Shown: one piece after another, positions 1 through 64,000 of the stretch
Layout of the letters: every line of letters starts with the position of its first letter
Position numbering within the stretch: position 1 is the stretch's first letter
NCBI RefSeq assembly: GCF_055900595.2
Contig: NZ_CM148325.1
DNA length: 64,000 bases
Direction: 5' to 3' (one strand)
Made by a program: the position numbers and the translations under genes
The notes under the pieces: model-generated
Database searches by the model: none
The model's input: the letters and a program-made list of their open reading frames with translations, nothing else
What the model was told of the DNA's origin: nothing

Positions 1-2269
1 GAGAAAGCAACTCCAGCACCAGCGGCACACGCCCCTGGGCGATCGTCGGATTGGTGGCCTCGCCAAACATCTCCTGCATTCTCACCGCCAGCGCGGGCGG
101 GTTATCTTCATGGTAACGAATGGCGATCCGGCTTCCCGTCGGCACAGTGTAATGCGCAGGCAATTCACTATCCAGACGTTGCTGCATTCCCCAATCAAGT
201 AATCCGCGTAGCGCCTGAAAAATATCGAGTGATTTCAGGCCGCGTAGCGAATGTACCCCTGTCATATGCGGCAGCAGCCACGTTTCCAGCGTCGCCAACA
301 AACTTTCATCATCAACCGCTGGCCAGTCATATTCCGGCAACCACTTTGCGGCGCATAACAAACGCAAGCGTAGCTGTTCCGCTTCCGCCGTCCAGTTAAG
401 CACGCTTAAGCCTTTATCACGAACGCCGTTAAGCATCGCCTGATGCAGCTCGTCTTCTGAAGGCTTCGCCAGCGGCTGCACTTTTACCGTCAGTTGACCA
501 ATTTGCAACCGACGCCAGGCTTTCAGCGTACCTTGCGCATCATCCCACTCCACGGTGTCCGATTGCTGCACCAGCTGCGGACAGCGTTGCACTAATTCAT
601 CGATATCGACCGGTAGCGCCAGTAAAATCCGCGCATCCGGCGAGGCGCTACCCTGCAATAATAACGGTGCGATCAACCATTCGTGGCGGCTGAGCGCATC
701 ATCGGCATCGAGCATTGCCCCCATGCCGTTTGCCAGTTGATAGCGCCCCTCTTGCCCACGGCGGCGAGCGATGCGATCGGCAAACGCTCCGGCAAGTAAC
801 GGTGCGATAAGCGAACTGTCTGCCTCACCGCCGCGTACGTTTAAGCGCTTTAACAGTTGCTGGCTACGTTGCTGCCAGGCAGGTTGATTGCGCGAAAACG
901 CCACGCCCAGATCGATATTGCCCATCCGTGGTGGCTCTTCGAGAATAGCGGCAATTTTTGCAGCGGTAGCAGCTTCGTCGTCGCTCTTTGCGCTCACCAG
1001 CATTGCCGCTAAACGCGGATCGTTACCCAGCGTCGCCATTTTCTGCCCTTTCGTGCTTAGCCGTTCACCGTCCATCGCCCCCAGCATCCGCAACAGGCGT
1101 TTCGCGGCCTGTAAATTCACGGCTGGCGGTTGATCCAGCCAGCTCATCTGCGTCGGATCGCTGCATCCCCATTGCAGTAATTCCATCAGCAAACCGGAGA
1201 GATCGCTTTGTAATATTTCTGGTTCACTTTGCGCGGAGGCGCGTTCTGCTTGTTCTTTGGCGATTAAATGTAAACAGATCCCCGGCTCCAGACGTCCGGC
1301 ACGCCCGGCGCGTTGCGTCATTGATGCCTGGCTAATGCGTTGGGTAATCAGCCGCGTTAGCCCCGTGCGCGGATCAAAGCGCGCCACACGTTCCTGAGCA
1401 CAATCCACCACCAGACGAATACCTTCGATGGTTAAACTGGTTTCAGCAATATTGGTCGCCAGCACCACTTTGCGCATCCCTTGTGGTGCCGGAAGGATCG
1501 CTTTTCGCTGATCGTTCAGCGACAACGCGCCATACAGCGGGCAGAGCAACACATCACTACCGATGCGCGAAGCCAGTTGTTCCTGCACACGCTGAATTTC
1601 TCCGACACCCGGTAAAAATAACAGTAATGAGCCGCTTTCCTGATGCAGCAATTCGGCGGTGGCAACCGCCACGGCTTCATCAAAACGCTGATGAGCGGGC
1701 AGCGGTAAATATCGGCGTTCAACCGGAAACGAGCGCCCTTCTGAGATGACGACGGGCGCTTCTGGCAGCATCTGCTGCAAGCGGTCATTGTCCAGCGTAG
1801 CCGACATAATCAGTAGTTTAAGGTCATCACGCAGCCCCTGTTGCACATCGAGTAACAGCGCCAACGCCAGATCCGCCTGCAAGCTGCGCTCATGAAACTC
1901 ATCGAGGATCACCAATCCAACGCCGCTCAGTTCAGGGTCACGCTGGATCATGCGCGTCAACACGCCTTCGGTAACTACTTCCAGGCGAGTATTTGGCCCG
2001 ACACAGTTTTGCGCGCGCATCCGGTAGCCTACCGTATCACCTGTTTTTTCGTTAAGCAGTTCCGCCAGTCGTTGCGCAACGTTACGCGCCGCCAGACGAC
2101 GCGGCTCCAGCAGGATAATTTTTCCGTTAATGCCGGGATGCGCCAGCAGTTGCAGCGGCAGCCAGGTTGATTTCCCGGCCCCGGTCGGCGCACTTAATAA
2201 CACCTGCGGTGCACCATCGAGGGCAGCAAGTAACTCAGGTAAGACGGCAGCAACGGGCAACGACGACAC
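1..2269 (-). CDS. hrpB: ATP-dependent RNA helicase HrpB, N-terminal ~756 codons; 3' end lies beyond the window start
   Basis: Minus-strand frame open from 2269 to the window edge. N-terminus translates as V/M-SSLPVAAVLPELLAALDGAPQVLLSAPTGAGKSTWLPLQL with Walker A motif GAGKST. GTG start at 2267-2269, divergent from ligT. Confidence 0.85.
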   Translation of the reverse strand, partial: MSSLPVAAVLPELLAALDGAPQVLLSAPTGAGKSTWLPLQLLAHPGINGKIILLEPRRLAARNVAQRLAELLNEKTGDTVGYRMRAQNCVGPNTRLEVVTEGVLTRMIQRDPELSGVGLVILDEFHERSLQADLALALLLDVQQGLRDDLKLLIMSATLDNDRLQQMLPEAPVVISEGRSFPVERRYLPLPAHQRFDEAVAVATAELLHQESGSLLLFLPGVGEIQRVQEQLASRIGSDVLLCPLYGALSLNDQRKAILPAPQGMRKVVLATNIAETSLTIEGIRLVVDCAQERVARFDPRTGLTRLITQRISQASMTQRAGRAGRLEPGICLHLIAKEQAERASAQSEPEILQSDLSGLLMELLQWGCSDPTQMSWLDQPPAVNLQAAKRLLRMLGAMDGERLSTKGQKMATLGNDPRLAAMLVSAKSDDEAATAAKIAAILEEPPRMGNIDLGVAFSRNQPAWQQRSQQLLKRLNVRGGEADSSLIAPLLAGAFADRIARRRGQEGRYQLANGMGAMLDADDALSRHEWLIAPLLLQGSASPDARILLALPVDIDELVQRCPQLVQQSDTVEWDDAQGTLKAWRRLQIGQLTVKVQPLAKPSEDELHQAMLNGVRDKGLSVLNWTAEAEQLRLRLLCAAKWLPEYDWPAVDDESLLATLETWLLPHMTGVHSLRGLKSLDIFQALRGLLDWGMQQRLDSELPAHYTVPTGSRIAIRYHEDNPPALAVRMQEMFGEATNPTIAQGRVPLVLELLS

Positions 2270-2342
2270 AAAACGCTCCAGAGGGTTAACATTCTTCGCG
2301 CCACATTGTAGCATCGCGGTAATGCATAACCGAGTACCTCAC

Positions 2343-3592
<1,250 letters not shown>

Positions 3593-3769
3593 TAGAGTAA
3601 GTAACTGGTTAATTTACATTCTGGTCGCGTGCGCAAATACGCTTTTCCTCACACAGTTGTCAAGTGTTACGTTTAGATAATTGCTATCCGGAAAAGCTTC
3701 TGCTATTTATAGCGGCCTCATTTTTCCCCCGAACATGGGGATCGATAGTGCGTGTTAAGGAGAAGCAAC

Positions 3770-4225
3770 ATGCAAGAAGGGCAAAACCGTAAAACATCGT
3801 CCCTGAGTATTCTCGCCATCGCTGGGGTGGAGCCATATCAGGAGAAGCCGGGCGAAGAGTATATGAACGAAGCCCAGCTGGCGCACTTCCGTCGTATTCT
3901 GGAAGCATGGCGTAATCAACTCAGGGATGAAGTCGATCGCACCGTTACACATATGCAGGATGAAGCAGCCAACTTCCCGGACCCGGTAGACCGTGCAGCC
4001 CAGGAAGAAGAGTTCAGCCTCGAACTGCGTAACCGCGATCGCGAGCGTAAGCTGATCAAAAAGATCGAGAAAACGCTGAAAAAAGTGGAAGACGAAGATT
4101 TCGGCTACTGCGAATCTTGCGGTGTTGAAATTGGTATTCGTCGTCTGGAAGCGCGCCCGACAGCCGATCTGTGCATCGACTGCAAAACGCTGGCTGAAAT
4201 TCGCGAAAAACAGATGGCTGGCTAA
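3770..4225 (+). CDS. dksA: RNA polymerase-binding transcription factor DksA
   Basis: ATG at 3770 preceded by AGGAG (3758-3762); 151 aa. C4 zinc finger CESCG...CIDC and an acidic coiled-coil region. The track ORF begins 6 codons upstream at a GTG. Confidence 0.95.
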
Positions 4226-4253
4226 TTACAGCCGTTCCATCACGTTTACCACA

Positions 4254-4281
4254 GGCGGGAAATGCTCCCGCCTTATTTTTT
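4254..4281 (+). terminator. Intrinsic terminator hairpin downstream of dksA (GGCGGGAAATGCTCCCGCC followed by a T-run)
   Basis: Perfect 7-bp GC-rich stem with a 5-nt loop, followed by TTATTTTTT, lying 29 nt after the dksA stop. Confidence 0.6.
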
Positions 4282-4291
4282 GTTCAACGAG

Positions 4292-5188
4292 ATGACAGAC
4301 ACACACTATATTGGTCGCTTCGCCCCCTCTCCTTCTGGCGAGCTTCATTTTGGCTCTCTGATTGCCGCGCTTGGAAGCTTTCTACAGGCTCGCGCCCGGC
4401 AAGGTCGCTGGCTTGTTCGCATTGAAGATATCGATCCGCCTCGTGAAGTTCCCGGTGCCGCAGAGACCATCCTGCGCCAGCTGGAACATTACGGTCTACA
4501 CTGGGACGGCGATGTTCTCTGGCAATCGCAACGTCACGACGCCTATCGCGAAGCACTCGCATGGTTACATGAGCAAGGGTTAAGTTATTACTGCACCTGC
4601 ACGCGCGCACGTATTCAAAGCATTGGCGGTATTTACGACGGTCATTGCCGGGAGTTGCATCATGGGCCAGAAAACGCTGCTGTACGTATTCGCCAGCAGC
4701 ATCCGGTCACCCAGTTTACTGACCAGCTGCGCGGCATTATTCATGCCGACCAAAAACTGGCGCGGGAAGATTTTATTATTCATCGTCGTGATGGTTTATT
4801 TGCCTATAACCTGGCGGTGGTGGTGGATGATCACTTCCAGGGCGTGAGCGAAATTGTCCGCGGGGCAGATTTGATCGAACCGACAGTGCGGCAAATCTCG
4901 CTGTACCAGCTTTTTGGCTGGCAGGTGCCAGATTACATTCATTTGCCACTGGCACTTAATCCACAAGGCGCTAAACTTTCCAAGCAGAATCATGCGCCTG
5001 CGTTGCCAAAAGGCGATCCTCGGCCGGTGTTAATCGCGGCACTTCAATTTCTGGGCCAGCAGGCAGAAACACACTGGCAGGATTTCAGCGTTGAGCAAAT
5101 TCTCCAGTCAGCCGTCACAAACTGGACGCTGACTACCATTCCTGAGTCGGCAATTGTAAATTCAACATTCTCAAATGCGTCATGCTGA
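4292..5188 (+). CDS. gluQ: Glutamyl-Q tRNA(Asp) synthetase (GluRS paralogue YadB)
   Basis: Translation [23 protein letters not shown]... with class I aaRS HxGS motif. ATG at 4292 is chosen over the track ORF start at 4262, which lies inside the dksA terminator hairpin. Confidence 0.85.
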
Positions 5189-5247
5189 GCTATGATTAGC
5201 CGCTATTTTTTTGTCCTGAATGATGTTTGACACTACCGAGGTGTACT

Positions 5248-6645
5248 ATTTTTACCCGAGTCGCTAATTTTTGCCGCAAGGTGCTAAGCCGCGAGGAAAG
5301 CGAGGCTGAACAGGCAGTCGCCCGTCCACAGGTGACGGTGATCCCGCGTGAGCAGCATGCTATTTCCCGCAAAGATATCAGTGAAAATGCCCTGAAGGTA
5401 ATGTACAGGCTCAATAAAGCGGGATACGAAGCCTGGTTGGTTGGCGGCGGCGTGCGCGACCTGTTACTTGGCAAAAAGCCGAAAGATTTTGACGTAACCA
5501 CTAACGCCACGCCTGAGCAGGTGCGCAAACTGTTCCGTAACTGCCGCCTGGTGGGTCGCCGTTTCCGTCTGGCTCATGTGATGTTTGGCCCGGAGATTAT
5601 CGAAGTTGCGACCTTCCGGGGACATCACGAAGGTAACGTCAGCGACCGCACGACCTCCCAACGCGGGCAAAACGGCATGTTGCTGCGCGACAACATTTTC
5701 GGTTCCATCGAAGAAGACGCCCAGCGCCGCGATTTCACCATCAATAGCCTGTATTACAGCGTGGCGGATTTTACGGTCCGCGATTACGTTGGTGGCATGA
5801 AGGATCTGAAAGACGGCGTTATCCGTCTGATTGGTAACCCGGAAACGCGCTACCGTGAAGATCCGGTACGTATGCTGCGCGCGGTTCGTTTTGCCGCCAA
5901 ATTGGGCATGCGCATCAGCCCGGAAACCGCAGAACCGATCCCACGCCTGGCAACCCTGCTAAACGATATTCCTCCGGCACGCCTGTTTGAAGAATCGCTT
6001 AAACTGCTACAAGCGGGCTACGGTTACGAAACCTATAAACTGTTGTGTGAATACCATCTGTTCCAGCCGCTGTTCCCGACCATTACCCGCTACTTTACGG
6101 AAAATGGTGACAGTCCAATGGAGCGGATCATTGAGCAGGTGCTGAAGAATACTGACACGCGTATTCATAACGATATGCGCGTCAACCCGGCGTTCCTGTT
6201 TGCCGCCATGTTCTGGTATCCCCTGCTGGAAACAGCACAGAAAATCGCGCAAGAGAGCGGCCTGACTTATCACGACGCTTTCGCGCTGGCAATGAACGAT
6301 GTGTTAGACGAAGCCTGCCGTTCACTGGCGATCCCGAAACGGCTAACCACTTTAACGCGTGATATCTGGCAGTTACAGTTGCGCATGTCCCGCCGTCAGG
6401 GTAAACGCGCATGGAAATTACTCGAACATCCGAAGTTCCGTGCCGCTTATGACCTGCTGGCACTGCGTGCTGAAGTAGAACGCAACGCCGAGCTACAACG
6501 TCTGGCGAAATGGTGGGGTGAGTTCCAGGTTTCCGCGCCGCCGGACCAAAAAGGGATGCTTAACGAACTGGATGAAGAACCGTCACCGCGTCGTCGTACT
6601 CGTCGCCCGCGCAGACGTGCGCCGCGCCGTGAGGGCACCGCATGA
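5248..6645 (+). CDS. pcnB: Poly(A) polymerase I
   Basis: Track ORF 5227..6645 recognised as PcnB (nucleotidyltransferase motif [17 protein letters not shown]; Arg-rich C-terminus). Annotated from the ATT codon at 5248 (IFTRVANF...), following the known non-AUG initiation of pcnB. Exact start is uncertain from sequence alone. Confidence 0.85.
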
Positions 6646-7118
6646 CAGTGGCGTATATTGCTATCGGCAGCAATCTGGCCTCTCCGCTGGAGCAGGTCAA
6701 TGCTGCCCTGAAGGCAATAGATGACATTCCTGAAAGCCGCATTCTTGCCGTTTCTTCGTTTTACCGCACCCCACCACTGGGGCCGCAAGATCAACCCGAT
6801 TACTTAAACGCAGCCGTGGCGCTGGAAACCTCTCTTACAGCTGAAGAACTCCTCAACCACACACAGCGTATTGAGTTGCAGCAAGGTCGCGTCCGCAAAG
6901 CTGAACGCTGGGGACCGCGCACGCTCGATCTTGATATCATGTTGTTTGGTAATCAGGTCATAAACACTGAGCGCCTGACCGTTCCGCACTATGATATGAA
7001 GAATCGTGGATTTATGTTGTGGCCGCTGTTTGAGATCGCGCCGGAACTGGTGTTTCCTGATGGTGAAACGCTGCAAGCAAGACTCACTACTTTCCCTCCC
7101 TGCCCACAGCACTGGTAA
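6642..7118 (+). CDS. folK: 2-amino-4-hydroxy-6-hydroxymethyldihydropteridine pyrophosphokinase (HPPK)
   Basis: 158-aa ORF recognised as FolK; its ATG overlaps the pcnB stop (ATGA), indicating translational coupling. Confidence 0.9.
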
Positions 7119-7621
7119 ACCACATTTCTGGAAAAGCGTATTGGGTAATGCAATGTTGTATAATATTATTTTATAGTTTCAATGAATTAATTCTCTCTCC
7201 CCCATCATAAAAATCACAAAAAAACAGCATTAAACATATAATTACGGCAAATATATTTTCATTACCTATATTAACTTTTCTCTTTATAAGAGGTTTTTAA
7301 TGATAATGAACCAGTTTATTCTGGGTACTATGCCTCACTCCCGGTATTAGCACTGGATAGCGCTTAACTGGATTCTGTCAGGCTGGGACGGGGCAACAAG
7401 AGCATACAACGACCAGTCCTTAACGCGTGATTATTAATTTCTACAGCGTATCATCATATTATTTAAATCTGCCCAACCTCACCAAATACATTCATAAAAT
7501 GCATAATGATAATAAATCATAAAATACATTCACCGAAGATATTTCTCTTTAAAGAGCGTGACATTTATAATAAGTATTGGTGAGAAAAATCACCCCCATT
7601 AATTTTTATAAGGATATTCCC

Positions 7622-8191
7622 ATGTTAAAAAAAAGTGCTATTGCTGCGGCATTAGTGATGTTCACCACTTCTGCTTTCGCGCTGGATGGCGGTCAATTAG
7701 ATTTCGCGGGTTTGGTGAGTGACAACACTTGCGTCTTGCACGTCAACGGTGGCGCCCAGGACGGTCAGATTACCCTGCAAACCGCCACAACCACTGAAGT
7801 TAATCAGGCCGGTGTTGTCCAACTTGCCAGCCCTGGCGCAAAACCGGAAGCCTTCTCTATTACGATCGATTGCTCGGACGATCCACAGGGCGCCTCTGCC
7901 AATCTGAGCATGGGTTCCGTGTTCTTCAGCAACAGTCAGGGCACTCTGAACAACGATCTCTCCATTAGCCAGGCGGCTACCGGGGTCGCGATTGCCATTC
8001 ACTACCTTACCGATGCCACTACCTACGAACAGATGAGAGTGAACGACAGCACTGATGTTAAAAACCTGCTGTTTACCAACGGCAAAGCGGTTTACAACTT
8101 TAAAGCGTCATATGTAAAACAGGCAGCAACAGTTAACGCAACGGCAGGTTATGTCAAAACCAACGCCGCTTATACAGTGACTTACCAGTAA
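7622..8191 (+). CDS. yadN: Fimbrial major subunit (type 1 pilin family), yad operon
   Basis: ATG at 7622 preceded by AAGGA; signal peptide MLKKSAIAAALVMFTTSAFA; pilin-like length and a C-terminal Tyr-rich beta-strand (YTVTYQ). The track ORF starts earlier at a TTG with no ribosome-binding site. Confidence 0.85.
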   Translation: MLKKSAIAAALVMFTTSAFALDGGQLDFAGLVSDNTCVLHVNGGAQDGQITLQTATTTEVNQAGVVQLASPGAKPEAFSITIDCSDDPQGASANLSMGSVFFSNSQGTLNNDLSISQAATGVAIAIHYLTDATTYEQMRVNDSTDVKNLLFTNGKAVYNFKASYVKQAATVNATAGYVKTNAAYTVTYQ

Positions 8192-8248
8192 ATATCTGCA
8201 TCACCCGACAGCCCACGGGCTGTTGGGTCACTCAATAAGGATAGTGTT

Positions 8249-8992
8249 ATGACCAGGATGTGTCAGTTTGTTGTTTCCACTGTTTTCGTCGCATCGACAG
8301 CCGTTTTCAGCCTCACCGCGCAAGCAGATATTGTGCTTTCCGGTACGCGCATTATTTACAATGCCGACCAGAAAGACGTCACATTGCGCATGGAAAACAA
8401 AGGTGCCCGTCCACTATTAGTTCAGACCTGGATTGATACCGGCAGCGAAAATGCCGACCCCAGCACACTGAAAGTGCCTTTTACCGTGACGCCGCCGGTT
8501 TCCCGCGTTGATGGTAAAAAAGGCCAAACGGTAAAAATTGCATGGAACGCCAGCCAGACCCTTCCAGCCGATCGCGAAAGCGTTTATTGGTTCAATGCGC
8601 TGGAAGTCCCCCCCAAGATGAGCGATGCCGATGCCAAAGGAAAAAACATTCTGCAACTGGCTTTCCGTACCCGTATCAAGCTGTTCTATCGCCCAACCGG
8701 TCTGGCGGGTAACCCGGCTGATGCACCAAAACAGTTAACCTGGCGTCTTCAGACTTCAGCCGGAAAAGTGGTGCTGCAGGCGACAAACCCAACGCCTTAT
8801 CACGTCTCATTCAGCAGTATTACCCTTGCCTCAGGCGGTAACAACTATACCGTGGAAACCAGTATGGTCGAGCCAAAAAGCAGTGCGGAAATGGTGGTAA
8901 AAGGCGCTCCCCATTCTGTGTCTGGCGCAACGGTTGATTACTCAGCCATAAATGATTTTGGCGGTGGAATTGACGGCAAAGTCAAACTTTGA
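8249..8992 (+). CDS. yadV: Periplasmic fimbrial chaperone (PapD/FimC family)
   Basis: 247-aa ORF with signal peptide and the PapD-like N-terminal fold signature (IYNADQKDVTLRMENKG...). Confidence 0.9.
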   Translation: MTRMCQFVVSTVFVASTAVFSLTAQADIVLSGTRIIYNADQKDVTLRMENKGARPLLVQTWIDTGSENADPSTLKVPFTVTPPVSRVDGKKGQTVKIAWNASQTLPADRESVYWFNALEVPPKMSDADAKGKNILQLAFRTRIKLFYRPTGLAGNPADAPKQLTWRLQTSAGKVVLQATNPTPYHVSFSSITLASGGNNYTVETSMVEPKSSAEMVVKGAPHSVSGATVDYSAINDFGGGIDGKVKL

Positions 8993-9024
8993 TGCCCACA
9001 GACCATATCGGCTGAGATCGTACA

Positions 9025-11631
9025 ATGAAAATCCCCGACGATGGCAAAAGAATTCAACGCTCGCCACTCGCTTGCCTGATTGCGTGTAGCCTGCTGCCCT
9101 GCACACAAAATGTGTGGGGGGCAAACGAGACCGTTGAGTTTGATAACACGTTCCTGATGGGTGCAGGCGCCAGGGATATTGATGTCAATCGTTATAGCAA
9201 AGGTAACGCAACATTACCGGGGCGCTATGACGTCAGCGTGTTTATTAATAACCAGGCCAGCGCCAATCTGAAAATCGAATTTATTGAATTAGACCCTGAA
9301 CACGCTGCTCAGCCCTGTATCTCCACCAACACATTATTACAACTGCATATTCGCCAGCCAGAAAAGTTAGCGGATAACGCAATTTTGCAAAAACGCGAAA
9401 ACGCTGCGCAGGATTGCCTGAACGTAGAGGTTGCTATTCCGCAATCGAGCGTCGCTTACAATAGCAACGATCAGCGGCTTGATATCAGCATGCCGCAAAT
9501 CTGGCTGCAGAGAACCTATGCCAACTATGTCGATCCGTCGCTGTGGGATGAAGGCATCAATGCCGCAATGCTCTCTTACACCCTTAACGGCTGGCGCAGT
9601 GAATCCCCCAATCAAACCACAGAAACCAGCTACGCCGGACTGATGGGCGGTATCAATTTATGGGGATGGCATTTTCGCTCACATGGTAACTATTCGTGGG
9701 ACAAAAAAGACGGCGGCAGTTTTGAATTCCAGGACAAATACCTGCAACGCGATATCGCCGCGCTCCGCTCTCAGCTGGTAATGGGTGAAACCAATACCAC
9801 AGGAGAAACCTTCGATTCTGTGCCTGTTCGTGGGCTGCGACTCTATAGCGAAAGCCGCATGTTGCCCCCAACGCTGGCATCATATGCGCCCGTTATCCGT
9901 GGCGTGGCAAACTCTAACGCGAAAGTCACGATCACCCAAAACGGCTATAAAATTTATGAAACGACCGTGCCGCCTGGTCCATTCGCGATTGACGATCTCA
10001 CGCCGGCAGGGTTCGGCGCCGATCTCGAGGTGACCATCACCGAATCGGACGGTTCAAAGCGTACGTTTAGTCAGGCTTATTCATCGGTGATCCAGATGAT
10101 GCGTCCCGGCGTGGGCAAATGGGATATCAGCGCCGGTGAGGTCAATAAAGAGGAACTCCAGGATAAACCGAACCTGCTGCAAGGTACCTACTATTACGGG
10201 TTGAGTAACACCTTCACCGGCTACACCGGCCTGCAAATGACCGATAACGGCTACTGGGCCGGTTTATTAGGGTTGGGGGTGAATACATCGCTGGGCGCTT
10301 TCTCATTCGATGTTACTCAGTCGCATGCCGAAATTCCTGACGATAAAACCTATAGTGGACAGAGTTACCGTGTTTCATGGAACAAATATTTCGCCCCGAC
10401 CGAAACCTCACTCAACATTGCCGCCTATCGCTACTCCACTGAAAACTATCTGGGGTTGAACGACGCGTTAACGCTGATTAATTCTGCCAACCATCCTGAT
10501 GAAGAAGGCTATTCGGGGATTGTCAGTTATGCACGCATGAAAAATCAGTTCAGCGTTAGCATTAATCAAACGTTAAAAAGTGATGAACGTGACTATGGCT
10601 CTTTCTATGTGAATGGCACATGGACAGATTACTGGGTAACCAACGAATCACAGAGCAGTTTTGCCTTTGGCTACAGCAATGCCTTTAACTGGGCGAGCTA
10701 CAGCGTCAGCCTGCAACGCACATACGACGAAGACAATAAGAAGGATGACTCGGTTTATCTGAGCGTGACCATTCCGCTTGATAAACTGCTTGGCCGCGAT
10801 AGCCATCAGGGCGGATTCAAAACCCTGAATACCAGCGTTAACAGCGACATGAAAGGTAGCTCGCAATATAACGCCAATGCCTCGGGCTACAGCCAGGATA
10901 ATCGCTGGAGTTACAGCGTGAATACTGCCTATAACGTGCAGAAAAACAGCGACAGCCTGAAAAGTATCAGCGGTTTTACCAGCTACGAGTCGCCGTGGGG
11001 AACATTTTCAGGCTCAGCCTCCACCAGCAGCGATCGCTCACGTCAGTATGGGCTCAGCACCGATGGCGGTTTTGTACTCCACCGCCACGGTCTGACCTTC
11101 AGTAACGACAGTTTTACCGACTCTGACACGTTGGCGCTGATCAACGCCCCGGGTGCAAAAGGCGCGCGCATTAACTTTGGTAACAGCACCATCGACCGTT
11201 TTGGCTACGGCGTGACCAGTTCACTGTCACCGTACCGGGAAAATACCGTCGCGCTCGATGTTAACGATCTGGATAACGACGTGGAACTCAAAAACACCAG
11301 TAGCGTCGCCATTCCGCGCCAGGGTTCCGTCATTTTCAGCCACTTTGACACCGACACCGGGCGTTCTGCCATTCTCAATCTACTGCGCAGCAACAATCAG
11401 CCCGTGCCGTTTGCTTCCGATATTACCGACGATAAAGGGACCTCTATCGGGACTGTCGGCCAGGGCAGTCAGGCATTTGTACGCGGTATCGCCGACAGCG
11501 GAGAACTGACGGTCACCTGGTATGAGAAAAATAGCCGCCAGCAGTGCCGTATTCATTATCAGATACCGTCATCACCCACCATGACCGGTAAAACCATCGT
11601 ACTCAACGCCGTGCCATGCACCCAGCAATAA
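9025..11631 (+). CDS. htrE: Outer-membrane fimbrial usher (FimD/PapC family)
   Basis: 868-aa ORF with usher-like N-terminal plug/beta-barrel sequence and a C-terminal Cys pair; sits between the chaperone and the minor pilins. Confidence 0.9.
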   Translation: MKIPDDGKRIQRSPLACLIACSLLPCTQNVWGANETVEFDNTFLMGAGARDIDVNRYSKGNATLPGRYDVSVFINNQASANLKIEFIELDPEHAAQPCISTNTLLQLHIRQPEKLADNAILQKRENAAQDCLNVEVAIPQSSVAYNSNDQRLDISMPQIWLQRTYANYVDPSLWDEGINAAMLSYTLNGWRSESPNQTTETSYAGLMGGINLWGWHFRSHGNYSWDKKDGGSFEFQDKYLQRDIAALRSQLVMGETNTTGETFDSVPVRGLRLYSESRMLPPTLASYAPVIRGVANSNAKVTITQNGYKIYETTVPPGPFAIDDLTPAGFGADLEVTITESDGSKRTFSQAYSSVIQMMRPGVGKWDISAGEVNKEELQDKPNLLQGTYYYGLSNTFTGYTGLQMTDNGYWAGLLGLGVNTSLGAFSFDVTQSHAEIPDDKTYSGQSYRVSWNKYFAPTETSLNIAAYRYSTENYLGLNDALTLINSANHPDEEGYSGIVSYARMKNQFSVSINQTLKSDERDYGSFYVNGTWTDYWVTNESQSSFAFGYSNAFNWASYSVSLQRTYDEDNKKDDSVYLSVTIPLDKLLGRDSHQGGFKTLNTSVNSDMKGSSQYNANASGYSQDNRWSYSVNTAYNVQKNSDSLKSISGFTSYESPWGTFSGSASTSSDRSRQYGLSTDGGFVLHRHGLTFSNDSFTDSDTLALINAPGAKGARINFGNSTIDRFGYGVTSSLSPYRENTVALDVNDLDNDVELKNTSSVAIPRQGSVIFSHFDTDTGRSAILNLLRSNNQPVPFASDITDDKGTSIGTVGQGSQAFVRGIADSGELTVTWYEKNSRQQCRIHYQIPSSPTMTGKTIVLNAVPCTQQ

Positions 11632-11647
11632 TGTTCCAGGAGAGGAA

Positions 11648-21870: not shown

Positions 21871-22533
21871 ATGAAAGACATAGATACACTCATCAGCAAC
21901 AATGCACTATGGTCAAAAATGCTGGTGGAAGAGGATCCCGGGTTTTTTGAGAAACTGGCGCAAGCGCAAAAACCGCGCTTTCTATGGATTGGATGTTCCG
22001 ACAGTCGCGTTCCTGCAGAACGTTTAACCGGTCTTGAGCCGGGCGAACTCTTTGTTCACCGTAATGTTGCTAACCTGGTCATTCACACCGACCTGAACTG
22101 CCTTTCCGTGGTTCAGTATGCAGTGGATGTTCTCGAAGTTGAACACATTATTATCTGTGGCCACTACGGTTGCGGCGGCGTACAGGCCGCAGTTGAAAAC
22201 CCGGAACTGGGGCTTATCAACAACTGGCTGCTGCACATTCGCGATATCTGGTTCAAACATAGCTCATTGCTTGGCGAAATGCCGCAAGAGCGCCGTCTGG
22301 ATACCTTGTGCGAACTGAACGTCATGGAGCAGGTATATAACCTGGGCCACTCCACCATTATGCAATCAGCGTGGAAACGCGGGCAGAAAGTCACCATTCA
22401 CGGCTGGGCCTACGGCATTCACGACGGTTTGCTGCGTGATCTGGATGTTACCGCCACCAACCGCGAAACCCTTGAACAACGTTACCGTCACGGGATTTCC
22501 AATCTCAAGCTGAAACACGCCAACCACAAATAA
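21871..22533 (+). CDS. can: Beta-class carbonic anhydrase 2
   Basis: 220 aa with zinc ligands in the CSDSR and HxxCGG motifs. Confidence 0.9.
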
Positions 22534-22573
22534 AAACACCATGCCGGATGCAACACATCCGGCACATCCGCAC

Positions 22574-23110
22574 TTACTCGTCCAGCAGCACTACTTTGCC
22601 GATGTACGGCAGATGGCGGTAACGCTGAGCGTAATCAATGCCGTAACCCACCACAAACTCATCCGGGATCGAGAAACCGATAAATTCTACCGGGACGTTC
22701 ACTTCACGACGGGACGGTTTATCCAGCAGCGTACAAATCGCCAGCGACTTCGGTTCGCGCAGGCTTAAGATTTCACGCACTTTCGACAGTGTATTACCCG
22801 AGTCGATGATATCTTCAACAATCAGCACGTCCTTGCCACGGATATCTTCATCCAGATCTTTGAGGATTTTCACATCGCGGGTGGTGGACATGCCGCTACC
22901 GTAGCTGGAGGCGGTCATAAAATCGACTTCATGAGATACCTGAACTTCACGGCACAGGTCCGCCATAAACATAAATGAGCCACGCAGCAGGCCTACCAGC
23001 ACCATATCGCTGCCGCTGTCTTTGTAACGCTCAGTAATCTGACGACCCAGTTCGGCGATACGCGCTTTAATCTCCGCTTCGGGGATCATTACTTCTACAG
23101 TATGTTTCAT
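22574..23110 (-). CDS. hpt: Hypoxanthine phosphoribosyltransferase
   Basis: 178 aa from [15 protein letters not shown]...; PRPP-binding motif [13 protein letters not shown]. The track ORF extends 13 codons further upstream. Confidence 0.9.
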
Positions 23111-23315
23111 ATCTCTAACCATATGATTTAAAAACAAATCACTTCGCACGGGTGGATTTCAGCACCGCAACAAAGCGCAAGACACGCAGTATACCAGTAA
23201 AACTATTCATTGGCGGAATCTGTTAATAAAGCTCGAATTGTGATGACGATCACACATGTTAAAACCTATAATTAATTGCTACTAAAATATTAATTAATTG
23301 AAATGGTGTCTCTTT

Positions 23316-25706
23316 ATGGCAATTAACAATATCGGCTCGCGACGATTACTCGTCACGCTAACAGCCCTATTTGCAGCGCTTTGCGGGCTGTATCTTCTCA
23401 TTGGCGGAGGCTGGTTGGTCGCGATCGGCGGCTCCTGGTACTACCCTATCGCTGGCCTTGTGATGCTCGGCGTCGCCTGGATGCTGTGGCGCAGCAAACG
23501 CGCCGCACTTTGGCTTTACGCGGCATTGCTGCTTGGCACCATGATTTGGGGCGTCTGGGAAGTGGGTTTCGATTTCTGGGCGCTGACGCCGCGTAGCGAC
23601 ATTCTGGTCTTCTTTGGTATCTGGCTGATCCTGCCGTTTGTCTGGCGTCGCCTGGTCATTCCTGCCAGCGGCGCAGTTGCCGCGTTGGTGGTCGCGCTGT
23701 TGATTAGCGGTGGTATCCTCACCTGGGCCGGATTTAACGATCCACAGGAAATCAACGGCACCTTAAGCGCTGATGCTACACCTGCCGAAGCTATCTCCCC
23801 CGTTGCCGATCAAGACTGGCCTGCCTATGGTCGCAATCAGGAAGGTCAACGCTTTTCACCACTGAAACAAATTAACGCTGATAACGTCCACAAGCTGAAA
23901 GAAGCCTGGGTGTTCCGTACAGGCGATGTGAAACAGCCGAACGATCCGGGCGAAATCACCAATGAAGTGACGCCGATTAAAGTAGGCGACACGCTTTACC
24001 TGTGTACCGCTCACCAGCGTTTGTTTGCGCTCGATGCCGCCAGCGGCAAAGAGAAATGGCATTACGATCCTGAGCTGAAAACCAACGAGTCTTTCCAGCA
24101 TGTAACCTGCCGTGGTGTCTCTTATCATGAAGCCAAAGCAGAAACTGCTTCGCCGGAAGTGATGGCGGATTGCCCGCGTCGTATCATTCTCCCGGTCAAT
24201 GATGGCCGCCTGATTGCGATTAACGCTGAAAACGGCAAGCTGTGCGAAACCTTTGCCAATAAAGGCGTACTCAATCTGCAAAGCAATATGCCGGACACCA
24301 AACCGGGTCTGTATGAGCCGACTTCACCACCGATTATCACTGATAAAACCATCGTGATGGCGGGTTCCGTCACTGATAACTTCTCAACCCGCGAAACGTC
24401 TGGCGTGATCCGTGGTTTTGATGTCAATACCGGGGAGCTGTTGTGGGCCTTTGATCCAGGCGCGAAAGATCCGAGCGCGATCCCGTCTGACGAACACACC
24501 TTTACCTTTAACTCGCCAAACTCGTGGGCACCTGCGGCCTATGACGCGAAGCTGGATCTGGTGTATCTGCCGATGGGCGTTACCACGCCAGATATCTGGG
24601 GCGGTAACCGCACCCCAGAACAGGAACGTTATGCCAGCTCAATTCTGGCGCTGAATGCCACTACCGGGAAACTGGCGTGGAGCTATCAGACCGTTCACCA
24701 CGACCTGTGGGATATGGATCTTCCGGCACAGCCAACGCTGGCAGATATCACCGTTAATGGTCAAAAAGTTCCGGTTATTTACGCTCCAGCGAAAACCGGC
24801 AACATTTTTGTGCTTGATCGCCGCAATGGTGAACTGGTGGTTCCGGCCCCGGAAAAACCGGTGCCGCAAGGCGCAGCGAAAGGTGATTACGTTACCCCTA
24901 CTCAACCGTTTTCTGAACTGAGCTTCCGTCCGACGAAAGATTTAAGCGGTGCGGATATGTGGGGCGCCACCATGTTTGACCAACTGGTGTGCCGCGTAAT
25001 GTTCCACCAGATGCGTTATGAAGGTATTTTCACCCCGCCATCTGAACAGGGTACGCTGGTCTTCCCGGGTAACCTGGGGATGTTCGAATGGGGCGGGATT
25101 TCCGTTGATCCGAATCGTGAAGTGGCAATTGCCAACCCAATGGCACTGCCGTTTGTTTCGAAACTGATCCCACGCGGTCCTGGTAACCCGATGGAACAGC
25201 CGAAAGATGCCAAAGGCACGGGTACGGAATCCGGCATCCAGCCGCAGTACGGTGTACCGTATGGTGTCACGCTCAACCCGTTCCTCTCACCGTTTGGTCT
25301 GCCATGTAAACAACCAGCATGGGGCTATATCTCGGCATTGGATCTGAAAACCAATGAAGTGGTGTGGAAGAAACGTATTGGTACGCCACAGGACAGTATG
25401 CCATTCCCGATGCCCATTCCGGTGCCGTTCAATATGGGTATGCCGATGCTTGGCGGGCCAATCTCCACAGCGGGTAACGTGCTGTTTATTGCCGCTACGG
25501 CAGATAACTACCTGCGCGCTTACAACATGAGCAACGGTGAAAAACTGTGGCAGGGCCGTTTACCGGCGGGTGGTCAGGCAACACCGATGACCTATGAAGT
25601 GAATGGCAAGCAGTATGTGGTGATCTCCGCAGGCGGTCACGGTTCATTTGGTACGAAGATGGGCGACTATATTGTGGCTTATGCGTTGCCGGATGATGTG
25701 AATTAA
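23316..25706 (+). CDS. gcd: Membrane-bound PQQ-dependent glucose dehydrogenase
   Basis: 796 aa from MAINNIGSRR...; N-terminal transmembrane domain followed by a PQQ beta-propeller. The track ORF starts 6 codons upstream at a TTG. Confidence 0.9.
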   Translation: MAINNIGSRRLLVTLTALFAALCGLYLLIGGGWLVAIGGSWYYPIAGLVMLGVAWMLWRSKRAALWLYAALLLGTMIWGVWEVGFDFWALTPRSDILVFFGIWLILPFVWRRLVIPASGAVAALVVALLISGGILTWAGFNDPQEINGTLSADATPAEAISPVADQDWPAYGRNQEGQRFSPLKQINADNVHKLKEAWVFRTGDVKQPNDPGEITNEVTPIKVGDTLYLCTAHQRLFALDAASGKEKWHYDPELKTNESFQHVTCRGVSYHEAKAETASPEVMADCPRRIILPVNDGRLIAINAENGKLCETFANKGVLNLQSNMPDTKPGLYEPTSPPIITDKTIVMAGSVTDNFSTRETSGVIRGFDVNTGELLWAFDPGAKDPSAIPSDEHTFTFNSPNSWAPAAYDAKLDLVYLPMGVTTPDIWGGNRTPEQERYASSILALNATTGKLAWSYQTVHHDLWDMDLPAQPTLADITVNGQKVPVIYAPAKTGNIFVLDRRNGELVVPAPEKPVPQGAAKGDYVTPTQPFSELSFRPTKDLSGADMWGATMFDQLVCRVMFHQMRYEGIFTPPSEQGTLVFPGNLGMFEWGGISVDPNREVAIANPMALPFVSKLIPRGPGNPMEQPKDAKGTGTESGIQPQYGVPYGVTLNPFLSPFGLPCKQPAWGYISALDLKTNEVVWKKRIGTPQDSMPFPMPIPVPFNMGMPMLGGPISTAGNVLFIAATADNYLRAYNMSNGEKLWQGRLPAGGQATPMTYEVNGKQYVVISAGGHGSFGTKMGDYIVAYALPDDVN

Positions 25707-25742
25707 GACTTGCTCAGATTGCTGACAACGTGCGCGTTGTTC

Positions 25743-25843
25743 ATGCCGGATGCGGCGTGAACGCCTTATCCAGCCTACAAAATTGTGCAAAATCAATGTA
25801 TTGCACAGCCAGCGTAGGCCTGATAAGCGTAGCGCATCAGGCA
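25743..25843. repeat. BIME: two inverted REP palindromes between the convergent gcd and cueO genes
   Basis: ATGCCGGATGCGGCGTGAACGCCTTATCCAGCCTACA and, inverted, AGCGTAGGCCTGATAAGCGTAGCGCATCAGGCA, matching the REP consensus. Confidence 0.7.
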
Positions 25844-25907
25844 GTTTTGCGTTTGTCAGCAGAATAATGCCCGGAGAGATCCGGGCATATTTCCGAATAC
25901 GGTCTTT

Positions 25908-27458
25908 TTATACCGTAAACCCTAACATCATCCCCGTATCTTCATGCTCCAGCAGATGGCAGTGCGCCATATATGCATGTTCTTTCGGTGCGTCGTGATT
26001 AAACTTCACCAGGACTTCGCTGACATTACCTTCTACCTTAACAGTATCTTTCCAGCCTGCGCGATGCGTCGCTGGCGGTTTGCCATTTTCTGACAAGATA
26101 CGGAACTGCGTACCGTGGATATGGAACGGATGCAGCATCATGTCGCCCACGCCAGAGATAACCCAACGTTCGTACTGCCCTTTCGCCGCCGCAAACATCG
26201 GCTTGTTCATATCAAACGCCTGACCGTTGATTTTATTGGCATGGTGGAAATCGAACTTCCCGCCGTGGTTCATATGATTCATATTGCCGTGCCCCATATG
26301 GCCCATCATCTGGCTGTGATCCATCCCGGCCATCGCCTGATCGCCATATTTCTCCATCAGCATCTGCATACCCATCATATCGAGCATCGGGTCCATAGAG
26401 AGTTGCAGCTTGCGTACCGTCAGCCCTTCCAGCGAAGGTAATGCTGGCAGGCTACTTAACGCGTCAGGTAAGGCACCTGAAGCACTAATGGAAATCGGCT
26501 GGATCCGCATTACCGGATGCGGCTTGTCAAACGGTGCAATTGCCATTCCCATCTGGCTGACCGGTAGCGTCACCAGATCAAAGGGTTTGTTGTCGTTAAC
26601 CTCCACCAGCACTTCAAAACGCTCACCCATCAGCACCGGTAGCTCGCTCACCTTCACCGGTTCAGGTAGCAGACCACCGTCGCTGGCAATCACATACAGC
26701 GGGCGATTGTCACTGGTAGCGAAATTGAGCGAGCGGGCGTTACAGCCATTGAGCAAACGCAGGCGCAGCCAGCCGCGCGGGGCGGCGTGTTGCGGGTAGA
26801 TAGCACCATTGGTCAGCAGCGTATCGCCAAACCAACCCACGGCAGCGGTCATCACATCCAGTTGATAATCAATCTGGCCGTCAGCGTTAAATTTCTTATC
26901 CTGAACAATCACCGGGACATCATCAATACCCCACTGTTTTGGCAGCATTAATTTTAGAATCTCGTCATCTTCAATCACTACCAGCCCCGCCAGCCCCATC
27001 GCCACCTGTCGCCCGGTTTTGCCATGTTGATGCGGATGGAACCAGCAGGTAGCGGCAGGTTGATCAACGTTCAACGTCACCGTACGCTTGCCACCTGGCG
27101 GAATAATTCCCTGCGGGCCGCCGTCGACCTCACCCGGTACTTCCAGCCCGTGCCAGTGCAACGTCGTTTCTTCCGTCAGTTGGTTATAGATATCAACCGT
27201 TACCGCTTTGCCGCGCTGTAATTTCACCGCCGGCCCCAGCAGATTGCCGTTATAGCCCCAGGTAGTTGCCGTTTTCCCGCCAAAGGTGGACTGACCTGTG
27301 CCAACAGTTAACTGAATACGATTGCGGGCATCAGTCGTGAGCAAATCAGGGATCGGTAACGTTGGACGCTCCGCCGCAAATACTGCGCGGCTCCACAGCG
27401 GCAAGGCTGAAGCTACGCCCAGCGCAATGGAATATTTCAAGAAATCACGACGTTGCAT
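25908..27458 (-). CDS. cueO: Multicopper oxidase CueO (Tat-secreted cuprous oxidase)
   Basis: 516 aa from [10 protein letters not shown]... (twin-arginine signal); copper-binding HxH motifs; Met-rich insert ([14 protein letters not shown]...[14 protein letters not shown]). Confidence 0.9.
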
Positions 27459-27503
27459 AGTTATTTCCTTATTCTTAAGCAGGCGAAACAAAATCAAACG
27501 TTG

Positions 27504-27534
27504 AGCATAGTCCTTCCCCTTACGGGAAGGTCAA
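27504..27534 (-). promoter_or_regulatory. MerR-type promoter with a CueR operator: -35 TTGACC, 19-bp spacer containing the dyad CCTTCCC-N5-GGGAAGG, -10 TATGCT
   Basis: Read on the minus strand as TTGACCTTCCCGTAAGGGGAAGGACTATGCT, about 45 bp upstream of the cueO ATG. Confidence 0.6.
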
Positions 27535-27623
27535 GCCGCAGACACAATTTAATCAACAATAATGGTCGTCGCCTCGCTCGCAGTGTGCTAACGTTTATCT
27601 TCTTTAAGCCCCTGGTAGAAGCA

Positions 27624-27971
27624 ATGAAGACGTTTTTCAGAACAGTGTTATTCGGCAGCTTGATGGCCGTCTGCGCAAACAGTTACGCGCTCAGCGAGTC
27701 TGAAGCCGAAGATATGGCCGATTTAACGGCAGTTTTTGTCTTTCTGAAGAACGATTGTGGTTACCAGAACTTACCAAACGGGCAGATTCGTCGCGCACTG
27801 GTCTTTTTCGCCCAGCAAAACCAGTGGGATCTCAGCAACTACGATACCTTCGACATGAAAGCCCTCGGTGAAGACAGCTACCGCGATCTCAGCGGCATCG
27901 GCATTCCCGTCGCTAAAAAATGCAAAGCCCTGGCTCGCGATTCCTTAAGCCTGCTTGCCTACGTCAAATAA
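27624..27971 (+). CDS. yacC: Small secreted protein YacC (PulS/OutS pilotin-like family)
   Basis: 115 aa starting at the ATG at 27624 with signal peptide MKTFFRTVLFGSLMAVCANSYA. The upstream part of the track ORF has no coding character. Confidence 0.8.
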   Translation: MKTFFRTVLFGSLMAVCANSYALSESEAEDMADLTAVFVFLKNDCGYQNLPNGQIRRALVFFAQQNQWDLSNYDTFDMKALGEDSYRDLSGIGIPVAKKCKALARDSLSLLAYVK

Positions 27972-28076
27972 TCCCTGATACCTTTTTGTAGAAATATTGA
28001 CCGTGCATCCGCGGTCAATGTTAGCTATTATGTTGCGCCCTTTTTTTACGGGTGTTAACAAAGGAGGTATCAACCC

Positions 28077-28943
28077 ATGGCCGAAAAAAAACAGTGGCAT
28101 GAAACGCTACACGACCAGTTTGGGCAGTACTTTGCTGTAGATAACGTTCTGTATCATGAAAAGACCGATCACCAGGATCTGATCATTTTTGAGAACACTG
28201 CATTTGGTCGCGTAATGGCGCTGGATGGCGTAGTACAAACCACCGAGCGCGACGAGTTTATCTATCATGAGATGATGACCCACGTTCCGCTATTAGCCCA
28301 CGGTCACGCGAAACATGTGCTGATTATCGGCGGCGGCGACGGTGCCATGCTGCGTGAAGTGACCCGACATAAAAACGTTGAGTCAATCACGATGGTGGAA
28401 ATCGATGCGGGTGTCGTGTCGTTCTGCCGTCAGTATCTGCCCAACCATAACGCAGGCAGCTACGACGATCCGCGCTTTAAACTGGTGATCGACGATGGCA
28501 TCAATTTCGTTAATCAAACCAGCCAGACCTTTGATGTCATTATCTCCGACTGCACCGATCCTATCGGTCCCGGCGAAAGTCTCTTCACATCAGCATTTTA
28601 CGCAGGTTGTAAACGCTGCCTGAATCCTGGCGGTGTCTTCGTCGCACAGAACGGCGTCTGCTTTTTACAGCAGGAAGAAGCCATCGACAGCCACCGCAAA
28701 CTCAGCAATTATTTTAGCGATGTCGGCTTTTATCAGGCGGCAATCCCGACCTATTACGGCGGCATCATGACCTTTGCATGGGCGACAGATAACGACGCCT
28801 TACGCCATCTCTCAAGCGAAATTATTCAGGCGCGTTTTCTCGCTTCTGGCCTGAAATGCCGTTATTACAATCCGGCAGTCCATACGGCAGCTTTTGCCTT
28901 ACCTCAGTATCTGCAAGACGCACTGGCCTCACAGCCGTCCTAA
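28077..28943 (+). CDS. speE: Spermidine synthase
   Basis: 288 aa, [19 protein letters not shown]...; conserved GGGDG motif. Confidence 0.95.
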
Positions 28944-28958
28944 GGAGAAGATAAGAAA

Positions 28959-29753
28959 TTGAAAAAACTGAAACTGCATGGCTTTAATAATCTGACCAAA
29001 AGTCTGAGTTTTTGTATTTACGATATCTGCTATGCCAAAACTGCCGAAGAGCGCGACGGTTATATCGCTTATATCGATGAACTCTATAATGCCAACCGCC
29101 TGACCGAAATTCTGTCAGAAACCTGTTCCATTATCGGAGCCAATATTCTTAACATCGCCCGCCAGGATTACGAACCACAGGGTGCCAGCGTCACTATTCT
29201 GGTGAGTGAAGAACCGGTCGACCCGAAACTTATCGACAAAACAGAACACCCCGGCCCATTGCCAGAAACGGTCGTTGCCCATCTCGATAAAAGTCATATT
29301 TGCGTACATACCTATCCGGAAAGCCATCCTGAAGGCGGTTTATGTACCTTCCGCGCTGATATTGAAGTCTCAACCTGCGGCGTGATTTCTCCGTTGAAGG
29401 CGCTGAATTACCTGATCCACCAGCTTGAATCCGATATCGTGACCATTGATTATCGCGTGCGCGGTTTTACCCGCGACATTAACGGTATGAAGCACTTTAT
29501 CGACCATGAGATTAATTCGATTCAGAACTTTATGTCCGAGGATATGAAGGCGCTGTATGACATGGTGGATGTGAACGTCTATCAGGAAAATATCTTCCAT
29601 ACAAAAATGTTGCTTAAAGAGTTCGACCTTAAGCACTACATGTTCCACACTAAACCGGAAGATTTAACCGACAGCGAGCGCCAGGAAATTACCGCTGCGC
29701 TGTGGAAAGAAATGCGCGAGATTTATTACGGGCGCAATATGCCAGCTGTTTAA
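28959..29753 (+). CDS. speD: S-adenosylmethionine decarboxylase proenzyme
   Basis: 264 aa from a TTG start ([26 protein letters not shown]...), preceded by AAGGAGAAG. Confidence 0.9.
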
Positions 29754-29758
29754 CGACT

Positions 29759-29784
29759 CAGGCGGAGCACAGAGGCTCCGCCTG
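29759..29784. terminator. Bidirectional hairpin terminator between convergent speD and yacL
   Basis: CAGGCGGAGC-ACAGAG-GCTCCGCCTG perfect 10-bp stem. Confidence 0.6.
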
Positions 29785-29790
29785 ATTAAT

Positions 29791-30153
29791 CTACTTCTGC
29801 TGCACAAAATCGCGATAAGCCGCTACTACCTGCAAGAAGTCCTCAACGCCGCACAGCGACAGGCTTTCCTCGTCGTAGTAGTTCATCCCCTCTTCCATTT
29901 CATCGCCAGCGAATTCCAGTTGATTGGCGCGAACCATCACCTCTTCGCCGTCCATCCACAGGGTGTATTCATGCCCTGCCCGTTGCCAGGAACGTTCGCT
30001 GCCTTTGAGCGTGCGCGCTGCGTCTTCCACTTCGTCAAGCAAGGCCAGGTTTTCTTTCACCTCTTCATTAAACCAGTGCCCGATGACTTCATGCCCCATG
30101 GACATGCGCACCTTTACCACTCCGGTTACATCACGCAGAAATTCGTAATCCAT
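29791..30153 (-). CDS. yacL: Small acidic protein YacL (UPF0231)
   Basis: 120 aa from [23 protein letters not shown]...; the track ORF starts 25 codons upstream. Confidence 0.85.
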
Positions 30154-30262
30154 AGTATGTTCCTCTGCTCCTGGCAATGCGCCAATACTGCATTGCACCT
30201 TAGGTTTAATTATCGCAGTACTATGCAAGAATAAAAGGTGGAAAAGGATAAGGAATAAAAAT

Positions 30263-30293
30263 AAACCCCCTTTCCTTGAGCAAAAAGGGGGTT
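30263..30293 (-). terminator. Hairpin terminator downstream of acnB
   Basis: AAACCCCCTTT...AAAAAGGGGGTTT inverted repeat, followed on the minus strand by a T-rich tract. Confidence 0.55.
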
Positions 30294-30349
30294 TAAAGAA
30301 GTGTTGCTTGTCAGGTATTCAGGATAACACCTGAGCTATTTTCAGGCTG

Positions 30350-32947
30350 TTACACCGCAGTCTGGAAAATCACCCCATCCGCTTTTTCGGTGTACTGAGA
30401 AAGCTGGTTGAAGTTCAGATAACGGTAAGTATCAACGGCTGTTTTATCTACCTGCGCCACGTAGGTCTGGTACTCTTCCGGTGTCGGCAGTTTGCCAATC
30501 AGCGCCGCAACAGCAGCCAGTTCAGCAGAAGCCAGGAAGACATTCGCGCCAGTACCCAGACGGTTCGGGAAGTTACGGGTAGAGGTGGAAACCACCGTCG
30601 CACCGTCTGCTACACGCGCCTGGTTACCCATACACAGGGAACAGCCAGGTATCTCGATACGCGCACCGCTCTTACCGAAGACGCTGTAGTAGCCTTCTTC
30701 GGTCAACTGCGCGGCGTCCATACGGGTTGGCGGTGCCACCCACAGGCGGGTCGGTAGCTGACCTTTATGCGCATCCAGCAGTTTACCGGCGGCACGGAAG
30801 TGACCGATGTTGGTCATGCAAGAACCGATAAACACTTCGTCGATTTTCTCGCCCTGTACCGCAGACAGCGGACGTGCGTCGTCCGGGTCGTTCGGTGCAC
30901 AGAGGATTGGCTCTTTGATATCCGCCAGATCGATGTCGATTACTGCTGCGTATTCTGCATCAGCATCGGCTTCCAGCAGCTCAGGATTCGCCAACCATTT
31001 TTCCATACCCTGAATACGACGTTCCAGGGTACGACGATCGCCATAACCTTCCGCGATCATCCACTTCAGCAGGACGATGTTAGAGTTCAGGTATTCGATG
31101 ATCGGTTCTTTGTTCAGCTTGATGGTACAACCGGCAGCAGAACGCTCGGCGGACGCATCGGTCAGCTCAAAGGCCTGCTCAACTTTCAGATCCGGCAGAC
31201 CTTCAATTTCCAGAATGCGACCAGAGAAGATGTTTTTCTTGCCTTTCTTCTCAACGGTCAGCAGACCTTGTTTGATCGCATACAGCGGAATGGCGTGTAC
31301 CAGATCGCGCAGGGTGATGCCCGGCTGCATTTTGCCTTTGAAGCGAACCAGAACGGATTCTGGCATATCCAGCGGCATTACGCCTGTTGCAGCTGCAAAT
31401 GCCACCAGACCAGAGCCCGCCGGGAAAGAGATACCGATCGGGAAACGGGTATGGGAGTCACCGCCAGTACCGACGGTATCCGGCAGCAGCATACGGTTCA
31501 GCCAGGAGTGAATTACGCCGTCACCCGGACGCAGCGACACACCGCCACGGTTCATGATGAAGTCCGGCAGCGTGTGGTGAGTGTTAACGTCAACTGGTTT
31601 CGGATAAGCCGCTGTGTGACAGAAAGACTGCATCACCAGGTCAGCCGAGAAGCCCAGGCACGCCAGGTCTTTCAGTTCATCACGGGTCATTGGACCGGTG
31701 GTGTCCTGAGAACCGACTGAGGTCATTTTCGGTTCGCAGTACGCGCCCGGACGAATGCCTTTCACGCCGCAGGCACGACCGACCATTTTCTGCGCCAGCG
31801 AGAAGCCGCGATCGCTCTCAGCGACATCTTTCGCCTGACGGAACACATCGCTGTGCGGCAGGCCGAGTGCTTCACGCGCTTTGGTGGTCAGGCCACGCCC
31901 GATAATCAGCGGAATACGGCCGCCAGCACGCACTTCATCAATCAGCACGTCGGTTTTCAGTTCGAAGGTCGCCAGCAGTTCGCCGGTTTCGTGGTTACGC
32001 ACTTCACCTTTGTACGGGTAAACGTCAATCACGTCGCCCATGTTCAGGTTAGAGACGTCGACTTCGATTGGCAGTGCGCCGGCGTCTTCCATTGTGTTAA
32101 AGAAGATTGGCGCAATTTTACCGCCGAGACACAAACCACCGCCGCGTTTGTTCGGTACATGAGGAATATCTTCACCCATAAACCACAGCACGGAGTTAGT
32201 CGCAGATTTACGCGAGGAACCGGTACCCACAACGTCACCCACATAGGCCAGCGGGAAACCTTTCTGTTGCAGAGCTTCGATTTGCTTGATCGGACCAACA
32301 ACACCCGGCTGGTCTGGCTCGATGCCTTCACGCGCGTTTTTCAGCATCGCCAACGCGTGCAGTGGGATATCCGGGCGTGACCACGCATCCGGTGCCGGAG
32401 AAAGGTCATCGGTGTTGGTTTCGCCAGTTACTTTGAAGACGGTAACGGTCAGTTTTTCAGCCAGCGCCGGGCGATTCAGGAACCATTCGGCATCTGCCCA
32501 GGACTGCATTACCTGCTTCGCATATTCGTTGCCTGCTTTGGCTTTCTCTTCTACGTCATAGAAGTTATCGAACATCAACAGCGTGTGGGACAGTGCTTTG
32601 GCAGCAATCGGTGCCAGTTTGGCATCGTCCAGCGCGTCGATCAGCGGATGAATGTTGTAACCACCCTGCATAGTGCCCAGCAGTTCGATAGCTTTTTCCG
32701 GAGTCAGCAGCGGGGATTTAGCTTCGCCTTTGGCGACAGCAGCCAGGAAGCCTGCTTTGACATAGGCGGCTTCATCGACGCCAGGGGGAACACGGTTGGT
32801 TAACAGATCTAACAGGAATTCTTCTTCGCCCGCGGGCGGGTTTTTCAGCAGCTCTACAAGTGCGGCCATTTGGTTTGCATCCAGGGGTTTGGGCGCAATC
32901 CCCTCAGCGGCACGCTCAGCTACGTGCTTACGGTATTCTTCTAGCAC
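30350..32947 (-). CDS. acnB: Aconitate hydratase B (bifunctional aconitase / 2-methylisocitrate dehydratase)
   Basis: 865 aa from a GTG start ([23 protein letters not shown]...); the track ORF extends 51 codons upstream. Confidence 0.95.
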
Positions 32948-33301
32948 GACGGTTCTCCTCGCTCTCATTGTCATAGTGCGGCAGGCGATTCTCTTCACGC
33001 TCCTGTGAGACAGCAGTTTGTAGGGTAAATGCCCAGTACCGCAACGGGCAGAATAGCAGGATTTTAGCGATGTGTTAATTCGTTTACAAAAAAGCAACAC
33101 AAAAAAGTGGCTGAATCGTTAAGGATAGTCTAGAGAATGTTACCAGTCTGAAACCACCTGTTAATTCGCACGATTATAATCACCCATCTCAACAAATCCC
33201 AATATTCGTCAAAATTTAAACTACAGCCTCTTTATACTTTCCCATTCAGCACCTGCGGGTGGCAGTTCGCCGACCATTACGATTTCCTTGAGATCAGGAT
33301 C

Positions 33302-44399: not shown

Positions 44400-44426
44400 C
44401 GCCCTCACCCGTGCTGGGTGAGGGCG
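44400..44426. terminator. Bidirectional hairpin between convergent aroP and ampE
   Basis: CGCCCTCACCC-GTGC-TGGGTGAGGGCG. Confidence 0.6.
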
Positions 44427-44433
44427 ACAATCT

Positions 44434-45288
44434 TTACACCAACGCCCCGTAAATCGTCAGTAGCGCAATTACCACCACGACCACGAACGAGGTTTTCTTC
44501 GCCATGGAAACCGCTGCCTTCGGCGTCTCCACCTTATCGACATGCGGTTCACGCGCCAGAGAGAACTGTGCCAGACGTGTTAATACCTGATATTGCGAAG
44601 TATGGAAATCACCCAGCGAAGCAAACCAGGCCGGTAACGCTTTCTCCCCATGACCGATCAAGGCATATACCACACCCGCAAGACGAACCGGCACCCAATC
44701 CAGTACATGAAGCACGGCATCAATGCCGGACTGTAAACGATGATGCGGCGTCTGGTAACGCGCCAGCCAGTATTGCCATGCACGCAAAAACGCATACCCC
44801 ATCAGCGTAACGGGTCCCCAGGTTCCCCCCACAATCAGCCAGAACAACGGAGCAAGATAAAAACGAAAGTTAATCCACAGCAATGCATTTTGCAGCTCAC
44901 GCAAATACTCACGTTCATCGCAGCCTGCCGGGACGCCGTGAATCATGGTGAGTTCGCCAGCCATCGTGGCACGGGCATGGCTATCATTACGTGAAGCAGC
45001 TGTCAGATAAGCATGATAATGAAGACGAACTTTACCTGCGCCAATACACAGCAAACCAATCAGCAGCCACACCAGCAGCGTGGGAACGTTGAACAATACT
45101 CCCTGCAATGCGCGTAACAGTAAAAAAGTCACGCCCATCGCAATAATGGTCATGCCTAATGTGCGCCCGAGAGAAAAATGTTTCACCCGCCGGAAGAACG
45201 CCTCAAGACGATGATCAAGCTGCCAGTGCTCGCCCAGCTTAAACAGGCGCTCGAAAATTAACACCAATAGGGTTGTAAACAGCGTCAT
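44434..45288 (-). CDS. ampE: AmpE inner-membrane protein (ampDE operon)
   Basis: 284 aa from [26 protein letters not shown]...; its ATG overlaps the ampD stop (ATGA). Confidence 0.9.
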
Positions 45289-45836
45289 GTTGTCTCCTTG
45301 CTGACCAGGGCGCGAAACCGTGCCCAATCAAAGGCGGGGCCGGGATCGGTTTTCCGATCCGGCGCAATATCACAATGGCCCGTCATGTTATTAGCGATAT
45401 CTGGATAGCGATCAATCAGTGCCCGCGTAACCGCCGCAAGCTGTTGATACTGCGCATCGGTATACGCCAGCGTATCGGTGCCTTCCAGCTCAATCCCAAT
45501 AGAAAAATCATTGCAGCGTTCGCGCCCCTGATACTGAGAGACTCCGGCATGCCAGGCACGTTTATCGAAAGGAACATACTGGACTATTTCACCATCGCGG
45601 CGAATCAAACAGTGAGCGGAGACGCGCAAATGGGCGATCTCAGCAAAGAAAGGATGTGCCTGCGGATCAATAGTTCCAGTGAATAATGCGTCGATCCACG
45701 GACCGCCAAACTCGCCTGGCGGCAGGCTAATATTGTGCACCACCAGCAGGGTGGGTGTTTCGTCATCCGGGCGGCAATCGTAATGTGGTGAGGGAACGCG
45801 GCGCGCGCCAACCAGCCACCCCTGTTCTAACAACAT
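45285..45836 (-). CDS. ampD: 1,6-anhydro-N-acetylmuramyl-L-alanine amidase
   Basis: 183 aa, [26 protein letters not shown]... Confidence 0.9.
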
Positions 45837-45863
45837 GCAGGATCTCCTTATATGTGGTGCTAA

Positions 45864-46817
<954 letters not shown>

Positions 46818-47019
46818 TTGCTGACAGATTTATCCGCTCCATCGCGGGCGGATAATCTCCCCTTTCCCAACTTTCTTCGTAACGCCTCGCAAATTTCTTG
46901 TCTTTAGCTGCAACGTAATAAAAAACTCCGGAAGCTGCTTTCCCGTTTCGTTTTTTGCCCCTCGCTTGTGCTGATGGCGTTTGCCAAAGTAGCGCCAACC
47001 AAATCAAGGAGCGAAACAA

Positions 47020-47460
47020 ATGGACAAGCAACGCGGTTTTACACTTATCGAACTGATGGTGGTTATTGGCATCATTGCCATTTTAAGCGCCATTGGTATT
47101 CCCGCTTATCAAAACTACCTGCGCAAAGCCGCACTCACCGACATGCTACAAACCTTTGTGCCTTACCGTACCGCCGTAGAGTTGTGCGCGCTGGAACATG
47201 GTGGATTAGATACCTGCGACGGTGGCAGCAATGGCATTCCCTCGCCTACCACCACCCGCTATGTTTCAGCCATGAGTGTGGCAAAGGGCGTGGTGTCGCT
47301 GACCGGGCAAGAAAGTCTCAATGGGCTAAGCGTCGTCATGACACCGGGTTGGGATAACGCAAACGGCGTCACCGGCTGGACGCGCAACTGCAATATTCAA
47401 AGTGACAGCGCATTGCAGCAAGCCTGCGAAGATGTCTTTCGCTTTGATGACGCCAACTAA
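47020..47460 (+). CDS. ppdD: Type IV prepilin (prepilin peptidase-dependent protein D)
   Basis: N-terminus MDKQRGFTLIELMVVIGIIAILSAIGIPAY, the class III signal/GFTLIE motif of type IV pilins. Confidence 0.9.
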   Translation: MDKQRGFTLIELMVVIGIIAILSAIGIPAYQNYLRKAALTDMLQTFVPYRTAVELCALEHGGLDTCDGGSNGIPSPTTTRYVSAMSVAKGVVSLTGQESLNGLSVVMTPGWDNANGVTGWTRNCNIQSDSALQQACEDVFRFDDAN

Positions 47461-47469
47461 GGAGCGGCA

Positions 47470-48855
47470 ATGAATATTCCACAGCTCACCGCCCTGTGTC
47501 TGCGTTATCAGGGAGTCTTGCTGGATGCCAGCGAAGAGGTGGTTCATGTTGCGGTGGTCGATGCCCCTTCGCATGAGCTACTGGACGCATTGCATTTCGC
47601 TACCACCAAACGTATTGAGATCACCTGCTGGACGCGCCAACAAATGGAAGGTCACGCCAGTCGCACCCAACAGACATTGCCCGTAGCTATTCATGAGAAG
47701 CATCAGCCCAAAGCAGAGTTGCTGACTCGAACGTTACAATCTGCGCTGGAACAACGCGCGTCTGATATTCATATCGAACCAGCGGACAATGCCTACCGCA
47801 TCCGCTTGCGTATCGACGGTGTATTGCATCCTTTACCGGATGTTTTACCGGATGCCGGAGTCGCATTAACCGCCAGATTAAAAGTGCTGGGCAACCTGGA
47901 TATTGCGGAACATCGCCTGCCGCAGGACGGGCAATTCACTGTCGAACTGGCAGGAAACGCCGTCTCATTTCGTATTGCGACCTTACCATGCCAGGGTGGT
48001 GAAAAGGTGGTATTAAGGTTGTTACAGCAGGTGAGCCAGGCACTGGATATCAACACGCTGGGGATGCAGCCGTTACAACTGGCGGACTTTGCTCATGCCT
48101 TGCAACAACCACAGGGACTGGTGCTGGTAACTGGCCCTACAGGCAGCGGCAAAACGGTCACGCTTTATAGTGCCCTGCAAACGCTGAATACCGCTGACAT
48201 TAATATTTGTAGCGTCGAAGATCCGGTTGAGATCCCCATAGCCGGACTAAACCAGACGCAAATCCATCCGCGTGCCGGTCTTACCTTTCAGGGCGTTTTG
48301 CGTGCGTTATTGCGCCAGGACCCTGACGTCATCATGATCGGAGAGATCCGCGATGGCGAAACAGCAGAGATCGCTATTAAAGCGGCGCAAACCGGTCACC
48401 TGGTGTTGTCTACCCTACACACCAATTCCACCACTGAAACGCTGGTACGTTTACAGCAAATGGGAGTCGCCCGCTGGATGCTCTCATCGGCGCTTACGCT
48501 GGTAATAGCCCAGCGTCTGGTACGTAAACTTTGCCCACATTGTCGCCTGCAGCAAGGGGAGCCCATCCATATTCCAGACAATGTATGGCCGTCGCCGCTG
48601 CCCCGCTGGCAAGCACCCGGTTGTGTACATTGCTACCACGGTTTTTATGGTCGCACGGCCTTATTTGAAGTTCTGCCCATAACACCGTTCATACGTCAGC
48701 TTATTTCCGCTAATACCGACGTTGAATCGCTGGAAACGCACGCCCGACAGGCGGGTATGCGAACGCTTTTTGAAAACGGCTGCCTGGCCGTGGAGCAAGG
48801 CTTAACCACCTTTGAAGAGTTAATCCGCGTATTGGGAATGCCGCATGGCGAGTAA
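47470..48855 (+). CDS. hofB: Type IV pilus assembly ATPase (GspE/PilB family)
   Basis: Walker A GPTGSGKT and a C-terminal CxxC...CxxC zinc motif. Confidence 0.9.
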   Translation: MNIPQLTALCLRYQGVLLDASEEVVHVAVVDAPSHELLDALHFATTKRIEITCWTRQQMEGHASRTQQTLPVAIHEKHQPKAELLTRTLQSALEQRASDIHIEPADNAYRIRLRIDGVLHPLPDVLPDAGVALTARLKVLGNLDIAEHRLPQDGQFTVELAGNAVSFRIATLPCQGGEKVVLRLLQQVSQALDINTLGMQPLQLADFAHALQQPQGLVLVTGPTGSGKTVTLYSALQTLNTADINICSVEDPVEIPIAGLNQTQIHPRAGLTFQGVLRALLRQDPDVIMIGEIRDGETAEIAIKAAQTGHLVLSTLHTNSTTETLVRLQQMGVARWMLSSALTLVIAQRLVRKLCPHCRLQQGEPIHIPDNVWPSPLPRWQAPGCVHCYHGFYGRTALFEVLPITPFIRQLISANTDVESLETHARQAGMRTLFENGCLAVEQGLTTFEELIRVLGMPHGE

Positions 48856-50047
48856 GCAACTCTGGCGCTGGCGTGGCATAACCGGCGACGGCAATGCGCA
48901 AGATGGGATGCTATGGGCAGAGAGCCGTGCTTTGCTGCTCATAGCACTACAGCAACAGATGGTTACCCCACTTAGCCTGAAGCGAATCGCCATCAATTCT
49001 GCGCAGTGGCGAGGAGATAAAAGCGCGGAAGTCATTCATCAACTGGCGACGCTACTCAAAGCCGGGTTAACGCTTTCTGAAGGGCTGGCACTGCTGGCGG
49101 AACAGCATCCCAGTAAGCAATGGCAAGCGTTGCTGCAATCGCTGGCGCACGATCTCGAACAGGGCATTGCTTTTTCCAATGCCTTATTACCCTGGTCAGA
49201 GGTATTTCCGCCGCTCTATCAGGCAATGATCCGCACGGGGGAATTGACTGGTAAGTTAGATGAATGTTGCTTTGAACTTGCTCGTCAGCAAAAAGCCCAA
49301 CGTCAGTTAGCCGATAAAGTGAAATCAGCGTTGCGTTATCCCATCATCATTTTAGCGATGGCAATCATGGTGGTTGTGGCAATGCTGCATTTTGTACTGC
49401 CGGAGTTTGCTGCTATCTACAAGACCTTTAACACCCCATTACCGGCGCTAACGCAGGGGATCATGACGCTGGCAGACTTTAGTGGCGAATGGGGCTGGCT
49501 GCTGCTGTTGTTCGGCTTACTGCTGGCAATAGCCAATAAGTTGCTGATGCGCCGCCCGACCTGGCTTATCGCGCGGCAGAAATGGCTGTTACGCATCCCG
49601 ATTATGGGTTCACTGATGCGGGGACAAAAACTCACGCAGATCTTTACGATTCTGGCGCTGACTCAAAGTGCAGGCATTACTTTTTTACAGGGCGTAGAGA
49701 GCGTCAGAGAAACAATGCGCTGCCCGTACTGGGAGCAACTTCTGACACAAATCCAGCACGATATCAGTAACGGTCATCCTATCTGGCTGGCGCTAAAAAA
49801 TGCCGGTGAGTTTAGCCCGCTCTGTTTGCAATTAGTGAGAACAGGAGAGGCATCCGGTTCGCTGGATCTCATGTTAGACAACCTCGCCCGTCATCATCGG
49901 GATAACACCATGGCGCTGGCGGATAACCTTGCAGCCTTGCTCGAACCGGTGTTGCTGGTCATAACGGGAGGAATTATCGGTACGCTAGTGGTGGCAATGT
50001 ATTTGCCAATTTTCCATTTAGGCGATGCGATGAGTGGGATGGGATAA
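48845..50047 (+). CDS. hofC: Type IV pilus inner-membrane platform protein (GspF/PilC family)
   Basis: 400-aa polytopic ORF; overlaps the hofB stop by 11 bp. Confidence 0.9.
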   Translation: MASKQLWRWRGITGDGNAQDGMLWAESRALLLIALQQQMVTPLSLKRIAINSAQWRGDKSAEVIHQLATLLKAGLTLSEGLALLAEQHPSKQWQALLQSLAHDLEQGIAFSNALLPWSEVFPPLYQAMIRTGELTGKLDECCFELARQQKAQRQLADKVKSALRYPIIILAMAIMVVVAMLHFVLPEFAAIYKTFNTPLPALTQGIMTLADFSGEWGWLLLLFGLLLAIANKLLMRRPTWLIARQKWLLRIPIMGSLMRGQKLTQIFTILALTQSAGITFLQGVESVRETMRCPYWEQLLTQIQHDISNGHPIWLALKNAGEFSPLCLQLVRTGEASGSLDLMLDNLARHHRDNTMALADNLAALLEPVLLVITGGIIGTLVVAMYLPIFHLGDAMSGMG

Positions 50048-50081
50048 CGCTGGCGTGTTACTCCACGCCAGCATTGGGAGA

Positions 50082-51125
50082 TTACAGATTGTTGAAGATG
50101 CGGTTTTCTTGTTCCTGTACACGGATAAACGTAGTGCGCTTGGTCAGCTCTTTCAGGCGTGAAGCCCCAACGTATGTACAAGCTGAACGCAGGCCGCCCA
50201 AAATATCACGCGCGGTATTTTCAACCGGGCCTCGCAGCGGCAGCTTAACGGTTTTACCTTCTGCTGCGCGATATTCCGCAACGCCGCCAACGTGACGTTT
50301 CATCGCAGACTCGGAGCTCATGCCGTAGAACAGCATAAATTTCTCGCCGTTCTCCTCAACGATGCGACCGCCGCTCTCTTCGTGGCCCGCCAGCATGCCG
50401 CCAAGCATGACGAAATCGGCACCGCCGCCAAAGGCTTTCGCGACATCGCCCGGCGTGGTGCAGCCACCGTCGCTGACGATCATTCCGCCCAGACCATGCG
50501 CAGCATCGGCACATTCGATCACCGCAGAAAGTTGCGGATAACCGACGCCTGTTTTGACGCGAGTTGTACAAACAGAACCGGGGCCAATGCCAACTTTAAC
50601 GATATCAGCACCGGAGAGGATAAGCTCCTCACACATTTCACCTGTCACGACGTTGCCAGCACAAATGGTTTTGGTCGGCCACGCTTCACGCGCTTTCGCA
50701 ACGAACTGCACGAAGTGTTCAGAATAACCATTCGCCACATCAATACAAACGAAGTTTAATGCCGGGTTCAGGTCGAGAATCTGTTTAGTTTTTTCGAAAT
50801 CCGCATCAGACGTACCGGTAGAAACCATCACATGTTTCAGCACATCAGCGGAAGAATTGTTGATAAACGCTTGCCACTCTTCGACAGAATAGTGTTTATG
50901 CACAGCAGTCAGAATATCAAAAGAAGCCAGCGCAGAGGCCATAGAAAATGTGCCTACGGTGTCCATATTTGCGGCAATAATCGGCACGCCGGACCAGCTC
51001 TGACCTGAATGTTTAAAGGTGAATTGACGTTCCAGTTCAACATCGGAACGGCTTTTAAGAGTGGAGCGTTTAGGGCGGATGAGAACGTCTTTAAAACCTA
51101 ACTTCAGATCTTCTTCAATACGCAT
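50082..51125 (-). CDS. guaC: GMP reductase
   Basis: 347 aa, [35 protein letters not shown]... Confidence 0.95.
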
Positions 51126-51349
51126 GTGCGGATTCCTGGGGTTAATGGCTATAAGGGTAAGAGCGCAACTCCAGTGACGCTATCATACGCACTAATCAAT
51201 GCGGCGCAAGACTGCGAAATTGTCTTTTTTTACGCTACAATCCCATAAATTTACCTGGTAAATAGTGAGCGAACGTTTCATCAATTTCGCTTTCGTGCGC
51301 TCATTTTTAACGTTTTGATAATCATGATGAATTCCCGGGAATATAAATT

Positions 51350-51970
51350 ATGAGGTATATAGTTGCCTTAACGGGAGGCATTGGCAGTGGCAAGAGTACC
51401 GTTGCCAATGCGTTTGCTGATCTCGGAATTAACGTCATTGATGCCGATATTATTGCGCGTCAGGTGGTTGAACCAGGTGCACCTGCGCTACATGCCATTG
51501 CTGATCACTTTGGCGCTAACATGATTGCTGCTGATGGAACATTGCAGCGCCGGGCCTTGCGCGAGCGGATTTTCGCCAACCCGGAAGAGAAAAACTGGCT
51601 TAACGCCCTGCTGCATCCGCTGATTCAGCAAGAGACGCAACACCAGATCCAGCAAGCAACTTCCCCCTATGTACTGTGGGTTGTGCCATTGCTGGTAGAA
51701 AACTCATTGTATAAAAAAGCGAATCGAGTGCTGGTGGTGGATGTCAGCCCAGAAACGCAACTTAAGCGCACCATGCAGCGCGATGATGTCACTCGCGAGC
51801 ATGTCGAACAAATCCTTGCTGCTCAGGCACCGCGCGAAGCTCGCCTTGCCGTGGCAGATGACGTCATTGATAATAACGGCGCACCGGATGCTATCGCATC
51901 GGATGTTGCCCGCCTGCACGCACACTATTTGCAGCTTGCGTCGCAGTTTGTCTCACAGGAAAAACCGTAA
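51350..51970 (+). CDS. coaE: Dephospho-CoA kinase
   Basis: 206 aa, [22 protein letters not shown] (P-loop). Confidence 0.95.
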
Positions 51971-52713
51971 TGCAGACCCAGGTCCTTTTTGAACATCCAC
52001 TAAATGAAAAAATGCGTACATGGCTGCGCATTGAGTTTTTGATTCAGCAACTCACCGTTAATCTACCCGTCGTTGACTACGCTGGCGCTCTGCATTTCTT
52101 CCGCAATGTCAGTGAATTACTGGATGTTTTCGAGCGCGGCGAAGTCCGTACTGAGCTGTTGAAAGAACTTGACCGCCAGCAGCGCAAACTCCAGACCTGG
52201 ATTGGCGTGCCTGGCGTTGACCAGAGCCGCATTGAAGCATTAATTCAGCAGTTAAAAGCGGCGGGGAGCGTATTAATTTCCGCGCCGCGTATCGGGCAAT
52301 TTCTGCGTGAAGATCGTTTGATTGCTCTGGTGCGTCAGCGACTGAGCATCCCAGGCGGCTGTTGTAGCTTTGATTTACCTACATTGCACATTTGGCTGCA
52401 TCTACCCCAGGCGCAGCGCGACAGCCAGGTAGAAACCTGGATTGCCAGCCTGAACCCGCTCACCCAGGCACTTACCATGGTGCTGGATTTAATTCGCCAG
52501 TCGGCCCCCTTCCGTAAACAAACCAGCCTGAATGGTTTTTATCAGGATAACGGTGGCGATGCCGACTTGCTGCGCCTGAATCTGTCGCTCGATTCACAGC
52601 TTTATCCGCAAATTTCCGGTCATAAGAGCCGTTTTGCCATTCGTTTTATGCCGCTGGATAGTGAAAACGGACAGGTACCGGAACGTCTGGATTTCGAACT
52701 GGCCTGTTGCTAA
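51970..52713 (+). CDS. zapD: Cell division protein ZapD (FtsZ-associated)
   Basis: 247 aa; its ATG overlaps the coaE stop (TAATG). Confidence 0.9.
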
Positions 52714-52722
52714 GGAGTAAAA

Positions 52723-52920
52723 ATGTCAGAAACTATTACGGTGAATTGCCCAACCTGCGGGAAAACGGTGGTGTGGGGTGAAATCAGCCCGTTTCGGCCA
52801 TTTTGTTCCAAACGTTGCCAGCTGATCGACCTCGGAGAATGGGCTGCTGAAGAAAAGCGAATCCCCAGCAGTGGCGATCTTTCCGAAAGCGATGACTGGA
52901 GCGAAGAGCCAAAGCAGTGA
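52723..52920 (+). CDS. yacG: DNA gyrase inhibitor YacG (zinc ribbon)
   Basis: 65 aa with CPTCGK...CSKRC zinc-finger cysteines. Confidence 0.9.
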
Positions 52921-52930
52921 CATTTTATCT

Positions 52931-53135
52931 GATGCGACGCTGGCCTGATAAGACGCGGGCAGCGTCGCATCAGGCATCGTGTGCAAATGTCGGATGCGGC
53001 GGGAACGCCTTATCCGACCTACAAGACCTTACATATCAACGTGTTAAAATTGTAGATGCTGATAAGACGCGCCAGCGTCGCATCGGGCATCTTGTGCAAA
53101 TGTTGGATGCGGCATAAACGCCTATCCGACATACA
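52931..53135. repeat. Cluster of four REP palindromes (BIME) between yacG and mutT
   Basis: Units at about 52931-52975, 52990-53024, 53057-53089 and 53102-53135, each matching REP consensus forms (GATGCGACGCTGGC..., GTCGGATGCGGCG...CGCCTTATCCGAC). Confidence 0.7.
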
Positions 53136-53520
53136 CACGCTTAAGCTTCGCAAGTACCGGTTCATTGGCTGGCGGAAAATCATCGGCATTCAGACCGACC
53201 AGCGACATCCACTCACCGGGTTGCCCTTCTTTACCCCACGGCTCCCCTTCCCAGCTTTCGACCAGCCAGAACCACAGTGTTATATGCCTGTCCGGGAATT
53301 CATATTCCAGTTTTTCAAATAGCGAATAATGTTGTGGGGTAATCCCGACTTCTTCCTGAAGTTCACGCACCACCGCCTGTTCCGGCGTTTCGCCCATTTC
53401 AATTTTACCGCCAGGAAACTCCAGTTTATTCGCCATGTGCGCATCTGCGGCGCGACGGGTTATAAAGATTTCATTGTTCTCGTTGCGAATAATACCTACC
53501 GCAATTTGCAGCTTTTTCAT
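53122..53520 (-). CDS. mutT: 8-oxo-dGTP diphosphatase (Nudix hydrolase)
   Basis: MKKLQIAVGIIRNENNEIFITRRA...; Nudix box GGKIEMGETPEQAVVRELQEEVG. The stop codon and last codons lie inside the fourth REP unit. Confidence 0.9.
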   Translation of the reverse strand: MKKLQIAVGIIRNENNEIFITRRAADAHMANKLEFPGGKIEMGETPEQAVVRELQEEVGITPQHYSLFEKLEYEFPDRHITLWFWLVESWEGEPWGKEGQPGEWMSLVGLNADDFPPANEPVLAKLKRVYVG

Positions 53521-53540
53521 TGTCTTAAACCTATAAAAAA

Positions 53541-53558
53541 GGCGCAGAATCCTGCGCC
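53541..53558. terminator. Hairpin between secA and mutT (possible terminator or attenuator)
   Basis: GGCGCAG-AATC-CTGCGCC stem flanked by A6 and T4. Confidence 0.5.
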
Positions 53559-53579
53559 TTTTACTTCAACTGTTAGCTT

Positions 53580-56285
53580 TTATTGCAGGCGACCGTGGCA
53601 CTGCTTGTATTTTTTACCAGAACCGCACGGACAAGGATCATTACGTCCAACTTTGCGTTCACCGGTTTGTGCCGCCAGTGCAGCTGCGGCTGCAGAGTCG
53701 TCATCCTGATGGCTAAGCTGCTGCATTTGCGCTAAACGCTCGGCTTCCATACGACGCTGTTGTTCCAGCTCCTCAACCTCTTCAGGCATACGTACCTGGA
53801 CTTTGCTCAGCGTGCTGATGACTTCATATTTCAGCGACTCCAGCATCGCTGCAAACATGGAGAACGATTCACGTTTGTATTCCTGCTTCGGATCTTTCTG
53901 TGCATAGCCACGCAGGTGGATACCTTGACGCAGATAATCCATCGCCGCCAGGTGCTCTTTCCACAGGGAGTCAAGCGTTTGCAGCATGACGCCTTTCTCG
54001 AAGTGACGCATCATCTCAGCGCCAACCACTTCTTCTTTACGCTGATACACTTCGATGGACTGCGCCAGAATACGCTCACGCAGCGTCTCTTCATGCAGTT
54101 CTGGCTCTTTGTCCAGCCACTCGGCAATCGGCAAATCGAGGTCGAAATCGTTCTTCAGACGTTCCTGCAGCCCCGGAATATCCCACATTTCTTCCAGCGA
54201 CTGCGGCGGAATGTAGGCATCGATGGTCGCTTTGAACACATCTTCACGAATGCTGTTGATGGTATCGCTCACATCGCTGACATCCAGCAGTTCATTACGC
54301 TGGGAATAAATAGCGCGACGCTGATCGTTAGCCACGTCATCATATTCCAGCAGTTGCTTACGAATATCGAAGTTACGGCTTTCAACTTTACGCTGAGCGT
54401 TGGCAATCGCTTTTGTCACCCACGGGTGCTCGATGGCTTCGCCTGGTTTCATACCCAGTTTACGCATCATGCCGGAAACACGGTCAGAAGCAAAAATACG
54501 CATCAGCGCATCTTCCATCGACAGGTAGAAACGGGAAGAACCGGCATCCCCCTGGCGCCCAGAACGACCGCGTAACTGGTTATCGATACGACGAGATTCG
54601 TGACGTTCTGTACCGATGATATGCAGACCACCTGCAGCCAGTACCGCATCGTGACGCACCTGCCAGTCGGCTTTGATTTTTTCAATTTGCTCTGCGGTCG
54701 GATTTTCCAGCGCGGCAACTTCTGCCTGCCAGCTACCACCGAGCACAATATCTGTACCACGACCCGCCATGTTAGTCGCGATAGTCACCGCCGCCGGATA
54801 ACCCGCTTGTGCAACAATCGCTGCTTCGTTAGCGTGGAATTTGGCGTTCAGAACGTTGTGTTTGATACCGGCTTTGGTCAGTTCGTTTGACACCAGCTCA
54901 GATTTTTCGATGGAGATAGTACCCACCAGCACCGGCTGGCCTTTCGCAGTACGTTCTTTGATATCTTCAATGATCGCCTGAATTTTTTCCGCTTCAGTCA
55001 TGTAGACCAGGTCCGGCAGATCTTTACGAATCATTGGACGGTTGGTCGGAACAACGACGGTATCCAGCTTATAGATGGAGCTGAATTCGAAAGCTTCGGT
55101 ATCAGCAGTACCGGTCATCCCCGCCAGTTTTTCATACAGACGGAAGTAGTTCTGGAAGGTGATCGACGCCAGCGTCTGGTTTTCGTTCTGGATCTGTACA
55201 CCTTCTTTCGCTTCCACTGCCTGATGCAGGCCATCGGACCAACGACGTCCCTGCATGGTACGACCGGTGTGTTCGTCAACGATGATAACTTCACCATCTT
55301 TAACGATGTAGTCGACGTCTCGGGTAAACAGCGCATGAGCGCGCAGCGCCGCCGTTACGTGGTGCATCAGCATGATGTTGGCCGGAGAGTACAGAGACTC
55401 CCCTTCATCCATGATGCCTTCTTTCACCAGCAGTTCTTCAATCAGCACCAGACCACGTTCGGTCAGGTTCACCTGGCGAGATTTTTCGTCCACCGAGAAG
55501 TGGCCTTCGCCCTGGAAGGTTTCGGAGTCTTCTTTTTCCTGACGGATCAGGTGCGGAATAATTTTATTCACGCGTTTATACATTTCCGAGCTGTCTTCTG
55601 CCGGGCCGGAAATGATCAGCGGTGTACGCGCTTCATCGATCAGGATGGAGTCCACTTCGTCCACCAGCGCATAGTGCAGTTTACGCTGTACACGTTCTTC
55701 AGGGCTGAACGCCATGTTATCGCGCAGGTAGTCAAAGCCGTATTCGTTGTTCGTACCGTAAGTGATGTCAGCTGCGTAAGCTTCACGCTTCGCCGGTGCT
55801 GGCATACCCGGCAGGTTGATACCGACTGTCAGGCCGAGGAATTCAAACAGCGGACGGTTGTTTTCGGCGTCACGTTGCGCCAGGTAGTCGTTGACGGTAA
55901 CAACGTGTACGCCCTTACCGGTTAATGCGTTCAGGTAAGCAGGCAGCGTTGCGGTCAGGGTTTTACCTTCACCGGTACGCATTTCCGCGATGCAGCGTTC
56001 GTTAAGAACCATACCGCCGAGTAACTGAACGTCGAAGTGACGCATACCAAAGACGCGCTTACTTGCCTCACGCACTACAGCGAAAGCTTCTGGGATCAGA
56101 TTTTCCAGCACTTCGCCTTTTTCCAGACGTGCACGAAACTCTGCAGTTTTCCCTTTAAGTTCTTCGTCGGAGAGTTTTTCCATCTCCGGTTCCATGGCAT
56201 TGATAATGTTGACGACTTTGCGCATCCGGCGCAGGGTGCGATCGTTACGACTACCGAAAACTTTAGTTAATAATTTGATTAGCAT
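53580..56285 (-). CDS. secA: Preprotein translocase ATPase SecA
   Basis: 901 aa, [25 protein letters not shown]...; C-terminal zinc-binding [14 protein letters not shown]. Confidence 0.95.
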
Positions 56286-56346
56286 AATAAAATCTCAAAC
56301 GCCCCGTGTTGCGGAGTCAATAAAATGAAATAAAAGTTTATCGTTG

Positions 56347-57063
<717 letters not shown>

Positions 57064-57089
57064 AATTTTATACGACAGTATAAATGTCG

Positions 57090-58028
<939 letters not shown>

Positions 58029-58107
58029 CTATCCAACCGAAGTGTACTATACATTCGGCGGGCCAGTTTAGCACAAAGAGCCTCGAAACCCAAATTCCAG
58101 TCAATTC

Positions 58108-59259
58108 TTAATCAGCTTGCTTACGCAGGAATGCTGGGATATCCAGATAATCCGGCTCTTTCGCAGTTTGCGGCGCATTGTCATTCACGACTTTAGCAAC
58201 CGGCTTCTGCTCCTGGGTCAGCGGAGCCATCCCGTGCTGCTGGTAGCGATCCATCACTGGCTGCTGAACCTGCTTATTGGTCACCAGAGTGATTTCAGGA
58301 CGTTTGTCCATACCGATACCTGTCGCAACAACAGTTACGCGCAGCTCGTCATTCATATCCGGGTCAAGAGAAGTACCGATAACGACAGTTGCGTTGTCGG
58401 ATGCAAATGCACGGATGGTGTTACCTACCGTTTCGAACTCATCCAGACGCAGGTCGAAGCCCGCCGTGATGTTAACCAGCACGCCGCGCGCGCCAGACAG
58501 ATCGATATCTTCCAGCAGCGGAGAGGAGATAGCCATTTCAGCAGCTTCTTCCGCACGGTCTTCGCCGCTCGCCACACCAGAACCCATCATTGCGTAGCCC
58601 ATTTCAGACATTACGGTACGTACGTCTGCAAAGTCCACGTTCATCAGGCCTGGACGAGTAATCAGTTCAGCGATACCTTGCACAGCACCTTTCAGTACAT
58701 CGTTCGCTGCGCCAAATGCATCCAGCAGGGAGATACCGCGGCCCAAGACTTTCAGCAGTTTGTCGTTAGGGATAGTGATCAGAGAGTCCACATGCTTGGA
58801 CAGTTCAGTGATCCCCTGCTCAGCGAATGCCATACGCTTCTTGCCTTCAAAGTTGAAAGGCTTAGTCACGACAGCAACGGTCAGGATCCCCAAATCTTTT
58901 GCCACTTCAGCGACAACTGGTGCTGCACCAGTACCGGTACCACCACCCATACCCGCAGCAATAAAGACCATGTCTGCACCTTCCAGCGCCGCACGCAGTG
59001 CATCGCGATCCTCATCAGCCGCATTACGGCCAACTTCTGGATTTGCGCCAGCTCCCAGTCCTTTGGTGATACCGCTACCGATTTGAATCGTCTGTCCAAC
59101 CGCTGTTTTACGCAGCGCTTGTGCATCGGTATTTACCGCGAAGAATTCAACACCTTCAATGCGCTCGCGCACCATGTGTTCAACAGCATTACCGCCGCCG
59201 CCGCCGACGCCGATGACTTTAATCACCGCGTCATTGGTAAGTTCCATTGGTTCAAACAT
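58108..59259 (-). CDS. ftsZ: Cell division GTPase FtsZ
   Basis: 383 aa with tubulin signature GGGTGTG. Confidence 0.95.
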
Positions 59260-59319
59260 AGTTTCTCTCCGATTTGTGCCTGTCGCCTGAGGCCGTAATT
59301 ATCGTCGACCTCATAAAAA

Positions 59320-60582
59320 TTAAAACTCTTTTCGCAGCCAACTATTGAGTCGCTTGATCCACGAGCCAACTGATGCTGTAACACGTTTTTCTACTTCAGC
59401 TTCACCGTTAAGATGTGACTCTTTCCCATAGTGAAGCAATCCCACCGCCGTCGAATAATACGGCTCCTGAGCATAATCCGTTAAACCGGTAATGTTCAGC
59501 GGCGCGCCGATACGCACTTGCGTATGAAACACGCGCTGAGCACAGGCTGCAAGACCTTCGATCTGCGCTGCGCCACCAGTTAAAACAATGCCTGCCGCCA
59601 GGTGATGTTTAACCCCTTGTTGGCGAAGCTTTTCCTGCAACTGCAATATCTCTTCGTTGACCAGGTTGAGCAGCTCGGTATAGCGCGGCTCGATCACCTC
59701 TGCCAGGGTCTGACGTTGCAGACTCCGCGGTGGACGACCGCCTACGCTCGGCACTTCCACGCTCTCATCTTTTCCAACGATGGAACCCAGCGCACAACCG
59801 TGGCGAACTTTAATCGCTTCGGCGTCGCTTGGCGGCGTGCCAAAGGCGTAAGCGATATCACTGGTCACGACATTGCCAGCATAAGGAATTACCTTAGTGT
59901 GGCGCAATGCCCCACCGGTATAAACGGCGATATCCATTGTACCACCACCGATATCGACGACGCAGACACCCAGTTCACGTTCATCTTCCGTCAATACCGA
60001 ATAACTTGATGCCAGTCCGGCAAATATCAGTTGGTCAACTTTCAGCCCACAACGTTCAACCGCTTTGACGATGTTTTTCGCCATATCGTTGTGACATGTG
60101 ATCAGGTGCACTTTTGCCTGCATCCGCACGCCCGAAAGTCCTACCGGATTCTTGATCCCTTCCTGATAGTCAATCGCATACTCTTGCGGGATCACATGCA
60201 GCACACGATGCTCATCGCGCACACGCACTGATTTCGCGGTATGGACGACGTTTTCCACATCTTCTTGCGTCACTTCTTCTTCAGAAATAGGCACCATACC
60301 AATTTCATTCTGGCAGCTGATGTGCTTACCAGAAAGCGCCAGATATACCGAAGAGATCTGACAATCTGCCATCAATTCTGCCTGGTCAATGGCGCGTTGT
60401 ACGCACTTGACCACGGATTCGAGGTCGTTCACCCCGCCTTTATCCATACCACGCGACGGGCAGCTGCCCACGCCAATGATATTGACCATACCGTCGGGCA
60501 GAACTTCCCCTACTAAAGCGGCAACCTTCGCGGTACCAATCTCCAGTCCTACTACCAGTTTTCTGTCCGTCGCCTTGATCAT
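59320..60582 (-). CDS. ftsA: Cell division protein FtsA (actin-like ATPase)
   Basis: 420 aa, [27 protein letters not shown]... Confidence 0.95.
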
Positions 60583-61409
60583 TGTTGTTCTGCCTGTGCC
60601 TGATTTTGTTGCTGAGTAGATTCCTCTGGCGGCAAGGGCGCCCAGCCTACTGCCGCTCCAGAGTCATAACGCAAATCAACGTAGCTAATCCGTTTGCCAT
60701 CGGTTTGCGCCTGCTGCTGTAAAACCGGATAAAGTTCTACAAAGCGAGCCAAACGTTTCATCGTATCGCCCCGGCCAAGATTGAGCTTAATATCGTTATT
60801 CAGCGTCAACTGCCAGGAACGCCGCGCGGTCATCGCCGCTTCCTTCAGAGTAAATCTGTCCTTTGCCAGCATCTGCCCCATTTCGCGATAGCCCTGCAAC
60901 ACTTCATTGGCGCTGCCTTCCGGGCCATACAGCATTGGAAGCACCTGCTTGCTGGTGCGATCTGGCGGCACGCTGAAAGTGTTTCCTTCCGCGTCTACCA
61001 TATGTTGATCATTCCACCGCGCAATCGGCACATATTCAACCAGATGAATCTTCAATTCATCAGGCCACTGCTTTCTGACGCTCACCTGCTTAATCCACGG
61101 CAGGCGTTGTTCTATTTGCGTCTGGATGATGTTGACATCCTGGGTCATAAAGGTACCTGGCTCACCCAATGCCAGGATCGACTGCCGGATATCGTCATTA
61201 CGCGTGTAATGGCGTTCACCGGTCAACACCAGCTTTGAGAGCGGCAGGCGTTGCGCATCTTCCATCCAGCCCAACACGACCCAGCCGCTCACCAACACTG
61301 TCGTTAAAACGGTCAGCAGGAAAAGGATCCCCGCCAGACGCGTTCCATTATTGCGGCGAGAAGAAACCTCTTCTTCGCTGTTTCGCGTGTTCAGAGCAGC
61401 CTGCGACAT
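60579..61409 (-). CDS. ftsQ: Cell division protein FtsQ
   Basis: 276 aa with a single N-terminal transmembrane segment; overlaps ftsA by 4 bp. Confidence 0.95.
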
Positions 61410-61410
61410 A

Positions 61411-63799
<2,389 letters not shown>

Positions 63800-63851
63800 T
63801 CTTTACGCCATTAACTTCTTACATTCATACGATGCAAAAGGCATCGCTACA

Positions 63852-64000
63852 ATTACGCCCGGGCAGCCCGGCTCACTTCATTTGCCACTCGCTCGGTGGC
63901 ATCCGGAATGGATGCAGCACGGGCGCGTTCTGCCATGGTTAATAAGGTTTCTCGCGACCACCCGGCCAGGGTGTTGGCGACTGCATCCACGCTAAGCTGT
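63852..64000 (-). CDS. murG: UDP-GlcNAc:undecaprenyl-PP-MurNAc-pentapeptide GlcNAc transferase MurG, C-terminal ~49 codons; 5' part beyond the window end
   Basis: Minus-strand frame open to the window end, terminating ...EVSRAARA-stop at 63852-63854, upstream of murC in the dcw order. Confidence 0.8.

Follow-up and report, generated by a model that had tools for sequence, protein, structure and literature searches.

The hairpin found between the dksA and gluQ genes is the Rho-independent (intrinsic) terminator of dksA. It very probably acts as a partial internal terminator of the operon, with the gluQ message originating mainly or only from transcripts that read through it. The hairpin is located at positions 4253-4273 (plus strand) of the analyzed window, a stretch of 64,000 nucleotides from contig NZ_CM148325.1 of the RefSeq assembly GCF_055900595.2. 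Its structure, its conservation, and the absence of a Shine-Dalgarno (SD) sequence before gluQ are established in this study. Co-transcription of the two genes, the lack of a detected separate promoter, the function of the terminator, and the start codon of gluQ are established by published experiments on the same sequence.

Genomic Context of the dksA-gluQ Intergenic Region

The window belongs to Escherichia coli. Its bases 3600-5300 match those of E. coli strain Z0117EC0005 with 100% identity and have 94-96% identity to most other complete genomes of this species. The local gene order on the plus strand is thpR, sfsA, dksA, gluQ (gluQRS), pcnB, and folK. The dksA gene (3770-4225, plus strand) encodes a protein of 151 amino acids and was identified by the NCBIfam model NF008045 (E = 1.7e-104) and by the PGAP annotation of the identical strain. 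It is preceded by a strong SD sequence, AAGGAG, with an anti-SD duplex energy of -9.2 kcal/mol, and it ends with a TAA codon at 4223-4225. The gluQ gene, also known as gluQRS or yadB (4292-5188, plus strand), encodes a protein of 298 amino acids, in agreement with the NCBIfam model NF004312 (E = 1.4e-185) and with the PGAP coordinates of the coding sequence.

Of 5426 E. coli genomes, 5423 contain exactly one copy of the terminator locus (at least 95% identity over 91 nt). A repeat or REP-like element was rejected on the basis of this single locus per genome in the 5423 genomes.

Further observations concern the neighboring sequences. Translation of E. coli pcnB is known to begin at a non-canonical AUU, and the PGAP start of this gene is an ATT (AUU) codon at 5248-5250 (plus strand); in the mechanical list of open reading frames, pcnB begins further upstream, with TTG at 5227. 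An RNase III site has been reported inside K-12 gluQ at position 159578. This site was considered as the hairpin site and rejected, as it converts to approximately position 4796 of the window, inside gluQ. Another terminator-like hairpin with a T-run is located inside the gluQ coding sequence at 4886-4906 (plus strand), apart from the RNase III site, and probably occurs there by chance.

Structure of the Terminator Hairpin

The terminator hairpin is supported by folding, a terminator scan, conservation, and published mutagenesis of the 5' arm. Its stem, AGGCGGGA / UCCCGCCU, contains eight pairs, from A4253-U4273 to A4260-U4266, six of which are G-C, and it closes a loop of five nucleotides, AAUGC (4261-4265). 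The stem is separated by 27 nt from the dksA stop codon and by 18 nt from the gluQ ATG at 4292. On the plus strand it is followed by UAUUUUUUG, with seven U in nine nucleotides. The U-tract itself, UUAUUUUUU (4273-4281, plus strand), also accounts for the greater part of the gluQ leader, which is A/U-rich and SD-less.

The isolated hairpin has a folding energy of -15.1 kcal/mol (z = -3.76) that was matched by none of 200 dinucleotide-shuffled sequences; in its 85-nt context, the folding z-score is -2.95. The first-pass annotation had placed a GC-rich hairpin with a T-run after dksA, at about 4254-4281, and these coordinates agree with both the folding and a simple terminator scan, which detects the site. 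Its two further statements on the geometry are also borne out: the T-run ends at 4281, 10 nt before the ATG at 4292, and an earlier ATG (4262-4264), in frame with the latter and 30 nt from it, lies within the hairpin, namely in its loop.

On the minus strand, GUGGU follows the hairpin and a U-run is missing, so the terminator works in one direction only. A bidirectional terminator was therefore rejected; moreover, all the neighboring genes are on the plus strand. Thus, the hairpin combines the properties of an intrinsic terminator: a GC-rich stem with a short loop, a U-tract on one strand, a suitable distance from the stop codon, and evolutionary maintenance.

Conservation of the Terminator in Enterobacteriaceae

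The gluQ locus was compared in 80 species of Enterobacteriaceae, with upstream DNA available for 79 of them. In all 79 of these species, dksA is located directly upstream of gluQ. The intergenic regions vary from 51 to 172 nt and are mostly unalignable between genera. Nevertheless, a GGCGGG...CCCGCC core was found between the two genes in 76 of 82 sequences, representing 73 of the 79 other species. The six core pairs are invariant in 61 distinct sequences; the loop and the flanks diverge. The pair above the core displays a compensatory change from A-U to G-C with both sides altered, A-U, C-G, and U-A pairs are all represented at the stem base, and in five flanking pairs both partners have changed. 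Standard pairs occupy 86.9% of the stem cells, versus 49-58% after the partner column has been shifted by 1-3 positions. The terminator hairpin is also the only consensus structure predicted by RNAalifold over the 61 intergenic regions. The hairpin thus exceeds the chance expectation.

Between the dksA stop codon and the core there are at least 16 nt, with a median of 27 nt (75 sequences). RNA located 16 nt or more from a stop codon lies beyond the footprint of the terminating ribosome, so this ribosome should not block folding of the hairpin. At the other end, CCCGCC terminates 12-28 nt before the gluQ AUG across species, a spacing too short to accommodate a promoter.

The quality of the U-tract varies by genus, from three to eight U in nine nucleotides, with seven in Escherichia. 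In the Enterobacter group, the start codon is located 14 nt from the core and the U-tract is poor (four or five U of nine), which makes the efficiency of termination in this group uncertain. Read-through is probably tuned differently between the lineages.

Some species have enlarged intergenic regions (125-172 nt) with extra strong hairpins. These are L018, L079, and the members of the Phytobacter/Kosakonia group (L023, L026, L029, and L055). In the Phytobacter group, a different hairpin, CGGGGAAAAUUUCCCG, with a poor U-tract, was found in place of the usual GGCGGG hairpin.

Probable Dependence of gluQ Expression on Read-Through

The dksA-gluQ-rs intergenic region was previously analyzed in Shigella flexneri 2457T (Caballero et al., 2012, BMC Microbiol 12:226; PMC3542578). 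In that study, RT-PCR demonstrated co-transcription of dksA and gluQ-rs. A lacZ fusion without the dksA promoters had baseline β-galactosidase activity; a promoter specific to gluQ-rs was not detected. When the fusion stopped short of the hairpin, its activity was 10-fold that of the fusion including it, and replacement of the 5' arm of the stem increased reporter activity more than 2-fold (PMC3542578). Mapping of the published primers to the window located the mutated stem bases at 4253-4261 and the end of the hairpin-less construct at 4243. As mutation of the stem had an approximately 2-fold effect versus the 10-fold effect of removing the whole region, something besides the stem contributes to the difference, such as the U-tract, the leader, or translation of the reporter.

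In E. coli K-12, the ligT-sfsA-dksA-yadB-pcnB-folK operon was described by RNA-seq (Conway et al., 2014, mBio 5:e01442-14; PMC4161252). An internal promoter and an internal terminator give rise to a dksA-specific transcription unit within the longer operon transcript (PMC4161252). The S. flexneri experiments and this internal terminator of K-12 support the proposal of the first-pass annotation that gluQ expression depends on read-through from dksA.

The following scheme would agree with these data. Most transcripts starting at the dksA promoters would end in the U-tract, with the 3' end probably at about 4279-4282, yielding a monocistronic dksA mRNA with a hairpin at its 3' end; this hairpin may also protect or stabilize the message. 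A minority of the polymerases would read through and produce a dksA-gluQ(-pcnB-folK) RNA, the main or only presumable source of gluQ message. The published 10-fold difference between the reporters suggests that the read-through fraction is roughly a tenth. From this RNA, gluQ would be translated inefficiently, starting at the AUG at 4292 and with a leader that lacks an SD, is rich in A/U, and consists largely of the terminator tail; initiation is expected to be SD-independent and possibly assisted by S1. Together, the terminator and the SD-less start would hold GluQ-RS far below DksA, with its transcription tied to the dksA promoters.

For Pseudomonas aeruginosa, a figure legend reports a major peak of dksA 3' ends in the dksA 3' UTR; in a literature search, no E. 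coli Term-seq data naming dksA or gluQ were found.

Possible Regulation of Read-Through

Instead of a constitutive leak, the hairpin might be a regulated attenuator, with read-through switched by growth phase or stress, although this is rather unlikely. Such a switch might operate through a factor recognizing the invariant stem, through an effect of DksA/ppGpp on the polymerase, or, with translation of the final dksA codons as the signal, through a second stem-loop, which was predicted over the dksA stop codon (4213-4241, plus strand). This stem-loop bears on the question of regulated read-through. It consists of an outer helix, 4213-4217/4237-4241 (GAUGG/CCAUC), and an inner one, 4219-4223/4230-4234 (UGGCU/AGCCG). 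The inner helix is closed by U4223, the first base of the stop codon, whose other two bases, A4224-A4225, are located in the loop. Its energy is -12.5 kcal/mol, with z = -2.36 when the non-coding arm is shuffled. The CCAUC at 4237-4241 is also complementary to GAUGA at the gluQ start (4291-4295). This stem-loop is not mentioned in the 2012 Shigella paper (PMC3542578).

A comparable helix at the stop codon was predicted in 57 of 70 distinct Enterobacteriaceae sequences, with 34% of them at p ≤ 0.05, where 5% are expected. This enrichment across species speaks for regulation, as does the invariance of the 6-bp core across genera, which extends to its sequence and goes beyond pairing alone. The published RT-PCR points in the same direction: in S. 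flexneri, the product spanning the intergenic region increased 20-fold in stationary phase, versus 1.3-fold for the dksA and gluQ-rs amplicons, and a riboswitch-like or protein-binding circuit was left open by the authors (PMC3542578). Other points speak against it. End-point RT-PCR is only semi-quantitative, and an invariant GC stem can be explained by the cost of double mutations. The register of the stop-codon stem-loop differs between genera, RNAalifold does not call it, and the segment separating the stop codon and the hairpin lacks sequence conservation across genera.

A riboswitch would have a conserved antiterminator or aptamer upstream of the terminator; RNAalifold found no such conserved alternative pairing and no second consensus helix. 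The intergenic region has no Rfam match at E ≤ 1, and the riboswitch search of Caballero et al. was negative as well (PMC3542578). Membership in a known RNA family was thus rejected, since an Rfam scan of 3400-5400 gave only a chance snoRNA match inside dksA.

The terminator could also be imagined as a controlled valve, in which the invariant GGCGGG(A/G) stem and the stem-loop at 4213-4241 let growth phase, dksA translation, or DksA/ppGpp set the read-through into gluQ. We consider this quite unlikely. If true, such a valve would link the glutamyl-queuosine modification of tRNA-Asp to the stringent response through a feedback that has yet to be described. Regulation of the read-through is a modest question, and a partial terminator that leaks into gluQ is the preferred explanation.

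Search for a Separate gluQ Promoter

As a further alternative, gluQ might have its own promoter inside dksA and be expressed independently of the dksA promoters. According to Caballero et al. (2012), RegulonDB contains a sigma-24 recognition site for gluQ-rs, experimentally untested; the gluQ-rs mutant is osmosensitive, and the published reporters were not run under envelope or osmotic stress (PMC3542578). Such a promoter is nevertheless very unlikely, because the construct lacking the dksA promoters remained at baseline β-galactosidase activity (PMC3542578), and any transcript starting inside dksA must still pass the terminator. The latter point also limits the reporter result, as the published promoterless construct retained the terminator and a weak promoter inside dksA would therefore be attenuated. 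No usable sigma-70-like or sigma-E-like motif was found between the dksA start at 3770 and the gluQ AUG at 4292 by crude and relaxed scans, which are insensitive and also missed the known dksA promoters. The only candidate for an independent promoter, a weak sigma-70-like match at 4283-4312, was rejected, as it would start transcription inside gluQ.

A sigma-70-like promoter, TTCTCA-17-TATGAT, was found by the promoter scan at 5168-5196 (plus strand), overlapping the gluQ stop codon. The K-12 pcnB-folK promoter S-159171 (PMC4161252) converts to approximately position 5203 of the window, 7 nt downstream of this motif, which is thus likely the pcnB-folK promoter.

Start Codon of gluQ and Absence of a Shine-Dalgarno Sequence

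Two start codons have been annotated for gluQ. In the K-12 reference NC_000913.3 (L002), the gene starts with the loop ATG and has 927 nt, encoding 308 amino acids; in the PGAP annotation of the strain identical to the window, it has 897 nt and encodes 298 amino acids. Edman sequencing of S. flexneri GluQ-RS gave TDTQYIGRFAP, and no obvious SD was noted (PMC3542578). The start is therefore the second methionine, corresponding to 4292 in the window, with a product of 298 residues. Of the 79 other species, 76 have an ATG aligned to that at 4292. The loop ATG (4262-4264, plus strand), which starts the 308-residue K-12 form, is confined to Escherichia; ATA takes its place in Escherichia whittamii, and in Escherichia sp. 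MOD1-EC7003, whose intergenic region is shorter by one base, it is not in frame with gluQ. Judging by annotation, the published N-terminus, and conservation, it is probably not used. Thus, N-terminal sequencing and conservation favor annotation of gluQ from the ATG at 4292, as the first-pass annotation had it and PGAP agrees, and the 308-residue gluQ of the K-12 reference record is probably too long.

Translation signals of gluQ and dksA were compared by the energy of the anti-SD duplex at positions -20 to -4 in 79 sequences (the window, the E. coli entries, and the 76 other species with the ATG). For gluQ, the threshold of -4.4 kcal/mol is reached in none of the 79 sequences; the median is +1.5 kcal/mol, and the window, where gluQ likewise lacks an SD, has the same value. 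For dksA, the threshold is passed in all 79, each at -9.2 kcal/mol. Thus, gluQ has no SD in any of the species compared.

Local structure over the start codon is variable. The segment 4270-4300 has no significant structure (z = 0.01). In the minimum-energy fold of this strain, the AUG at 4292 is paired with 4238-4246 (unpaired probability 0.08); in the predicted fold of K-12, its partner is the U-tract instead. Across the 79 sequences, the median unpaired probability of the gluQ AUG is 0.45, with 33 sequences below 0.3 and seven above 0.7. A conserved helix masking the start was rejected, since RNAalifold leaves only the terminator in the 61 intergenic regions. The first-pass annotation had further suggested that the ribosome-binding site of gluQ may be structurally masked by the hairpin. 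This part found no support, given the 18 nt between the stem and the AUG, the lack of an SD in all 79 sequences, the z-score of the start segment, and the lack of a conserved helix covering it. Neither an SD nor the used start is located inside the stem, and the only AUG in the hairpin is the probably unused one at 4262.

It is accordingly most improbable that the hairpin is mainly translational, masking the gluQ ribosome-binding site or controlling a 308-residue isoform from the AUG at 4262: the location of this AUG in the loop, the SD-like AGGCGGG in the 5' arm, the 308-residue K-12 annotation, and the pairing of the AUG at 4292 in this strain are outweighed by N-terminal sequencing that gave the 298-residue form only, by the absence or frame shift of the loop ATG described above, by the SD-less start 18 nt beyond the stem, and by the lack of a conserved helix over the start codon, whose unpaired probability has a median of 0.45 across species.

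Comparison with Known Systems

The leaky dksA terminator before gluQ has already been published for Shigella and E. coli K-12 and is ordinary, so the phenomenon itself contains nothing new. As the present comparison shows, the arrangement published for Shigella, in which the terminator precedes an SD-less start codon, is family-wide in Enterobacteriaceae; it would keep the tRNA-modifying enzyme low relative to DksA throughout the family. The practical consequences are minor.

By its sequence, the hairpin of the window is the same element as the terminator of S. flexneri 2457T. The flanks, the 3' arm, and the U-tract are identical, an AUG is located in the loop with a second AUG 27 nt further on, and the published mfold energy (-14.7 kcal/mol) is about that calculated for the window. 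The differences are small: just before the AUG, position 4288 is occupied by C in the window and by A in S. flexneri (AACGAG versus AAAGAG), and the N-termini of the proteins are the same except for residue 5, which is H and Q, respectively. The internal terminator of K-12 is found at the same locus, and its hairpin and U-tract are identical to those of the window; in that study, the transcription units were derived from RNA-seq and the hairpin was not dissected, and K-12 gluQ is annotated with 308 amino acids. More distant parallels, cited by Caballero et al. (2012), are the partial terminators before dnaG in the rpsU-dnaG-rpoD operon and before recX (recA-recX). The genes of these systems are unrelated to dksA-gluQ, as presumably are the sequences, and the likeness is in logic only.

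Follow-up and report, generated by a model that had tools for sequence, protein, structure and literature searches.

Only two genes of Escherichia coli, infC and pcnB, are confirmed to start at AUU (PMC5499595, PMC4447247, PMC9764084, bioRxiv 10.1101/063800). In both genes the AUU limits expression, and in infC, the gene for IF3, it also closes a feedback loop in which IF3 represses its own synthesis. To our knowledge, no feedback loop of the IF3 type exists for pcnB. Initiation of E. coli pcnB at AUU, with the consequence that synthesis of poly(A) polymerase I (PAP I) is limited, was reported by Binns & Masters 2002 (pmid 12068810), to whom the statements on pcnB in PMC2939334, PMC3561954, PMC5499595, PMC4447247, PMC9764084 and bioRxiv 10.1101/063800 attribute it. 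According to the account given in PMC2939334, that work overturned the promoter and the AUG, with its putative Shine-Dalgarno (SD) sequence, that Liu & Parkinson 1989 had assigned to the gene. The cell contains about 30-50 molecules of PAP I, the synthesis of which is limited by inefficient initiation at the AUU, and when the enzyme is overproduced, tRNAs become polyadenylated and the cells die (PMC3561954). The AUU start is one of the means by which this toxic enzyme is tightly limited, and phylogenetic evidence suggests that AUU starts occur in many Proteobacteria (PMC3561954). A rare ATT initiator likewise attenuates a costly protein in the case of Enterococcus faecalis ebpA (PMC4447247), an unrelated gene in an unrelated organism that offers an analogy of mechanism only.

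Here we examine pcnB in a stretch of 64,000 nucleotides from contig NZ_CM148325.1 (assembly GCF_055900595.2), hereafter the window, whose coordinates refer to the + strand throughout. We conclude, with a probability of about 95%, that this pcnB is translated from the non-canonical initiator ATT (AUU) at 5248. The conclusion is a rediscovery and no discovery, since the AUU start of pcnB has been known since 2002 and is present in the reference annotation. The evidence for the window strain consists of sequence, annotation and comparison; the experimental basis for initiation at AUU, and for a rise in PAP I when AUU is changed to AUG, is the K-12 literature. A preliminary description of this DNA, made from the raw sequence alone, had nonetheless recovered one of the two confirmed AUU-initiated genes of E. 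coli, proposing ATT 5248 as the likely initiator, and the value of this lies mainly in a quality check. Its proposal coincides with the annotated K-12 start and with the literature, and its coordinates were all correct. Automatic ORF finders miss the ATT start: a form beginning at TTG is listed here, and related contigs are called with an upstream TTG, a GTG or a downstream ATG.

Identity and anatomy of the locus

The pcnB CDS (5248..6645) encodes poly(A) polymerase I of 465 aa plus the stop codon, as supported by the ORF, the annotation and NCBIfam. The protein scores 997.7 bits against the NCBIfam equivalog NF008634 (cut-off 702) and 525.5 against TIGR01942 (cut-off 305.65), and all models for CCA-adding enzymes fall below their cut-offs. 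Residues 1-464 align to positions 1-468 of the 469 in the NF008634 profile, and PDB entries 3AQK-3AQN cover residues 28-442. The ATT-initiated protein aligns from the first position of the profile, in agreement with the earlier suggestion from the translation that conserved PcnB begins at IFTRVANF.

In K-12 (NC_000913.3), pcnB is b0143 (157729..159126), with a CDS of 1398 nt beginning ATTTTTACCCGAGTC; ATT 5248 is the counterpart of its annotated start, and the CDS opens ATTTTTACC. Positions 5178-5277 of the window, which take in the last 70 nt before the CDS and its first 30 nt, match K-12 throughout. Over the whole CDS, which has the same 1398-nt length, nucleotide identity is 94.0%, and the proteins differ at two amino acids (V420A, K456R). 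Compared with the K-12 pcnB of Binns & Masters 2002 (Mol Microbiol 44:1287), this is the same gene, with ATT as first codon and the shared synteny sfsA-dksA-gluQ-pcnB-folK, and the two are separated by strain-level divergence only, none of it in the initiation region. The wider gene order, thpR-sfsA-dksA-gluQ-pcnB-folK followed by fimbrial genes, is also that of K-12, and the enterobacterial order dksA-gluQ-pcnB-folK found here recurs in L086 and L087, two distant loci. PGAP annotation also begins the gene at this ATT, both in the strain identical to the window (L001 2849 = window 5248) and in two further E. coli genomes, one of them O157:H7. The PGAP annotation was probably propagated from a curated family model and is not independent evidence.

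The strain itself stands apart from most of its named species. Positions 4900-5700 are 100% identical to RefSeq NZ_CP098223.1 (E. coli Z0117EC0005) and 95-99% identical to nearly all other complete E. coli genomes, only 11 of 5424 reaching at least 99%. About 4.2 kb of the region is 94.6% identical to K-12 and approximately 91-94% identical to E. albertii, E. whittamii and other Escherichia representatives; the housekeeping region at 2748-8643 is conserved, yet its identity to K-12 is only 94.6%. From the 94.6% identity to K-12 and the mere 11 genomes at or above 99%, the window is, judged by sequence, a divergent Escherichia lineage filed as E. coli.

Direct reading of the window in the pcnB frame gives TGA (5221), TGT, TTG (5227), ACA, CTA, CCG, AGG, TGT, ACT and then ATT (5248), followed by TTT, ACC, CGA, GTC, GCT, AAT, TTT, TGC, CGC, AAG and GTG, so that translation from ATT yields I F T R V A N F. 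The in-frame stop TGA at 5221..5223 closes the frame upstream, leaving it open from 5224, and reading from this stop to ATT confirms the view taken earlier that TTG (5227..5229) is the only canonical in-frame alternative ahead of ATT. The initiation codon itself occupies 5248..5250 and, on the evidence of annotation, conservation and literature, is read as fMet. It is preceded by the SD sequence GAGGTG (5238..5243, or -10..-5 relative to ATT), a perfect 6-nt complement of the 3' end of 16S rRNA, and the spacing from GAGGT to ATT is 5 nt. A spacing of 5 nt between SD and start codon is optimal. The gene was also said to have no good in-frame ATG start, and this holds: the first in-frame ATG of the window is codon 52 counted from ATT (5401..5403), with an AGG just 2 nt away.

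An RNA leader structure around the start is unsupported, as folding of 5203-5300 gave z = +0.91, which is less stable than shuffled sequences. A weak hairpin can pair the SD (5237-5243) with 5253-5258; its alignment columns are invariant and hence carry no covariation signal. An Rfam scan of 3500-7500 (E<=1) returned only a chance snoRNA match at 4001-4026 and none near the pcnB start.

Conservation in Enterobacteriaceae and the choice of start

We compared 80 loci, one genome per species, all from Enterobacteriaceae and at 86-100% protein identity, a sample that is phylogenetically non-independent. The codon aligned to 5248 is ATT in 80/80 species and in all 81 distinct sequences, and the hexamer at -10..-5 is GAGGTG in each of the 80 species loci. 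No constraint is visible on the 4 bases that separate SD from ATT, and the changes at codon -1 are non-synonymous (ACT, ACC, AAC, ATT, GCT, AAT and CCT, encoding Thr, Asn, Ile, Ala and Pro). Upstream of the SD, the 77 distinct upstream sequences are variable in length and contain indels that are not multiples of 3; from ATT on, the alignment is nearly invariant. Among codons 2-11 only five vary (3, 6, 8, 10 and 11), and their changes are exclusively synonymous, from which it follows that the stretch is translated. Protein-coding constraint, as read from this alignment, begins at ATT and not upstream. Within E. coli, the 61-mer at 5218-5278 is exact in 5416 of 5424 complete genomes, so that at most 8 could differ. 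These comparative data, with ATT and SD invariant in all species sampled and the 61-mer nearly fixed, only widen the documentation of the start.

Codon choice is constrained along with the protein. ATT at codon 1 is the sole invariant column among 19 conserved Ile columns, the others having major-codon fractions of 0.51-0.99, and of the 337 conserved degenerate codon columns just 4.2% never vary. Over codons 1-10 the major-codon fraction averages 0.95, compared with 0.72 for the gene as a whole. Codons 2-9 (5251..5274) are under unusually strong synonymous-site constraint and belong to the conserved initiation region. The GTG of codon 12 is likewise invariant in the 81 sequences, so that codon conservation alone does not dismiss GTG 5281 as a start.

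These patterns bear directly on the competing starts. The mechanical ORF list gives a 472-aa pcnB from TTG 5227, two codons past the stop at 5221, and under such a reading ATT would be an internal Ile codon. TTG is a standard bacterial start codon, in frame and 7 codons upstream of ATT, and it is present at -21 in 26/80 species, in Escherichia, Citrobacter and some Kosakonia and Phytobacter, with ATG in its place in two Salmonella subspecies. However, no purine-rich SD lies upstream of TTG 5227 (gtcctgaatgatgtTTG), and the invariant GAGGTG is downstream of it, correctly spaced for ATT. A canonical in-frame start (ATG, GTG or TTG) between the nearest upstream stop and ATT is missing altogether from 43/80 species, 4/80 have an in-frame stop between -21 and ATT, and the stretch holding the 7 extra codons differs in length among the sequences and shows no conservation as protein. 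Were ATT an internal Ile codon, it should moreover show synonymous variation like the other 18 Ile columns, which it does not, and both RefSeq and the literature put the start at ATT rather than at TTG; we therefore reject TTG 5227 as a highly improbable start. The same region of the window contains two ATGs out of frame with pcnB, at 5220 and 5223 (ATGATG, 5220-5225), which open a 15-codon ORF ending at TAA 5265-5267 and might in principle act on pcnB by occlusion, coupling or frameshifting. This ORF (5220-5267) does span the pcnB SD and ATT, and, lying within the fixed 61-mer, it is unchanged in nearly every E. coli genome. It has, however, no SD upstream, and among the upstream sequences listed of the 77 distinct ones ATGATG occurs only in the Escherichia loci L003, L004, L005 and L012; Citrobacter has TTGATG, CTGAAG or TTGAAG at this position, and the other listed genera have unrelated sequence of different length. 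As the ATT and SD arrangement is conserved without this ORF, a regulatory role for it is barely credible.

A different possibility is that a downstream start is used besides ATT to yield a truncated PAP I isoform, either from ATG 5401, for example on transcripts from the sigma-S promoter pS1, or from GTG 5281 (codon 12). ATG 5401 is probably the AUG proposed by Liu & Parkinson 1989. The promoter pS1 lies downstream of the AUU and is active with sigma-S, and two bands in anti-PAP I western blots have led to the suggestion of a shorter, AUG-initiated form (PMC2939334). Within the window, ATG 5401 is preceded by a GAAGG-like purine run, GTG at codon 12 is invariant, and synonymous constraint reaches 0.91 in codons 41-50. 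Against this, codon 52 is Leu in 57/81 Enterobacteriaceae sequences and ATG in only 24/81, the SD-like AGG is a mere 2 nt from the ATG, and a protein begun at codon 52 would lack residues 28-51, a conserved part of the crystallised core (28-442). GTG 5281 lacks a usable SD, the AAGG before it being directly adjacent to the codon, and coding constraint is already evident in the 11 codons ahead of it. The short isoform is called unproven by the authors who discussed it (PMC2939334). As the main start, a downstream codon is essentially excluded; ATG 5401 is not a conserved start and could at most serve a minor additional isoform, the existence of which we consider improbable.

Three side observations concern the same part of the alignment. 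In Salmonella enterica subsp. diarizonae and arizonae (L022 and L023), the in-frame ATG at -21 (2480-2482, in the context tta atg tAT Gac...) stands without an upstream SD, and GAGGTG and ATT are intact; an N-terminally extended form (MTLPRCA...) could conceivably be produced in these two subspecies. Codon 29 (5332-5334) is GTG (Val) in the window and ATG (Met) in approximately 89% of the Enterobacteriaceae sequences, and is the first in-frame ATG, at +84, in most genera; in the window it has no preceding SD. Codons 41-50 (5368-5397) form a second block of raised synonymous conservation, with a major-codon fraction of 0.91 against 0.72 gene-wide, in which CGCAAAGAT (codons 41-43, 5368-5376), just upstream of ATG 5401, is invariant in the 81 sequences. 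Possible reasons for this block are the pS1 promoter inside the gene and a pause site resembling an SD.

Proposed initiation mechanism and distant relatives

IF3 rejects AUU start codons. In the mechanism that we propose, the strong, optimally spaced SD GAGGUG (5238-5243) would position the 30S subunit at AUU, which pairs imperfectly with the initiator tRNA and would be discriminated against by IF3; imperfect pairing and IF3 discrimination together would make initiation inefficient, and inefficient initiation would keep the toxic PAP I at a few tens of molecules per cell. That inefficient non-AUG initiation keeps poly(A) polymerase low had already been put forward for this locus, in agreement with the literature crediting Binns & Masters 2002. 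Given this role of IF3, the AUU of pcnB would be dependent on, or sensitive to, IF3. We infer that the strong SD is what makes AUU usable at all, offsetting the weak codon far enough for PAP I to be made in small but dependable amounts. Later papers describe the pcnB ribosome-binding site as "poor" (PMC3561954 among them), a label that is at odds with a perfect 6-nt SD at optimal spacing and that the sequence, as we read it, does not bear out. In the supplements of the tetracycline ribosome-profiling paper PMC4909307, no pcnB entry was found.

A more far-reaching and decidedly speculative idea, which we hold to be unlikely as a whole, is that the selected unit is an entire initiation module of about 37 nt (5238-5274), composed of GAGGUG, the free 4-nt spacer, AUU and eight codons that are nearly fixed at synonymous sites. 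The weak hairpin at 5237-5258, which would sequester the SD and leave AUU in the loop, might be one of its elements. Such a module might determine how much PAP I is made or tie PAP I synthesis to IF3 or growth rate, and its AUY initiator may persist far outside Enterobacteriaceae. If this were true, the pcnB site would not be a "poor" ribosome-binding site, contrary to the later papers.

Outside the 80 Enterobacteriaceae species, four loci were inspected (L085, L086, L087 and L089). The arrangement GAGGTG-N4-ATT is kept at 62% identity in L085 and at 67% identity in L086. The former, from a 1.08-Mb genome, reads GAGGTGtcctATTTTTACCCGAGT and is annotated from ATT; the latter reads GAGGTGtaccATTTTTTCC, and the gene caller chose a TTG 13 codons upstream. 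In L087 (1111-1203, 55% identity), ATC stands at the homologous codon behind a degenerate SD; the gene caller passed over it in favour of an ATG 24 codons further downstream, which has a good SD. In L089 (1140-1160, 48% identity), which reads AGGTGaacacaATCATC, the homologous codon is again ATC, and the caller took a GTG inside an SD-like AGGTG motif. In other representatives a canonical Met start falls only a few codons away from the homologous position and leads into a comparable amphipathic, basic segment. Non-canonical AUY initiation may thus, on these sequences, be wider than annotation shows, and the picture from these four loci is in line with the published suggestion of possible AUU starts in many proteobacterial homologues. 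L086 has two further peculiarities: its pcnB (1501-2998 of CP043324.1) is called in two pieces of 316 aa and 150 aa, pointing to a frameshift or a pseudogene, and a gagctatga-ggccgctattttttt motif occurs twice upstream of the gene.

Sequences flanking pcnB

Upstream of pcnB, a sigma-70-like promoter match (TTCTCA, 17-nt spacer, TATGAT) lies at 5168..5196 and spans the gluQ stop codon TGA (5186-5188). It is the only promoter-like site in 4700-5500, where shuffled sequences average 0.7, and most of the 77 distinct upstream sequences retain ATTCTCAAA and GCTGAGCTATGATTAGCCGCTATTTTT. The longer element at 5168-5212, ATTCTCAAA...GCTGAGCTATGATTAGCCGCTATTTTTTT, overlaps the end of gluQ and fits a sigma-70 promoter. 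Most genera conserve it; Salmonella and a few other loci (L020, L021, L035, L038, L073 and L075) have unrelated sequence in its place. The TTCTCA/TATGAT pair may be the published promoter pB, which would give a 5' UTR of about 44 nt; the pB hexamers were not found in the text of PMC2939334, and the equation with pB is for that reason one that we infer. A terminator scan found none between gluQ and pcnB.

At the other end of the gene, the 4-bp overlap with folK described earlier is present in the sequence and the annotation as ATGA (6642..6645), in which the folK ATG (6642-6644) and the pcnB TGA (6643-6645) share nucleotides. The folK gene spans 6642-7118 and has a putative SD, GAGGG, at 6631-6635, and the same 4-nt overlap is annotated in K-12 and in the strain identical to the window. 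To judge from its sequence, the junction is an ordinary overlapped-gene arrangement that is compatible with translational coupling.

The start of gluQ differs by record. In K-12, b0144 is 927 nt long (308 aa), which corresponds to ATG 4262 in the window. For the strain identical to the window, PGAP begins the gene at ATG 4292, the second one, which gives 897 nt and 298 aa.

What the first reader, a model, noticed from the sequence alone, without database searches (positions are those of the whole stretch)
7119..7621. 503-bp AT-rich non-coding leader upstream of the yad fimbrial operon
This is one of the two longest intergenic regions in the window and is strongly AT-rich, with A/T tracts and reiterated CATAAAAT-type motifs (7490-7530). 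That composition is typical of H-NS-silenced regulatory regions and of phase-variable fimbrial promoters. No ORF of plausible coding character lies inside it.
Basis: seen in the sequence. Interest (0 to 1): 0.4.

Follow-up and report, generated by a model that had tools for sequence, protein, structure and literature searches.

The report
Fimbrial promoter region holding a gene relic
The 503-bp AT-rich gap is the ordinary control region of a rare, Escherichia albertii-type version of the Yad fimbrial operon, and its middle is the decayed start of a lost fimbrial subunit gene, not a phase-variation switch.

Summary
Window 7119-7621 is a 503-bp gap between folK and a seven-gene chaperone-usher operon. 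Its GC is 32.6% against 51.65% for the window, the lowest of any 503-bp stretch. CATAAAAT occurs twice.

The region is a composite, not a uniform leader:
- 7201-7299 matches the promoter and ribosome-binding region of a first major-subunit gene ("A1") that relatives still carry.
- 7300 to about 7427 (48.8% GC) is the decayed 5' end of that gene. It has a 10-nt deletion, an in-frame stop and a truncated 3' part.
- 7482-7621 matches the spacer between the two tandem subunit genes. It holds a conserved -10 (TATAAT 7566-7571), a conserved GGTGA-N6-TCACC stem or palindrome, and the ribosome-binding site.

The operon sits at the yad position but its proteins are only 37-60% identical to K-12 Yad. 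This leader occurs in 14 of 5426 complete E. coli genomes and cannot be aligned with the K-12 leader. It is 94-96% identical to the E. albertii leader.

H-NS silencing is plausible by analogy with other yad alleles but is untested for this one. Phase variation is not supported: there are no GATC sites, no inverted repeats beyond chance, no recombinase gene and no inverted copies.

The finding is ordinary, with a small evolutionary twist.

The parts
6642..7118 (+). folK. Its last ~44 nt (from about 7075) already belong to the allele-specific segment.
   Evidence: RefSeq annotation of a genome with an identical leader. BLAST to K-12 stops at 7074, and 6974-7123 is only 73.6% identical to K-12.
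7119..7621 (+). The whole 503-bp AT-rich intergenic leader.
   Evidence: 32.6% GC, the lowest in the window. No annotated feature. No Rfam match better than E=8.5 in 6600-8200.
7213..7242 (+). Distal promoter-like module P1: -35 ATCACA (7213-7218), 18-nt spacer holding an A7 tract, -10 TATAAT (7237-7242). It coincides with a predicted curvature peak.
   Evidence: It is the only sigma-70-type hit of the consensus scan, 10 of 12 matches. It lies in register with TTTACA-N18-TATAAA/C upstream of intact A1 genes in Pseudocitrobacter loci. A similar TTTACA box precedes the first subunit gene in Salmonella and Citrobacter. Predicted curvature is about 19 deg/turn at about 7220, above the 99th percentile (wedge parameters recalled from memory).
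7288..7350 (+). Relic ribosome-binding site AAGAGG (7288-7293) and relic start codon (7300-7302), opening a 16-codon ORF that ends at TAG 7348-7350.
   Evidence: Read from the sequence. The ATG and Shine-Dalgarno site align with the start of intact A1 genes. The ORF is intact in all 8 allelic leaders but shows 4 nonsynonymous and 1 synonymous change, so nothing points to peptide selection.
7300..7427 (+). Pseudogene relic of the 5' end (about codons 1-45) of a lost upstream major-subunit paralogue (A1). This is the GC-normal island.
   Evidence: 7201-7398 aligns to the P. vendiensis A1 promoter plus its first 36 codons: 62.5% over 208 nt, E=1.5e-13 for this pairwise comparison. For the 7283-7400 segment, raw score is 32 against 6.1 +/- 3.9 (maximum 14) in 300 shuffles. 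The best matches are A1 genes, not A2 genes. The alignment shows a 10-nt deletion and an in-frame TAA. Confidently aligned to 7398, probable to about 7427.
7428..7481 (+). Junction segment with no detectable homologue, presumably the site of the deletion that removed the rest of A1 and its terminator.
   Evidence: It lies between the two BLAST-aligned blocks. The P. vendiensis terminator hairpin after A1 has no counterpart here.
7482..7621 (+). Proximal module, homologous to the spacer between the tandem subunit genes A1 and A2 of relatives.
   Evidence: 7482-7700 aligns to P. vendiensis 2860-3079 at 75% over 222 nt, E=2e-39. Ten- and fourteen-sequence alignments support it.
7490..7533 (+). 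Two conserved ATTCAY boxes (7490-7495 and 7528-7533), interleaved with the two CATAAAAT copies (7493, 7518). They are candidate regulator sites of unknown specificity.
   Evidence: Positions. The 'AT.CA' and 'ATTCA' columns are invariant or 90% conserved across 10 sequences of several genera.
7543..7571 (+). Proximal promoter-like module P2: weak -35-like TTCTCT (7543-7548) inside the conserved TATTTTTCT box, 17-nt spacer, -10 TATAAT (7566-7571).
   Evidence: Coordinates. The T-A-T-x-A-T pattern is invariant or 90% conserved in 10 sequences. It is still present before the second subunit gene of Salmonella, Citrobacter and Kluyvera.
7579..7594 (+). GGTGA-N6-TCACC: either a 5-bp stem-loop at the predicted 5' end of a P2 transcript, or a palindromic protein-binding site.
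   Evidence: The stem is kept while the loop varies. 94% of cells pair, against 40-62% when the 3' partner is slid. One pair shows a compensatory G-C to A-U change in 2 related sequences. It is part of the minimum-free-energy fold of 7577-7640 (-10.6 kcal/mol, z=-2.0). It is not conserved in Salmonella, Citrobacter or Kluyvera.
7608..7624 (+). Ribosome-binding site ATAAGGA (AAGGA at 7610-7614), 7-nt spacer, and start codon ATG (7622-7624) of the major subunit gene.
   Evidence: ATAAGGA.ATT is invariant across 10 sequences and nearly so across 14. The CDS start comes from RefSeq.
7622..8191 (+). Major fimbrial subunit gene (A2 type), the first gene of the operon this leader serves.
   Evidence: Amino-acid identity is 53% to K-12 YadN and 88% to P. 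vendiensis A2, and 84-91% to E. albertii proteins.

Best explanation
The region is the cis-regulatory DNA of a rare, E. albertii-type allele of the Yad/Sta-family chaperone-usher fimbrial operon at the folK-panB locus. It is built from three pieces of an older arrangement in which two tandem major-subunit genes (A1, then A2) preceded the chaperone gene.

(i) 7201-7299 is the A1 promoter and ribosome-binding region (P1).
(ii) 7300 to about 7427 is a decayed stub of the A1 coding sequence, left when a deletion removed the rest of A1 and its terminator.
(iii) 7482-7621 is the former A1-A2 spacer. It carries a second conserved promoter-like core (P2), a short conserved stem-loop or palindrome at the predicted transcript start, and the ribosome-binding site of the surviving subunit gene.

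Shown here: the homologies, the composite anatomy, the AT-richness, and the absence of known phase-switch features.

Inferred: transcription starts at P2, possibly also at P1 with a ~370-nt leader. The AT-rich flanks are coated and silenced by H-NS under laboratory conditions, as in other yad alleles. Expression needs counter-silencing or an activator, because the -35 of P2 is weak.
For: Locus and allele:
- Synteny is folK, leader, major subunit, chaperone, usher, three minor subunits, adhesin, panB.
- Identity to K-12 Yad proteins is 60% (usher), 55% (chaperone), 53% (major subunit) and 37% (adhesin).
- The leader is present in 14 of 5426 complete E. coli genomes, against 3056 for the K-12-type leader and 9 for the UTME-7 type.
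- It is 94-96% identical to the leaders of the three E. albertii loci fetched.
- It has no match in plasmids or phages.

Tandem ancestry:
- folK followed by two tandem subunit genes is seen in P. vendiensis, P. corydidari, two uncultured relatives and Citrobacter.
- Salmonella and Kluyvera also carry two tandem subunit genes before the chaperone; their loci do not reach folK.

Relic:
- 7201-7398 aligns to the A1 upstream region plus codons 1-36 (E=1.5e-13). The shuffle test on 7283-7400 gives a z-score of about 6.6.
- A1 genes match over about 200 nt including the promoter. A2 genes match only the conserved mature N-terminus block.
- A 10-nt deletion and an in-frame stop are visible.

Promoter modules:
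- P1 is in register with A1 promoters.
- The P2 -10, the stem and the Shine-Dalgarno site are conserved across genera although the surrounding sequence has diverged.

H-NS plausibility:
- 32.6% GC, dense A/T tracts and TpA steps, and a curvature peak at P1.
- All orthologous leaders are 27-38% GC.
- yad is H-NS-repressed in CFT073 and EC958, reported as such in K-12, and listed as H-NS-bound in K-12 (PMC13245861; PMC5797941).

No alternative element:
- Rfam finds nothing.
- The 392-nt fold of a putative P1 transcript scores z=-0.96.
Against: - There is no transcription, ChIP or mutant evidence for this allele. All H-NS data come from leaders that share no detectable sequence with it.
- There is no good match to the high-affinity H-NS 10-mer: the best has 2 mismatches, and density is only about twice the window average.
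- P1 looks partly degenerate among alleles. E. albertii L010 has CATAAT instead of TATAAT, and L009 has a 19-nt spacer.
- The -35 of P2 matches only 3 of 6 positions, and the consensus scan did not call P2.
- Support for the stem rests on one compensatory event. A dimeric protein site would show the same symmetry.
- Fourteen -10-like hexamers lie on the + strand of this AT-rich DNA, so promoter-like matches are cheap.
- The curvature calculation used wedge parameters recalled from memory.
Confidence: 0.65

Rival explanations
1. Only the last ~80-140 nt (P2, stem, Shine-Dalgarno site) is functional. P1, the relic and the junction are neutrally decaying leftovers with no regulatory role beyond offering AT-rich DNA.
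For: P1 varies among alleles: a -10 mutation in L010, an A7/A8 spacer length difference in L009 and a spacer substitution in MFDS1022581. Beyond E. albertii, only the proximal block can be aligned with other genera. Within E. coli the leader diverges about as fast as folK third codon positions: 94.9% against 95.0% for window versus N96.
Against: The P1 -35/-10 geometry is still in register with intact A1 promoters after genus-level divergence. No intrinsic terminator was found on the + strand between P1 and the gene. Between E. coli and E. albertii, leader identity (95.7%) exceeds folK third-position identity (85.5%), although mosaic recombination can explain that.
Confidence: 0.2
2. The leader has been exapted. 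The relic's intact ribosome-binding site and 16-codon ORF, or an RNA from the GC island, act as a regulatory upstream ORF or RNA. One example would be coupling translation to Rho-dependent termination in a long P1 transcript.
For: AAGAGG lies 6 nt before the ATG, and the 16-codon frame is intact in all 8 allelic leaders from two species. About 270 nt of untranslated, C-over-G-skewed sequence follows it (GC skew about -0.2).
Against: The ORF shows 4 nonsynonymous and 1 synonymous change. At about 5% divergence an intact 48-nt frame is expected by chance. There is no Rfam hit and no excess folding stability (z=-0.96). The sequence is not conserved beyond E. albertii.
Confidence: 0.08
3. It is a phase-variation switch: an invertible promoter, a Dam/Lrp methylation switch, or a slipped-strand tract.
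For: Many fimbrial operons are phase-variable. An A7 tract sits in the P1 spacer and is A8 in one E. albertii locus. An A8 tract lies at codons 3-5 of the subunit gene (7627-7634).
Against: There are 0 GATC sites. The longest perfect inverted repeat is 8 nt against a shuffle mean of 9.1. No recombinase or PapI/PapB-like gene is present. All 14 E. coli matches and the 3 E. albertii loci fetched are collinear. The coding A8 tract is interrupted in other alleles and is never out of frame. Yad is described as not phase-variable (PMC13245861).
Confidence: 0.03
4. The 7300-7427 similarity reflects a partial tandem duplication of the 5' end of the downstream subunit gene, not the remains of a separate older gene.
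For: A weak direct repeat links 7347-7367 to 7676-7696 inside the downstream gene at 76% identity. All paralogues share the signal-peptide and mature N-terminus block.
Against: The relic plus 100 nt upstream aligns to A1 genes (E=3e-16 to 2e-5). The window's own gene gives only a 31-nt match at E=0.33. Intact A1 genes sit at exactly this position in five loci that include folK.
Confidence: 0.04

Closest known systems
yadN promoter region of E. coli K-12, CFT073 and EC958 (H-NS-repressed Yad fimbriae)
   Same: Same chromosomal position (folK to first fimbrial gene), same seven-gene operon architecture, and a similarly AT-rich leader (K-12: 369 bp, 26.6% GC). yad is H-NS-repressed in CFT073 and EC958 and reported as such in K-12. 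It is described as not phase-variable, with ArcA and temperature effects reported in K-12 (PMC13245861; PMC5797941).
   Different: No detectable DNA similarity between the leaders. Proteins are only 37-60% identical. By the 80% HtrE threshold of PMC13245861 this operon would count as Yad-negative. No relic was found in the K-12 leader. The K-12 leader lacks the GGTGA-N6-TCACC element.
Tandem-subunit Yad/Sta-family loci of Pseudocitrobacter, Citrobacter, Salmonella and Kluyvera
   Same: Same chromosomal position after folK in the Pseudocitrobacter and Citrobacter loci. The P1-like promoter before the first subunit gene, and the TATTTTTCT box, TATAAT and ATAAGGATATT before the second, are shared. 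Wurpel et al. equate Yad with Salmonella Sta by locus and usher phylogeny (PMC3559732).
   Different: Those loci keep an intact first subunit gene, and P. vendiensis also keeps a terminator hairpin after it. Here only about 127 nt of that gene survive. Whether the Salmonella locus fetched (L017) is sta itself was not checked.
fimS invertible element of type 1 fimbriae
   Same: An AT-rich regulatory region upstream of a major fimbrial subunit gene.
   Different: No flanking inverted repeats beyond chance, no adjacent FimB/FimE-type recombinase, and no inverted copies in 17 genomes or loci.
pap regulatory region (Dam/Lrp/PapI methylation switch)
   Same: A fimbrial intergenic control region of roughly 400-500 bp.
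   Different: No GATC sites at all, and no divergent papI/papB-like genes.
5'-terminal stem-loops that stabilise mRNA (for example the ompA 5' UTR; from my own knowledge of Emory, Bouvet and Belasco 1992)
   Same: A short hairpin would lie within a few nt of the predicted 5' end of a P2 transcript, ahead of a highly expressed structural gene.
   Different: The transcription start is only predicted. The stem has 5 bp and a single compensatory event. A palindromic protein site (GTGA-N6-TCAC, the CRP-like core) fits equally well.

Membership tests
H-NS-silenced AT-rich regulatory region | AT content far above the genome average | tested here: met
   32.6% GC against 51.65%, the lowest 503-bp window of the 64 kb. 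Orthologous leaders are 27-38% GC.
H-NS-silenced AT-rich regulatory region | H-NS occupancy, and derepression in an hns mutant | not testable with these tools
   Known only for non-homologous yad leaders. There are mutant data and published ChIP-seq for CFT073, mutant data for EC958, and three ChIP data sets for K-12 (PMC13245861; PMC5797941).
H-NS-silenced AT-rich regulatory region | High-affinity nucleation motif (TCGATAAATT-like; motif recalled from memory) | tested here: inconclusive
   The best match has 2 mismatches (7179). Density at 3 or fewer mismatches is 17.9 per kb against 7.9 per kb for the window, as expected from AT content alone.
H-NS-silenced AT-rich regulatory region | A-tracts and intrinsic curvature | tested here: met
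   21.9 tracts per kb against 8.5. Predicted curvature peaks at 19 deg/turn at about 7220 (above the 99th percentile); the leader mean is at the 92nd percentile (parameters from memory).
Invertible-promoter phase switch (fimS type) | Inverted repeats flanking the promoter | tested here: not met
   The longest perfect inverted repeat is 8 nt against a shuffle mean of 9.1. The best imperfect arms are 23 nt at 74% complementarity, in AT-rich sequence.
Invertible-promoter phase switch (fimS type) | Adjacent site-specific recombinase gene | tested here: not met
   The neighbours are pcnB and folK upstream and fimbrial structural genes downstream.
Invertible-promoter phase switch (fimS type) | Both orientations found among genomes | tested here: not met
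   All 14 E. coli matches are single, full-length and collinear with their flanks. The 3 E. albertii loci fetched align collinearly.
Pap-type Dam/Lrp methylation switch | Two GATC sites about 100 bp apart in the control region | tested here: not met
   0 GATC in 503 bp, where about 2 are expected from the window density. Relatives have 0-1.
Pap-type Dam/Lrp methylation switch | Divergent papI/papB-type regulator genes | tested here: not met
   None is annotated, and no ORF longer than 31 codons lies in the leader.
Yad/Sta-type chaperone-usher operon (locus plus usher phylogeny, PMC3559732) | Located between folK and panB | tested here: met
Yad/Sta-type chaperone-usher operon (locus plus usher phylogeny, PMC3559732) | Gene order: major subunit, chaperone, usher, three minor subunits, adhesin | tested here: met
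   Seven genes in the same order and of similar sizes as yadN-yadV-htrE-yadMLKC.
Yad/Sta-type chaperone-usher operon (locus plus usher phylogeny, PMC3559732) | Usher groups with HtrE | tested here: inconclusive
   60% identity over 849 aa. No tree was built. This is below the 80% cut-off used in PMC13245861.
K-12-type yadN leader | Sequence homology of the leader | tested here: not met
   A blastn search with 11-nt words finds only the 14 genomes that carry this allele. The three-way alignment shows no conserved block outside the ribosome-binding area.
Pseudogene relic | Significant similarity to an intact gene | tested here: met
   E=1.5e-13 to 3e-16 against A1 genes. Raw score is 32 against a shuffle maximum of 14.
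Pseudogene relic | The intact counterpart sits at the same position in relatives | tested here: met
   folK, leader, A1, spacer, A2, chaperone in five loci. Salmonella and Kluyvera loci also show two tandem subunit genes before the chaperone.
Pseudogene relic | Disrupted reading frame | tested here: met
   A 10-nt deletion, an in-frame TAA replacing CAA, and loss of everything after about codon 45.
Known cis-regulatory RNA or sRNA (Rfam) | Match to a curated family, or folding stability beyond shuffles | tested here: not met
   Best E-values are 8.5 and 9.9, both chance-level. The 392-nt fold scores z=-0.96. The 64-nt proximal UTR scores z=-2.0, which is marginal.

The most novel reading that the evidence does not exclude
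The relic has been co-opted. A long P1 transcript carries the still-translatable 16-codon remnant ORF. Its translation, or the adjacent C-rich untranslated stretch, gates read-through into the operon, while P2 and its 5' stem-loop give a second, independently controlled entry point. A dead structural gene would then have become a regulatory leader, conserved across E. coli and E. albertii.
Probability: 0.08. Interest if true: 0.45.

Novelty: new member of a known kind. Interest (0 to 1): 0.22.

Why it matters
It matters mainly as a caution. The 'yad' locus is not one thing. This window carries a rare E. albertii-type allele whose control region shares no sequence with the K-12 or ExPEC yad promoters studied so far. 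Regulatory results from those strains (H-NS, ArcA, serum induction) cannot simply be transferred to it.

The analysis also shows that two tandem major-subunit genes are probably the older layout of the Yad/Sta family. E. coli and E. albertii alleles have lost the first gene, which explains an otherwise odd GC-normal island inside an AT-rich leader. It also yields two concrete, testable promoter candidates.

Nothing here changes current understanding of fimbrial regulation.

Tried and rejected
- Rfam scan of 6600-8200 at E up to 10: only two chance-level hits, a CRISPR repeat model and yeast U1.
- Folding of a putative 392-nt P1 transcript: no more stable than shuffles.
- Small ORFs. The 31-codon ORF 7427-7522 loses its GTG start in three alleles. 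The 25-codon ORF 7506-7583 is frameshifted by a 1-nt indel in relatives. The 16-codon relic ORF shows no sign of purifying selection.
- Invertible-element repeats and Dam sites: none beyond chance.
- H-NS 10-mer motif: no strong site.
- Mobile-element origin: no match in plasmid or phage collections, and a single copy per genome.
- RcsAB-box resemblance of TAAGGATATTCCCA (7609-7622; consensus recalled from memory). Rejected because the TCC half is not conserved in relatives and the conserved part is the Shine-Dalgarno site.
- CRP-site reading of GGTGA-N6-TCACC. Not excluded, but its centre would lie about 8 nt downstream of the predicted P2 start, and two relatives change the G/C of both half-sites together.
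- Using leader conservation between E. coli and E. albertii (95.7%) as evidence of constraint. Rejected because identity along the flanks is mosaic (76-97% per 200 nt), and because within E. coli the leader diverges as fast as folK third positions.
- The single genome-contig scan returned only one locus. Relatives were therefore gathered by protein search and contig look-ups.
Full report
**Observation**

The window is E. coli chromosome. It runs hrpB, thpR, sfsA, dksA, gluQ, pcnB and folK (6642-7118), then a gap, then a seven-gene chaperone-usher operon, then panB and panC. In a genome whose leader is 100% identical (EC42405), RefSeq places the first fimbrial CDS at 7622 and annotates nothing in 7119-7621.

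The gap is 32.6% GC against 51.65% for the window. It contains the lowest-GC 503-bp stretch of the 64 kb. A/T tracts are 2.6-fold denser than the window average and TpA steps 2.6-fold more frequent. CATAAAAT occurs at 7493 and 7518. The only longer annotated gap in the first 50 kb is pdhR-aroP at 540 bp.

Two qualifications apply:
- The composition falls into three parts: 25.8%, 48.8% and 28.6% GC for 7119-7300, 7301-7425 and 7426-7621.
- The repeat signal is modest. Nine per cent of shuffles contain as many near-perfect 13-mer repeats.

**Which operon this is**

The position and gene order are those of yad. The proteins are only 60% (usher), 55% (chaperone), 53% (major subunit) and 37% (adhesin) identical to K-12 HtrE, YadV, YadN and YadC.

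The leader occurs in 14 of 5426 complete E. coli genomes, even with a search sensitive to about 65-70% identity. The K-12-type leader occurs in 3056 genomes and a third type (strain UTME-7) in 9. The window and K-12 leaders cannot be aligned.

The closest proteins outside E. coli are from Escherichia albertii at 84-91% identity, followed by Pseudocitrobacter. The three E. albertii loci fetched carry the same leader, 506 bp long and 94-96% identical, at the same position.

The allele-specific segment runs from about 7075, inside the end of folK, to about 14774. The flanking pcnB, folK and panB are unusually diverged from K-12 at 86-94% identity. By position and architecture this is a Yad/Sta-type operon in the sense of Wurpel et al. 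(PMC3559732). By the 80% usher criterion of Ellison et al. (PMC13245861) it would count as Yad-negative.

**Anatomy of the leader**

Pseudocitrobacter vendiensis has folK, a ~500-bp AT-rich gap, a first subunit gene A1, a terminator hairpin, a ~200-bp spacer, and then a second subunit gene A2 that is 88% identical to the window's subunit. folK followed by two tandem subunit genes also appears in P. corydidari, two uncultured relatives and Citrobacter. Salmonella and Kluyvera loci likewise have two tandem subunit genes before the chaperone, but those loci do not extend to folK.

Against these loci the window leader resolves into blocks:
- 7201-7398 aligns to the A1 promoter region plus the first 36 A1 codons: 62.5% over 208 nt, E=1.5e-13 for that pairwise comparison. 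For the 7283-7400 segment the raw score is 32, against 6.1 +/- 3.9 and a maximum of 14 in 300 dinucleotide shuffles.
- 7482-7700 aligns to the A1-A2 spacer plus the A2 start: 75% over 222 nt, E=2e-39.
- 7428-7481 aligns to nothing.

The multiple alignment puts the window's AAGAGG and ATG (7288-7302) on the A1 ribosome-binding site and start codon. It shows a 10-nt deletion and a TAA in place of the CAA codon within the motif ALDGGQLDF.

The block matches A1 genes over about 200 nt, upstream region included. A2 genes, including the window's own, match only the short block that all paralogues share. The GC-normal island is therefore the stub of a lost first subunit gene.

No complete E. coli genome shows a second, separate match to an A1 gene. 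A weak trace of an A1 3' end in the 702-bp leader of [Enterobacter] lignolyticus hints at an independent loss there (E about 0.005-0.03).

**Promoter candidates**

The consensus scan finds one sigma-70-type site on the + strand: ATCACA-N18-TATAAT at 7213-7242. It lies in register with TTTACA-N18-TATAAA/C of the intact A1 genes. It also coincides with the predicted curvature maximum (wedge parameters from memory). I call it P1.

In the proximal block, alignments of 10 and 14 sequences from several genera show islands of conservation within otherwise diverged sequence:
- two ATTCAY boxes;
- a TATTTTTCT box;
- TATAAT at 7566-7571, where T-A-T-x-A-T is invariant or 90% conserved;
- the ribosome-binding site ATAAGGA.ATT.

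I call the -10 and its weak -35 P2.

Just downstream of the predicted P2 start lies GGTGA-N6-TCACC (7579-7594). Its stem is kept in 9 of 10 close relatives while the loop differs. One pair changes G-C to A-U in two related sequences. Overall 94% of cells pair, against 40-62% in slid controls. It is not kept in Salmonella, Citrobacter or Kluyvera. The data cannot separate a 5'-terminal RNA hairpin from a palindromic protein site.

Caution is needed with all of these. Fourteen -10-like hexamers lie on this strand, P1 is degenerate in two E. albertii loci, and no transcript data exist.

**How it most likely works**

The leader probably serves as the operon's control region. Transcription would start from P2 and possibly from P1. 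The two AT-rich flanks would act as H-NS binding platforms that keep the operon silent unless counter-silenced.

The H-NS step is an inference. It rests on composition, on the fact that every orthologous leader examined is 27-38% GC despite having no shared sequence, and on published work with other alleles. That work shows a more than 100-fold derepression of the yad promoter in a CFT073 hns mutant, H-NS binding to yad in CFT073 ChIP-seq, and similar results in EC958 (PMC13245861). K-12 yadN is listed as H-NS-bound in three genome-wide studies and is raised 2.4-fold by SlyA overproduction (PMC5797941). No strong match to the high-affinity H-NS motif is present.

**Phase variation**

I found no support:
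- no GATC site in the leader;
- no inverted repeats beyond chance;
- no recombinase or PapI/PapB-type gene nearby;
- no inverted copy among 17 genomes or loci;
- homopolymer tracts of at most 8 nt that are interrupted, or differ by one base, in relatives.

The literature describes Yad as not phase-variable (PMC13245861).

**Other readings**

- No Rfam family matches.
- A 392-nt P1 transcript would fold no better than shuffles.
- The small ORFs are not conserved. The intact 16-codon relic ORF shows 4 nonsynonymous and 1 synonymous change.
- The leader has no match in plasmids or phages.
- The high E. coli-E. albertii identity of the leader (95.7%, against 85.5% at folK third positions) looks like constraint. 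However, identity along the flanks is mosaic, and within E. coli the leader diverges as fast as synonymous sites. Recombination history is the simpler explanation.

**Verdict**

This is an ordinary AT-rich fimbrial control region. It belongs to a rare, trans-species allele of the yad locus, and its odd central island is explained as a gene relic. It is a new member of a known kind, of low interest.

Noticed in passing
window 7075-14774, with flanks 4874-7074 and 14775-15876: The whole fimbrial cassette, including the last ~44 nt of folK (which give FolK a different C-terminus), is allele-specific. The adjoining pcnB, folK and panB/panC are only 86-94% identical to K-12, whereas 5174-5623 is 99-100% identical. 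This is a recombination mosaic around a hypervariable locus.
   Followed up: partly
window 7627-7634: An A8 homopolymer spans codons 3-5 of the major subunit gene (ATG TTA AAA AAA AGT). It is interrupted (AAATAAAA or AAAGAAAA) in other E. coli alleles and other genera, and is in frame everywhere seen.
   Followed up: partly
window 7218-7224; L009 equivalent: The A7 tract inside the P1 spacer is A8 in one E. albertii locus, giving a 19-nt spacer. Another E. albertii locus (L010) has CATAAT in place of the P1 -10, and AAGAA in place of the subunit gene's AAGGA Shine-Dalgarno site.
   Followed up: partly
L017 456-2088; L018 1501-3133; L019 466-2085: Salmonella, Citrobacter and Kluyvera homologous loci carry two tandem major-subunit genes separated by about 445-460 nt before the chaperone gene. 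The tandem layout therefore seems widespread in this fimbrial family.
   Followed up: partly
L013 1799-2500 ([Enterobacter] lignolyticus): The 702-bp folK-subunit gap (37.7% GC) has a GC-rich centre with weak similarity to the C-terminus of A1-type subunits (E about 0.005-0.03). A hairpin-like sequence follows. This may be an independent relic of the first subunit gene.
   Followed up: partly
L011 3901-5567 (E. albertii, SRR7244272): The usher gene is called as two ORFs, of 481 and 385 residues. The operon may therefore be disrupted in that isolate.
   Followed up: no
window about 42350-43110: This is the second lowest-GC stretch of the window (minimum 33.6%). It corresponds to the divergent pdhR-aroP intergenic region, which is 540 bp in EC42405.
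   Followed up: no
window 11648-12217 and downstream: The window is not identical to EC42405 beyond the leader. The first minor-subunit gene differs by 3 nt in length, and by pdhR the coordinates are offset by about 244 nt. The source strain is therefore a relative, not EC42405 itself.
   Followed up: no
window 7609-7622: TAAGGATATTCCCA matches 12 of 14 positions of the RcsAB box consensus as I recall it. The TCC half is not conserved in relatives, and the conserved half is the ribosome-binding site.
   Followed up: partly

Follow-up and report, generated by a model that had tools for sequence, protein, structure and literature searches.

CueR, a Cu(I) sensor of the MerR family which binds its core on the side of the DNA facing away from RNA polymerase (PMC8169799, PMC5329002), is the activator of copA and cueO, whose promoters have 19-bp spacers (PMC8169799, PMC5329002, PMC9909328). 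The protein bends and under-twists such a spacer into the geometry of a 17-bp promoter, and its copper-free conformation is repressing (PMC8169799, PMC5329002). At copA, the CueR core CCTTCC-N7-GGAAGG, the 19-bp spacer, the bending and the overlap with the -35 have been described, and variants of this promoter with the core shifted by 1 bp either way and a spacer of 19 bp are predicted to give weaker or clashing contact between CueR and sigma (PMC8169799). It is the CueR target that has been solved by crystallography and cryo-EM, with structures of CueR-DNA and CueR-RNA polymerase available (PDB 4wlw, 4wls, 6ldi, 7c17, 6xh7, 6xh8), and these, together with most of the biochemistry, concern copA and not cueO.

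The cueO gene (yacK) of Escherichia coli K-12 has been described as a member of the CueR regulon since 2000 (Outten et al., 2000; Yamamoto and Ishihama, 2005, via PMC8169799; PMC1526738). A candidate CueR site in a promoter with a 19-nt spacer was described for the yacC-yacK divergon (PMC1526738), a PcueO-lacZ fusion is copper-responsive, and CueR is described as having just two target promoters in E. coli, PcopA and PcueO (PMC9396075). CueR binding and cueR-dependent Cu(I) induction have been reported in E. coli with a promoter identical to the one presented here (PMC9396075; also PMC8169799 and PMC5329002 citing others), the works cited by the last two being Outten (2000), Stoyanov (2001) and Yamamoto and Ishihama (2005). 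The cueO promoter resembles those of merT (MerR) and zntA (ZntR) and those controlled by HmrR and GolS in having a suboptimal spacer of 19-20 bp, a dyad between the hexamers and activation via DNA distortion (PMC1526738, PMC9909328). It differs from them in that its half-site is of the CueR/HmrR type and its target is a periplasmic multicopper oxidase instead of an efflux ATPase.

Anatomy of the cueO promoter

The window, that is, the whole stretch of 64 kb that was analysed, has a single match to TTGACCTTCCCGTAAGGGGAAGGACTATGCT, located on the minus strand at positions 27504-27534 and identified by both direct reading and an exact pattern search. Read along this strand (27300-27800), the layout is ...ctgcggc TTGACC ttcccgtaaggggaaggac TATGCT caacg..., with the -35 hexamer TTGACC at 27534-27529 and the -10 hexamer TATGCT at 27509-27504. 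These are separated by a spacer (27528-27510) which counts 19 nt, as opposed to the usual 17 nt. The first-pass annotation of this DNA had given the two hexamers and their separation with exact coordinates, as both direct reading and the pattern search confirm. It had also placed an inverted repeat, CCTTCCC-N5-GGGAAGG, within the spacer. The sequence of this dyad is as it described, with arms CCTTCCC (27530-27524) and GGGAAGG (27518-27512) around the 5-nt centre GTAAG forming a perfect 7+7 inverted repeat. Its placement needs amending, however, as the CC with which the repeat opens is also the end of TTGACC; the dyad thus overlaps the -35 by 2 nt and straddles hexamer and spacer instead of lying wholly inside the latter. 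The predicted CueR operator accordingly spans 27530-27512 on the minus strand, and its core, CCTTCC-N7-GGAAGG, has 0 mismatches to the published one.

The gene downstream, on the same strand, is cueO (25908..27458), whose reading frame begins 46 nt after the -10 and codes for a product of 516 aa with a Tat-type signal (MQRRDFLK). This product matches the multicopper oxidase CueO equivalog NF008205 of NCBIfam over its full length with 979 bits against a cut-off of 525, and the RefSeq annotation of identical DNA likewise names the gene cueO. Judging from the position of the -10, the start-site region and 5' leader of cueO would occupy 27459..27503 of the minus strand, with transcription expected to begin at approximately 27499-27494; the searchable literature yielded no mapped start for cueO. 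The leader carries the motif AAGGA (27471-27467), which lies in a block conserved in orthologues and looks like the ribosome-binding site of cueO.

Divergent to cueO on the plus strand is yacC (27624..27971), coding for a pilotin-like lipoprotein of 115 aa (NCBIfam NF037975, 197 bits), which is treated here as genomic context. The order of genes gcd, cueO, yacC, speE, speD is that of E. coli K-12, read in reverse in the window. The cueR gene itself lies outside the 64-kb window, but 5424 of 5426 complete E. coli genomes carry it, and given this near-universal presence the strain in question very probably has it too.

The 31-mer of the promoter is identical to the sequence upstream of cueO in E. 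coli K-12, and comparison by eye of the yacC-cueO intergenic stretch with that of the K-12 cueO (yacK) promoter shows one substitution in the stretch and no difference in the promoter. Of the 5424 matching E. coli records, 5261 carry an identical (at least 99%) copy of a 41-mer which includes the promoter, and no annotated feature is found at this location. When 601 bp around the site (27250-27850) were compared, matches annotated as yacC and cueO were found in 5424 of 5426 complete E. coli genomes. Over this longer stretch, just 15 E. coli records are at least 99% identical and 5351 fall at 95-99%; the small number of close matches shows that the window derives from a less commonly sequenced lineage of the species. 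The divergence sits in the coding parts of cueO and yacC, the promoter 41-mer being unchanged in 5261.

The first-pass annotation had proposed comparison with the dyad of the copA promoter, which in K-12 reads TTGACC TTCCCCTTGCTGGAAGGTT TAACCT. The two promoters share the -35 TTGACC, the 19-nt spacer, the CCTTCC-N7-GGAAGG core and its overlap with the -35, and are identical at 22 of 31 positions. The register is also the same, as in both the core begins at base 5 of the -35 and stops 2 nt before the -10; this is of consequence given that shifting the core by 1 bp is predicted to disturb contact between CueR and sigma (PMC8169799). Differences lie in the -10 (TAACCT at copA, TATGCT at cueO), in the two bases between operator and -10 and in the central 7 nt, which are CCTTGCT at copA and CGTAAGG at cueO, with the result that the cueO dyad is longer by one pair (7-nt arms). 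The locus thus combines a 19-nt spacer, a dyad overlapping the -35, the CueR core and a register like that of copA with a copper-homeostasis gene downstream.

The full 31-nt pattern did not occur in any of 100 dinucleotide-preserving shuffles, even when 3 mismatches were tolerated. To avoid the circularity of searching with the specific pattern, both strands of the 64-kb window were also scanned for a generic architecture, namely at least 5 of 6 bases of TTGACA, a 19-nt spacer, TANNNT and any perfect inverted repeat inside with arms of at least 6 nt. Ten sites were obtained without the dyad requirement and only the cueO promoter site with it; in shuffled windows the architecture occurred at a mean of 0.07 per window, with one or more sites in 13 of 200 shuffles. 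A chance origin of the 31-nt site is therefore excluded. A loose search of the window for CueR boxes with 2 mismatches allowed, for which 1.87 matches are expected by chance, gave one extra site, CCTTCCAGCGAAGGTAATG (26425-26443, plus strand), which has 2 mismatches to the core and lies within the coding sequence of cueO. It was rejected as being at chance level.

A standard promoter scan of 27200-27900 with spacing of 16-18 nt identified no site on either strand, a result which is expected given the 19-nt spacer of the cueO promoter, and which shows that a canonical alternative promoter for cueO is absent from this region. Shortening the spacing to 17 nt from the same -35 would place the -10 at ACTATG, in which both key bases, an A at -11 and a T at -7, are missing. 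The 19-nt arrangement is consequently the sole plausible sigma-70 promoter upstream of cueO.

Conservation across the Enterobacteriaceae

Scanning for relatives of CueO with one genome per species gave 80 loci across the Enterobacteriaceae, with CueO proteins 74-98% identical. In 79 of these, a CueR-type box is located 60-72 nt upstream of the cueO start codon and the architecture is kept. Column statistics were calculated on the 76 distinct upstream sequences, all of which have a spacer of 19 nt. The -35 is TTGACC in 74 of them and TTGACG in the other 2, its positions 1-5 being invariant, and the -10 is TATGCT in 38, TAAGCT in 36 and another hexamer in 2, with T1, A2, C5 and T6 invariant. Counted along the 31-mer, the positions without change are TTGAC (1-5), T8, C10, G18, A20, G22-G23, T26-A27 and C30-T31. 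Mean column conservation is 0.90 for the 31-mer (0.996 for the -35, 0.92 for the -10 and 0.86 for the spacer), compared with 0.51 and 0.48 in the 30-nt flanks upstream and downstream respectively.

The distance between yacC and cueO ranges from 140 to 200 nt across loci. Insertions and deletions affect about 10 nt directly before the -35 and 11 nt in the leader, with none occurring between the hexamers; since length varies on both sides and the 19 nt are never altered, the length of the spacer itself appears to be functionally constrained. The alignment shows strong purifying selection on both hexamers, on the half-sites and on the length of the spacer.

Several lineage-specific features were also observed. 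Relative to most Enterobacteriaceae, Escherichia and some Citrobacter have an insertion of about 10 nt at 27539-27548 and one of 11 nt at 27480-27490, each roughly one helical turn in length, and the 19-nt spacer is intact in their presence. In the right half-site (27512-27518 in the window), GGAGGG is found in 54 of the 76 sequences and GGAAGG in 22, making the perfect dyad of E. coli a minority state, and only 41% of sequences have a complementary seventh pair in the arms (C 27524, G 27518). Dyad-symmetric covariation between positions 9 and 19 of the 31-mer was unconvincing, with a few lineages changing symmetrically and equally many on one side only, among sequences which are phylogenetically non-independent.

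The sole locus of the 80 without a CueR box is that of Intestinirhabdus alba (NZ_WMJZ01000002.1, L076:680-1510), which also has no yacC neighbour. Its cueO product scores 918 bits to the CueO equivalog, and upstream of the gene are a fragment of a chemoreceptor gene and duplicated extragenic repeat elements. The CueR promoter of cueO has apparently been lost in this species through rearrangement.

The yacC side and other readings of the dyad

A second conserved block lies at 27556-27618, between the -35 of cueO and the yacC start at 27624, with a mean conservation of 0.76 over 27565-27618. On the plus strand, TGCTAACGTT (27586-27595), which hardly varies among the 76 sequences from Enterobacteriaceae, resembles an extended -10 (TGn-TAACGT) that would serve yacC. 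Located 17 nt upstream of this -10-like element is TCGTCG (27566-27571), preceded by the A/T block AATAAT (27558-27563), and a Shine-Dalgarno-like motif, GGTAG, is found at 27614-27618 on the yacC side. From these motifs, the block at 27556-27618 is probably a back-to-back promoter and leader of yacC, though a simple sigma-70 scan of 27200-27900 did not call this putative promoter.

With such an arrangement it may be asked if the CueR site is bidirectional, controlling yacC in addition to cueO. The gene adjoins cueO divergently in 78 of the 80 loci, the pair has been named as the yacC-yacK divergon (PMC1526738), and the putative promoters point away from each other, their -35 elements roughly 20-35 nt apart. 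The hexamers flanking the dyad, however, face cueO only, the conserved -10-like element of yacC is about 55 nt away and outside the operator, and the CueR targets are given as copA and cueO only (PMC9396075, PMC8169799). Control of yacC by this site is on this evidence quite improbable.

Still less probable, to the point of being very improbable, is binding of the dyad by another regulator of the MerR family in place of CueR, be it ZntR, SoxR or an acquired GolS- or HmrR-like sensor, as the half-sites are an exact match to the CueR core and the same as those of copA. The operators of ZntR and SoxR have sequences unrelated to this core. A 19-nt spacer with a dyad is a feature common to the whole MerR family (PMC1526738, PMC9909328) and HmrR has a signal nearly identical to that of CueR (PMC1526738), but cueR is near-universal in E. 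coli and cueO is assigned to CueR in the literature (PMC8169799, PMC9396075). Copper induction of cueO is also reported in the literature to be abolished when cueR is deleted.

Lastly, a reading of the inverted repeat as an RNA hairpin (terminator or attenuator) or a chance palindrome with coincidental hexamers has negligible probability: its 7-bp GC-rich stem and 5-nt loop could fold as RNA and are followed on the minus strand, about 20 nt further downstream, by a T-rich stretch, but no gene ends at the dyad, from which region yacC and cueO diverge, a terminator scan had no match there, an Rfam search of 27000-28200 gave no credible match (just two far-below-threshold snoRNA chance matches), and the hexamer spacing of 19 nt is invariant in 76 sequences, chance being expected to give 0.07 sites per window of the generic kind and 0 of the specific kind. 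The dyad is moreover imperfect in most orthologues (GGAGGG in 54/76) with changes that are asymmetric, which would weaken an RNA stem and keep the positions of protein contact. Neither compensatory changes preserving the stem between species nor transcripts that run through the dyad and stop shortly beyond it are seen. The terminator or RNA reading was thus rejected on the grounds of the divergent genes, the null terminator and Rfam scans and the asymmetric half-sites of the orthologues.

CueR control of cueO and its significance

The site at 27504-27534 is almost certainly the sigma-70 promoter of cueO under the control of the copper-sensing MerR-family regulator CueR, and nothing contradicts this reading. 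The first-pass annotation had put it forward as a CueR-type promoter of MerR architecture, a view borne out by the exact CueR core, the identity of the site with that of K-12, the presence of cueO downstream and the published CueR promoters with 19-bp spacers. Its further suggestion that cueO would be copper-induced agrees with the published copper response of the PcueO-lacZ fusion (PMC9396075).

In the mechanism envisaged, a CueR dimer would sit on CCTTCC-N7-GGAAGG, covering the last bases of the -35 and the greater part of the 19-nt spacer. A spacer of this length would hold the hexamers at too great a distance and in the wrong phase for RNA polymerase; basal transcription of cueO would therefore be low, and copper-free CueR would keep it so. 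On binding of Cu(I) (or Ag(I) or Au(I)), CueR would kink and under-twist the spacer, thereby giving the hexamers the geometry of a 17-nt promoter and switching cueO on; the CueO oxidase would then turn Cu(I) in the periplasm into Cu(II), which is less toxic. Published work on E. coli is the source for the binding of CueR, for the distortion mechanism and for the induction of cueO by copper. Outten et al. are said to have reported CueR-dependent transcription of yacK in JBC in 2000. The distortion mechanism as solved at copA would be expected to apply unchanged to cueO, by analogy between the two promoters.

It is unlikely, though conceivable, that the minority half-site GGAAGG and the insertions of about 10 and 11 nt alter the set-point or basal repression of cueO, or couple cueO to the yacC promoter.

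The promoter is thus the known CueR-dependent cueO promoter of E. coli, already described, real but ordinary. The value of its identification is one of annotation and not of discovery, in that it marks the switch which makes cueO copper-inducible, cueO being one of two described CueR targets in E. coli. Invariance of the spacer across the family makes no new finding and opens no new question, but illustrates a known principle of promoters that operate by DNA distortion. The retention of 19-nt spacing in 76 promoters amid flanking insertions and deletions serves as natural confirmation that the length of the spacer is constrained.

Follow-up and report, generated by a model that had tools for sequence, protein, structure and literature searches.

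Intact ppdD-hofB-hofC (hcpABC) operon on an Escherichia coli chromosome: conserved core genes of the enterobacterial type IVa pilus

The ppdD-hofB-hofC operon of E. coli, its partner genes, its regulation through Sxy and a CRP-S site, the structure of its pilus, and its contributions to DNA uptake and to the adhesion of EHEC are already known from published work. In K-12, ppdD is induced about 90-fold by Sxy together with cAMP-CRP, and Sxy, CRP and cAMP are all needed (PMC1635313). Sxy also induces processed PpdD and a hofQ-dependent uptake of DNA, and PpdD was not made by any of 72 ECOR strains (PMC3330819). HCP pili are made by EHEC (PMC2920817, PMC2649431), where growth on Minca medium leads to expression of the operon as the haemorrhagic coli pilus (PMC2920817), and a plasmid carrying hofBC, hofMNOPQ, ppdAB-ygdB-ppdC and gspO yielded pili in E. 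coli (bioRxiv 10.1101/856302). The outputs described so far are low-level DNA uptake and, in EHEC, adhesion or inflammation. The enterobacterial type IVa pilus is also met under the names competence pilus and haemorrhagic coli pilus.

The stretch of DNA analyzed here (the window, 64,000 nt) is E. coli chromosome, with 8 mismatches over its full length to strain Z0117EC0005 (NZ_CP098223.1). Between nadC upstream (45924-46817, + strand) and the convergent guaC downstream (50082-51125, - strand), with ampDE and coaE as further neighbours, three genes were found:

47020..47460, + strand: ppdD (hcpA), type IVa major prepilin, 146 aa (open reading frame, Pfam, NCBIfam, PDB matches)
47470..48855, + strand: hofB (hcpB), PilB/GspE-family hexameric assembly ATPase, 461 aa (open reading frame, Pfam, NCBIfam, motifs)
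48845..50047, + strand: hofC (hcpC), PilC/GspF-family inner-membrane platform protein, 400 aa (open reading frame, Pfam, NCBIfam, hydropathy)

In the list of open reading frames each of the three carries a single, terminal stop. A gap of 9 bp separates ppdD from hofB, and the hofC ATG at 48845 lies ahead of the hofB stop (48853-48855), which gives an overlap of 11 bp. A sequence-only reading of this DNA had described a tightly packed ppdD-hofB-hofC module between nadC and guaC, with an 11-bp overlap of hofB and hofC and all frames intact; its coordinates match the open reading frame list to the base, and the frames are indeed whole, as their lengths equal those of K-12 b0108, b0107 and b0106 and no stop other than the terminal one was present. 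The gene identities it gave were borne out by the NCBIfam equivalog cut-offs, passed by PpdD, HofB and HofC alike, with family scores well outside what chance would give. The Shine-Dalgarno sequence of hofB (AAGGAG) overlaps the ppdD stop, and the overlap of the hofC start with the end of hofB suggests that hofC is translationally coupled to hofB. We are highly confident that this is the ppdD-hofB-hofC (hcpABC) operon conserved on the E. coli chromosome, which encodes the core components of the type IVa pilus of enterobacteria, and that it is intact and ordinary.

The predicted pilin starts with MDKQRG/FTLIELMVVIGIIA (the slash marks the cleavage site), i.e., a basic leader of six residues, cleavage before F7, Gly at -1, Phe at +1, Glu at +5, and a hydrophobic helix, so that the canonical GFTLIE prepilin signature claimed earlier is present (MDKQRG/FTLIELM). 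It passed the Pfam N_methyl model (39.9 bits, cut-off 21.2), also matched TIGR02532, and scored 269 bits with the PRK10574/NF007862 equivalog (cut-off 138), while the Pfam Pilin domain was marginal (21.6 vs. 22 bits). Residues 7-146 align with the solved PpdD pilus (PDB 6GV9, E 3e-91), and the PpdD pilin structure 6GMS was matched as well. In mature numbering, E5, C50-C60, C118-C130, E53, and H54 are all kept, the four cysteines being Cys56, Cys66, Cys124, and Cys136 of the precursor; the roles of these residues have been described (bioRxiv 10.1101/2021.04.14.439816). The protein is 100% identical to that of K-12, with 1 of 441 nucleotides different.

For HofB, the GspE/PilB-type assignment was supported by a Pfam T2SSE domain (484 bits) and the full set of ATPase motifs: Walker A at 222-229 (GPTGSGKT), Walker B at 287-295 (VIMIGEIRD), a His box at 315-319 (TLHTN), and the Zn-type CxxC pairs of the tetracysteine motif at 355-358 and 385-388. 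The PRK10436/NF007755 equivalog was matched with 817 bits (cut-off 617), and the protein shares 97.4% amino acid identity with K-12. Its N-terminus is short and weakly MshEN-like at 8-69, and its nearest solved relatives are PilB structures (5ZFR, 6OLJ, 5TSG, 3JC8), slightly ahead of GspE (4KSS). HofB did not reach the strict equivalog cut-off of PilB (TIGR02538, 484.6 vs. 675.65) or that of GspE (TIGR02533, 454.6 vs. 630.25), and is therefore an enterobacterial subfamily of its own, shortened at the N-terminus, that would work like PilB. HofC had likewise been read correctly, as a GspF/PilC-type platform protein: the Pfam T2SSF domain (PF00482) occurs in two stretches (193 bits), hydropathy analysis gave three hydrophobic segments at about 167-185, 212-235, and 369-395, and the PRK10573/NF007861 equivalog scored 661 bits (cut-off 401). 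It is 96.0% identical to K-12 at the amino acid level, and among solved structures the M. xanthus T4aP machine (3JC8) supplies its nearest relative, PilC, matched over the full length.

The intergenic regions on both sides of the operon hold three further elements:

46826..46858, + strand: hairpin just past the nadC stop, without a clear T-run (RNAfold, -16.0 kcal/mol for 46818-46870)
46873..46894, strand not assigned: candidate 22-bp CRP-S site, TCT-TTCGT-AACGCC-TCGCA-AAT, with the C6 and G17 hallmarks
50049..50072, strand not assigned: inverted repeat in the 34-bp hofC-guaC spacer, with a G+C-rich stem of 9 bp (RNAfold, -18.1 kcal/mol)

The stem of the first hairpin is kept in 7 of 8 strains, with 2 changes in O157:H7, and judged by its fold and position it may act as a nadC terminator or may insulate the ppdD promoter region that follows. 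The candidate CRP-S site has a perfect right half-site (TCGCA) and a left half-site matching at 3 of 5 positions, with C6 at 46878 and G17 at 46889, and its centre (about 46883.5) precedes the ppdD ATG by about 136 bp. It is the sole match with at most two mismatches to TGCGA-N6-TCGCA in the nadC-ppdD spacer, from which the canonical CRP site TGTGA-N6-TCACA is absent. By sequence alone the candidate is weak (200 bp should contain about 0.1 such matches by chance). All of 8 diverse E. coli strains have it unchanged, and it lies within 46806-46936, the EMSA fragment that bound CRP in PMC1635313, a fragment that was placed by mapping the primers of that study onto the window, so that the location of the site is indirect. 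The CRP-S sites that the sequence-only reading had proposed to look for upstream of ppdD are represented by one C6/G17 candidate in a CRP-bound fragment, albeit with two mismatches in the left half-site, while the Sxy and CRP induction it wished to see tested has already been published for K-12, at about 90-fold (PMC1635313). A scan of 46700-50300 for sigma-70-like promoters found none, against 3.0 expected. Terminator-like matches in the same scan were weak or within coding sequence. An Rfam scan of the window yielded no RNA family between 46.8 and 50.1 kb. The inverted repeat between hofC and guaC was missed by the terminator scan because it has no T-run; it is kept in K-12, where the single difference within the hairpin falls in the loop, and it is probably a transcript-end hairpin shared by the two genes.

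Based on family knowledge and the published reconstitution, the following mechanism can be proposed. A weak promoter in the nadC-ppdD spacer would start transcription and would fire only with cAMP-CRP aided by Sxy (TfoX) at the CRP-S site, so that the operon would stay silent in ordinary culture, and the translation of hofB and hofC would be coupled to that of the upstream genes. The PpdD prepilin would insert into the inner membrane, where an unlinked A24 peptidase (PppA or of GspO/HopD type) would cut it after Gly6 and N-methylate it. ATP hydrolysis by a HofB hexamer would then, via the HofC platform, build the mature pilin into a helical filament. The minor pilins PpdA, PpdB, YgdB, and PpdC would prime this filament, which would pass the HofMNOP alignment complex and exit through the HofQ secretin.

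Such a machine needs components from outside the module. The statement that the module contains neither secretin nor prepilin peptidase is upheld in the window: the annotation of NZ_CP098223.1, which differs at 8 of 64,000 nt from the 64-kb window, lists 59 features for this stretch, and neither a secretin nor an A24 peptidase is among them. The stated dependence on unlinked genes also holds in this near-identical genome, used as a proxy (99.99% identical to the window): hofMNOPQ, ppdAB-ygdB-ppdC and pppA are each annotated as intact at unlinked loci, and a minimal A24 peptidase of 155 aa is annotated as intact as well. A secretin, a PilMNOP-like alignment complex, minor pilins, and an A24 peptidase are therefore all encoded in the proxy genome and none of them in the window. 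Across E. coli, hofMNOPQ occurs in 5425 of 5426 genomes and ppdA-C likewise in 5425 of 5426. A PilT homologue, yggR, exists in E. coli.

Of 5426 complete E. coli genomes, 5424 contain the locus itself, and only 81 of the 5424 reach at least 99% identity to it. In 8 diverse strains, O157:H7 and ATCC 25922 among them, it is intact and its genes have identical lengths. Among these 8 strains, mean dN/dS was 0.14 for ppdD, 0.11 for hofB, and 0.12 for hofC, i.e., 4 to 10 times the values of nadC and guaC (0.01-0.03), from which it follows that the module is under purifying selection and that the constraint is real but relaxed. The amino acid variation of hofB and hofC exceeds that of the neighbours (8 distinct proteins in 8 strains), and their synonymous diversity is about 1.5-2 times that of the flanking housekeeping genes. 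The near-identity of ppdD between the window and K-12 (1 of 441 nt) was considered as a case of unusual conservation and rejected, since ppdD has 15 segregating sites and a dS of 0.034 across the 8 strains, below its neighbours but not invariant; we treat the near-identity as mosaic ancestry or small-gene noise.

Two departures from this ordinary picture can be imagined, both of which we consider improbable. One is that the lineage wires or uses its PpdD pilus unlike K-12 and EHEC, and the differences might, for example, include another processing peptidase (the closest complete genome has no T2SS-alpha cluster, keeping only the minimal 155-aa A24 peptidase) or other natural inducing conditions. 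The other, separate from it, is pilin-specific recombination or selection, in which case the contrast in diversity between ppdD and hofB/hofC might reflect such a process on the pilin and not sampling noise.

Even less probable, in our judgement, is that the module is a decaying relic without a selected function, whose frames are open by chance or through recent silencing. It would fit with the silence of the module in standard culture and with the 0 of 72 ECOR strains that made PpdD (PMC3330819), with the lack of a promoter-like site in 46700-50300, and with a dN/dS of hofB and hofC (about 0.11-0.12) above that of the neighbours (0.01-0.03). However, 3 kb of open frame of identical length in 8 of 8 strains and a locus present in 5424 of 5426 genomes speak against decay, dN/dS is far below 1, the catalytic and structural motifs are all intact, and inducible expression, processing, pilus assembly, and DNA uptake were shown experimentally in E. 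coli (PMC1635313, PMC3330819, bioRxiv 10.1101/856302). The relic reading was rejected on the grounds of intact frames in 8 strains, dN/dS well below 1, and published function. The word "cryptic" in the sequence-only reading is accurate for standard culture, in which the module is silent, but has to give way to "conditional", as Sxy and cAMP-CRP induce it (PMC1635313) and EHEC on Minca medium expresses it (PMC2920817).

The least probable reading, that of a T2SS remnant in which HofB and HofC power a secretion pseudopilus instead of a pilus, can draw on the name "GspE" given to HofB by RefSeq ("gspE: type II secretion system protein GspE") and by NCBIfam PRK10436, on strong matches to GspE/GspF structures (4KSS, E 4e-99 for HofB; GspF domains for HofC), and on the assembly of PpdD that a heterologous T2SS can carry out, as cited in PMC2649431, but it is effectively refuted, because the genes next to the module include neither gspC, L, M or D nor pseudopilins G-K, true T2SS clusters lie at other loci with their own GspE and GspF, HofB scores higher with PilB than with GspE in both models and structures, the full-length match of HofC is PilC, the solved structure 6GV9 shows PpdD as a genuine T4a pilus, and the working gene set (the module with hofMNOPQ and the minor pilins) has the architecture of a T4aP. 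The RefSeq label is a naming convention and no evidence of a T2SS, and this "GspE/type II secretion" label on hofB should not be taken to mean a secretion system.

With the type IVa pilus operon as the preferred reading, the proposals of the sequence-only reading turn out to be already published for K-12 and EHEC and open nothing new; the value of the check lies in showing that the annotation is right, that the genes are intact and under constraint, and that the locus is core to E. coli. Compared with GspE, GspF, and GspG, the ATPase and the platform protein are homologous and the N-terminus of PpdD is pseudopilin-like, whereas the module is without GspC, L, M, D, and minor pseudopilins and its product is a true surface pilus (6GV9). 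The PilA-PilB-PilC T4aP of P. aeruginosa and M. xanthus shares its three core components and its ATPase motifs with the module; in contrast, HofB lacks about 100 N-terminal residues relative to PilB and scores too low for the PilB equivalog, PpdD has a second disulfide, C50-C60, that is specific to enterobacteria (10.1101/2021.04.14.439816), and the E. coli genes are spread over four or more loci, with no linked dedicated retraction ATPase. The pilABCD operons of H. influenzae and V. cholerae share the order of pilin, ATPase, and platform protein, control by Sxy/TfoX and CRP at non-canonical TGCGA-type sites, and a role in DNA uptake (PMC1635313), but they carry the peptidase gene pilD, while the module described here relies on an unlinked PppA or GspO/HopD-type enzyme. 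The closest counterpart is the operon of K-12 (b0108-b0106) and EHEC (hcpABC), with the same position between nadC and guaC, the same gene lengths, the same 9-bp gap and the same 11-bp overlap. The upstream spacer of K-12 is alike (9 substitutions in 202 bp, none of them in the candidate CRP-S site, so that the CRP-S-like site is kept), and the differences from K-12 are only allelic, amounting to 3-4.5% nucleotide divergence in hofB and hofC.

The sequence-only reading had described an intact cryptic type IV pilin module between nadC and guaC, served by an unlinked secretin and prepilin peptidase; the observation was confirmed and its interpretation is supported by what follows. The list of open reading frames for 44-53 kb returned all three frames at exactly the coordinates proposed, together with the 11-base overlap of hofB and hofC (hofC ATG at 48845 to the end of the hofB TAA at 48855); both the genes and their coupling are directly observed. 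The gap between ppdD and hofB is 9 bases and the Shine-Dalgarno sequence of hofB (AAGGAG) overlaps the ppdD stop.

Features of the ppdD-hofB-hofC locus (window positions)
45924-46817, same strand as the module: nadC, upstream neighbour
46826-46858: hairpin just after nadC, -16 kcal/mol
46873-46894: candidate CRP-S-like site, TCT-TTCGT-AACGCC-TCGCA-AAT
47020-47460, + strand: ppdD, 146 aa, N-terminus MDKQRGFTLIELM
47470-48855, + strand: hofB, 461 aa
48845-50047, + strand: hofC, 400 aa
50049-50072: 9-bp G+C-rich hairpin without T-run, -18 kcal/mol, taking up most of the 34 bp that separate convergent hofC and guaC; probably a transcript-end structure shared by both
50082-51125, convergent: guaC, downstream neighbour

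Using megablast, 46500-50500 was matched in 5,424 of 5,426 complete E. coli genomes (eight at 100% identity), the annotated features under the match being nadC, ppdD, 'gspE' (= hofB), hofC and guaC. Of the 5,437 places matched, three are on plasmid-labelled records, and two complete genomes of the collection do not have the locus; these cases may stem from deletions or be artefacts of assembly or labelling. Strain Z0117EC0005 (NZ_CP098223.1) differs from the whole 64-kb window at only 8 positions, which identifies the window as a stretch of the E. coli chromosome, roughly from hrpB to murG. Outside the ppdD-hofC region, which has no gathering-level Rfam match, four such matches were found:

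41555-41668, + strand: tp2
52942-53019, - strand: naRNA4 (REP-derived nucleoid-associated RNA)
53535-53604, - strand: STnc40
59251-59340, - strand: PssrA

Between panB and folK there is a yad-type chaperone-usher cluster (~7600-14700, -/+; record 913485-920520; fimbrial subunit, chaperone, usher and four fimbrial proteins), a separate adhesin system with no relation to the type IV pilus.

Each protein exceeds the curated cut-off of its own E. coli equivalog in NCBIfam: PpdD (NF007862, 269 bits, cut-off 138), HofB (NF007755, 817 bits, cut-off 617) and HofC (NF007861, 661 bits, cut-off 401). Pfam assigned N_methyl and a marginal Pilin domain to PpdD, T2SSE (484 bits) and a weak N-terminal MshEN match to HofB, and two T2SSF repeats to HofC. 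The motifs were observed directly: HofB carries Walker A (GPTGSGKT, residues 222-229), Walker B (287-295), a His box (315-319) and two CxxC pairs (355-358, 385-388), while PpdD retains E5, the cysteines C50-C60 and C118-C130, E53 and H54, residues tied to assembly and stability (bioRxiv 10.1101/2021.04.14.439816). An assignment of the module to type II secretion, for which the RefSeq name of hofB is the sole basis, fails, being contradicted by the gene context and by the nature of PpdD. In PDB sequence searches, residues 7-146 of PpdD matched the cryo-EM pilus 6GV9 (E 3e-91) and the protein also matched the NMR pilin 6GMS; the only full-length match of HofC was PilC of the M. xanthus T4aP machine, and the best matches of HofB were PilB structures (5ZFR, 6OLJ, 5TSG, 3JC8), slightly ahead of GspE. 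The NCBIfam PilB model likewise scored HofB higher than the GspE model, both below their strict cut-offs; HofB represents an enterobacterial subfamily of its own, with a shorter N-terminus.

ppdD, hofB and hofC match their K-12 counterparts exactly in length (amino-acid identities: PpdD 100%, HofB 97.4%, HofC 96.0%), and they are intact and of identical length in all eight genomes compared (the window, K-12 and six others taken at descending similarity, O157:H7 and ATCC 25922 among them), in agreement with the intact frames first noted.

Mean pairwise dN/dS and mean dS across eight strains
nadC: 0.03; 0.056
ppdD: 0.14; 0.034
hofB: 0.11; 0.09
hofC: 0.12; 0.11
guaC: 0.013; 0.064

ppdD, hofB and hofC are genuinely under purifying selection, though less strongly than their housekeeping neighbours nadC and guaC, and this disfavours a decaying relic; that the module is a pseudogene is contradicted by this dN/dS, by the observed conservation and by published function. 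Synonymous diversity is somewhat higher in hofB and hofC than in nadC and guaC, and lowest of the five in ppdD. Compared with K-12, ppdD differs at 1 of 441 nt, whereas the divergence of nadC, hofB, hofC, guaC and the upstream spacer is 2-4.5%; mosaic recombination, or noise from the small sample, could account for this.

No canonical CRP site lies in the 202-bp nadC-ppdD spacer, and no sigma-70-like promoter was found in 46700-50300 (3.0 expected). A candidate CRP-S site is present upstream of ppdD, at 46873-46894; its right half-site is perfect and it shows the diagnostic C6 and G17, although as a sequence match it is weak by itself (~0.1 expected per 200 bp). It gains weight because it falls inside 46806-46936, the fragment bounded by the published ppdDF/ppdDR primers as mapped onto the window, which binds CRP weakly but specifically (Cameron and Redfield, PMC1635313), because it is the sole such match there and because the 29-bp block containing it is invariant across the eight strains.

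Sxy/CRP-dependent transcription, PpdD processing, pilus assembly together with the unlinked genes, uptake of DNA and adhesion are known from published work. Sxy induces ppdD 90-fold, with CRP and cAMP strictly required (PMC1635313), and leads to processed PpdD and hofQ-dependent DNA uptake; none of 72 ECOR strains made PpdD in ordinary culture (PMC3330819). EHEC produces these pili (HCP) in Minca medium (PMC2920817; PMC2649431), and a plasmid with hofB, hofC, hofMNOPQ, ppdAB-ygdB-ppdC and gspO yields pili in E. coli (bioRxiv 10.1101/856302).

Partner genes were checked by proxy in the near-identical NZ_CP098223.1, where no secretin or A24 peptidase is among the 59 annotated features of the stretch that corresponds to the window and the partners are indeed unlinked: hofMNOPQ is intact beside aroK and mrcA, ppdA-ppdB-ygdB-ppdC is intact beside recC, and a 269-aa PppA is encoded intact within a complete T2SS-beta cluster. 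hofMNOPQ and ppdA-C were each present in 5,425 of 5,426 genomes. The window also holds yacC (27624-27971, + strand), an orphan PulS/OutS-type pilotin-like lipoprotein gene (PF09691, 37.6 bits) that lies ~19 kb away from ppdD and has no secretin gene close to it. Directly beside the T2SS-beta/pppA/sslE cluster of NZ_CP098223.1 lies a pheV-associated island (L012:13606-44564, a stretch of that genome; ~3933605-3964563) with an integrase, IS remnants, a toxin-antitoxin pair and a group 2 kps capsule locus, which suggests an extraintestinal-type lineage.

In this strain, cAMP-CRP with Sxy would start transcription from the candidate site, PpdD would be cleaved after Gly6 by PppA or a short A24 enzyme, and HofB and HofC would polymerise it onto a minor-pilin tip and out via HofMNOP-HofQ.

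The T2SS-alpha cluster gspA-gspM, located between rpsJ and bfr in K-12, is absent from NZ_CP098223.1, where this place keeps only a gene for a 155-aa A24 prepilin peptidase (L009:29981-30448, another stretch of that genome; 4314980-4315447). When aligned with K-12 GspO the protein proves strongly divergent, but it spans the Peptidase_A24 domain in full with both aspartate motifs retained, and it therefore appears to be a plausible, if minimal, enzyme. The ppdD-hofB-hofC operon itself is a textbook part of the E. coli core genome and already known, and its lineage-specific details are few, namely the absence of T2SS-alpha from the closest genome, which keeps a minimal peptidase, and a ppdD near-identical to that of K-12 in a 2-4.5% divergent neighbourhood.

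Follow-up and report, generated by a model that had tools for sequence, protein, structure and literature searches.

The mutT stop codon of Escherichia coli lies in a REP element, and a widespread 132-residue MutT allele ends at a second stop within the same repeat

The window analyzed here is a stretch of 64,000 nt from contig NZ_CM148325.1 (assembly GCF_055900595.2). It has the gene order of an E. coli chromosome, with coaE, zapD and yacG on the plus strand and mutT and secA on the minus strand. The gap from the yacG stop (52920) to the mutT stop is 201 nt long and holds four REP units of alternating orientation, the last of which runs into mutT. The features of the region are as follows.

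52723-52920, plus strand: yacG, DNA gyrase inhibitor; ORF annotated as yacG in the identical genome NZ_CP098223.1; convergent with mutT.
52929-52942: partial extra REP arm, CTGATGCGACGCTG, seen as an inverted repeat and in the fold; it replaces the GTAG head of REP1, where K-12 has ...GCCGCACGTAGGCC.
52943-52975, minus strand: REP1, Z2-like, with the head (left side) GCTG instead of GTAG; part of an naRNA4 match.
52989-53022, plus strand: REP2, Y-type; head CTAC on the plus strand, GTAG on the minus strand; AA bulge intact.
53023-53051: head-to-head linker between the REP pairs, read from the sequence; it contains TATCAACGTGTTA at 53034-53046.
53052-53088, minus strand: REP3, Z2-type, with its GTAG head at 53052-53055.
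53102-53134, plus strand: REP4, degenerate Y-type, seen in direct repeats with REP2, folds and the alignment with other strains.
53122-53520, minus strand: mutT, 8-oxo-dGTP diphosphatase, 132-aa allele; 53122-53134 are shared with REP4.
53122-53124, minus strand: stop codon used by mutT, a TAG that arises by a 1-nt deletion at the site of the TAA in the REP motif GGATAAGG.
53131-53133, minus strand: former stop, now Tyr130 (TAT), at the site of the final three bases of the GTAG head of the REP, as found in K-12 and every other Escherichia species sampled.

The ORF translates into a MutT of 132 aa with the C-terminus ...LAKLKRVYVG and contains no earlier in-frame stop. The Nudix box GX5EX7REUXEEXGU is present as G38x5E44x7R52E53L54xE56E57xG59I60 (residues 38-60 of the translation), and the structure 1mut (1mut_A) was matched with an E value of 3e-85 over MutT residues 1-129 of the solved 129-aa protein. 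All solved MutT structures (PDB 1mut, 3a6s and others) are of this 129-aa form. An earlier note, made from the letters of the window, described the K-12 protein as about three residues shorter with the end KLKRL; comparison confirmed this, as K-12 MutT has 129 aa, is encoded by a 390-nt gene and ends in ...IAKLKRL, while mutT of the window, O157:H7, O145:H28 and others measures 399 nt. The K-12 and window genes share the Nudix box and the context, secA-mutT convergent with yacG. Their products are 97% identical; the window form differs by Leu129 to Val, F65Y, R89S and I123L and by the three added residues Tyr-Val-Gly.

On the minus strand the last codons are GTG (53136-53134), TAT (53133-53131), GTC (53130-53128), GGA (53127-53125) and TAG (53124-53122). 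As proposed in the earlier note, the final residues and the TAG come from REP sequence: REP4 covers the 3'-terminal 13 nt of the ORF and supplies a single base of the Val129 codon, the whole of Tyr130, Val131 and Gly132, and the stop codon. REP4 codes with its head and mutT-proximal arm, which make up the 5' side of the hairpin once mutT is transcribed.

That four REP units occupy the gap, also part of the earlier note, was borne out by consensus matches, repeats, folds and naRNA4 hits. REP2 matches the Y core GGATGCGGCGNNAACGCCTTATCCG without mismatch and REP3 the Z2 core with one mismatch, with 0 matches expected by chance in either case; shuffles of the 64-kb window gave zero matches to the Y or Z2 consensus pattern. 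Folding yielded -18.7 kcal/mol (z -3.2) for REP2 and -19.0 kcal/mol (z -4.2) for REP3. These units were folded one by one; a fold of the complete 251-nt 3' region paired distant REP units with one another and was uninformative on the local hairpins. The units form a BIME cluster of two Z2(inverted)-Y pairs in tandem at a spacing of 113 nt, visible as direct repeats of 52960-53010 with 53073-53123 (88% identity) and of 53011-53023 with 53123-53135 (92%). As a result of this 113-nt direct repeat, the 3' arm and head of REP2 have their homologue in the final 13 nt of mutT. The Rfam family naRNA4, which describes REP-pair RNAs, matched the first pair (52942-53019, minus strand) with 73.5 bits, over the gathering score of 59.5, and the second pair (53057-53131, minus strand) with 50.7 bits, under that score. 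The MG1655 RefSeq record has no REP features annotated.

The two outer units deviate from the consensus. The 15 nt preceding REP1 are complementary to its far arm, with 52929-52945 pairing to 52957-52973 over 14-17 bp (-30.2 kcal/mol, z -6); K-12 carries GCCGCACGTAGG at that site. This first REP-derived hairpin begins ~8-9 nt past the yacG stop, so that yacG too has one within 15 nt of its stop. REP4 is a degenerate copy. Against the Y consensus GCCGGATGCGGCGTGAACGCCTTATCCGGCCTAC the REP2 core is exact, and REP4 (GGATAGGCG) is 88-92% identical to REP2 with a 1-nt deletion. Its head reads GTAT (53131-53134, minus strand) in place of the GTAG found in REP2 and REP3, GGATAAGG is cut to GGATAGG, the loop is altered and the other arm carries a G-to-A change. 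One A of the AA bulge, which REP2 has, is gone, and the hairpin is weak (-14.3 kcal/mol, z -1.0), not better than shuffled sequence. Nor is REP4 extragenic, since 13 nt including the head lie within the mutT ORF.

The linker sequence TATCAACGTGTTA is a putative IHF site, which we take to fit the consensus WATCAANNNNTTR as in RIP/RIB-type BIMEs. Its K-12 counterpart is TATCAATGAGTTA, and the rest of the linker is only ~60% identical between the window and K-12. A duplication carrying a 3' piece of mutT into the linker was considered and dropped, as the similarity past the REP head is weak by eye. A second BIME of the window, at 25745-25844, comprises a Y unit, a linker and a Z1-type unit (GTAGGCCTGATAAGCGTAGCGCATCAGGC); it begins 39 nt past the stop of an 802-aa ORF (23298-25706) and offers an ordinary, wholly extragenic case for comparison.

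IS1397 and IS621 both target REPs, and insertions of both were found at this site in other strains. In NZ_CP023388.1 (locus L010, ~440-500) IS1397 lies within the Z2-type REP of the yacG-mutT BIME, with ...ggggtgcagttc joined to AGCCAGCGTCGCATCAGGC; in NZ_CP074839.1 (locus L011, ~405-600) the end of IS621 is exactly at the expected GTAG head of the Z2 REP, where ...ggataatacaa is followed by GGCCTGATAAGACGCGG. E. coli REPs are preceded by the tetranucleotide GTAG, which is essential for TnpA_REP with no substitution tolerated (PMC8266576), and binding by TnpA_REP requires the AA bulge (PMC3479197). The crystallised REP GTAGGACGGATAAGGCGTTTACGCCGCATCCG (PMC3479197) has nearly the same sequence as the mutT-adjacent REP. 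Since REP4 of the window has lost both the GTAG and the AA bulge, it is predicted to escape binding and cleavage by TnpA_REP (RAYT) and would be inactive as its substrate. Most simply, REP4 is a decaying, immobile copy.

The mutT ends of 20 E. coli loci and the window fall into two types, CTG TAG GTC R-GA TAA versus GTG TAY GYC R-GA TAA/TAG. K-12 reads CGT CTG TAG GTC AGA TAA GGCG and the window CGT GTG TAT GTC GGA TAG GCG. Other ends of the longer type are ...GTG TAT GTC GGA TAA GGC in O157:H7, ...GTC AGA TAA in O145:H28 (tail VYVR) and ...GTG TAT GCC GGA TAA in the MS7163 / Nissle 1917 type (tail VYAG). Of 5,424 complete E. coli genomes with the locus, at least 3,343 (1,822 + 1,444 + 77) carry the 129-aa tail (CTG TAG) and at least 1,854 (710 + 207 + 937) a 132-aa tail (GTG TAY; VYVG, VYVR or VYAG). 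These counts are based on 40-nt queries in which a mismatch at the discriminating codons abolishes every 28-nt megablast seed; 5,197 genomes were typed in this way, and ~227 (4%) fell in neither class. The 132-aa alleles are present in O157:H7, O145:H28, Nissle 1917 and ATCC 11775, whereas 129-aa alleles predominate among K-12-like and bovine STEC strains. The 381-bp arrangement of the window recurs with at least 99% identity in 86 genomes, and NZ_CP098223.1 is 100% identical over the 381 bp, with its mutT annotated as WP_000736034.1. The longer tail is thus not the strain-specific variant that the earlier note had supposed. As a single-base change decides between 129 and 132 aa, a sequencing error or an ORF-calling artefact could in general produce such an extension. 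Here, this explanation has virtually no probability left, since the population data refute it: at least 1,854 genomes, each finished independently, share these codons, PGAP annotates the 399-nt CDS and no earlier in-frame stop exists. The 132-aa mutT is a widespread natural allele and probably harmless.

The two alleles are separated by a C-to-G and a G-to-T point substitution, which turn CTG TAG into GTG TAT, so the difference is not one of REP content. In K-12 the TAG within the REP head GTAG serves as the stop, and the internal Y units of the window and of the outgroups described below carry the string TTGTAGGTCGGATAAGGCG, identical to the mutT end of the 129-aa alleles (CTGTAGGTCGGATAAGGCG). 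Hence, of the idea that REP sequence at the gene end had created a C-terminal variant, one part stands, in that the last residues and the stop are REP-encoded; the stop of K-12, however, is equally REP-made, and the variant arose by two point substitutions instead of another REP insertion or unit number. NZ_CP085842.1, the engineered amber-free strain B95.deltaA, has the mutT end CTG TAA TGG CTA TAA GGC; recoding of the TAG there altered the REP head and part of the stem as well.

The number of REP pairs varies independently. E. coli gaps contain one pair (~80-100 nt) or two (~190-220 nt), and either tail is found with either number of pairs. The earlier note had proposed to check whether unit number and C-terminus change together; the number does vary among strains, but the tail does not follow it. 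In other Escherichia, 2 to 5 pairs lie downstream of mutT. The BIME has grown to 3-5 tandem pairs in E. albertii, Escherichia sp. E1V33 and SCPM-O-B-8794, with gaps of 334-565 nt. This expansion makes the yacG-mutT locus a copy-number hotspot across the genus.

To polarize the change we compared five outgroup loci, from E. albertii, E. whittamii, Escherichia sp. MOD1-EC7003, Escherichia sp. E1V33 and the divergent SCPM-O-B-8794. MutT has 129 aa in all five, with a stop (TAG or TAA) that runs straight into GTCGGATAAGG or a closely similar sequence, and two of them have exactly CTG TAG. Across K-12 and the other Escherichia sampled, the stop-bearing heads are of the GTAG, ATAG or TTAA type. The shared stop at codon 130 identifies the 132-aa form as a derived stop-loss, and the shared REP at the stop implies that the arrangement is older than the Escherichia radiation.

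These observations are best accommodated by the following sequence of events. A BIME cluster of Z2-type and Y-type pairs would have occupied the yacG-mutT gap already before the divergence of the Escherichia species, with a Y-type REP so close to mutT that the TAG of its GTAG head served as the stop codon. In the head and stem, G-TAG-GTC-GGA-TAA-GG, the TAA of GGATAAGG follows in frame three codons on, so that losing the first stop costs only three residues. In one E. coli lineage the TAG would then have become TAT and the preceding CTG become GTG; readthrough over GTC GGA to the second REP-encoded stop would have extended MutT by three residues (YVG, YVR or YAG). The window allele has additionally lost one A (TAAGG to TAGG), with the stop still at the same codon. 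We consider it very likely that the 132-aa mutT is a stop-loss at a REP-donated stop, caught by a second, in-frame REP stop.

The opposite direction, with 132 aa ancestral in E. coli and the form of K-12 and phylogroup A-B1 a secondary nonsense mutation from TAT to TAG, draws on the distribution of the alleles. O157:H7, O145:H28, Nissle 1917 and ATCC 11775 carry 132 aa and belong to early-branching lineages (group B2 for Nissle 1917 and ATCC 11775 and group E for O157:H7), and most K-12-like and bovine STEC strains have the 129-aa form. Nevertheless, the stop at codon 130 in all five non-coli loci, with the exact CTG TAG in two, speaks against it, as does the fact that CTG TAG carries the canonical REP head GTAG of the internal units. 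Return to CTG and TAG by mutation requires two specific substitutions, and import by recombination would leave 129 aa as the older state anyway. Overall, we regard an ancestral 132-aa form as unlikely, and the stop-loss reading is retained. Within E. coli, polarity is less clean than at the genus level. A neighbor-joining tree of the first 384 nt of mutT is poorly resolved within the species, with tail types intermixed; together with the 132-aa form in early-branching lineages this means that recombination, gene conversion or long-standing polymorphism must be invoked, and one clean stop-loss event may not account for the distribution.

A terminator scan found no intrinsic terminator in the yacG-mutT gap, which leaves nothing but the REPs to give the two convergent transcripts structure at their 3' ends. 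At the other end of mutT, the Salmonella sRNA family STnc40 of Rfam matched 53535-53604 on the minus strand with 81.8 bits (gathering score 45); the match spans the secA 3' end and a terminator-like hairpin, AAAGGCGCAGGATTCTGCGCCTTTTTT, that shortly precedes the mutT start and was missed by the simple terminator scan. Ribosomes are reported to stall at REPs no more than 15 nt from a stop codon (Liang et al., cited in PMC12306157). At mutT the distance is well inside that range: in the 129-aa allele 0 nt separate the stop from the REP stem, which the stop directly abuts in K-12, and in the 132-aa allele the stem begins 9 nt ahead of the stop, which is inside the stem in the window. In either allele the hairpin lies at or across the stop, so that the mutT REP could influence termination and mRNA 3'-end stability, as described before for stop-proximal REPs.

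This geometry invites the view that the overlap is functional: a stop at or in the REP hairpin would tune MutT abundance by way of ribosome stalling, cleavage of the mRNA and tmRNA tagging, and the two alleles would give different MutT levels and hence different mutation rates. Besides the position of the stem, which easily satisfies the 15-nt limit reported for down-regulation of translation (PMC12306157, citing Liang et al.), a REP at the stop is shared by every Escherichia sampled and found again in Enterobacter, Leclercia and Citrobacter. Moreover, the allele substitutions strengthen the stem where the rest of the REP is intact, as evidenced by two loci with otherwise identical REPs, L006 at -20.5 versus L003 at -25.3 kcal/mol (CUG UAG to GUG UAU). 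Because both substitutions add stem base pairs, selection or conversion on RNA or DNA structure, not drift, could have driven the change. Against this, REP4 of the window has decayed to a fold no better than shuffled sequence, contrary to selection for a strong hairpin; hairpin energies range widely, from -6 to -25 kcal/mol, within each allele class; and about half of all E. coli REPs satisfy the 15-nt criterion, so proximity alone is not special. A regulatory role of the overlap therefore seems improbable to us. The more elaborate proposal, that the REP at the stop is a conserved limiter of MutT synthesis through stalling and trans-translation, and that alleles and hairpin strengths would make E. 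coli lineages differ heritably in MutT level and thereby in A:T to C:G mutation rate, is more speculative still and we would put it forward only as a long shot.

The added residues themselves fall where MutT is variable. Across enterobacterial genera the variation lies beyond residue ~126: after ...ANEPVIxKL, tails differ in sequence and length (129-133 aa) in Citrobacter, Salmonella, Klebsiella, Enterobacter, Leclercia and others. With the tail unconstrained in relatives, the C-terminal extension by three residues is probably functionally neutral, judging from the sequence comparison. Several of these enterobacterial mutT genes stop in or beside REP-like GTAGGCC... elements; that of Enterobacter cloacae ends in ccg TAG GCCTGCTAAGCG... 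We also encountered a MutT 79% identical to that of E. coli on QXHL01000193.1, a 424-bp contig of very low coverage in a Firmicutes assembly, labelled Alicyclobacillaceae bacterium I2511. This contig is most likely enterobacterial contamination of that assembly.

The locus shows a repeat element supplying the stop of a gene, with an in-frame backup stop limiting the damage when the first is lost. The 129-aa MutT is not the sole common form in E. coli, as at least one third of finished genomes encode 132 aa, and annotation pipelines and variant callers should not flag the longer protein as aberrant. Editing or recoding the TAG stop of mutT means editing the REP head too. Greater weight would attach to the arrangement only if the REP at the stop proved to control the MutT level. 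A search of literature full text found no description of the yacG-mutT REP locus or of the 129/132 polymorphism, and the RepRanger supplements yielded no mutT or yacG entry; both alleles are routinely annotated in RefSeq. Gene ends encoded by REPs are already known, which makes mutT a newly documented instance and an ordinary finding.

In its consensus and its imperfect hairpin with an AA bulge, the cluster resembles the E. coli REP/BIME system of Y, Z1 and Z2 units with a 5' GTAG (PMC8266576, PMC3479197). It also shares the alternating paired units, the tandem pairs between convergent 3' ends, the copy number that varies among strains and, in other strains, the insertion of the REP-specific elements IS1397 and IS621 at the mutT-yacG site. 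It departs from that system in that the mutT-adjacent unit is not extragenic, its head and mutT-proximal arm being translated, and in that REP4 of the window has GTAT, one bulge A fewer and a weak fold. The REPs known to extend into ORFs and to code for their terminal residues (Di Nocera et al. 2013, PMC3733652) are similar to the mutT case: there, too, the last codons are REP-supplied, the overlap was seen against shorter homologs of related strains and many of the affected genes act in DNA repair. At mutT, however, gene and repeat share only 4 to 13 nt, the REP provides the stop codon itself and the in-frame second stop limits loss of the first to three residues. The stop-proximal regulatory REPs of Liang, Rudd and Deutscher (2015), as they are presented in PMC12306157, likewise have a hairpin right at the stop of the upstream gene. 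The stop of the 132-aa allele is inside the stem, not upstream of it, and the likeness of mutT to these REPs is one of geometry.
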